NCBI RefSeq assembly: GCF_000150275.1
Contig: NW_002060965.1
Span: 496,001 to 560,000, forward strand
Reading direction: 5' to 3'
DNA from: Trichoplax adhaerens
Taxonomy: Eukaryota > Animalia > Placozoa
Length of the DNA stretch: 64,000 nt
Shown: positions 1 through 64,000 of the stretch, piece after piece
Numbering within the stretch: position 1 is the first letter of the stretch
Layout: every line of letters starts with the position of its first letter
Position numbers and translations under genes: made by a program
The notes under the pieces: generated by a model
Told to the model about the DNA's origin: nothing
The model's input: the letters and a program-made list of their open reading frames with translations, nothing else
Database searches by the model: none

Positions 1-49
1 TTTTATAATATATAATCAGCGATCAATCTATACCTGATCTAAGTTTGCC

Positions 50-1380
50 AAAATCTCTTCTGTATCTATCATGATAATATACTGTACTTAATACATCCTT
101 AAACTATAAGTTTTGCTTAAAGTTTATCAATTACTCTTGAATACAGTTAATAGTAGTAGATAAACTATTCTTAAAATTTTGTGATACTTTAAAAAGAATA
201 AGTAAAAGCGTTTTCGAAATTACTCTTTAAATACTTCATCGTATTGACAACATGAAGCACTGTTAATCAAAAAGTCATTCTGTTACTGCCTTGACATTAT
301 AGTTAACACCTGCCAAATATACTTAAATAATGAGTGCTCAAAGATTTATCAGTTTTTACTTTTGAACGCAGCTGATAGCAGCAGATAAAGTATTCTCGAG
401 TACTGTGTTGTAATACTTTAAAAAGAATGAATTAGGTATTTTTCTAAATTACTCTTTTGATAATTAATTAATCGTAGCAATCATGCTGAACACTAAATTG
501 GCTTCGAAATTTCTTCAGTGATTTCCTTATTAGTGCAGTTAATCCTTGCTGCATCTATTAAATAAATTAACCTTCAAAATTGATTTATTACTTTGGAACA
601 CAGCTGATAATAGTAGATAAAATATATTAGAGTAATTTTAACACTTTAAAAGGAATAAACGAAGCATTTTGTGATTTGCTCTTGAAATAATAAATCGCAT
701 CAACTATATTGAATTACTCGATTGGCAATATATCTCTTCCATAACTGCTTAATGATATACTGTAGTTAAGACAAGCTAAAATTATCAAAGTAATGATACC
801 TAAAAATGTTTATAAGTTACTCGTGAATACTGTCGATAGTAATAGATAAAACATTCTTAAATACTTGTGATGCTTGAAAGGAATGAGTTAAAAGTACTTT
901 CTAAATTACACTTCCAATAGATAATTATATCAGCAAAGTTGAGAACTAATTTGAACAAAAATCTCTTCCGTTAACGACATGATAATAGGTGCTCATAGTT
1001 AATACATATTAAATTTACTGAATAAAAGGATGCTTTAGTAAAATTGATCAGTTATTTTTGAACACAGCTGATAGTAGTAGATAAAATAGAATTGACTATT
1101 TGTAGTAGTTTAAAAATTAAATTAGGATTTCTGAATTACTCTCGATCCATTTATTTACATTCATAATCTTATCTTAAAGTTGACCAAAAAGTCTTTCCGT
1201 ATCTGGCTTGATAATAGAGTTAATACAGGCTATAATTAATTACTAAAATAAATAAGCTTAAATGTCTCATCAATGACTTTTAAATACAATTAATTAGAGT
1301 AGATAAAAATAGAATTAAATGCTGATAATGCTTATAATACTTTAAAAAATCGAGTTTTAGCATTTTGTAAATTATTTTTT
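50..1380. repeat. Degenerate ~230-bp tandem repeat, about 6 copies
   Basis: An AGATAAA-type anchor recurs at ~155, 381, 613, 842, 1077 and 1299 (spacing 222-235 bp). Each is followed by a TACTTTAAAAAG-like and an AATTACTCTT-like block. No ORF. Confidence 0.75.
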
Positions 1381-2960
1381 TGATTTTTAATGTTTTCATC
1401 TCCAGTAATTCTTGATACCTCTAAATTAGAGACTTCAAGGCCATCAAAATTTTTATTTCCCTACTTCTTTGATTCACATGAGAACAATAATGGGATGATT
1501 AAGCTAATTGAAATCGTTAGAGCAGAATTTTTTCCTTAGCAACTTTATAATGGCGGTGATAGTAAATAGTGTATTAAAAATGAATTGATCCAAGCTAATT
1601 ATGAACATCTATTTCTTTGAACACTGAAAGAGTATCTCTCGCCAGCAATAAAAAGTGATACAATTGGTCAGTCCCGCTTTAGTAATCTGCATGCATAGTC
1701 AAATTATGCTCCTATCTTTAATGGTTAACAATGTACAAAAAACAACCAGTGCAGACAATCTTTCAATGAATAATTTCTCACTAACTGATGACTGATTTTA
1801 AAAAATTAAACTGATCAATAACTTCTTAATTCAGCAACTTTTTTGAGCTCCGATATAATGTCTATTGCCTATAGCAGACAAGTAGAATTTGTTAACTTTT
1901 AATTAGCTTTCTAGATGATTTTATGATTTTACAGTTTTCTCTTTTGCCTATATCGATTTCTTTTCAGGCTAAAATAGACTTTTCCAACTATCTAGAGGCT
2001 AATAGAATTTGTTTAAGTTGTAAACGGAATTTGGACACTTTACTAATTATGTCATCTTCTTCATAAAGTGAACGCGATTTTTTCCCTTACTGAAGTAGAA
2101 TATACAGCTTTATTGTAGGCAGATAGAAATAGTTGATTTTATACGCCAAAGGTTTTTTAACTAGTCTATAAAATCAGCTATTTTGATTACTACTATTAAA
2201 ACTAGTCTACTACTACGTGATTTCCTTCCTTGAACATAAACTGCATTACCACTATTCAATAAAGCTTTACTTACAATTCGAAGGAAGAATTGTTATTCTA
2301 TTTAGCAAGAGAAACAATCATCGATTTCAAATACTATGTTCTAGGCTATAATAATAGCTGCAAAATTAATTAAAGCAGGATAGCTATTGCCCATGTCATT
2401 TGCTTAAATGCTATAAAGTATTTCCTTTTCCTAAAGTTTGATTCAAACAATCGCCTTCAATTTAGCCCATGTTAATGGTATTCGGATACCGTATATCATA
2501 GCATAACGATTATTTTTATTTTATTCAAGCATATGCTTCGTTCTGATCATCTATATCCTCCTTTTACTATTAATCGACAAGTTGTAGTATGTCCAAACTT
2601 CTAATGTACCCTTGTTTATAGTCATTTTGGTCGGATATAATAGTATGCAGTATTTTCCATTTAAATTGTTTAAGTAAGATGTTAAAGTTTTTCTTTGATT
2701 TTTCAACCACGAGATACTATAGCTATAATATTCTATAAGTGTTAATGTATTTCTTATAGTATAATGATATTATTATTCTTTTTCCTAGATTTTAGGATTG
2801 TTCAATTGAAATTAAAAAAAAATAGACTGGTACAGCTTATATATTGTTAATGCTAGCTAGTTTATACATGATCTTTCTATAACTGCATACATAGAAATTC
2901 TTCTTTGATGACTTCAATCGACTATCAAAATTGGAGTTATCCAATCGCGATCATCACTTG

Positions 2961-4907
2961 ATGGAAGTAAAAGAAATGGACTCCATCAATAATAGCAATG
3001 AAAATTTTCTTGACGCTCTATATCATGATAGTGATGATGATGATGATGCTATTGATAAAGAATTGTGTGATCTAAAATCAATCATACAGGATAGTGGAAT
3101 TCACTTTGAGCAATTTTATGATCCAGCTCAAACATTAATCGATTGGACCGATGGGCTGGATGAAATTGATAACATTGTACATCATCGATTGCATTCTATT
3201 GCTACATCGCATAAGAATCCACTGCAATTACAGAATGAAATCAATAATCCATTACAAAATTTGGTCGCATATACAGAAGAATCTTATTCTGATTATAGCA
3301 ACTTCTCTATAGATAACAATTGGGATATCAACGAGCCTGCCGCAACAACTATCCCGGATGATAACGTTCAAAATATTTACTTATTGCAATCTAATCGAGA
3401 TGAAAACTCTGGTCGTCATTCCATGGATATCATTTACGAGACCGGAATAGAACATGATCCTACAGCATCAAATGTTGATGGTCCAATTAATATGGGACTG
3501 TCCACAGATAGGAACGAAATCGTGAACGATATTATTTATAATTTGGATATAAGCCACGATATTAGTCATCATCTAGGCTATAGTCATTCAAAATCTGACG
3601 AAAATAGCCATCAAGAAAGTCACCATTCCAACTATCAATGCGAAAACGAAGTCGATAACGGCAATGATTTCCAAAAAAACAATTTTACTTCCTGTTCATC
3701 ATATCAGTCGAAAAATGTCGATCTTTTATTACGTCCATCACGACACAATGATTGGACACCTAATCCACAAAAATTAATCAAAGCTGGACAAGATTTAAAT
3801 AAATTATTGTCCATAATGAATAATTTAACACAGAAAGATGTTATGAATCCTGGATTTCAATCTCAAATTCGTCGAGAGAAGAACAAAATTGCATCCAGGT
3901 CAATAAAGTCTATTACCAATTAATAGATAACATTTGGATAGTGTAGATTTTATTTTAAAATTGTACTCAGGTGTATAAAGTATATTTCCAATCAATACAG
4001 AACATTAAGATAGTGTAGATTTTTTGTTATATCCAGATCAATAACGTATATTACCAATCAATATGTAACATTAAGATAGTACCGATTTTATTTGAAATTG
4101 CACCCAAGTCAATAAAGCCGATTGCCAATTAATGCATAAGATAAAATAGATTTTATTTTAACTTTCGAGATAGATAATCCTAGCTTGAGAGAATTTTAAC
4201 ATTATAACTAGGAGTTGCATTTGTTACACCAAAGACAAAAATAGTACAATGGCGATAATTTTCTGAATAACTTTACAACCTAATTAAACGATGATAAAGT
4301 GTTAATATGATATGATAGCATATTTTTCCATTTATCCTTATCATAGAATATGTAGATTGAAGAAGAAGCAAGCTTATGAATCAAATAAGATCAAGCTGCA
4401 TGGATTAGAGAAAGAACATGGTAAAAATTCTTATGATTATTAAATAATTAGCGGTATCAAAACTTTTTAATGGGCCGATCTTATGTAGTAAATCCATTCT
4501 GATTGTAATAAACAGCGTAATTATTTAATAGTGAAAATATTATTCAGCTATACAAAGAAATTGACAGTATCTACCTGTACATTTGTGTGTATTTTTTTCA
4601 GATAATATTAGTAATATCTTAAGAACGCTTAAAAGTGAACTATTAAACTATCAAATGAATCCCCCCTTAGCAAGCAACCTTACGTGGAATAAGATAATAA
4701 CAGATATTGAGCAATCTTGCAGTAAGTAGGAGTTTAATCCCGTAAGCTAAATAATTTAGGTTAAGATTGGAAATTCAAATTTTCTAATCTTTAACCCAAT
4801 ATTTTATACCCTCTTTAGATCCTATCTCGAACGTAGCTGGTCGTTCGTCCGATTATGTTAGAGAAATCCTTAGACAAGTAGTTCAAATTAAATCCGAAAA
4901 AGAGTGA
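2961..4907 (+). CDS. CREBRF: CREB3 regulatory factor-like bZIP transcription factor
   Basis: Exons ~2961-3898, 4347-4420, 4602-4721 and 4819-4907 splice in phase. They give [34 protein letters not shown]...VAGRSSDYVREIL, matching the CREBRF/REPTOR bZIP and C-terminus. The frame is open back to an AG acceptor at 2894, so the true start may lie upstream. Confidence 0.85.
3886..4160 (+). repeat. Four degenerate ~68-bp tandem copies of the CREBRF exon-end/splice-donor unit
   Basis: The unit TTGCATCCAG|GTCAATAAAG..TATTACCAAT..AACATT..GATAGTGTAGATTTT starts at ~3889, 3961, 4028 and 4098. Confidence 0.8.
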
Positions 4908-7579
4908 GCTTGGCAAATTAAATTTGCAGCTTTCGCCAATTTTTGTTGAAGATGATGACCGTTATTATATTTATTTATAACTGTATCTTTGCTTATCTCA
5001 TAAACAAAATATTATAACCTGGCTATTTTATTGTAAGACTTGATTATCGTATATTAAGTTTTAGCTATACAGTAGTTCTAGTAGTTTAGTAGAATAGAAA
5101 TATATAGATGCCATAAATCAAGCATATTCTCTCTTATGTTGTTACTCTACTGAATCATTTAATAACGACTAATAACAATAACAATTATTATATAATCTTA
5201 CGGTCAGCAAGTTATAGTATTTTAATTAAAAAGATATCTATGGCAACAAGTATTGTAGTGTATCAGATAGATAAGAAACATTGTAGTCACGTAGTCATTT
5301 GATTAGTTTTAATAATACTGCTATCTAGATTTTCAATTTTTTCACCTGTTACTGTATTTCCTTCGTAAATATGTGATAGCTAATTTATTTTAATGTCATT
5401 TATGGTATATCTTTACCGAGAAATGACTCTATTGTATATTTAAAATAGATTAACTTACAGTAGTATAGAAAAAATCCGGATAAGATAATACTATGAGTAA
5501 TTAACAAATTTCATTAAGTTATATAATTTGCTTAAACGTCTTATCCTAGATTGTACTATCATATTATAAAATCTAATAAATACCCATTCGCTTGACAGTG
5601 TACCGATCTAAGAGATATACTTTGGATTGTTTTATATCGATTAGAAATGACATACATTATTTTAACTTCAGGATAAAGTAATCATGTTATCCTTTTTACA
5701 AATAATTTTATGCCAATCAATATCTTGATGTAATAGCTTTTAAAGTAAATCAAATAAATAGGAAAAGAAATAACCTTTCATAGGCTGTCAAATTATAATT
5801 GGAAAGTATCCATGTAAAATTGAAAGATTGAATGATTAATATTGAAGTACAGTAACTATATGATCAGAATAAAAGGTAGCTTGCTCTCCCTGATGTTTTA
5901 ACTTGCTTTTTAATCTTGGCTTTTAATTATATTATAAATTTTGACTTAAATAAATTTTACTTGCAGTGAGAATAAAAAATACTGAACCATTTATAGAATT
6001 TATCGAGAATAAAAGTTCGATTATTAAACCTATGGTTGAAAATTACAAAATATCCAATTCTATGATAAAGAAGCTTAAAATATAAACTATGTTGGACGCG
6101 ATACAAAGCATGCTCTAGATGGAAAGGAAATGGGCCTACGCGGGCTAATAGAATATAAATTATATTATTATTGTTATCATTATTATAGAAAAAGAAATAA
6201 AAAGAAGACCGAGCCTATTTCATGGCTTGGACGAGCTATTTTAGTACATGCGTGCCAATTAGTGATTTAAATTTTTCAGCCAGGAAGATATAGTTATGAT
6301 ATCCTTTCTATGTACTATGGGGATAATATTTATATTTTTAAACGAATAAAGAGTTGAACAATTCATTACATTTTTGGCAAAATTAAAAAATTAAAGCGCA
6401 TGTGGGATATTATGAAATGTATAGATTGAAAGACTACATGGAATATTCTGGTAATAAAAAATTGAAAGAGTGAATGTGACACCGTTCTACAGTTACTTTT
6501 AATTTAGGAATGGTTATAAAGGAATATGTGAACTATATTCAGATAACTGACAAAAATACTTTATGTGTAGATTGGCGGTCACGTGCTGCTAGCGTAGAAA
6601 GAGTATTCTAAACAATTTAAATTCTACGAGTATTTTTGGAGTTCAGAAAATTGGTGAAAGACAATCTAGAACAACGAAAGTAGAAAGATTAAATTAAATA
6701 ATAGGTAAATAAGAGCAAACTTAGCCCTTCTATATGTAGAAAGACTGTATTCAGATATCTCTTTCAAATAACATACAGATTTTTTCCTGTCTTGACATGT
6801 AAATCACGAGAAAAATTAAAATATTACTTTCTTCCATGTTTTACAATTACCTACGCAAATCGAAATTTTATACTAATTACTGCCAACTGGCAGGAAATTC
6901 GTATATTCTACATCATCCTTACATTTGGTGATAGGACACAATATCTAAGTTTTTCAACTGACAAGCACAGCTGGATAATAAAGGAAATTGGAAGGTATGC
7001 TTGATTGATTTATTAACTAGCAAATAGCTCTCTTTGTTACATAGGTAGTGTCAATAATTTTTATAAAATAACAATATCTTTGCACTTTATGAATTCAAAT
7101 GGTTTACATTCTTTCACATATAGAAGACAATGAAGTCGGTCATTTTCGATATCAAATAAAACATGATGCAATCATTTCATTCCAGTGGCTTAAAATCGTA
7201 TTTAAATTAGATTCATGTACGTTAAGTTCTCTGCGATACACTTTCATAGAGTAAATCTTACCACTTAATATTTCTGTAATTTGTGGCAATGCATTCAAAA
7301 GCACGGTTACAAGTAGGCCAGAATAACACAAATAAAAAATAAATTACACTGCATGCGATAGTTTGGCTTCATGAATATTATATAATAATATACAGTATAA
7401 GATTTTCAAAGTTTTGTAAATTTGAGTTTGCTTTGAAAGAGTTAGAAATTCCCTTCATTGTTTCTAGGAGAAAAATATATGAAAGAAGCAGGTTTTTCTC
7501 TATCATGTATTTAAAGCTGTTGGATTAGGATCCGTCACCTTACTCTGCCTAATATTTTATTTGTAGTAGTATTATAGTT

Positions 7580-10500
7580 TTAAAATAAAATCCAATTTTT
7601 CTTTACTTTCTGAAGTGAACGGCCGTAAATTATCACTGTTAACACAACAGCTAGTAAGCATATAACAAATACAATTTTCGCTTCCCATTCCCGAAATACG
7701 ATGAAAGCTTTCCATTTATTTTGTAATCTGGAGAAAGATTTAGAAATGGAATGCTGCTGCATATCCCTATTATAGCAATGTATAGATAAACCCATATACT
7801 TGAGTCAGAATATACTTGGTTTAAGTTTTTAATTCCTAATTAGTATTTACCTAAGTGGAAGAAATCTGGCACGGTGTAAAAGAGCTCCCAGTGTCCACTG
7901 TACTACTCTACCCTTGATTAAATTGGAAAATTTAAAATTGAAATCTTTCTTTGGAAAGTGATGCCCGTCATGTAGGACAGCAGATATCCAGGCAGCTTTG
8001 AAACATTGGTGTCTAAAGACATAAATTTGCATATTATGGCCGTGTTTTACTGTAGCTATTTAGTTGTAAATAATTTGTACAAATATGGATCGATAAATTA
8101 GCTTCATTACTTTAAAATATTTTGATTGACATTGCCATATCTTCCAATTGCATGATCTTTCGCTATCGATTGCCAGGGCCTACTACAGAAAGTTGCTGCC
8201 CGAGCCTTTAGTTTTTCGAAACTATAATTATTCTCAATTTTTAGTGTTCTTTCAAGTGTGTAATAATAAGCAGATAATCCCCAGAATTCATTTGCCCTAA
8301 GTTCATTTATTACAATAATATTTAAGATATCATTCACATGTGTACAGTTTGATGAAGAGATATTATTACGTACATGCAATAAAATGTGATTTGTGTTATC
8401 TTACCAAAATGCATACTCTGGTAATGCGATACCATTGATGGTGCATAATTTAGTGCGACAATAGGATGTCATATTGAGGAGTGGTAAAACAGAAGAACGA
8501 CAGTATTCAAAATTGCCGGACCCGGTCACTTTGATATCTTTTTGGCCATGCGTTATCACTTCCGAGGCTCTAAAAGGTAGGCAAGGATCGCGAATCCTGA
8601 AATTAAATGGTGATTTCAGCATAATATTTTCAATACAATTTAATCGATTGCTGTGTATTTACTGAGTTCTATTAGTAGTCAGTTAATATTATTATTTTAC
8701 TTCATCAAATTATTTACTTTGCATACTTCATGATTAAACTAGAGTAACCTACCACGATAAAGATTTATTTTCTTTCTTTAATTGCATAATAAGTCTGGAA
8801 ACGTAGCGTTGACGTACCATATTGGTACCATGTTTAAGAAAGGTTGAAACAAAAACAAAATATTGATGTGAAGTATCGTGAGCATCACATCCTAGGTTAA
8901 TTTCGATCAAGCTGCTAGATGAAGTATCGTGCTGCAAATAAAATAGAAAATTATAAATCTATCAAAAAAAAAAATGTTATATTTTAACTAAAGCATAATA
9001 AGTTAAGATGTTTCAATCAATCTCAATGTACTGTCTGGAAATGAAATTGTCCATTACTCTTAAAATGGACACGTTGACAAGAGTTGCATGATGAATAGTA
9101 AAAGCGTTGGATATTGGCACAAGTTTTGTTGATAGCGAAGACATTAGTTACAGTACATAACATCATTAAAGTTTTGTTATATTCATCAGGATATTATAAC
9201 ACAAACCGGGAACGAATTCAGTTCAGCAAAAGGAGAAAACAACTAGTGTCAATGGATGTTGTACACATAACAAGATTGATCGACAAGACGATTACATCGT
9301 CATTTGAAAAAGGAGATTTTTGGTATATTTTCTTTAACTTCATCCTTGGATAGGAGATGACTGACAAAATCTATTGTACAGTATTGTATGTATTCATAAC
9401 AGTGTGCAGTCTGCCGGAGGCTGGATATGGAAACCACTTGCTACAGTAATGCAAATTCATCTTTCGTATTGCAAGGGAAAATCATATAAGTAAGAAGAAA
9501 ATTCTATAGTGATTCTGGCAAGCTTCAATGTGCTTATTGTGAGAAACTTTTACTTAAATGGGTTGTGTAGACCCTTTGCATTCGTAGTGTACACTATGGA
9601 CAAGGTACAATGCTCTATGGAAATCATTTGCCAATGCAGATTCATCATTTAAGATGAATAGACAATCCATATTTGCTAACTTCTATTGACAGTGTACACT
9701 ATGGCAATGACCATCAGGCAATACAGATTGATCAATTAAAATAGATAGACAATTTGTATTGGCTAATTACAGTACGCAGTTGGATTGACAGCGTACATTA
9801 TACAATCGGCGCTAGCCTCGATATGAAAACCGTTTGTCAAGACAGATTGATAATAGAATAGACAATTTGTATTTGCTGAGTTAGATTGTCTCACTATGGG
9901 TATCCCGCAGAAAGGCCATAGTATAGTATTACACTACTACATAAGAGTAATTTTGTCTGGAAAGGGTTATCCTATGTCAATTTAGTGATGGGTAGGGGGA
10001 AGAGATTTGAATTAATTATTATTTTTATTTATCATGATAAAATTGAGGCTCGTCCGTTGGCTTATGAATTAGTAATGGTGGTAAAATCAATTTTCTTGTA
10101 TGAAATTTTGCAATTTCATTTCAATAAAGTTGATAATGATAGTAAGGACGTACTATACAGTACAGTACAGTATATTGGGAAATGCAAGTACGGTGCCATT
10201 CGTACTGTCTTATTAAATATTATATTGGCATCCTAATTTCAAAGCAAACAACATACGAAGATGATCAATAATTCATTTTGAGTAGGGGATTCATGATCTT
10301 TGCAGATGGCGAGCATGTCGATGTTTCGTAGAAAGTAACGTACAAAGGAGAATTGATCTTGGAGGTTGCGCTAGCTGCCTTGTTGCACTACATGTAGAAT
10401 GGGTGAGTAAAATCTATATTCGATGTTGACTTAAGGTTAGAATTCAACTATGAGCAATGGCCGATTAGATGTCCAAGTTGATGCGTTTTCTCTCGTCGTT

Positions 10501-11058
10501 TAGGGTGGAATGGCTACTGCAAATCCGCCAGTCAAATCGGCCATTTTGCTCAATTTTAAGAGCCCTCATGATCAATGTCATTTTACAAGCAGTTCCGATT
10601 GTTCATACCGAGTTTGTTATACCATCGGAGAAACATGTTTACTCCACTTTGGAAAATAAATCCTGGCCTAATTTTTTAAGTTCAATTTTGCATTTTATTT
10701 TGTTGTGTGACTTACCTGGTGAAATTCTTTTTACCAAGATTACTTTTCGATCATTGGTTGCCGGTTGGATTTGGAGTAATTCACCACGGCGACCAGAATG
10801 CGGTGGCCATCGATAAATGTATAATCGTGAGCCACTACTACCGGCATCAATGACCATGCCGTAATGATCATTTTTGCCATGTTGACGGCGTGGCTGGAAT
10901 CGATGACCAGGACGATCGAATTGTGGCGCTAGTGATGGATGATGTGACGGACTTATTAATAATAACCAACTGACGATGGCGAAAAAAATAAAAACAACGG
11001 CAAGATAGCGTAAATATTTCCACTTGAGGATTAATTGAAGGGTTACTTTGACCGCCAT
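7580..11058 (-). CDS. ENTPD4/7: Ectonucleoside triphosphate diphosphohydrolase 4/7-like (Golgi UDPase type); central exons not found in window
   Basis: Exon 11058-10716 encodes an N-terminal TM and ACR1 (YGMVIDAGSSGSRLYIY). Exons 8931-8753, 8596-8405, 8296-8111, 8012-7851 and 7766-7580 splice in phase and give INLGCD, DPCLP, HQCFKAAW, ACR5 (VQWTLGALL..RFLPLRD) and a C-terminal TM. ACR2-4 were not located. Confidence 0.85.
9586..9900. repeat. Three degenerate ~100-120 bp direct repeats inside the ENTPD gap region
   Basis: The blocks AGTGTACACTATGG, CAGATT, ATAGACAAT..TATTTGCT and ATTGACAG recur in the same order three times. Confidence 0.6.
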
Positions 11059-11994
11059 GTTAACTCAATGACGGCAAGCGAACAACGAATGCAGTAGATG
11101 GACCCAATAGAAAAATAACATCAATTTCGATCATCACTTGACTTGGACGATCCATGGACTACTGCCTAAAAGAAAGAAAGAGCCTAATGGTGATTACTAA
11201 ACCTACTATTATCGCCATCCATACTATCGAAATCCAGCCTGGACAAGAACTCATTCATTCATCGACTGAGAGTAAGGCTGTCAAAAACTGTTTCCATTTG
11301 CAATCCAAAATAATCGCACATTCAATATCATTTTACCTCATCGTTGTCATCATCCGTGGGTTGTGGTGTATGCTAACTGAGTCTTACTGCCTCGATTTCA
11401 TCCAGTTAAAGCCAATTTCTGGACTAGAAAATCAACTGTCAAATGATTGGGCAAGGAGCCGCAAGCGGCCTCAGTGGAAAGCCTCCTTCTCGTACCCGGT
11501 GACAAACCAATGAATGCAAGAGGTGGCGGCCAGTGCTAAATTGAACAATAATTAATGATGATTATACTGTAGGTGGTAGAAAGAGTTGCATGGCTTACAG
11601 GTGTGAGCATGGTGATGCTACGGAAAGCATAGGCCGTAACTGATACTGTTTGCTTATTTTCATGTTGACGCCTTCTGCGCATCAACTTTCTACAGTGATT
11701 TTCCTTTTACTGTAACAGTTAACAGAAAAACGTGTCTAACTTGTCGTTTATGTCCATTAATTAAGAATGAGAAAATGTGGAAAAGGGACAGTGTAGTGTA
11801 GAAGTAGCTTATGGAAAGAGTTTATAATACGAATGTACCTTCTTACTCAAGTCTTGACATGGACGACTAAATGCATGATTTTGACATACTGGAGACCGTC
11901 AAAGTACGCTCGAAGTCATCCTTGGACGAGCGGATGGAAGTGATTTGGTGACCGGCTAGGGACCAGTTGAGCAACCACCTTGTACAGTACTGTA

Positions 11995-12536
11995 CAAGGT
12001 GGTTGGAAAGTCATTTGATATTAGAAATCGGTTTTGGGATAGCTAAAATCAAGACGATGGCTTTCCGCTATATTGAACATCGCAAAGAGACGATATATGA
12101 CATGATTAAATTCCGCATAACAGAGTTGAACTTAAGCTTAATTCCAAAGTTATGGGCTTTGATAGTTAAGATAAGATTTTCTTGAGTGCATGGGTGATCT
12201 ATTGTATTTTCTTTCATGTAAACCGAAAACTTGATCAAATACCTGTAAAAATAGGACTGCAGGCTTAAAGCTTGATAACGTAGTGACAGTGTCTGAAATA
12301 AAGAAATGCACGCGAAAATGTAACGAATACAGACTTTATCTGTGTGCAAATGATGAAGGATGGTCAAGTAGCCCTTCTTAAATGTTCGATTTTGTGCCTC
12401 CTGCTTATGAAATTACTTGGATATTACGCATGCATACCTTTCGTAGCTTGGTTAATACAATGTCATAATAAATGTATGGAAAATTGAGGTCTAATTTTGT
12501 ATAATTAGAATATCAAATGACTTTCCAAACACCTTG
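11995..12536. mobile_element. Non-autonomous TIR element (MITE-like, probably Tc1/mariner family)
   Basis: 28-bp inverted repeats with one mismatch: CAAGGTGGTTGGAAAGTCATTTGATATT (11995-12022) and AATATCAAATGACTTTCCAAACACCTTG (12509-12536). The left end is preceded by TA, but the right flank is AT, so the TSD is incomplete. No transposase inside. Confidence 0.65.
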
Positions 12537-13389
12537 ATGAGTTTATTTTCTTTTCAGACTCAGAAAAGGGGAAAAGTATTGCTGAAACTAACGTAAAATT
12601 GCTATACTTTATAACATTATGTAGCGAGAGAGCTGAACTTTACTTTTTGTACACTCCATATTATACAGTGAAGTAGTACTGTAAGCAAGGATGTTTCCAC
12701 ATAATGGTATAAAAGAATTTCTATTTTGGCCACGGACAAGTTTTTAGCCCAAGCGTTCCTTAATTGCAGCAGTTATGCAAAGATCTTCGAGGTACTTTGC
12801 GGTGGTCTCTGCGGCGGTTCTCTGCTCAAGTCTTCGCATGTGAATGGAGAGAGAGTCTTTATAAATGGAGTAAAAACGCAACCCGAACCCGATCAAATTG
12901 TTGATTTTCTAACCGGAAATGAGTGTAATCGCTGTACTGTACAGTACCCACTACCCACTACCTGTACTACCCACCAATACTGAAATCACTTGATGAGGTA
13001 GACACTCATCGGTAGAATACATGTTAGCCATCGAAATCGGTTCAATTAAAATGCGGCGGAAAAGGGTCAATACTTGACGAGAAAAGTGAAATGATGTTTT
13101 AGCCCTAACTTTACAATTTGTTTTTTATCATCACGTCATGAGAAATACTTTAACAAATTGACAAAATAGATTATGGCATGTTAAGGAGAAAATTGGCAGC
13201 GACAAGATGTCTACAATTACAAATTTTGCAGTTTCATAATATGAAAATTAGTTTACAACTTGCCGTCACTCAGTGATGACTATGATAACACATGGTGCCA
13301 GGTGATGAAATAATAAAAGTTTTACGCTTTTGCAATCAATATTTAGAATATTTAAAAAATAGTAGAGTAATCCATATGTAACTAGTAAC

Positions 13390-13875
13390 GTACCGACAAG
13401 AAAAATAGAAGAGCTCCAAACAGTTCATCTACAGTATCATAAAGTGCAATATTTTAGAAAAAACGGAGCAGGTCTTTACCAGCTTCGATTATATAATTTA
13501 TTTACAAGGAAAATAGAAAAATTTCAAATACACAGATCATTTTTTATAATGTTACAGTACAATATTATAGAGAAAAGACACAAAGTTCAACTACACCTTT
13601 AAGCAGATCTTTACCTGCTTGAATTATAATTTACAACGATAAATACAATAGAAAGGTTCGAAACAGCTCACCTAGAATTAATTAATTATATACGCGTACT
13701 GTAATAAGTATTTGTAATATAAAGGCCAGCAACACCCTATAGGAGGCGTTATAGCCTGCTTGCATAATAAACTGACAAGAAAATTGGGAAAGTTCGTCAC
13801 AACTGATCGATTATAATGAGGTAGCTGTAATCTGAAGATCAGAAATATCCTGAAAGAGGGTCTTTAACCTGCTGT
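13390..13875. repeat. Degenerate ~110-140 bp tandem repeat, about 4 copies
   Basis: ACAAG(A/G)AAAATAGAA-like blocks at ~13395, 13504, 13634 and 13774, with TCTTTACC(A/T)GCT-like blocks following. Confidence 0.55.
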
Positions 13876-14142
13876 AATGGATAGTCTTGATCATTCAGTA
13901 AATAGCTTGAGTTACTCTAGTCATGGCAACAACAAATACTACAGTACATTTCACAGGTGATGCATGGCCGAAATAAATTTCCAACTTTAGCAGGATTATT
14001 CCTTACATAGCTTATAAACAATTAACCATTGCAGCTTAGAGTTAAGCTTATGCAATGAAATAGTGGAAGTGGTGACGAAATGAATTTTCAGAACCTATTC
14101 GTATTCTCATTTCAATAAGGATTCCTCTGAAAGTTTCCAAAG

Positions 14143-16652
14143 CTATCCATGATTGGCAATAGGAGTAGGGATAGGATTCACCGATTTCCTAGTCATTTCT
14201 GACTTCATTTCCATTAATGAAGCACACTTTTCAATGCCTGAATGAATTGTTTGATGCATAACATAAGATTGAGGATAAATTGACACGGAAAGCTTTCCGG
14301 CTGCTTGATACATTTTATGGCTTAATTCTAAATGTTGAATTGAGTCTAAATTGTCCTCTTTTGCCAACCAGTAATGTAGCGCTGCAATTTGACTTGTTAT
14401 ATACAGTTCTAAATGACTGCTACTCCATGATGAACATTGAACAGCACCAATAATCATGTAATAAAGTTGCAATGCACGATCATAATGGCTAGCAGCGGTT
14501 GAGATTAATGCTTGTCGTTGCCATTGATTTAAATGTTCCAAACGTTTGCTTTCCTCTAAAAAATCCTAAAAATTTGTAAATTAGACCTATGAAATATTTT
14601 CAAAACAGTAGAAATACGGTAGTTTATAATTTCTCTCAATCTCGTTAAATATTTGTAGAGTATATTATAGTGTTGCCCTTTTCTGTCATTCACTGATGTT
14701 TCTTTATATCTTTTACTAGCATCAATTCATTATCATGCATCATACTAACCCAATTATTGCCATCGTAGATGTTAAATCCTATTTCATCGGATAAATGATC
14801 GTCAGCCTTAAATAAGAGAATATATAAAAATTATCGTAACCCATTTCAGCTCCTACCATCACCAAATAATATAAGGGAATATCGTAATAAAGTATCAAGT
14901 AACTGGGCTCAACTTAAGACATTTCGGTACAATTCAAAGTTGATTAATCTATACCTCTAATACGTTGTTGCTACTAGATATAATTGCCTCTGATAGTGCC
15001 AATAAATCCAATGATTCCTAACGTGATAAATGTCACAAGAAAGGAATAAAACTGAAATTATTTTTCGTTCGAAATTTTGTATTCATAACTATGGTAAGAA
15101 GTTAAATTTACCAATTTCAGATGAAAGACTTCACAGGTCAGGAAATGGATATCAACCTCTATAAAAAGGGTAGAAATGAATGTTTTGAAATAAATATCTT
15201 ATTCAGATTTTCTACAAGTATGACTACTGTACTAAGCGAGTTAGGAATCGAAGGTAATCTCTACCGCTTACAGTATACTTAAAGTATAGTTTGATTATGA
15301 AATAGGAGATAATCGCTAACGTTAACGCCTTCACCTAAACTAGATTAAAGTATAACTAGATTTATGGAATGAAAGATAATCTCTAAGGTTAACACTGTCG
15401 CTTAAACTATATTTAAAGTATAACTTGATGCACGGAATAGAGGTAATCTCTAACGTTAATGTTTTCGCCTAAAGTATATTCAAAGTATAACTTGATGTAT
15501 CGGCTACTAGTTCAATAAGAATCATTTCAGTGATATCAACAAAGTCGACTTGACAGAGTCTTACTAGTTAATGTTTGGGTATTTTAATGAGTACTAATGT
15601 TATACTTAGAGATCTAGTTCAATTTCTGTGGGTACATAGAGCAGGAATAGAAAGTTTAGGATCTTTGCACAGGCAATGAATTTAGCGTCATAATCGCTAC
15701 ATTATACTGATTCATAAGAAGAATAGCACTGGATGAATATTATATAATGTTCATAAAAAACAATTTAATTTTCCATTGTATTTGAAGCAAGAGCTACTCT
15801 GTATTGACTGAGAAAATCAATTTTGTTTCTTCTTTGCAATTTTTTTGAATAATGCAGATTAAATGTTTGGCTTATGAACCATTTCATTCTTTTCATATTA
15901 GCAATCTTACCTGTTGTAGCTATTTCTATACAAGAATGATTAATAGATGATAACAAGGTTAATATAAAATAGCCATATTCGCTAGCAATTTGGCTAGAAC
16001 ACTTTCTACTCGCCATTACGGCCCCATGAATCAAACTTATGGCAAATTCATTATCATCATCCACTTCTTGACTATAATTCAATAAAATTTCTAAAGATTC
16101 CTTAAAGAATAATAACGATTCACAACGATCCATAGACGCAACGGATTCTCCTACTAGGTAGTATGCCATCGCCATAAGGAGGTTATCGTTGTTATAATGC
16201 TCTGTGCATACTTTTAGTACCTGATAGTGAGACCAAAGCGATTCTTCAATTAAACCTAGTATTAATTGCAATTTTCCAATAGCACAGTAAATATCAAGAA
16301 CACGTCGATGAGAACGCCCATAGCGTTTGATACTAAGTGATAAAACTTTGTTATAGTAACAGAGACATTGATCGTATAATTCTTGTTCCTCGTATTGATT
16401 AGCTTTCATGACGAGATCATCAATTTCCTGAGCTAGACTGGGATGGATCTTTCTATCTTCATCTTGGTTACATTTTGGCTCTTTTGGCCATAATGGTATA
16501 GTCGTATTTTCATCTTGTTGTGAGGATTGTGGCCGCTCTACTTCATTAGAATGAGATGATGCAAATGGATCATCTTGTGTTGGCTCTTGGATATGATTTT
16601 GGTTATCATGGATTGAAAGTCGATTCAAATCAATAATACAAGAAGCGTTCAT
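14143..16652 (-). CDS. Uncharacterised TPR-like alpha-helical repeat protein
   Basis: Exons 16652-15911, 15158-15112, 15017-14955, 14806-14750 and 14565-14143 are all GT-AG and phase-compatible. TPR-like segments: YDQCLCYYNKVLSLSIKRYGRSHRRVLDIYCAIG and MAMAYYLVGES..SLLFFKESLEI. Confidence 0.7.
15243..15500. repeat. Four ~69-bp tandem repeats in intron 1 of the TPR-like gene
   Basis: The unit GGAAT..(G/A)TAATCTCTAA..TTAA..CTAAA.TATATT.AAAGTATAACTTGAT occurs four times; the first copy is shorter. Confidence 0.8.
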
Positions 16653-19382
16653 ATTCAAGTCTTAAAAGTTAATGCTAATTGTAAAATATGGTGTCTCGAT
16701 GACTCATCGATCATGAAGCCATTTTGATTTGATTTAACAAATAAGGTTTTATAGAAGATTTTAGACTTTAGCTACTAGAGTTCTACATTGTAAAATTGGC
16801 ATCATTTAATAGACAATAGTACGACGCATAGCTTGTAGCCCATTCGTTATTCTAGGCCAATCTTAATAGTTTGATGATTGCTGCTATTAGCATGAATTTT
16901 ACGTAGAATTAATCCGTTAAAACTACCACGGTTAATGTTGCTAATTAATAAATAAAATAGTTTTAGCCTTGAATATTGATGAGTAAAGAAACTGATTGGA
17001 TTGGCTGCTTGAAAGTCTGCATTGTTCTTCATGGCCTTGTGGATGTTGACGTAGCGATTTCAATTGTCTATAGCAGTATTGATTAAATCAACCTATCTTT
17101 TCAATCGCTAGTCTTAGTCTATTATAACTAGATTAGAGTGGATACATGATATTTTATTCTTGGGGTGGCTTATCGCAAACAATCGGGTTAGTGCAAAGGC
17201 GAAGAGTAGATACCCTCCTTTGTAGCGATGACTATCAAGATTAGTTATCCTTGCAGGTTTAGATTCGCTTGATTGATCTATGCTGTTACAGCATGCAATA
17301 GAGAAATGAACCACATCATGTGGATTCCAGTTAGTTTCAATAGATGTGTAAAACTTTAATTAATGTTGTCAAAGTGCAAGAATACAAAAAAACAAGGAAA
17401 CAATAATATAATAATCAAGCTCTGAGCTCCTTCTAGTAAATAAAGATCTTATAATTACCTGCCGACTTCCGCTTGCGGAGATGAACCAAAGCAAATAACT
17501 AAAAGAAGCAGATAATGGCTTGTATCGTAGAACTATTTTAATTATTGTCTCATTGCACTTCTGCAGTAGTAGTATACGTAATGTGCCGTAGATAATGAAA
17601 AAAGGGTTAATCATGAAAAAGGAAAAGTCCCTATCTAATAATTATAATTTATCATGTCACTGAATATAGCTACCGTCGGCTTAATGAAAGGGTGATCAAT
17701 TTCATTTCTTATTCTATCGATGATATGAGGACGAGTTTATCATTGCCATCTTGATCGATATCCATTGCTTTCATCCATTTGATTCCTGTTTTCTTACTTC
17801 ATGTGGCATGACCGGTTTAATACGAACATTTTATTTGAGTATTAGGCATAATTTAAATATTGTTAGAATATATGACACTTAACTTTATAGTAGGGTAGAA
17901 AGAAGTATTGAAGTCGTAGTCAAGCTATCTTTATTATTTTTATTTTTTATTGCATTAACATCTATAAAATTGATTTACCGTAGTTCAATGTAGGCAATCA
18001 TTTTTAAATTCTATTGATAGCATTGAGTAAGGATTTTAAGTCATGAGGAAGAACTGCAAGATCATTCTCTAAAAATAATATAGTGGTTCTGTAACCTCTT
18101 GAATAGGCCATTGGTGGCTTTAACGATCCTGTTCTCAACTTATCGTACATACGTATACTGTAGATTATGTTTAAGACTACAGTACCTTAATTTTAATTTA
18201 TCTTTACACAAGGAAACCTCTCTATCCGGCAGTACATTATGGCAAGTATTTCCACTTTTCAGTGCAAATGACGTATTGAACTTGCTATAATACAGTATGT
18301 TATGTATTTTGGAAACGATCAAAACTGTCGTAGACTTGTCGCTAGCACAGTCGGTAGTCAATGGCATGACTAGTCATGAATAGCTAGCTAGACCATCTAC
18401 TATACCTAAAACAGGTGTACAATATTACTTGTGAGTCTGCCATCAGTGAAGATTTGATCTAGTTATTCACAGACTGAGTTGGAGTCGAATTAATCCGATT
18501 CACTAATTTAATCTACTGTCATTTCTTCCTCTCGATTGTGCTGGCTGCAAGAAATAGACTGCAACCTATGCCATGTATTGATCAGGATTGTATAAAAAAT
18601 GGATATTAGTGAATGCAAAGTGAGATTATACTTTGCTGCCATTTTAATAATTGGTATTCGCAGTATGTACGGACTCAGGCATTAACTACTCTATTTCCTA
18701 ACTCAGGATTGCCAACGCTCACCGCAAACCATACCATATTCACTCAGTATCGCTCTAGATTCTACACATCCCGTACACTGATGAGAAGTTGATTTACTTG
18801 TACGCTATTAAAGATGCTGTTAAGCCTTAATACAGAACCGTCATGGATACAGAAAGCAGTGAACAATAGGGTTGTAGACTGCTTTTGAAAGTATCAATTG
18901 CGGATAGATAGGGGATCGGCCATAATAAAAGCTCAAAGTGGGATAATGGTGAAATCGTATTTCAATGCTATGCCCCTTTTGCGGCCAAGGGTAATCGAGA
19001 CGTAGAGTTGAAAACACAACTTATCAACATCTGCATATGCTGCTTCGAACGATATGAATTTCATCTTGAACATCAGCATGAGAGGCATTCTAATCGAGCC
19101 TATTAGTGCGAACGAAATGAATGAAATGCATCCATTCTGTACTGAATGATGGTGCTCGCTGCAACCCATTCCTTCATGCTGGTCAGTATGATTTAAGGTA
19201 TCGCTCGAACACTCCTTTATTGCCGGTCAACATTAATTTGGGCTTCGAGGATTGTACATAACGATTTTATCGGAGCTTGACAACAGGGACTATAGCACAA
19301 AAAGCTAGGGAAAGAAAAAGAGAGATGGGAAAATTTATTCTTGAGTCTGATAGAAATGACGATGCCGAATCATTTGACTACC

Positions 19383-19834
19383 TACAGTACAAGACAGTAA
19401 GTGAGAACAGTATTACTGTACTGTACACTGTACAGTACAGTACAGTACTGTACATAGTCTACAGTATACCGTTATCTGTCCGTAAGCATAAACTATGCTC
19501 TACATACTGTAGCATGCTTAGTATGCTAGTATGCTCACTTGCTCAGTACTGTATGCTGTACGGTTACTTTACACTGTATACTACACGGAATGCAGTCAAG
19601 GACTACTTGTACAGTACAGTACTAACTGAGCACAGTACAGTACAGTATTTATCTTACTGTAGTGAAAACTGAACAGTACTGTATATGATTCGAAGTCTAT
19701 ACAGTTGTCTGTCTGTAAACTTGGACAATGCTCACTATGCTCACTATGCTGTATGGTTATACAGTACTGTACTAGTGTACTGTATACTAGCTAACTACAA
19801 TGAGTGTATACTGTACCTGTATACCAGTGTACTG
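19383..19834. repeat. Mixed-orientation TACAG/TACTG array upstream of RRP5
   Basis: Example: TACTGTACTGTACACTGTACAGTACAGTACAGTACTGTA at ~19414-19452. A smaller patch lies at ~20078-20097. Confidence 0.85.
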
Positions 19835-20755
19835 CATTAAAACCAAACCTGGCTCCGCTTTAGGGTGATCGTGTTTAGTAGTGTGTACCGTTACAGAGAT
19901 ACGATTTAATGGAAATGACCACCAAAATAGCCGTACTTCGTATTTTACTAAGATAATATTCCTGTCTTCCGTTTTGGTAGTCCCTATGGGCATGGACTTG
20001 TAGAAATAAATACTGGAATCCATTTCTATAAGTCCATGCTACAAATACATGTACTATTGTAAGTATTGCGTATTTACGTACAGTACAGTACTGTACTAGA
20101 AGACAGCGTAGTAGTCTACGCAAGTCCAATGCGCATGATGGACTGTATTGATTTGGGTAGTACTGGACACACTCGAAATCTTGGTACGATACGGTTGGTA
20201 ACGTTGCAGTGTTGCTTTACTATAGGCCACTTAATATGTACAATACAACAGTCAAGTTGACACTGTCCACGCGTTAACTGATCAATCTTCCATTTCACCT
20301 TTAAGGTAGAGGCCTGCAGCGTTTCCAAGGTAATTCAAGCGATTCTATCCATTGCCATTCTACTTGCTATTCGTCATTGACTTGTTGGGACGAAGTTGTC
20401 TAAGCTGCAATAGCACAACAGTATTTTTAATCCTGTACTCGTAGAGATAGTTTTAGACAGTACACGTGTGAGCTATCTGTTATCACCCAGCGAGCTGGTG
20501 GATTGGACCTATTTCGTGATTCAGCCTGCAGTAGAATCCATTGCAGATTTGCATTGGAATATCAGCTCATTTCAGCGATTCAATACTGATTTCTCAACGT
20601 GATTTAAAGACTTCCATTCAATTTATAGCGGTACTGGGTTAAAATCCGACATTTATTCTTTTGCTGTTGCTACCTGTTGTCCAATTCCCTGCTAATTACT
20701 ATATTATCGACAAGATTGTGCACGTCACAAGCAATCGATGAAGTAAGTGATCCAA

Positions 20756-23700
20756 ATGGCACAAGTAGATTTTCCTCGTGGAGGGTCGAACGTTTTGTCC
20801 CCGTTGGAGGTACAAAATGCCAAACGTAAAGCTGAAGATGATGCCCTATTTAAGGTATAAATTCAATAGCAGCATCATAGTGATATCGATAGAGACGGAA
20901 TACTTCAGTAGAAAAGCTGTGGATAACATAGAACGAATTGCCCTGTCGAGCTCAGACTACCAACCAAAATACTTACATCGAGTTCATGCATGTGCTTATA
21001 CTTGCAATACACGTATCTCAGATACCATAATGAATGGAATAGGATTAGTCAATTGAATTTGGTAGTATCAGACAGCTGATCAGAAGGCGCAGTGAAGTCA
21101 AATTGTTGAGCTCGACTAGGTTCAATGCAAGAATGTTGCATCAGCCATGATAGTGCAAGCTTATCATTTCTCTACCGTTGATACTTTCAACAACTGCAAG
21201 TCAATTCGCAGGACAATAGCTGATATAAGATAAAAAGTAGATCAGAATTTGCAACAGTTTCTTCATGCAACTAATGTTTAATGTTATGATATCTACTACA
21301 GACTACTCCTAGTACGCCGCTGAAGAAAGCGAAAAAGATAAAATCCAATACTCCAGCTACAGCGAAAGGCAAAGACATACCTAGTACTGATAAAGATGAA
21401 GTCAGCGTAGATGCTATCACCATATCGGTATGTTAAAAAATATATGTCTCTATCCAGTTAGAATGGATATACTTTTATTATAACTCGTCAGCTTATTGAC
21501 ATTTTAGATTGTAAATCATCGTAGCAGCTTTTGAATTGATGTACAAGATTGATGTATTAGGTAATACCTTTTTTTAGATGTACAAAAAGGGGGTGTCTGT
21601 CCTTGGCATTGTCAAAGAAATTAATCCAGTTGACATTACAGTCTCCCTTCCTGGCTTATTAACCGGCTACATCCACATAACACAAATGTCAAGTCAAATG
21701 ACGCAATTATTAACAAGGCAGCTAAAATCTACTGAATTAGATGGAGAGGTGGGTTTACTCATATACAAGATAAGCAACTTTCGGATATTCATGTCTTTTA
21801 TTTTGACGACAATTTGAGATTGGGATTTCTCTCTTACGATACTTGTACACATGCTAGCAATTTTTAAGTACCTTAAGCAATAGGCTGATAATAGAAGTTT
21901 TCTTAACCGCTGTATAATGTTATCATAAATATGTGTAGTCTGAAAATGATCTTATAGTACACGTTTCGATTGCATTGATAGGATGGTGTAACACAATTGG
22001 ACTTGAATTCTTTCTTTCGAATTGGAGACATGCTTCGTTGCGTGGTTGATGAAGTCGAATTGACCAAGAGTAAGCATAAACGTATCAAACTAGCAATAGA
22101 TCCTAAGATACTCAATGCTAAATTCAAAGCCAACAGAATTCAAACAGGAATGGTAAGTCACTTTTGAAAGTAATAATCACGCCATGCCTTAGATTATAAT
22201 CCATATTGAGCCTTAAATTATCTCGGATGATAACAGACTTTATCCGGATATATTGAAAGTGTTGAAGATCATGGGTATATTGTATCTTTTGAAATTGAGA
22301 ACCTAGTCGGGTTCCTATCACAACAAGAAGGTCTGGACTATGCAAAATCAAGAGAGTTAGGTATGCAGTAGGCTTGTTAACGTGCAACTAGTTTTCAAAC
22401 CAACACGATACATGAAATGCCTATTGTCTACGTACCATTGCAGAGGATCTACCGGTGGGGCTACCAGTGAATTGCGTTATTCAAAAGGTGAAAGATCAAG
22501 GACGAATGGTTACCGTTGGCGTGTCTAGCAGCAAAGTTCTGAAAGCCAAGGTTAATGCTGTGTAACTAATATAAATATTTATGTAATGTCAGGATTATTG
22601 AATCAGTCATGTACGTATCGATATTGATATCAAAAACTGTAATAAATGAAGGCTCATGAAGGGATGAGATTTAGCTATGATACCTTACAAGCCGGATTAT
22701 ACGTAAATGGGACTATTGCAAAGGTATATTCAAAGTGTTGACATGTCATAGATGGATAGTTCAAATTGGATCGCAATGTAATCTGTTTTGTTTATCAAAA
22801 TATTAGATTAGTACCAAAGGAGCACAACTTTCCTTTTTGGGTGGTTTTCGCGGAAGCGTAACTGCTGACCACCTAAATCAAAATCAATCTCTGCAAGAGC
22901 GATCGAAAGTGAGCTAATTTTCAGTTAACATAGGTATCTGCGTATTAAAATTAAAAATTTAAACTAAAATAATTGCTTTTATACATTAAATAAGGTGGTT
23001 GCAAGAATTATATATGTGGATCGCAAATCAAAGAAAATAGCTTTATCTTTACTAAACATTACTGTCAATGGGCAAATGGATATTTCTCAGGTAGAAATTG
23101 GCCAAATAATTGAAGACGCAGTTGTTCTTCGCGTTGACAAAGGCGTTGGTTTACTCCTTCAACTGGGTGATAACTTGAAAGGATATGTTCATGTATGTTT
23201 AAATCTAGCATTTGTATTGCATACGCATACAAATGCATAGGATTCATGCTTTCTTCATTTTCATTGTAGATATCGCGCGCTTCCGATAAGCATATTGATA
23301 AGTTTGGAAAACAACACAGAGCAGGATCGAAACATAGGTTCATTCACAATTAACTAGTTAAATTAGCTTGCTTTCATGCAGATGTTATCCTTTGCATTCG
23401 TAATGTTCTTAACTTTGCTCCTAGGTGTCGCGTTATAGCAAATAGTTTAATCGATGAATTAGCAATTATTACAATGCAACAGTAAGCATTTCTTTGGTAA
23501 ACTGCGGCTATTTCCAGTTATTCGCCATCGATATTAATTTATTTGTCATTTTTTCAAGATCCGTTTTGGAGCAGCAATTTATAAGTTACAAAGATATCAA
23601 GCCGGGTACACTAGTTATGGTACAGTATTATAATGAATAAATTTGATTAACTTATAAAAAATGCAATCGAGGTATATGTAAACACAGCACAAACACACAT

Positions 23701-26700
23701 ACTCTATTTATTACGGCAGGGTAAAATTATCTCGTTAGAAGATTTTGGTATTTTGGTACAAGTTACAGACCATATTAAAGCACTATGTCCTAGATTACAT
23801 ATGTCTGATATAACTTTAAAACATCCTGAAAAAAAATTTAAGGAGGGAAATAAAATCAAGTGTAGAGTACGTGATGGATATTAACTTTTCATCCTCGATT
23901 TCGACTTACTATAATTTATCAGCAGTAACTATTATTTTATTTCATTCGACTTTTTAGGTACTAACGGTAGATGCCAGAAGAAGAAGACTTATCCTGACGC
24001 ACAAAAAGTCGATGGTTCATTCCTCACATGTTGTTATTACGTCATACGAAGAGGCTCAAGAAAATGTTACTGCTCACGGCTTTATAAGCTCTGTCAGAAG
24101 TAATGGGTGCTTTATCACATTTTACAATAACGTTCGTGGATTTGTCCATAAAAAATACTTAAGGTTGTTATTCTATGGATGGATCATTCTGTCGTCGTAG
24201 TTAGCGCTAGCTTTAGCACAACTGGACCTCCAGTTTCATGGCTTATTCCACATTTCATACTTGTAATTTCTGTCTTTCATATTTAGCACTCAATATATAG
24301 AAAATCCAGAAACGGTTTTCTTTGTTGGCCAAGTAGTTCTAACTTACATTGTATCCGTTGATGCTGTCAATAAGAAACTTAGTCTGTCACTTAAGGTACA
24401 GCTGATGAATTTATGTACCATATTCATAACTTATAATATTATATAACGTAATTTTGTCATGTTTATGTTAGCCGCCAGCCCTGACTACCAGTACTTCATC
24501 AAACTTAAAATTTAACCAGTCCAAGGTACCTGAATTTCGATGATTACGATAATGCAAGTTTGATTTACTGCTTGTACATTTATAATAGTAATATAGCGTT
24601 ATTTTCGTAATTTAGGTTGTAGATGTCGATCTGTTTCGGGCTACCGCTGAAGGACTGGACGTACTAATGCAGCCATCCGGTTTGGCAGCCAGTGTACCTG
24701 TACATCACTTATCAGATTTTCATTCAAATTCCCGAGCTCTTGTTAATTATTTTACGTCTCAGCAAAGTGTAAATAAGGATGTAAATACTAAGTTTCTAAA
24801 GCAGCTAGTGACCGTTGGGAAAACGAAGAGTTCTGTTGTAAGTATAAGTTTACAACCGCTATCGTTAGCTTTAATTAAGCGATAAGTATGATACGCACGA
24901 ATGTGACGCTGATTAGATAAATTACTCTGTATCAAATGGCGAAAGTAACGATCGATAATGTAGTTATTGGACTGAATTTTAACTATTGTTATCGTATTGA
25001 ATGCAATAGATTGCATCCAGAAAACAGTCACTTGTTGATGCTGTTCAAAATAAAGGTGTATTGCAAAACTTTGACCAGTTAAAGGTTGGTAGGCTGTAAT
25101 ACGTCGACTGTACTCTACAGTATTTTTAAATACGAGTTGACAAGTCCAAGTACCGGGAATGTTCTTTCTTCATGTTTCTAAATTCGCTAGATACTGATCT
25201 TAGTAAATTAAACAGGTTGGTCTAATTATGAATGGATTCATTAAATTAACCATGGATTATGGGTGTTTCGTTGAATTCCCTAATGGCCTTGTAGGCTTAG
25301 CTCCAATTGGGGTAATGCTACAGAAATTAATTTAAAATGTAAAATGTTTTGGTGGAGGATGTTTATTAATTTGCTAATCCTTTCAATACCAGCTACTTTC
25401 AGATGGTTTTGTCGACGATATCTCTTCATATTATTCAGTTGGAGACTCTGTTATAGCCAAAGTAAAAAAATTTTTAAATACAATAATTTTATACCAACTT
25501 TCGATACTGCATGTTATTAAAAGCACTCGTTCTTTATTCTCCATGAAAAGGTGACAGATATTGAACATGAGCGCAAGCGATTTTTGGTCAGTTTACGACT
25601 CTCAGATTATCTAAAAAGCGTTGGAAAAGATGATGCTAAGATGAACACTTTAAGGATATTCGATCAATATTTAAATGAAAGGAATACTATTATTGAAGCT
25701 ATGAAGTGTGTATACGGTATGTATAATTAATGGACTTGTAAATAACTAAAATTATAATTTAAGTTGAACTATTGAAAAACTGTTTAGAATATCTGTAGTA
25801 ATTATTCAGCACTCATTTATATTTTGAATAATCAATCAAGAATTTCCACCTACTGGAATACTTATTGGAGAACTCGTGACGGGCATGGTAGGCACTTTAC
25901 ATACAGCTATCATTATTATATCGAAAATTTTTAAATCATACTGTCTCTTTGATACAGATTGAAGCCATTGATGGAAATCGTGTTACGTTGCTTTTAAAGA
26001 AAGGACAGAAAGCGGTTTCTACAATCAGTTTCGGTAAGTTTATCGTAGTAACATCATGATTATAATTTTTCAACATATTCAGTAATATTTGACTACGGAT
26101 ATTTTTTTACAGATAACGCCGATTTGAAAGAAAACAGTTCAGTTTCTGCACGAGTTATCGACTTTGATTTGGAAACAAGAACAGTTGTCGTATCATTGCA
26201 CCCTGATATGGTCAGTTATAGTACCAAGCAGTTTCACAAAATGCAAAAGCAGGTACTTATTTTTAAGTATTATAAATTAATAAGGACTTCAGGGTGGATA
26301 CTTTTTCCGAAGCTTTGAGGATAGGATGGGAAATGTTAAGGTGATGTTCAAAATATTTTCTATTTATAGATTAAAGTCCAAACCAACACGGAAGCAATTA
26401 TCGAATTGGTTACTTGCGATCACATAGTTTGCAGGCTGCCTAATTATAGGAACATCCTCGCTGTTGCTCCTTCAAGTCAGGTTAGACAGTATTATTTACC
26501 TTATCATGCGAAAATCTTATTTCAATTGACTATTTTGGAATTTTGTAGTACTGGAATAATGTAAAAAGTGCACACCGAAGATATTCAATTGGTAATCGAT
26601 TTACGGCGCACGTAGAGCGGTAATTAGTAGTTAATTGTTATATGAATATTTTGTCCGTTATGGTTTCATAATATAGCTTATACGTATACTCGTAGAATAA

Positions 26701-29700
26701 ACTAACAACTAAACCGCTTTTGCTGACAACAATTCTAATTTATTTAGAGTAACTATGACAAAGATAGTAGTATCCTTGGTAAAAGATATTCTTGATGATG
26801 AGACTTTGCGAGTCTCTATTGGTCAGATTTTCGATGCAAAGTAATAATTATTTCTGGTTGTATTACATTTCATAATTAAATCTTTTTCACCTAAAAATTG
26901 TACTAGATAACTATTGTCTCATACACGTATGTTAGGGTGGAAGCTATACGGCAATTTTACGTCATGGTAAAATTTGGTTCTTTCTTTGGTACGGTTCATA
27001 TCACCGAAATAGTTGATGAAATAGAGGTGATTGAATAAATTAACGTAGATATGATTATAATTATTCAGCAAAGCTACACTATAGTGTGATTCAGTTTTTT
27101 TTACAAAGTGAAATGTTAGAGTTACTAGTAATTGAAATGTGCTACATAGTTTTACCGTGTAAATATTGTCAATAGGACGGATGTTCTCCACTCGATTCTT
27201 TATCAATTGGATGTTCTTTGAAAGTTCGCGTCATTAATGTTAAAAAGCATAGATCTAAGACGTGAGTATCGAAGAGCCAGTTTTTCAAAATTTTTTCTTT
27301 TAAGTTCAAGTAATTTTCTTATAACGCCGATCCACCTTTGTGCTATATAGAAAGCAGAGTATCAAAATTGAATGCAGCGCAAAACCAAGGTAGTAAACCT
27401 TCTAATTCCTAAGCTGTAATCCGTTATATTACCTAGATAGTAGGTGTTACTCTTTTGTATTATGGCAACACTATCTCATAGTAATGGTCTGTACTTTAGC
27501 ATATTCTCATTAAGTACTGATGCATTGGAAGCTAAAGCGAAAGAAACGGATGAGGATCGTAAGAAACTCATTTTGGAAAGTTATAAGCCAGGCGATAAGC
27601 TCGTTGCTTATATTCACTCGGTAATTATTTGATAATTTACTGAATTAGTAGTTCTTATAGATGCGGAATTTAATTATTTGTGTATTTAATGATTAGATTC
27701 GTAGTTTCTGTATCCATGTCTTCATATCGCGCAATGTTAAAGGCAAAGTATTCGGTCTACACGCTTCAAAAGATGAGAACGTAAGCGTAATATGCTACGA
27801 TCCTTGAATAGAAAATTTATTTTATATAATATGTATCATTGATGGATGCTATGCCATAAATGGTCACCGCTTTTTATTTCGCGATGGACAGTTTATGATT
27901 CTAATGTATCACATTTGCAGGTATTGCGTGATCTGTCAAATCATTTTAAAGTCTGTCAAGGTTACAACTGCTCAGTTCTTAGCAACAGTGACGAAGGTGT
28001 TGACTTATCGATTGCTTGTAAGTTACTATATTCATGATATATTTAAACAGTGAATTTTAATAGTAATGAAAATATTACTGAATTGCCATGCATGACTTTT
28101 TGTTATTCTTGTTAGATCCGCATGATTACAAATTTGATTCTGGCTCTATCATTCCTGGTAGAATTATAAATTTAGTCAGTAAACTCGGTGCAGTCGTGCA
28201 ATTGCCTTTAAGAAAATGTGGTGTTGCCTCATTAACTAACATAAGTGATAAATATCAAGAAGACATAACATCTACGTTAAGTGCAAAGCAAATTGTTAGG
28301 TAAGACATACTTTCTGGTCAATCCTGTTAAGGATATAGTTTGTGATGACATTTCTCTGTACGTAATATCTTTAAAGCTTTTGATTGACTAATGGTCTATT
28401 GCATTGTCTGTGCCGTAATTGAAGGATTTTTGATCTTTTATATTATATAAGATCATTAATATAATTGGCTTTAGACTTAAAATAAATTTTTGATTTGTGT
28501 CTATACTTTCATAGGTGCTATACATTAAAACTTTCGCCTGATTATAAGAAAATTGATGTATCTTTGAGACCTTCCCGGTATGATTTCCTTCGTAGTTTTA
28601 CTAATAGGATAGCTTACAACTAATACTTTGACCTTTTTTTTTTCACTATAGGACGAATAGTGAACTAAATAGTGAAGGTAAATAATTAAATGATAGTGGC
28701 AAGTGGCCTTGAATTGCTATTAAATTAGTAAAATAATACATATATTCACCTTTATGACTAGTTGTGGATAAAGACATTGAAAGCATCAATGACATTGCTA
28801 GCGGACAAATTATTAGGGGTTATATAAAAGGCGTTTCTAAGAAAGGAGTCTTTGTTGTGTAAGTAGTAAGATCTAGTTTATTTTGAAAGCTTATGAAAGA
28901 TTATTCAGATTTTATGTTTATTAAAGAGCAATATACACACTTAATTTTTTATTAAGGTTGTCGAGTGCTATCTCTGGTAGGATAAAAATTAAAAATCTTA
29001 GTGACAAGTACATCGAAGATTGGATGCCCAAGTTTAAGGAAGGCATGCTAGTTACTGCTAAAGTTATAAGGTATGATTAATCTTTGAGTCCATAAGGATA
29101 TGTGATCATAGCTCATACAGTTCTGCTTACAACAGTGTTGATCTACAAACCCAACATGTTGAGTTGTCTTTGAAAGAGTCGGTAATAAAAGGAGCCTCCG
29201 CAAAAAGTAAGAAATCAATACGTGATTAAATGAATTGTGAATTGCAAATCAGTGATATACGAATGAAGAGATATTATCTGTATTAATTTTATTGATAAAA
29301 ATATAGATATAAGTGTAGAGGCTCATGGAGAATCGGTAAATGATGAATCAGATGCCGAATCGATACCTTCAGAAGAAGAAAGTGGAGTAAAGAGAAAACG
29401 TTCAATTCCTGACGAATCTAGATTAACGGTATGTCATTTTTCTGTGCTATTTGGAACGATAATGCTGCAAATTAAGGTAACTTGGATTAAATTTTAATTA
29501 CACTAGTTATCTTCTGCCTTTCAATGGTCTTCTGAAGGGGACGCTAGTGGTAATGGTAACCTTAATAATTCAGATTCTACTGATGAAAGTCAAAGCGATT
29601 CGGACGATAATGTTGAAGGGGTACGTTTGCCCGGGTTATAATATTTTGACCTATTGCAGAGTACTAAAAATTGATATTACTTTGGTGTCTTCGGATTTAT

Positions 29701-31440
29701 TACCGAATATAGTTATCTAAAAATCAAAAAAAAAGAAGAAAGCGAGCAAAAGATAAAGCTGAGGAAGCGGAAGTATATCAGGTTATTACATTGTATTCCA
29801 CCTTATTATCACATCACGGATGGATAAATATTAACATATAACTTTCAGGTCTATTTAGTATGTTTCTGTAATTAAATTACCCTAATTCACTTATTGTACA
29901 TAATTATACAATATGTGTTTAGACCGAACTAGCTTTGGTAAATAACGGAAATGCACTGGAAACTCCAGATGATTTTGATCGATTAGTGATAAGTGAGCCA
30001 AATAATTCGTCAGGATGGTTACAGTACATGGCATATTATCTACAAACCGCAGAAATTGATAAAAGTAGAGACGTAGCTGAACGTGCTTTAAAAACTATAT
30101 CGTTTAGGTATCAAACTTCGGTGTTAGTTATTAGCTTAAATTCATAAATGAATTTTTTACTAAATAAAGAATTGCCTTGCATTATTATTAGAGAATCTCA
30201 GCATCTCCTTAATATATGGATTGCGATGATGAATTTAGAAAATTTATATGGAACGCAAGAAACATTGACAAAAGTTTTCGAGCGAGCGGTACAGCGTAAT
30301 GATCCTAAAGATGTATTTTTTCACTTATCAAGAATTTATATTAGATCAGATAAGCACGAGGTAAGCTAACCTTTACCCTAACCCTAATCTTACCTTGTTA
30401 TTTAAATTGTACTCTTTGACATAATGTCTCAATAATGGCTTTGCCATCTTGCTTGTAGTACCAATCGTTGAAGTAACAAACAATTTTGAAAATTAGCTTT
30501 CAATTAAATATCACGAAAGAACGTTTACGCATATAGTAGCGCACGTAGTGGGTCCTCGGCCGTTGTGTAATAACGATTACCATGTATTGCATAACTTAAT
30601 AGTTATTTAAGCATGCTGTGTGGCAAGTGTTTAATGTGTGCTGTTGATATCTGTAATTAGTTCTAATGTATGTAATCTTTTCAGTTAGCAGATAAGCTTT
30701 TTCAAAACATGATCAAGCGATTCAACACCAGCAAGAAAGTTTGGATTCGGTATGGACAGTTTTTGTTCGAGATTAAGAAATTTGAGGGAGCGCGTAAAAT
30801 TTTACAGAGGAGTTTGAAAAGCTTGCCAAAAAGAAAACGTATGTTTAGATATTGTGATACATTATGGTGTTGTAATTATAAGAAGTAGTGTCGAATGTCG
30901 CAAGTCTACATTGATCGTTTTTATTTAACCATTTTATAGATTTGGATACAATTGTTAAATTTGCTCAGTTTGAATTTAAATATGGAGATCATGCTCGAGG
31001 AGCTACTATTTTCGAAAGTGTTTTATCTAATTACCCTAAACGAACTGACTTATGGTCTGTTTATATTGATATGGTAATCAAAGTTGGTGATATCGAGCAA
31101 GTCAGGTAATAAGGAGTTCTGCAATATAGCGGTTGTGTTATGTAAACTACAAGCAAATGGTAACATAAGTTTACTGTTAAGTTTATGTATGTAAAGCTTA
31201 GACCATGGTTGATCAAGAGCCAAGTTACTAATATTAATTATTTTGAATTTAACTTTGCATTTCCTGAACAGAAAACTATTTGAAAAGGTAGTGAAAATTA
31301 ACCTTTCGTCGAAAAAGATTAAATTTCTCTTCAAGAGGTATATGGAATTTGAAAGTAAATATGGTAACGAAGAAAGTGTTGAACATGTAAAACAATTGGC
31401 AGTTGATTATGTATCTTCACAACTTGAAAAAACTGGCTAA
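20756..31440 (+). CDS. PDCD11: rRNA biogenesis protein RRP5/PDCD11 (tandem S1 domains plus C-terminal HAT/TPR repeats)
   Basis: Starts [19 protein letters not shown]1 segments include [24 protein letters not shown] and DYGCFVEF. The HAT region includes [36 protein letters not shown] and [14 protein letters not shown]. About 47 GT-AG exons were traced in phase to TAA at 31440. Confidence 0.95.
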
Positions 31441-32135
31441 ATTGATTTAATGTACCGTGGACTATAATATTGATAGTTTTCGTATTTCTTTTTTTAACGA
31501 ATAAATCTCAAAGACGTATGACTAGCTCGAAAAGATTTGAACCAATATTCTTAAGCATCTGTTAATATACGCCATAAATTGCATTTTTGTTTAATTTGCT
31601 TAATTAACAACATGATATTTTATCGTTATCACATATTCTTTATCAAAACATTGTGTACTCTCGGAATTGATTTATTACATTAGGACAAACTGTCCTGCTG
31701 CTGACTACTTGCCTTTAGTATGAGTTCTTATTATTAAAAATGATTGCGGTGACTATGGGAATTGTGACTACGTTATTTGCATTGGTCTACTCAAATAAAA
31801 AATTAAGGCGTTACTATACGGTATGATAATGAATTTCAAACATTATGGTGTTTTGATCGATAATGCCTATCATATGAGCTGTGTATGTATTAAAGATGTC
31901 GCATAACATGGCAACAGTGCAACATTATGATCAGTTATATAATATCGGAATATACCATTCATTTTAGCATTACAAATAAACAGAAAGAAAGAATAATCAA
32001 AACTTTCAATCTATCCGTAAACAACGAATCAATGTTATTACGGTATAAAGAATACGAAACAAGCAAATTTAAACTCTTTTTAATTTCTTGGCATCAGTAC
32101 TGCAGTGCCAAAAAATATTAATAACGTCTAATTTA

Positions 32136-36893
<4,758 letters not shown>

Positions 36894-37237
36894 GATGATG
36901 GCGTAGTAGACTATCAATAGCAACGAGACAAGATAACTAGAGTCTGCCTTCGAACTCGTGAAATACTTCTTCTTGCCAGCCCCTTTATACTGTCTAGATG
37001 GTGTGGCTGGTGGTCAACAGGACTCTACTGTCACCAGTATGGACCATTTCCCAACTTTGCATAATCTACGCAGACATTAGTAACTTACTACATCAATTGT
37101 AAGCAATCTTGCCCATTTTGGTCAGGTGATGGTCGCTATCTAAGCTGTTGTCGGTCTCCAAGTGACGGACAAAGAACAAAACAAGACTCGGACAATAGAT
37201 GAAAAGAAAACATGACAAAGGAAAACCCGATCATCTT

Positions 37238-37530
37238 AGTACAGTACTTTGTATGGAAGTTACAGTATGTACTGTACTGGACACTACAGTACAGTACTGT
37301 AGAGTCAGCATCCTTTCCTTGCTACAGTACAGTATAGTACTACAGTATACTGTACTGTACTGTATGCCATGCATGATTTTTTCAAATATAGCATTTAGTA
37401 TAGTTATCCTGCAAGGTAGTAGTTTGATGATGACCCAAAAATCAGTAGTGTACAATACAGTACAGTATATACTATGGAAGCAGGCGGTCGCGCAGGTCAG
37501 AAATCATTCTCCTGATACTGTAGTACGGTA
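37238..37530. repeat. Mixed TACAG/TACTG array upstream of GOT1
   Basis: Dense CAGTA/CTGTA modules about 350-640 bp 5' of the GOT1 ATG. Confidence 0.85.
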
Positions 37531-38447
37531 TCGAATTACAGTCGTAGAGATACTCGTATTATATCTCTACAAACTTAATAGATAGTAAGGGCATCTGTGC
37601 TGTACTCAGTGACCGAGTTATGCAGACTTGATGATACAGTACTAGAAGTAAATGGAGGGTGAACAGAAATAACAGTAGTAGAATTGATACGTAATACAGG
37701 CTTTGAAATCATTGGTACCACAGTACTCCAAAATAAATACTAAATACTACGAGTGTCAAAACCAATGTATATGCCGACTAAGTACTTCCACCCCTATTAC
37801 TGTAGTTGAACGAGTAATCGAAAATGGTATCCGATATCTGCCTTCAGGAGATCCAGCTGATATTGGGCCTATACGTACACCTGCATGCTTACGAAGTCCA
37901 ACAAATATTTCTATACTGGAATACTTATCGGAAGCCTCTTTAGTCGGGGCAAAATCAGTTGCATGCTTTCAAATATACTCTAATGTCATGATTAACTCAT
38001 CTCTGACGCTTATTAGCAATGCAATATGACGTATATCATACAGCCTCGTCGTTGACGTAAGGCGAATGCAGAACTTCACATTCATAGTTAGAAAGTTATA
38101 TCTAAAAACCAATTCATTAAACGCTTTCACAAGATATACCAACACAGCGCCAAAGCACAATATTGCAGTACCTCCAATTGAAAGGTTCTACAATCCATAT
38201 TATTAAGCTTTATGTATATCAACACATTTAAAAAATCTAAAAAACATAAAGAGATATCTCAGACTCTTGCGGTAACTCACAAAAAAATAAATTACGATGA
38301 GCTAACAGCATAACTACTAACGGACGTTATTAATCATCTAATATTACAGAGTTACTGCAATTCTTGACTGTAACATTGACTCGAATAACATAAGAATAGA
38401 ACATATCATGCACTTGCAATGTCCAGTACTTCAAAATATCTATTAAG

Positions 38448-43603
<5,156 letters not shown>

Positions 43604-43769
43604 TTTCGATGTTAATTTTTTTTTCTTTCGTTCAAGAACTTCTACAGCGCCTCCTTGCTTGGACTGGACTCACACACTAGCGAACCGATTTTCTGTTATC
43701 AACTACGAATCCTACGTAGAGAGAAAGTCACTGGACAATACACAAGTCGTTGCCTTTATACGCTATTGA

Positions 43770-44645
43770 ATACAGTACATGTGTACATCCAAGTCATCGA
43801 ACCGTACCGTTCTGACTGTCAGCTATCAACCTGCTACAGTGCTACCTGCCTGCCTGCATGTACTGTACACAAACTACTGTACATAAAGGTGGCCTGATTT
43901 TTTAGGCGGACATCACCCACGGACAGCACCTCCTGTTGAATTAATTAACTAACTTGAAACAAAGCAACGTTGTCAGGTTCTATTATTTTACGCGTCTCGC
44001 TACGTGCCATTCATTTCCAGTACTGCACACTGTACTGAACTGTACAGTGTACAGTATCGTACCGTACTGTACAGTACTATACTGTACTGTACAGTATACA
44101 GTACAGTACTGTAGTTGTGCACTACAGTACAGTACTAGTAATAACTAGTAATTTCTACAAGTCCAGGGTACAGCGTACTGTAGTCAAAGATAAAATATAA
44201 ATATTTATTTTACCTTAGCCTCAATTTTTTGAACGCGAGGCTTAGTAATGCATGGTACACCATTTTTTTTCAACTCAGGGATATCTCCAGGGCCTTATTG
44301 ATAAAAGATCTTTTCTCTTCCTCTATTACTATCAAAAAGTCCTTGATTGTCTAGGGAAAGACTGGTGGCCGTTGATGCTCTTACAGGCATTGATGAGACA
44401 AAAAGATCTGTATACTGTACTGTACTGTACAAAGCACGCATGGGCAATGCCACCAATTGTTTGTACTGTACACTGTACTGTACACATTGCACTGTACGAG
44501 ATGGTGGCACCTAGACCTGACTGGCACCAACTTACTGTACCGTACTGTATATTTTGAAATCCAAACCCCTAACGGCCTAGCCTAGGCTAGTATGAACTAC
44601 CAAATGAATGTTACATTGCAGTACTGTACAGTGTACAGTACTGTA
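43770..44645. repeat. Mixed TACAG/TACTG arrays upstream of GLUD1
   Basis: Densest at 44019-44137, with further patches at 44410-44486 and 44620-44646. Confidence 0.85.
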
Positions 44646-44696
44646 TATCGGCCTAGCTTACAGCATTTTAAAATCCAAAAATAATGTAGTTCGCAC

Positions 44697-44835
44697 TACA
44701 GTGGTGTGCATCGAATTCGATCCCTTCCATTTTTTCTAGAGTAAAAGCTGTTCAAATTGATAATGTAAGAAATTTCAATTTGAACAGCTTTTACTGTAGA
44801 GAAAATGGAACGAATCGAATTGGATGTCCTGCACA
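44697..44835. mobile_element. Fold-back (MITE-like) hairpin element
   Basis: Arms 44709-44760 and 44775-44826 are inverted repeats matching at 47 of 52 positions, with a 14-nt loop. The left flank begins TA-CAGTG. Confidence 0.6.
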
Positions 44836-46149
44836 TTAAGTGTACAGTTTACTGCACACTACACCAGGGTAGACGTTTTAACGGGACGGACAGGTGAAGG
44901 ACGTATCTGCAGTGGCGACATCACAGTTTATACAGTAAACAGCATCGAAAATTAGCAACGAAATCATTTAATACGGTATAATACATGCTTTGGCCTGATC
45001 AACATGCAAGCCAAAATGAGTGCTCTGCGATGACTTAGTATGCTCCTTAAACCCCAGCTCTTTCTTTAGCCAATTTACTCTCACTGTATACGTAGTGTAC
45101 TGTGTAGGCTTACAGCATTCAATAACGTGAAGATTGAAGAGAGTAACTGTATACAATAATACTCTTATTGCATTTCATATACTGTACAGTACTTCAATAT
45201 TTGACCACTGTACAGCATCAAATTCGTCAGGACTCTCCACATCGTGCCTACATATATGGTCAGATAAGCAAGAATAAAACGATAGTCTTGCGCCTAGTGT
45301 CCAATTTTCGCCGTTTATGATTATGAAGCCCTTTCCTAAAATCATTCTTATAACCATTCCAGTCATGCGTGATAATATACTCGTATAGCTAATGCATTCA
45401 TCCATCATGATATTCATACTGAATATCACAGATTACGTCCACGTAGCGCATACGTATTAATACTCAATTTTGCACTTTTTCGTTGAAAAAGTGTGATTTA
45501 CAACAGTTCTAACGCAATATCAATTGACTGTCTCATTACAGAATAACAATACCATTTGATTATAAATATTCTTTATAGTCAATGACGTCGGGACAGTAAG
45601 AGTACATTCGAACATATATACGAGTAAATATATACAATAAATTACATTGCGAAGTCCAACAAAAATGTTACAGCCCGTACAGCCAATGTTGATAGAAATA
45701 AGGAGTAAATTAGTCATGATTACGACCAGTCTCTTTCAAACTATACATTTGATCAACTACTATAGTAGGATTTGTAAGGAAGATGCTGAAACGTAAACTT
45801 CGCATGTCGCATTGAAAAGTCTTACTGTACATCCTAGCATTCTTAACAAACTACCGGTAAATAGCACCAATCTGTAGGCACTGAGTCATAATCCATACTA
45901 ACTCATATGGAGATGTTGTCTACTGTTAAGAAAGCATAAGCCGAAAAGTCAATCATACAGTACAAAATATTTCCTGTAAATATAAGTACATACGTAATAC
46001 TTATCCTTGCTTACTATTTCATGGGTAAAGGCATAAAATACTATGTTACTTATGAAGAGAATAATGTTGTTACCATTCGAATATAATTGTGATAAATACT
46101 CTGAAATTTAAAAAGGCGAATATCACAATCTAAGTATCAGCTAGAAAAC

Positions 46150-49100
46150 TTAAGGGAGTCGATGAGTTTCCCGCCGCCATTCACCAGTGTCATAGTTCAT
46201 TACAAAAACTGATTTACACGGTACAACTTCTTCCTTCCCGTTTTCATCTACAACCTTGTCATCATGAATACCCAACAAAATTTCAACTATGGCACCTTTC
46301 GATGGATTAGGATTATCTATCAAAAACGGCATTAAATAGATTCGTAAAGTCAATATAGCTAGATTCAATCGTAAAACCTTTTCACCTAAGGAAGCAATAG
46401 CATGCTTCTCACTCTTACTTTTAGGCTAAAACTATGATCTCTACGCTTTAACTGTCATGATAATTATACAATTTCAAAAAAATTCTACGATCATAAAGTA
46501 TTTGCATAACTAACTTCGCATTCCAACGATAAACTGTAAAATTTGCGCTTTTTCCTCGAATGACACTCGATTTCCATATTGGCGAAACATGTTATTAAAT
46601 TCAACCAGTTGTGCCCTCTGTCAAAGATAGATCGACAATAACTTATTCTTAAACCAACATTAAAAGATATTGGCACAGATCATAACTTTGAAAACCTTAC
46701 CGACATGCAAAATTGTTTATTAGATTCAGATGATGCCTTCGTAGGAGTTTTGTCATTCGACTCTTCGTTGTCGACCTTGTCCTTCGTAGCGATAATTTTT
46801 GAAGTTACGCTTGATAAAGTAGGCGTTGTAGATCCTGTTGGTGCCGCCGTTACTGCAGTTGTTACAGGTGAAAGTGCTTTGGGCTCTTTTACACTAGTTG
46901 CAGTAGTTACAGCTGATGTTGCATCTAGCCACGAAATATTAGCTTGCTTTTAATAAGTATGTAGTAATTGCAGGTGGCATAATTAAAATTTTACTTTAGG
47001 CTCGTACAATTATACATACTACATTATTACAAACCTCGCTTCCGTTGCGCTTTGGTAGACCGATTTTGACTGTCATGCAAAATCAAATACACAAATCGTC
47101 AGTTATTTCAAGCTTCTCTATACAATATTTGTCAAAAATAGTGATAAAGCACGTACTTTATGCAAATAAACTAACTAATTGAGGTATAAAACGGATTAAA
47201 ATAATCAACATCGTCTATCTCCACTTTCATGGTAAAGAGACTAATACATCAACTCATAGCAACATAATGGTGAGCAGACTCAAAAATTATTACCCTTTAC
47301 TGCTCTTGGTATTGGAGGGAGTTTTGTCTGATTGTTTTTTTGTAGAACTTTGTTTACTTGAAGATTTGCCTGTTGAGGTTTTATCTCCTTTATCGACAGA
47401 GTGCTTTTCTGTTTTATGCTCATCTTCATTTAGCTTGGTCAACGGTGAAGTTACAGTTGGTGATGCTACATTAGTAGTCATTGCACTATCCTTTGTGTCA
47501 TCAAGCTCGGTGCCCTTCTTTGCTGAACGAGATTTAGCATATAGGGTGGATTCTGATGTACCGGTTGCTTCATCCACCGGTAACTTAATACTAGACGCAT
47601 AGTTTAAGATGTTGCTGGGGGTAGTTGGCGATTTAGGTTGTTCGGTTTTCTTGACTTTAGCAGGGGGATTATCTTTATTATCTTCTACGCAAAGATTGTT
47701 AAGCAATAGTAACCATCAAATCAAAGTAAATCTTGAAATCAACTCAAATAGATTCAATACAATTACTAAATTTTATGGTAGTTACCTACGCCCGTAGTAA
47801 ACTAGTCATTTTAAGATTTACGTCTAAAATATGTAATTTCGAAAGCCTGACGTTAACAATCATGGATCATCGTTACAGTATTTACCAGTTTGCTTTTTCT
47901 TACGCTTTGCTTCACGGCTTGCACTGCGCGGCTGATCTTCAATTTCAAGTAGCTATACAACAGTGAAATTCAATAACCACTAATGTAAATGTGCTGTACA
48001 TCCTTGTATACTTTTAATTTTAAACCTCAAAAGTGTTCATTACCTTTGTACTCCTGACATTTGTTGGTGTGCGTAAGCCTCTATTGTAAGTTGGTAAGTT
48101 TCTACCGGCAATAGTTGGAGTACTGTTACGTGCGATAAAGCCGGCATTAGCAGAAGAACTTGCGGCAGAAGGACGTCGATTGCCTATCGTAGGCAAAGCT
48201 AATAACGTATAAAAGCATTCATTGTAAATATAATTACTTCAAATAAAGCAAGCTATCTTAGATCTAAATACGATTGTACCATACTACACTAGTCTATTTC
48301 TAGTAATAAGGTGGAGAGCATCAAGTTAAAGGTTCAATGTAGCAAAGCAGTTAACATCTTTAATAATTCGTGTCAAAAACATGTACATACGTGTTGAAGG
48401 TTCGATTTTATTAAACCTTTCCTGCTTTGCTTGTCCACTCTGAGTTATACCTAATAGCAATAACGTAACCCACAGTTAGCGACATATTTTGTCGTCTACA
48501 ATGTTATGATAATATTCCAGTAAACAGGATCATTTAAGCAACTCTAGTCGATTAAGGACACAAGGCTAAGCATTGATGTTGTACAGTATCTTAACGAGAT
48601 AATTTGGTTACAGCAGATGTAGAAATTTCGAAGATTTGATACTTACTCTTTTCTATTAACATTGCTCTCAATTCGGCTGATTTTGGCTTTCTTTTTAACG
48701 TAAAATGTTTGGTCACGTTTGGTAGCTTACCATATAGATTATTCAGGACCGTACTGTTTATATATGACGCTTCAAGAGGCATTTGCTCGAGGCTAGGTGA
48801 CATTGTATCTGATGCTTTCTTAGCTGCAGCATAAGAATAATAATAAGAACAATGTTGTTATTGCATAGCATGCCATGATTAGGATTAATCTACAAACACT
48901 TCTAGTACGTATATCATCTTTCCTTGAAACTAAGATGGCTTCTACCTTTGTCATCAACCTCGTCTTTTCAGTAATTTGTAATACTAGTAGAGAAATACTG
49001 TACACAAATAGTTTATTGTACTACTACTCTAATGGTTGTAAAATGCATGTAAATTGCAGTTTGCGATTCGTCTTGATACTGTATTTTAACTTATCTACAC

Positions 49101-49867
49101 CGACAATTGCGTCAAGTTAAGGAGACTAATAGGAATTCAGAGAAATAGGACTGCTGATGCTTTTATTAAAGAACAATTTGAACTAGTTGGTTGGGATTAC
49201 GCTGCAAATCTCCTGATTACATTTATGGAGCTATTTTGTGAAATACACATCCTTTTGAGAACAGAAAGAGGAAAGGAGGGATCATCATCTTCACTACAGT
49301 ACAGTATGTATGAGCAGTACATACACTAACTATCACTAAGTGGTTGCCTTCACAAGTCTACACATATGAGGTTATCCTATCATTTTTGGGTATGCAATGG
49401 TCAAGGATGGCGATCTACATAACGCTAACTCACTACAGAATAAGAGATCGCTCAGGAGAAATGTCACTCCAGTTCAACTGTCTAAATACTATCGTACCTG
49501 CTTCGGTGACACTGGTGAAGAAATCAGCTAAATATTGGTTGGCATTCTTTAATGAATCTAAGTAATCAGGAGAATACAATGTAACCATAATTCTAGCTAT
49601 TGTCGACGTCCATTGATCACGATCCACGACGGCTTGTTGAAGAATTTCGCTCAACTCTTGAGAGAATTCTTCAATTTGCGCATGGCTTAAATGGAATAGC
49701 GACAGGATCAAGCGTAACTTGACTTGCGCTTCCATCGTATGAAATGCATCTTTAATATTGGCTAATACTTCACGATCTAGCATCATGGCAGCACTTTTAC
49801 TACACCAGTTATCTGAGCCAGAGAGTCTATTCTGTAACCACATTAAACTTGACTGATAGACCGACAT
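46150..49867 (-). CDS. NELFA: Negative elongation factor A
   Basis: N-terminus WLQNRL..DNW..QVKLRLILSLFHL; then MPLEASYIN..KHFTLKRKPKSAELRA; a Ser/Thr/Lys-rich linker; C-terminus NNMFRQYGNRVSFEEKAQILQFIVG..NPNP..VFVMNYDTGEW. Linker exons were only partly traced. Confidence 0.9.
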
Positions 49868-51157
49868 TTTGATAGAGTGAATTGGTCGATGGAACTTGCA
49901 ACTTTTGAGATCAATCAATCGGCGTACGCCAAGAAGCAAGAGATTGGAAAGATTGAAGAGTTCCACACAAAGCCAGTGTACACTGTACAGTATTACTGCA
50001 TTACGCTATATGCTGTACTGTAGATCATTTAAGGTATTAAACCGAACCTTACCTTTCTCAGGTCTACAGTACATATTACTGTACCCTACAATACAGGGTA
50101 CTGTACACTGTACGTACAGGACTGTACTGTACTGTATTAAACCGCACCGAACCTTACTCAGGTCTACAGTACATATTACTGTACGTACAGGACAGTACTG
50201 TACAGTACTGTACAGTACAGTACACTGTGCAGTACAGTACTTAGTGTGCTGCATTACACTATACTGTATACTGTAGATCATAAAGGTATTAAACCGAACC
50301 GAACCTTACTCAGGTCTACAGTACATATTACTGTACACTGTACAGGACTGTACTGTACACTGTGCAGTACTTAGTATGCTGTGGAAATGCCGGTGTGACG
50401 AGTGTAAACTGGTGTAAACTGTGTCAATATTGATTGATGGGGTGTGAATGAAGTGCATTGTACTGTAGTTACAGTCATGGACTACTAGCAAAGAACCGGT
50501 TCTGTTCTTTGCTAGTAGTCTACGTCACAGTTGGATGTGGCAAGCTACGTTACTCTACTGTGCTCTATAGTTTTACAGTATAACTGCTGTGTTTAGGTAG
50601 TGCTTTCTCACTTTTTTGCATTGCATGAAAACGTTTTTAAATTGGACGATTTTGTCATAATTACTTCCAGTTCAGTATAGTTTGTCATACGACTTCAAGG
50701 AGAAAAATTCAATTCAATTTGGGAATTTTCTATTTATTTATACAGTACCAGTGTACACTGTACAGTACTGTATACTAAAATGTACTGTCGACGAAAACAT
50801 GGGTTTGACCTTGTGTCATGCGTTGTGTCTACAGTATGTGTACTGTACAGGCTATAGTGTGAACTACTGTATCGTACAGTAGAAAAATGCAAGATGCAGT
50901 AACGACATGTACTGTACACTGTACCGTACTGTACAGTGTACAGTGTACAATGCTCATTGAACAGACCAGTACCTTAGTGTACTGTACACTGTAGAGTTCT
51001 AGTCAAACAACTCAATTACTGTACATATAAAGTAGTTGGACGGTCGAGAGAGATCTTCTGATAGTCATGAACGTCTAGTCTTGGACGCTTTTGGAAAATG
51101 GAGATAGATATTGATGACAGTTGAGTGATTGCTACCATCCTTTTGGAGTAATTGAAA
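49868..51157. promoter_or_regulatory. Probable bidirectional promoter region
   Basis: Head-to-head ATGs of NELFA (49867, -) and the GT31 gene (51158, +) lie 1.3 kb apart. Inferred from geometry only. Confidence 0.5.
49975..51025. repeat. Largest TACAG/TACTG array, including a triplicated ~50-130 bp unit, between divergent NELFA and GT31 genes
   Basis: The core TATTAAACCG..AACCTTAC..TCAGGTCTACAGTACATATTACTGTAC occurs at ~50035, 50135 and 50287, embedded in pentamer modules. Confidence 0.9.
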
Positions 51158-52363
51158 ATGTTAAGACAATTACTCACTGGTTCACCCAATAGACATAAGA
51201 TATTGATAGCATCGGTCGTCTTTTTCAGTATTTTATCGCTGACTTCCTTCTTTTTGTATGTGCGACGATATCAAATCCGATATTGTCATGATGGTAATTA
51301 TGATGAAAGCAGCGGAGCTTGCAAGAGATCGGTCATTAATGAACCTGAGCCCATTGTCAAAGAGATTATTCTATTACGCGGTCATAAGAAAGTTGGATAT
51401 AATGAAGAGGATCAATTTGATAAAGGCCCAAATAATCGCTATTTTGGCAGTGATGCTAAATGGTTTCTTGATTTACATATGAGGCAGGCAGTTCCAACTG
51501 CTACATCTTGTCGAAAGAACGTTGCAGTGGTGGTCATGATTCACAGTCATGTGAAGCATTTCATTCGACGAAAGGCTATTCGAAATTCTTGGGGTAATAC
51601 TAGTACGATACCATTTCCTATTGGTAGGATGCAAAAATCCAGTTGGAGAGTTTTATTTATTCTTGGACTCTCTTTTAATGCGACTGAAGATCAATTAGTT
51701 CGGCAAGAAGCCAAACGTCATGGTGATATGATCTTACTCGACATCTATGAAGAACGAGAATCGACCACATTAAAGACACTCTTAGCCATGTACTGGTTCT
51801 TTGTTCAATGCCCTTCGACCACATTCTATTTAAAATGTCAAGATGACGTCTTTATCAATCCTTACAGCTTAATCAGGTATATCATCTATTTAACAACTGG
51901 TAAAATGACTCGCGGCGTCTATGCCGGCCAGGTGTCACCAAGTGGTTTAACACCCCGTACCGATCACGGTGAAACGCTAGCTGTTTTAGCCAAGGAATAT
52001 CCAGATGTCTATATACCGGATTATTGTTTAGGATTTGCCTATCTTATGAGTAGGGATGTTGTGTCTACACTACTTCAAACTGTCGAGCACGTTCAAATGA
52101 TTACAACTGCTGATGATATTTATATTGGTGTACTAGCATTCAAAGCGAATATACGTCCACGACACTATCCTCACTTAATTCATACCTTTAATTTAGAAAG
52201 AAAAGTTGTGTACAAAATTAGTATTCGAGCATTAAGTGAGCGTATTGTCGAGCATGGTATTATTAATCATAAAGTTCAATTGATGCTACTCAATGCAGTT
52301 AAAGGTCGATTAGGCAGAAAGTGGAAAATACCTCGATCTCCTCAGCCCAGAGCCTACAAGTGA
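51158..52363 (+). CDS. Intronless GT31-family beta-1,3-glycosyltransferase (B3GALT/B3GNT-like, type II membrane)
   Basis: N-terminal TM, then RRKAIRNSWG, EAKRHGDMIL, TLKTL, FYLKCQDDVFIN, YIPDYCLGFAYLMS and DDIYIG. Confidence 0.9.
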   Translation: MLRQLLTGSPNRHKILIASVVFFSILSLTSFFLYVRRYQIRYCHDGNYDESSGACKRSVINEPEPIVKEIILLRGHKKVGYNEEDQFDKGPNNRYFGSDAKWFLDLHMRQAVPTATSCRKNVAVVVMIHSHVKHFIRRKAIRNSWGNTSTIPFPIGRMQKSSWRVLFILGLSFNATEDQLVRQEAKRHGDMILLDIYEERESTTLKTLLAMYWFFVQCPSTTFYLKCQDDVFINPYSLIRYIIYLTTGKMTRGVYAGQVSPSGLTPRTDHGETLAVLAKEYPDVYIPDYCLGFAYLMSRDVVSTLLQTVEHVQMITTADDIYIGVLAFKANIRPRHYPHLIHTFNLERKVVYKISIRALSERIVEHGIINHKVQLMLLNAVKGRLGRKWKIPRSPQPRAYK

Positions 52364-54426
52364 AGACACCATTGATTGATATATTCAATTCAACATTAAA
52401 ATGACTTGAGGCATAAATCTCCAACTGCATAATCCGGCTTTTACATATTAGCGTACGAGTATAACATTTTATATCCAATCAATATGATTCAAATGGATGT
52501 GGCCTATTTTCTACCTCTACACTTGATATAAAATTGGTCTCTACTACACGGATCATCGGCGATTCCGGACAGTGAATTATGGTTTGTGAGAGTAATCGCT
52601 GATACAGTTCAGTATAAATTTCTACAAGCGACAAAAATTAATTCAATTAGAAAAACGCAATATTTAGTTTCCAATAGATGGCTTGAATTTATTTCATAGA
52701 TAAAATTAAAATTTTTCTATGACTACAAGTACAGTACAGTACAATGTTAATAAACGTAGTGGAAGCCAAGGAATTATTCTCCTTAAAAGCCTATTTTTTG
52801 ATATCATTTATTTCTCCGACGGTATGCTCAACATTAAGCGACTACTTTTATTTTATGCTCCCTAATGTAATGTACAGTATTATATCATCGCGCTAAACTC
52901 ATTCCTATGTTGATTACATATTTTTATCATACGTAACGCAATATCGATAACTAAAAAGTTTCATCAAGTCAAAATTTGTAAAGTCTTAAGAATAAAGAAT
53001 TGATTATTTTTCACTATTATCTTAAACAATTGATATCTCTGATTTTCAATTTCTGTATAATCCTCGCCTTTGCCAACCTTAACCAATGGTTTTGGCTTGT
53101 GGCATACGATCTTTACGATCGATAATCTCTTGAACAAATTTTTTTTTTATCTAAAGGAATACAATACATAGTTCTTTATTACGCTTTGTACATAATCCTT
53201 CATTCGATGTGCCGTAATATGATTTGTCATATTTGTCTATGTATTGAAACAAATAAAAGTCTTAATTATTCCATGACTTCGATATCTATTACTTAGTATT
53301 AAATGCTACATATTTATGTACAACATGTCCATATGCGTATATACGGTCTATTCAGATTAGCATTTAAATTTCAATGAGACGATACGCAGCTCTTGATCTA
53401 AAAATTTTGACTGTCGGCGAATGCCAATATTCAACATACGATATCTAGATTAGAAAATCTCTAGTGATCACAACATTAGTAACAGTAGTGAATTTGCCAT
53501 TCATATCAAAGAATACAAATTTCACGAATTACAGTAACTTCAATGTTGGATGTCAATATTTGAGCAACATGTGAATTTGATTTTGTAACCTAACAAACAA
53601 GTTGACTATCCTCCGAGAATTATCCATTAATTACGCAAACTTGTTAATTTCGACAATAGTGGACTCAATCTCAATCGAAACCTAATACAATCAGATACAA
53701 TTGCTCTCTAATTAAATTATCAATCGGTAAACTTAAGTGATATCGATCTAAGAGATTGGATAAGTTCAATCTTTCAACAATAAGAACACGCGACCATATA
53801 ATCTTTTCAATTATAGATGGTTATGCAATCACAGAAAATAAGGAAATTCAGATTGGACCAGAAACTATATAGGTGCACGTGTTGGACTATTGACTTACAG
53901 TTAACAAATTCACTATACGAGCAACAGATACGATCAGATTTCACACATACAGGCAACTTCGATCATTTATTAATTTATAGTTTATTATATCATTAAATAT
54001 CCTTATTAGAATAGGTAAACTACCCAATTACTGAATTGGGCACTTACAATAAATAAATGAACTTGATACATTGTTGCTTGTTTAACGAAGCTCTCGCTAT
54101 TCTCCTTAATGCGTATACCCCAATTGACATTGAAGAAAATTAAATTCAATAACTTTTATGATAAAATTATCATCGTCTACTTGACTATTGTTACTCTAAT
54201 GATTGTAGAATATTTTACTGAATTCGTAGTAAATAACGCAACACTTAATAATAGTAATGATCTAAGAACCTATCAAGCAAACGAATAGTAAATAAGAAAG
54301 ACATAATTACAATTTGAGATGAAGTTTCCTGCTACAAATCCATCTTTAAATCTACCAGTTACTTAATAATGTCATGTGAATTATCAATCGATCAAGATGT
54401 TGAAATATATTGTGACTGGGGGCACT

Positions 54427-57400
54427 TCATGCATTGGTAGAACTGAAAAATAGCGAGAAAGAAATATTTAAAATCATGTTTTTAATTCCAATAAATAATT
54501 AATTGTATTACGAATATGCATGTATACCTGGAATCTGCTCCTTGAAAGATAGATTTTCTTGTCGATATAGCGTTGCCGAATGATAAAGCAGCGCATACAA
54601 TGGAGTAGCACAAAGTGACAATGAACATCGCCAGTTTAACGTTGCTCGAAATTTGCGGTTGTCTTTCATAAGTATAATCAAGTGCAGCATTGATTATAGC
54701 AAAAACGGAAACTATTGCAGTTATACAACTAAATCCAAAGAATGCCCCCTTCTATTGAATATATCAACAGCAAATTTTTAGTAAGCAGGCCCCAATTATT
54801 TTAAAGTACAGGATAAACATTTATCATATCAATCAGAGAAAAAAAAATTTACAAACCACATCCGAACGACCACAACGAAACATGTCAATCGCGGCAATTC
54901 CAGAAGCAAATACCTGATGGTAATAAATCAATAATTGTATAATTTAGTAACATCCTCGCTGAAGTCCCTGAATAGCCTTATTATAAAATATATATAATAC
55001 TATTGATCATCAACAGAAATCATCACTGAGAATTATCATCTTACCACGCTAGACAGTATAAAATTCATAGTACTATAAGCGTAACCAACAGTTAGAGTAG
55101 TACCGATACAAGCACAAGCAAAAATGACTAGGCCTAATAAAATCTGAAAAAGTCCATTCATCCAAGCTGAGCAGAAAAGGAGCCTCGGTATATTGGAAGC
55201 ATCAGATTTTCGACTGACTCGTTGCTGTCTAGCTGCAACAAAGTAACCAACTATGCCCAGAATCACAGCAGCCCCGCCACCGAGGGAAATCACAGCAATT
55301 ACAGCACGTAATTGAGAAGTTGCAAAATTCGCATCAAAGAGATGTTTATAAGCTACTGCAGCTGTGCATAACGCTCCTGCAGACTGCATAGAAGCCATAA
55401 AAAATAGGTTGCGGTGCCAGAAAGTCTATTTCGAATGATACAAAGGGAAAACTTACACTTTCAACTAAGGATATCAACACATTAGATATTGATTTCGATG
55501 ACCGCTGAAGCGGGCTAGAAATTATTGATTATGTACGTAGTATTGATCTTGACGATGTTTAGCAAAATAAAGATATGTTTCATGATAAAAAGATTAAAAA
55601 TTACTATCGCTTACTAGTACTGGTAGTCCGTTAACGTGAATAGCAAAGCCAAAAAAACCTGTAGTGAAGAGCTGTGTGCAGGAGAACAAGGATTAATTGT
55701 TAAAAATAATAAAAATTATAGTGTACAAAAATGGTAAAACTTTTGCAAAATAAATTGAAACGGTGAAAAGCTTATGCAGTCATAGGTATGTTTTAAGCGA
55801 ATATTAGATGTAAAGTTAGATAACATTATATGGCATTTGACCATTTATTAATTTCTAATTTAAAATAGCTTAATACTAGCATAACTACTATGGCGATGAC
55901 TATGACAATCGTGCGAATAAATAGATAGTAAAAATTACTACTTACAGCACCAGCGGCTTGATAAGACATTAACGTAAAAAAGTATCCTCCACCTGAACTA
56001 AATGTTGAAACGATCGCGGCTGTAAATAACAAAAGTCCATTGATAAACTGAATGATGCTATAAATCAGATTGAGAGAACAGCGTGATTTCTCTATGGATA
56101 GATTTCTATCTTCAGGGGTAATAGCATTTTCATCTTTGGATTCGTTTCTGAAACTCATTTCACCGTCTGCCGAATACATTTCAGATCCAGTAGATTCTTT
56201 AGTGATCTTATAAATAGTAATTATAATCCAAAAGTTGGCAGTGACAGTTACGGCACATACACCAATGAGTAAACCAAAAATAGCCATTTGGGTAGTAACA
56301 AATCGTATCAATCCGGCGTTAAAAATTTGAGCATATCGGACTATAGCAGTGATTACACTGACTTGATTCCAGACAGAAAATATACCCACACCACCTAACT
56401 GTGATCATTGAAAGGTAGTATTAGCAATATTAACAATATTTACTAATTTACCATCCACCTATGCATGCTTTAGTGTGTTAGTAAGTGATGATCATAACCT
56501 TCATCATGATTTAACCACAAAGAGGAGATTGCCAGACAGTACAACAATGTAAACAAGTAACAAATTATAATTATAGGGCATCAAATAGACGAGCTTGTAA
56601 ACAATATACAGTCATCATCAGTAGACTACTACTCTTACTCGACTGATAGATAGTACAGAACTAGTTAATCTAAAGTAATATACGACATATCGATAGTTTG
56701 ACAATTTGTGTCATTAGATACTTTCATCAAAAATGCATTTCTTATGCGAACTAAAGACTTTTCACTAGGCCTCGATATTTTTCTAAAATATATGCGTATC
56801 ATGTCGCCTAGTTAAATACAAATTCACTTTCAATGATTTACAACGATTGTTGTTCAACACTATTTGAAATGAGGTGTCATATATAATATCGATTTGCACC
56901 ATACACGGAGTAAAAATAGAGCACAGACTTACTGTTTTCGATGATTCTTGCTTATTATGGTAGTAAGCCATAAGCCCACATCCTAAAGACTGTATTAAGA
57001 AATCAATACGTGTAATAAGTTATATGGTGCAAAATATGTTCATTCCAATCGTAAGCGAATTGTCATCGGCGTAAGATGAAGGGTTAAAGTTAGGATAAAA
57101 CTCATGCCGAAAATATAGCCAAAATTTCATTCACATAGTAAGTATAATTTAAGTAATCATTATTTCGTTCAATGATAATGTACAATATCGTTGATTAAGG
57201 TAGAATTGTGTGATTACCAAGTTAGTTGTAAAGAAATTGTTTATAGCTAAGGTAGATCAATAGATGCAGTCTCTGCAAAATGATAGAATATTCAGAAATA
57301 AGTATCTCACGGTGAAGATATCAGAAAAACGTCAAACAGACTGCATCGATACGAGTTTTGGAGCCAATCTACTGTCTTCCACGCCATTTTAAAGTTGTGA

Positions 57401-58626
57401 TTGATCGTGTATTCTTCAATATGTTGGTACTGAAAGAGCTATTATCATGTTCCTATCGTGAAGTTTCTGTATAACTATTATTCACTGTCAAGTCATTAAC
57501 TTATCATAAAGTATGAAAGTATTGAAAGAGTAATCAACTATCATGTTTGGTAATGAATTTTTCTGTTCAATATTCAAGTATTTAACATAATTAATGAAGT
57601 ACGCTATTTGTTTGCATCGCGTAACAGATGGAGTATGCCAGTGTACAGAACTGTATGCGTTGATTAAGTTCCATTTTCTTGTTGAAGAAATGACCTTGAA
57701 TAATCGCTGAGTGCATCCAAATCATAGTAAGTAGAATTAAATTTGTAAAACTCTATTCTAGTAACAAACTTGTGCGATCATCTTTATTTTTTACTAGCGC
57801 ACAGAATATCTCTATCATGTACTGGAAATAGTCGATGTATAGTACTTGATGGACTATTCTAATTTCTAACTGACAATAAGCAAGTTGATGAATTATTGTT
57901 GCTATTTTGACAGTATAGCAAAACTGGTATATGGTTCATGATTTTATTCCAGTTTGAATAACTGATAAAGGGTAATCGATCCTTCTACAATATACGTAAA
58001 ACAAGATTATTCAAGAGACAGTGAAAAAAATAATTTTAGAATAAATGCAAAAGTACCGTGCATTAACGTTAACGCTAATGATAGTCACTGATTTTTTCTG
58101 TTACTCTGCTTGAGCAAACAGTTGGGAAATTAAGTTTACTGTACGCAGTACAGTATTAATAATAAACACTTTAATCATTTCCTTGATAAGCAAGGAAATG
58201 ACATCATGTCTTAATACAAGGATACGTTATATCGAGTAGTCTACTCTCCTCCAGTCCTAAAACTGATTAGTTATAGTTATTATAAATAAATATATATTGC
58301 GTCATGATAATTAATTCATGTATTTTAACTATTATACAAGTGTCTAATGATGAAAATGATACGGCATTTATCTATTTTGGCCCATACTACACTTTTACTG
58401 TACTTGAGATCAACGTTGTCACTTCAAGTAAAGCAAACGCTCTCAACACTAGGTTGGATTGATCAGCTTAGTTATCTCTTACCGTTATCGAACATATAGC
58501 GGGAATCGTACATAAGGTTCCTGTATTGGCATTGCCGATCCACTCGATTGGTAGAACAATGCTCATTATAAACTGAAATAACCCCAAAACGATGTAAGCA
58601 TGGCTAATTCGCCCTATAGTAGCCAT
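54427..58626 (-). CDS. ~462-aa, ~12-TM protein of three tandem MS4A/CD20-like tetraspan modules
   Basis: Exons 58626-58483, 56989-56933, 56398-55946, 55671-55615, 55425-55045, 54913-54857, 54751-54528 and 54442-54427 total 1389 nt, all GT-AG and in phase. A TM1 motif repeats three times: LGLFQFIMSIV / YSIIQFINGLL / NGLFQILLGLV. Confidence 0.75.
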
Positions 58627-58803
58627 CTTTGCTTGATAGAATCAGGTTTTACCCGTTGATTATTGCAACTTTTCCTAATAGATCGATTGGAGACATCCAC
58701 TCAATATAACTAACTATAATGATGACAATAATAATAATTATAATGTTGATCGTTTACAACGTCAATTCAATTTGTTTCTAATCGGATTATTTTCATATCG
58801 CGA

Positions 58804-58930
58804 TACAGTACAGTACTGTACAGTACTGTAGGTGCATACTGTAGATGCAGTACTGTACTGTACAGTACACAGTACAGTACAGTACATTGTACAGTACAGG
58901 GTGTCTCATACTGTACGGTACTGTACTGCA
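58804..58930. repeat. Mixed TACAG/TACTG array just upstream of the 12-TM gene
   Basis: Nearly pure pentamer modules starting about 180 bp 5' of ATG 58626. Contains TACAGGGTGTCTCA at 58895-58908. Confidence 0.85.
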
Positions 58931-60490
58931 CACTACGTGACCGTGACAACGGATAACCCATGGCGTTAATCAAAATATCAATCAGATCATGATAGCCCTG
59001 CTAAAGATGGAGTAACCAAGCTCTGCATCTACTAACTGGATGCTTTTCGACGTCTGTGCAAAATGACTTTCCAATCATGTCTTAGTAGCCCAAGAAAATG
59101 ATTTATGTTCATTATTAAGCGATGACAACTTAATCAATGGACTACTGTGCTAGATCATTTCGCACTATAAGTCATACGGTATATCTGCACTATACTTTAC
59201 AGTACGAGTACTATTAATTAGTAGCAATCGTACGTAGCCTTGGATTGAGCGCAGCAGTAATAACGGTCGTGACGATGCCTTGACTGCAGGTATTTGATAA
59301 ATAAACACTGTCAAGATAGAGAATGATAGGCCTTCTATTTTTACCTGACCTACATTACAGCGCCATGGTAAAATCGCATAAACAGGTAGCATACAACGAC
59401 TCGATTAGACAGCTCTATCTTGAATAGATATATTTACTATTGTCCCTTCAACTAGGTATTTCTTGATATGTCGAAAATAGCCTAGTAAACGCGTTCGGTT
59501 TTGTTGAGGTTAATGGACTGTAGTGTACTGTAATCCTATCTCCGTGATTGCGATACAATTTTGGTGCAAAATTGTTTTAGATTCAGGGTTCTGTCTACGC
59601 ATACAAGTCTTTTATATAACTATCAACTCGTCCTCAACTGTAACACAATATTAAAAATAGTTGAGATTGAGTGGAATTTAGGTACTTTGATTTATCAGCA
59701 AGAGTATAAATATCATCCATCTTTATACTGTTAGATATTACCAATGGCTGACGTAAAAATCAATGAAATCCTCAAGAAGCAGAAGTGCACGCTTCCTTAC
59801 GGACTACATTTAGTAGAGGTACAACAGTATTTTATTGTAGATATAGAATTAATCATGAACATATTATCATGGCCAATGATTTGCACATTTTACGCGAAAT
59901 AAAAAATGCTAATAAAATCAACCAGTTGCATTATAGTAGGTAAGGCTGACGTAATTTTTAGTCAATACTCATGAATTCCTAGTCAATCATCAACAACTTT
60001 ATTGCTATGTTACGCTGTACGAATTATATTATACATCGATGTCAATAATAAAGTGAAGTGAATGCTGCTGGTAAAAGGGCGCGCCCCTACAAATGACGAT
60101 CATCTACAGCGCTAGATCGTAAAATAATCGACGATAGCAGCGATATTCCTAAATTATCCGATAATAGATATTTCCCCCCCCCCCCCAAAAAAAAACTGTC
60201 ACCAACTAACATCGAGTTGTGAAAGAATTGCTATTACAATCAATGGTCGAATGGCAACTTCATCCTTTGGTGTGATTCAGCGTGTGAACGCATCTCTAAA
60301 TATAACATCATGTCAAATACTTATTATAAGTTAACGTGCGATATTTAGTGTGATAAATAACCAAATAAAGTGATCACAGATTGGACTGTTTCAACAGTTG
60401 GTTATTCTAAGTATTATTGGCTAGCAAGATGGATCGGTAACGTTAAATTACACTTTTATCGCACGTGGTTGAACAATCTCGCTTGAACGG

Positions 60491-60497
60491 TATATAA
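60491..60497 (+). promoter_or_regulatory. Candidate TATA box of the T-box gene
   Basis: TATATAA about 220 bp upstream of the ATG, followed by a plausible 5'UTR intron (GTAAGT at ~60617 to AG at 60710). Confidence 0.3.
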
Positions 60498-60712
60498 CTG
60501 AGTCAATGATAAATCCAATCCGCCATTTGGTTCATATAGGAGTTACGAATACCAACTTCTGAGAACAAATTTTCAATTTTTTGGGCAAGTATAAATTGCG
60601 CTTTCATCATTTTTCGGTAAGTGCAAGCTACTATAGCATATGATTACAATGATATTCTCTTCCTGTTGCTTCCTATCAATCAGCGGCCACGTTTGTATTA
60701 TTTATTAAAGGT

Positions 60713-62334
60713 ATGGCAAATCCAAATATCCACGGAGCGATTAATGGAGTCAGCCTAAATTATTTAGTCGATTCAATTATTAGTAGTAACAATCAAGACT
60801 CACCAGCAGATAGATCGGAAGTCAATCCAACAGAACACTGTTTCAATATTTCATTAGATGCTGCGAGTTTGCCATCGCAAGGTAGCTCAACTGAGACATC
60901 GCCTAGCCATGATGGATTTCAAGCTGGCTCTATGATAACATCGAATTCATCTCAAATGCACGTGAAATTACTTCGTAATGATATGTGGCATGCTTTTGCA
61001 GCTATAGGAACTGAAATGATCATCACTAAAGCAGGACGGTAACCAATCGTAGTTAATAAGAAATATTGATTGAATACAGGAAACTGATTAGTCTGTTTTG
61101 AAGTAAATTATTTTACTGTTCATGACAGCGAGTATGTTAGATAAATACTATCACCTATTGTATGTCATTGCACGTGTTTTTTTACTGTAGAGAATGCTTA
61201 ATTTTATTTTTACAGGCGCCTTTTCCCTACTATTGATATCCATACAAGTGGTCTCGATCCGAATGGATTTTACTCTATCAAGGTGGACATCGCTGCAGCG
61301 GATGACAACCGCTATAAATATGTATCTACAACCGGATGGGTTGCAGCATCAAACGGGAATAGAGTAAATCATATAGCTGATCAGGTAGTTTTTGGGGAAT
61401 GTGAACACCCAAACTCTCCAAATTCTGGTAAATTTTGGATGAGTTGCGAAACCATTAGCTTTAAAAAGCTAAAATTGAGCAACAGCAAAGAACACTACAA
61501 GAAAAGCGATTGCGTAAGCAAGCATAAAATGTCATTGCTGCTTTGATCAACTTAACTCATTATGTACAGTATGTGTTTACCATAACTATAAATTTTTGAA
61601 TCCTTACTTAGATTGTACTGAATTCAATGAGAAGATACCAGCCAAGAATTGTGATTAGCAAATGGGATCGCGATCATACTGCTCCGGTCGATACAAAAAT
61701 TATAATCTTTCCAGAAACGAGATTTTATGCGGTCACTTGCTACCAAAATGGCCAGGTAAAAATACTTTATTACAGAGTAAAGGTGTAATGTGATGAAAGT
61801 AAGTAAAGCACAGAATTTTTTTTATCTTTGTTTAATTCATGTTAGATTACCAATCTGAAAATTCGCTATAATCCATTTGCGAAAGCTTTTCGAGATAGTA
61901 AGAGATCACAGTTAGGGGCAACAGGTGAATACAGCATCTTTGGTTATCCTCGAAATGCATTCATCAACTCGCAATTTCAGCCGTGTGTTCAATACCCAGT
62001 GTATGGGTATTATCCTAACTGTGTTAATCCAAGCCAATTGCCTACTGAACGTGGTAATAATAGAGCACTTCGAAATGAAAGACCCAATACTTTCCGACCT
62101 GATAGTGCGATTGCCACCTACTCAAGCCGAAATATGCAAAGTACATCCATGCAAGGCTATCTTGTCTCTCCATTGGCACCTGCTCTTCCATATAATAATT
62201 CTTCTAGCACTTCGCTGTGTCAGCCAGATATTGCTAGCGGTAGATATCCCTCATTAATACCGTCATTTGAAAGCCACCATCAACTTCCGCCGCCGCCGGC
62301 GTATCGTGAATGGCCATCAACACCATTTATGTGA
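60713..62334 (+). CDS. Divergent T-box transcription factor (class unassigned)
   Basis: Exons 60713-61038, 61216-61513, 61612-61755 and 61846-62334 give GTEMIITKAGRRLFP, HPNSPNSGKFWM, LNSMRRYQPR and [33 protein letters not shown], followed by a Pro/Ser/Tyr-rich tail. Confidence 0.95.
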
Positions 62335-63030
62335 TCGTGTGTAGATCAATGTTTATATTTTTGCTATTCGCCTCTATATGATCTGTAGTTCTATATTAGA
62401 TCATATCTTGAATATCATGCTAATGTCGTTATCATAATTAAAGGTTCTCTTGTATAAGTAACGCTTAAATTTCTAGAAATGATACAAATATGAATAGCAA
62501 ATTTGTTATCTTTATTTAAAGTTGAAAATTTTGGCGCTAGGAAGTAAATGAGCCTTTCAAATTAATGGCTCGTTTTAAATAAAAATATTTCGATAGAATA
62601 TAGAGCTAAAACTTCATATGGACTGAAATATAATAAACAGATACAGATGTCAGAATACAATTTATTGATCAATCGATTTCCATTTCTGTTAAACTTAACC
62701 GTTATTATCATCCTTATCGCTGATATATTATTAGCTAAGTATAATAGCCACTACTATTTCCAACTACAATTGATAGCATTTAATGTCTCTCATTGCTAAG
62801 AGTCAAAGCAGTGCTTCTGAATTTGTTAGTTAGTAATAGCTCATACTGAAGGTAATTTATCTGACGAAAATGACATTAAAATGTTAGATAGTATCGTACG
62901 GTAAATAAATAAAACCGACCGTTAGCTAGATCTAGCAATTTAGTAAAATTTTATATAAAATGTATGAGTTCTGAATTCTTCAATCACATCAGCAACCGAA
63001 GCATGAAGAGCACTTTCAATGATATGTTAC

Positions 63031-63050
63031 TATATATATATATATATATA
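63031..63050. repeat. (TA)10 microsatellite
   Basis: Perfect dinucleotide run. Confidence 0.9.
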
Positions 63051-64000
63051 GTATAACGTACGCATATATGTACGGGTGCGTGTAATCGAGCTCACTTGTG
63101 AAATAAACTGCAGAAAGGCGGCGCACTAATATCAAAATTTGAACTCAAATCTGTTAACTTAATACCTTAATACCAAAGTATATGAGTACTACTATACTAC
63201 AAAAGTCAATGCTAAAATACAGTACACGGCTACCCAGAGGCGTGATTATTTGTTTACGATAGTCGTAGGCCAATTTGGAACCTGGCAATGACATCATCAA
63301 AGTACCTCATGACGTCGTATTGTAGGATATTAATTAATTAATGCAGAGATGTAAATAGTTCGATGTCTTAGCAGCAGATAGCTTACTATAGCTTTGGCTG
63401 CCGTATGAGGCAATGTACTATGCAGTCTATTGCAGTTAAAAGTTAATTTGTTAATGTCATACAATAGCAGATCATGCACTTTACAACAATCACAAAGTAG
63501 AATAATGACTATGGGAACAAATGGTGAATGATACATACCGTCACCGAATGATACAAACCATCTTGCACTTATTAGAAAACAATTTGTAGGGATTTACTAA
63601 GTTATTCCCGTTGTTATAATCAGGAAATTCATTTCTTAATAGGAGAATTTGAATTGAATAGGTGGTCGGCATCGTATCGATTGATATTCTTTTTATTACT
63701 CCACGAAATTACAATATAAAAACAAAATTGCTCTTTGACCAACACGGAATATTATTCAATCCATCCAGTTATCCTATCAGGTAATTAATCTACAAATTAT
63801 TCATTGCGCTTGTACAGTATAGTAGATAGTATATCATATGCTGTCTATATCGTCAGCAGTAATGAGTTATTATTGTTATTACAAGTTTGCAACTGTCACT
63901 GATCAAGGCTTAATGAACTGGCGCCTATTGCAGGGCACTATCTATTAGCCTCTTTCGTAAGCTTAGCGGTACTTTAATCTTTTCAGGATAATGTGGCGAT

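What the first reader, a model, noticed from the sequence alone, without database searches (positions are those of the whole stretch)
54427..58626. Hidden 12-TM protein: a covalent trimer of MS4A/CD20-like tetraspan modules
Seen: the ORF track shows two unrelated-looking fragments, but eight exons join into one 462-aa frame. Three modules share one layout: TM1 with a central Gln (GLFQF / SIIQF / GLFQI), an exactly 57-nt phase-0 exon finishing TM2 (SLGCGLMAYYHNKQESSKT; LFTTGFFGFAIHVNGLPVL; VFASGIAAIDMFRCGRSDV), then two more hydrophobic helices. Identical exon size with low sequence identity implies an old intragenic triplication. Established: MS4A proteins are single 4-TM units that oligomerise, and some act as non-GPCR chemosensors in mouse necklace neurons. 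Inference: this may be a pre-assembled pseudo-trimeric receptor or channel in a probably neuron-less animal. The MS4A assignment is by eye only.
Basis: partly seen in the sequence, partly recalled or inferred. Interest (0 to 1): 0.8.

Follow-up and report, generated by a model that had tools for sequence, protein, structure and literature searches.

The report
Triple CD20-like 12-helix membrane protein
A Trichoplax gene encodes one 462-residue membrane protein made of three diverged four-helix units that share their exon plan with the animal's CD20/MS4A-like genes; it is conserved in placozoans, a sister strain already lists it as a hypothetical protein, and its function is unknown.

Summary
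On the minus strand, eight exons with AG/GT borders (54427-58626) give 1389 nt, or 462 aa, with 12 hydrophobic helices. Three of the exons are exactly 57 nt and phase 0. The genome is Trichoplax adhaerens. Its public model (TRIADDRAFT_61477, 406 aa) has exons 1-6 but a different last exon. A divergent placozoan (57% identity) keeps exons 1-7 and all three 57-nt exons.

The triplication rests mainly on the repeated exon plan and topology. Sequence similarity between modules is weak. The CD20/MS4A link is indirect but real:
- Three single-unit genes elsewhere in this genome match Pfam CD20 and have the same plan: TM1-TM2a exon, 57-nt phase-0 exon, TM3-TM4 exon.
- Module 3 matches their profile above controls.
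- Language-model features point to CD20.

Pfam itself does not hit the protein, and no usable fold model was obtained. A pseudo-trimeric pore or receptor is untested. The scan has noted other triple CD20-like genes on other DNA of this genome. Tandem MS4A proteins are published for vertebrates.

The parts
58483..58626 (-). Exon 1 (144 nt): ATG, short N-terminus, then TM1, outer loop 1 and the first half of TM2 of module 1
   Evidence: ATG preceded by an in-frame TGA; donor GTAAGA in phase 0; 65% identical in the divergent placozoan at L006:169-312
56933..56989 (-). Exon 2 (57 nt, phase 0/0): second half of TM2 and the basic inner loop of module 1
   Evidence: AG/GTAAGT borders; a 57-nt counterpart at L005:462-518
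55946..56398 (-). Exon 3 (453 nt): TM3-TM4 of module 1, a 44-residue acidic cytosolic linker, then TM1 and the first half of TM2 of module 2
   Evidence: Continuous frame across the module 1/2 junction; 51% identical in L005:1208-1663; identical stretch in P0001 residues 68-218
55615..55671 (-). Exon 4 (57 nt, phase 0/0): second half of TM2 of module 2
   Evidence: AG/GTAAGC borders; a 57-nt counterpart at L005:1839-1895
55045..55425 (-). Exon 5 (381 nt): TM3-TM4 of module 2, a basic linker, then TM1 and the first half of TM2 of module 3
   Evidence: Continuous frame across the module 2/3 junction; 58% identical in L005:2084-2470
54857..54913 (-). Exon 6 (57 nt, phase 0/0): second half of TM2 of module 3
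   Evidence: AG acceptor and GTTTGT donor, the same donor in the divergent placozoan at L005:2593-2649
54528..54751 (-). Exon 7 (224 nt): TM3-TM4 of module 3; missing from the public T. adhaerens model
   Evidence: 65% identical in L005:2753-2970; present in the H2 protein P0003; best hit in the whole window of a profile built only from the CD20-like unit genes (E 0.0032, next 0.22)
54427..54442 (-). Exon 8 (16 nt): last five residues and the TGA stop
   Evidence: Acceptor after a T-rich tract; gives 462 aa as in P0003. Not testable in the divergent placozoan because the contig ends.
53079..53150 (-). Alternative terminal exon used by the public 406-aa model TRIADDRAFT_61477 in place of exons 7-8; probably a mis-prediction or a minor isoform
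   Evidence: The tail of P0001 maps here. It would cut module 3 after TM2.

Best explanation
This is one real, conserved gene of Trichoplax adhaerens. It encodes a 462-residue integral membrane protein with 12 helices arranged as three four-helix units in tandem. Each unit descends from a small three-exon gene of the placozoan CD20/MS4A-like tetraspan type: an exon for TM1 plus the first half of TM2, a 57-nt phase-0 exon, and an exon for TM3-TM4. Three such genes lying head to tail were fused by read-through. The last exon of one unit became continuous with the first exon of the next, which explains why the fused gene alternates large exons with 57-nt exons. All three units have the same orientation, with N-terminus, linkers and C-terminus in the cytosol. 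Inferred, not shown: the three bundles sit side by side and stand in for the homo-oligomer that CD20-family proteins and MLC1 form. On that view the protein acts as a non-enzymatic membrane organiser or auxiliary subunit of other membrane proteins, rather than as a classical transporter.
For: Gene model; H2 protein with 4 differences in 462; same neighbours, T-box and Galactosyl_T, in H2. Conservation: exons 1-7 and all three 57-nt exons are kept at 57% identity in a divergent placozoan; dN 0.31 against dS about 1.2. The fusion lies inside exons 3 and 5. Topology: 12 helices; K+R count is 21 inside and 5 outside, and 16 and 5 in the relative. Repeat: alignments anchored on the exon junctions give z 3.5 for M1-M3 and 4.3 for M2-M3; hhalign M2-M3 gives P 0.015. 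CD20 link: Pfam CD20 hits the TM1 exons of three other loci (hmmscan 1.3e-4 and 1.3e-3). These loci have the identical exon plan, and Gly sits at position 5 of the 57-nt exon in every unit and every module. Their exon-A profile finds only CD20 chains in the PDB, with the alignment ending at the exon border, although E is 2.9-6.6. Module 3 against the unit profile gives P 7.9e-4, with controls at 0.014 or worse. A profile of exon C from the units alone picks exon 7 first among 1395 six-frame segments. In the ESM Atlas the top clusters are CD20, at 0.87/171 features for the whole protein and 0.86-0.85 for module 3.
Against: Pfam CD20 gives no hit on P0001, P0003 or single exons at E<=10. phmmer against PDB sequences finds nothing. 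Modules 1 and 2 are not above the noise of reversed controls against the unit profile. A profile of the modules' TM1-TM2a pieces finds no PDB chain, and matches the units over only 9 residues at P 0.039. Atlas scores are below 0.9, which counts as a lead only. The Atlas structure neighbours of module 3 are mostly generic bacterial helix bundles; one MS4A15-like cluster appears at TM 0.56. The TM1 Gln is not conserved in modules 1 and 2. The AlphaFold2 models are poor (pLDDT 45-47), so the fold and the packing are untested. No transcript was seen with these tools. Nothing bears directly on function.
Confidence: 0.7

Rival explanations
1. A genuine internal triplication of a four-helix unit, but from a placozoan-only tetraspan family unrelated to CD20/MS4A. 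The resemblance in hydrophobic motifs and exon plan would then be convergent, or shared only with other placozoan genes that are themselves not true CD20 relatives.
For: Pfam CD20 does not hit the protein. Only two proteins in 1.84 billion representatives match exon 3, and both are placozoan. The unit genes reach only 17-22 bits on one exon, below the 27.9-bit cut-off. Zuccolo et al. 2010 judged invertebrate look-alikes to be convergent (PMC2826416).
Against: The only PDB chains the unit profile finds are CD20, aligned up to the exon border. CD20 clusters come first in both Atlas feature searches. [quoted passage not shown]
Confidence: 0.22
2. A diverged member of a known 12-TM transporter or channel superfamily, for example MFS-like, in which the 3 x 4 periodicity is incidental.
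For: It has twelve helices. Several polar residues inside the helices are conserved: E28, N78/Q79, Q214, Q251, N327/Q331, N358 and D374.
Against: No Pfam transporter family is hit at E<=10. Foldseek gives TM-scores of 0.29 or less against all PDB chains, although the model is poor. The exon plan and topology repeat every four helices, not six. The Atlas neighbours are four-helix families.
Confidence: 0.04
3. The model is a gene-prediction artefact: the exons belong to two or three separate small genes, or the last two helices are not part of the message, as in the public 406-aa model.
For: The public T. adhaerens model skips exons 7-8. The exon 6 donor is weak (GTTTGT). No transcript evidence was reachable here.
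Against: Module junctions lie inside continuous exons with the frame kept, and the indels in the relative are whole codons. Exon 7 is 65% identical in the divergent placozoan, and the GTTTGT donor is conserved. The H2 annotation gives the same 462-aa product.
Confidence: 0.04

Closest known systems
CD20/MS4A family (Pfam PF04103, CD20-like), including the single-unit CD20-like genes of Trichoplax found here at G000:C1409:5.090-5.097 Mb and C1408:3.614-3.619 Mb
   Same: Both have four helices per unit with cytosolic ends, a short first outer loop and a basic inner loop after TM2. TM1 carries a central polar residue followed by a small or Gly residue. Both split TM2 with a phase-0 intron, have a 57-nt exon with Gly at position 5, and encode TM3-TM4 in one exon.
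   Different: Here three units sit in one chain. The Pfam model does not detect the protein. The outer loops are short and lack the Cys pair of CD20. Modules 1 and 2 have lost most family motifs.
Tandem MS4A proteins of chicken, platypus and opossum (Zuccolo et al. 2010, PMC2826416)
   Same: Two to six MS4A units are concatenated in one polypeptide. That paper takes this as a sign that the family works as oligomers.
   Different: Those are recent duplications of clearly recognisable MS4A units in vertebrates. Here there are three units, they are old and very diverged, and the protein is found only in placozoans.
MLC1 (Membrane_MLC1, PF27925)
   Same: MLC1 is an 8-TM protein that forms trimers (abstract of PMC8633789). 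MLC1 clusters rank just after CD20 in the Atlas feature search, and one Atlas cluster carries both families.
   Different: MLC1 has eight helices and oligomerises non-covalently. Its family model is absent from the local Pfam copy, so membership could not be tested.
Sarcospan (SSPN)
   Same: [quoted passage not shown]
   Different: It has a single unit. The middle exon appears to be about 87 bp, judged from the sizes of two PCR products, not 57. It has a large outer loop.

Membership tests
CD20-like / MS4A (Pfam PF04103) | Match to the Pfam CD20 profile at or above the gathering score (27.9 bits) | tested here: not met
   hmmscan of exon translations, P0001 and P0003 at E<=10 gave no CD20 hit. 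A six-frame search of the genome with PF04103 did not pick this locus.
CD20-like / MS4A (Pfam PF04103) | Four-helix unit with cytosolic N- and C-termini, a short first outer loop and a basic inner loop after TM2 | tested here: met
   Prediction only. There are 12 hydrophobic helices. The K+R count is 21 inside and 5 outside (16 and 5 in the relative) for the N-in topology, repeated in each module.
CD20-like / MS4A (Pfam PF04103) | TM1 motif with a central Gln (LGAxQI..G type) | tested here: inconclusive
   Gln is present in all three modules of T. adhaerens and H2. In the divergent placozoan it is His, Tyr and Gln. The module TM1 profile aligns to the unit TM1 motif over 9 residues at P 0.039.
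CD20-like / MS4A (Pfam PF04103) | Family gene plan: phase-0 intron inside TM2, short phase-0 exon finishing TM2, and TM3-TM4 in the next exon | tested here: met
   The plan is identical in the three Trichoplax loci that match Pfam CD20: 57-nt exons at L007:1803-1859, L011:1740-1796 and L010 reverse strand 1928-1984. Whether vertebrate MS4A genes have the same 57-nt exon is only my recollection and could not be checked. Sarcospan has a three-exon plan.
CD20-like / MS4A (Pfam PF04103) | Profile-level sequence similarity to accepted members | tested here: inconclusive
   Module 3 against the unit profile gives P 7.9e-4, colinear over 131 columns, with 12 controls at 0.014 or worse. Exon 7 is the top hit of the units-only profile (E 0.0032). 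Modules 1 and 2 are at noise level. The units themselves are sub-threshold CD20 matches.
CD20-like / MS4A (Pfam PF04103) | CD20-type four-helix-bundle fold | tested here: inconclusive
   The AlphaFold2 models have pLDDT 44.6 and 46.8, and Foldseek on the second of them was meaningless. The Atlas holds its own model of the protein (pTM 0.79). Its neighbours for module 3 include one MS4A15-like cluster (TM 0.56) among generic helix bundles.
MLC1 (PF27925) | Match to the Membrane_MLC1 profile | not testable with these tools
   The family is absent from the local Pfam copy. Only Atlas feature scores of 0.83-0.84 are available.
12-TM transporters (MFS and similar) | Profile or fold match to a transporter family, with 6+6 internal symmetry | tested here: not met
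   There is no Pfam hit. Foldseek TM-scores are 0.29 or less, on a poor model. The periodicity is four helices, not six.

The most novel reading that the evidence does not exclude
The three covalently linked CD20-like bundles form a pseudo-threefold assembly with a central polar path lined by the conserved in-membrane Glu, Asp, Asn and Gln residues. It would work as a pre-assembled ion-conducting or ligand-sensing unit in an animal without neurons. The 57-nt TM2 exon would be an ancient marker tying placozoan CD20-like genes to vertebrate MS4A genes, against the published view that invertebrates lack MS4A-like genes.
Probability: 0.12. Interest if true: 0.7.

Novelty: new variant of a known kind. 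Interest (0 to 1): 0.45.

Why it matters
The working oligomeric state of CD20/MS4A-type tetraspans is still debated, as is whether they conduct ions or only organise other receptors. A natural single-chain concatemer with a fixed number of units is a ready-made tool for that question: its stoichiometry and unit order are fixed by the gene. The shared exon plan also gives a sequence-independent character for tracing this very fast-evolving family back to early animals, where ordinary profile searches fail. For Trichoplax annotation, it shows that the public T. adhaerens model lacks the last two helices.

Tried and rejected
- Pfam on single exons, P0001 and P0003 gave no CD20 hit and only sub-threshold noise, such as Peptidase_M50B at E 4.6e-4, below its cut-off.
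- The word search with exon 3 and with P0001 found nothing beyond the protein itself.
- The full HMMER search with exon 3 found only P0001 and one placozoan fragment.
- Searches of the own genome with exon 3, exon 5, P0003 and a TM3-TM4 profile found no paralogue. The other triple-unit genes that the scan noted are therefore too diverged to link by sequence here.
- hhalign in global mode gave nonsense. hmmsearch of the unit profile against the locally joined proteins gave nothing.
- phmmer and profile searches of PDB sequences with the protein, and with the modules' TM1-TM2a pieces, found nothing.
- MAFFT mis-aligned short orthologue fragments onto the wrong module.
- AlphaFold2 without an alignment, and with a 5-row alignment, stayed below pLDDT 47. 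Foldseek on the latter was uninformative.
- Complex prediction, tried for the three modules as chains, was not available.
- Looking up the exact H2 protein found only the H2 genome, with no transcript contig.
- Literature searches for the size of the vertebrate MS4A TM2 exon and for the locus tag found nothing.
- My last word search, with exon C of a unit gene, returned only two unannotated placozoan fragments.
- Step left out: my own joined 462-aa translation was never sent to any search or fold tool. Searches were done exon by exon by reference, or with the public proteins P0001 and P0003. The joined frame was assembled only inside scripts for local statistics.
Full report
**What is in the sequence.** The window is AT-rich eukaryotic DNA (34% G+C). 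It lies in a 105.6-Mb assembly of 1414 contigs, which is Trichoplax adhaerens: the locus encodes XP_002117478, TRIADDRAFT_61477. On the minus strand, eight exons between 58626 and 54427 are bordered by AG acceptors and GT donors. Together they make 1389 nt, or 462 codons plus TGA. Exons 2, 4 and 6 are each exactly 57 nt and phase 0 on both sides. Hydropathy shows 12 hydrophobic stretches. Both AlphaFold2 models, although poor, contain 12 long helices at the same places.

**Is the model real?** There are three independent supports.
- *H2 protein.* Its 90% cluster also holds P0003, RDD45480.1 of Trichoplax sp. H2. This protein is 462 aa long and differs from the joined model at only four residues, without indels. 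The H2 locus has the same neighbours, a T-box gene and a Galactosyl_T gene, and AG/GT at every border.
- *Divergent placozoan.* The big HMMER search with exon 3 found one further protein, P0002, a fragment from two Logan assemblies. The two contigs overlap and carry counterparts of exons 1 to 7, in order, at 51-65% identity for the large exons. Exon sizes are 144/57/456/57/387/57/218 nt, all three 57-nt exons are kept, and the odd GTTTGT donor after exon 6 is the same. Overall protein identity is 57%. dN is 0.31 against a nearly saturated dS of about 1.2, which indicates purifying selection.

Exon 7, which the public T. adhaerens model lacks, is the best-conserved large exon (65%). The 462-aa form is therefore the right one. 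The module junctions lie inside exons 3 and 5 in a continuous frame, so the three modules cannot be separate genes unless internal promoters exist.

**Topology.** With the helices placed as, Lys and Arg number 21 in the loops assigned to the cytosol and 5 in the outer loops (16 and 5 in the relative). By the positive-inside rule this gives a cytosolic N-terminus, linkers and C-terminus, with all three modules in the same orientation. The TM2 helices are the best conserved helices of modules 1 and 3 (0.75 and 0.77). In module 2, TM3 (0.74) exceeds TM2 (0.64). The TM4 helices are the least conserved (0.44-0.55). Several polar residues inside helices are conserved.

**Internal triplication.** Plain sequence similarity between modules is weak.
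- Smith-Waterman z-scores against shuffles are 0.7, 1.4 and 3.1.
- hhalign P-values are 0.18, 0.78 and 0.015, although all three alignments are colinear.
- Ungapped alignments anchored on the 57-nt exons do better: z reaches 3.5 for M1-M3 and 4.3 for M2-M3 in T. adhaerens, and 3.5 and 2.5 in the relative.

The strong argument is structural. The same sequence of features recurs three times and is kept in a distant relative: TM1, a short loop, half of TM2, a phase-0 intron, 57 nt, a phase-0 intron, then TM3 and TM4. Gly sits at position 5 of every 57-nt exon in both species.

**Relation to CD20/MS4A.** Pfam CD20 does not hit the protein, and PDB sequences give nothing.
- *Unit genes.* A six-frame search of the genome with PF04103 found three other loci, each matching profile positions 1-41/42, the TM1 region. 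hmmscan of those exons alone gave E 1.3e-4 and 1.3e-3.
- *Their exon plan.* I reconstructed these genes. Each has an exon ending in phase 0 after an 'APIW.G' stretch, then a 57-nt phase-0 exon beginning Y-x-x-[AS]-G, then one exon with TM3 and TM4. This is exactly the plan of each module.
- *PDB check.* A profile of their first exons finds only three PDB sequences at E<=10, all CD20. The alignment ends at 'PLWGGIM', which is at the exon border. The E-values of 2.9-6.6 are not significant on their own.
- *Module 3.* It aligns with the unit profile over 131 colinear columns at P 7.9e-4. Twelve reversed or out-of-register controls gave 0.014 or worse.
- *Exon 7.* A profile made only from the units' last exons ranks exon 7 first among all 1395 six-frame segments of the window (E 0.0032, next 0.22).
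- *Modules 1 and 2.* They are not above noise, though module 1 keeps the Pro and module 1 TM4 a Gly-x-Cys seen in the units.
- *ESM Atlas.* The feature search puts CD20 clusters first, at 0.87 with 171 shared features for the whole protein and 0.86, 0.86 and 0.85 for module 3. MLC1 clusters follow. These scores are leads only.

**Most economical history.** Three tandem three-exon unit genes were fused by read-through. Two of the Pfam-matching unit genes lie about 4 kb apart on one strand, the kind of arrangement from which such a fusion could start.

**What could not be done.** The Atlas says it holds a model of the protein with pTM 0.79, but it cannot be read here. Searches used exon references or the public proteins, and the joined frame existed only inside scripts. 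No transcript evidence was reachable. That vertebrate MS4A genes also carry a 57-nt TM2 exon is my recollection only, and the literature searches did not settle it. Sarcospan, described as homologous to CD20, does have three small coding exons, with exons 1-2 giving TM1-TM2. Its middle exon seems to be about 87 bp.

**Function.** Nothing here bears on function directly. By analogy with CD20, the FcεRI β subunit and MLC1 (established knowledge, with the abstract of PMC8633789 for MLC1 trimers), the most likely role is a non-enzymatic organiser or auxiliary subunit of other membrane proteins, with three bundles replacing a homo-oligomer. The outer loops are short (8-16 residues) and lack a Cys pair, which argues against a large ligand-binding ectodomain. 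The conserved polar residues inside helices keep a conducting or small-ligand-binding role open. I put about 0.3 on the organiser reading and 0.12 on a pore or sensor.

**Novelty.** The protein is public as a hypothetical protein in H2. Tandem MS4A proteins with two to six units are published for chicken, platypus and opossum, and the same paper concluded that invertebrates lack MS4A-like genes (PMC2826416). No paper in the library links MS4A and Trichoplax in substance. The scan's own earlier notes describe other triple CD20-like genes and CD20-like gene clusters on other pieces of this genome. I could not link them to this gene by sequence. This is therefore a further, very diverged example of a theme that recurs in this genome: a new variant of a known kind.

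Noticed in passing
window 58804-58928: Arrays of the pentamers TACAG and TACTG (19 and 4 copies) lie 180-300 bp upstream of the gene's ATG. This is the same kind of array another note describes at 49975-51025.
   Followed up: partly
window 53079-53150 (-): The public T. adhaerens model TRIADDRAFT_61477 ends in a 23-residue exon here instead of exons 7-8, which cuts off the last two helices. This is a likely annotation error, or a minor isoform worth checking in RNA-seq.
   Followed up: partly
window 51152-52363 (+) and 60713-62334 (+): The flanking genes are a 403-codon open frame, whose H2 counterpart carries Pfam Galactosyl_T, and T-box gene exons containing the 'GTEMIITK' motif. The same neighbours flank the H2 orthologue.
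   Followed up: partly
G000:C1409:5090438-5096893 (L007, L009, L011) and G000:C1408:3614632-3618963 (L008, L010): Three single-unit CD20-like genes, two of them in tandem, each have a 57-nt phase-0 exon finishing TM2. The C1408 gene has an 'LGAIQ' TM1 and a long Asn/Ser/Thr-rich cytosolic tail exon.
   Followed up: partly
L005/L006 (Logan SRR30664517, SRR30660616): This unnamed placozoan has only 57% protein identity for this gene. Its last three introns have almost the same lengths as in T. adhaerens (188, 122 and 103 against 189, 131 and 105 nt), and blastn runs through introns 5 and 6 at about 65% identity.
   Followed up: no
window 55946-56089 region; protein residues 131-174: The acidic linker between modules 1 and 2 keeps two short motifs in both placozoans, 'SEMYS.D' and 'N.I.PE'. 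These could be phosphorylation or sorting signals.
   Followed up: no
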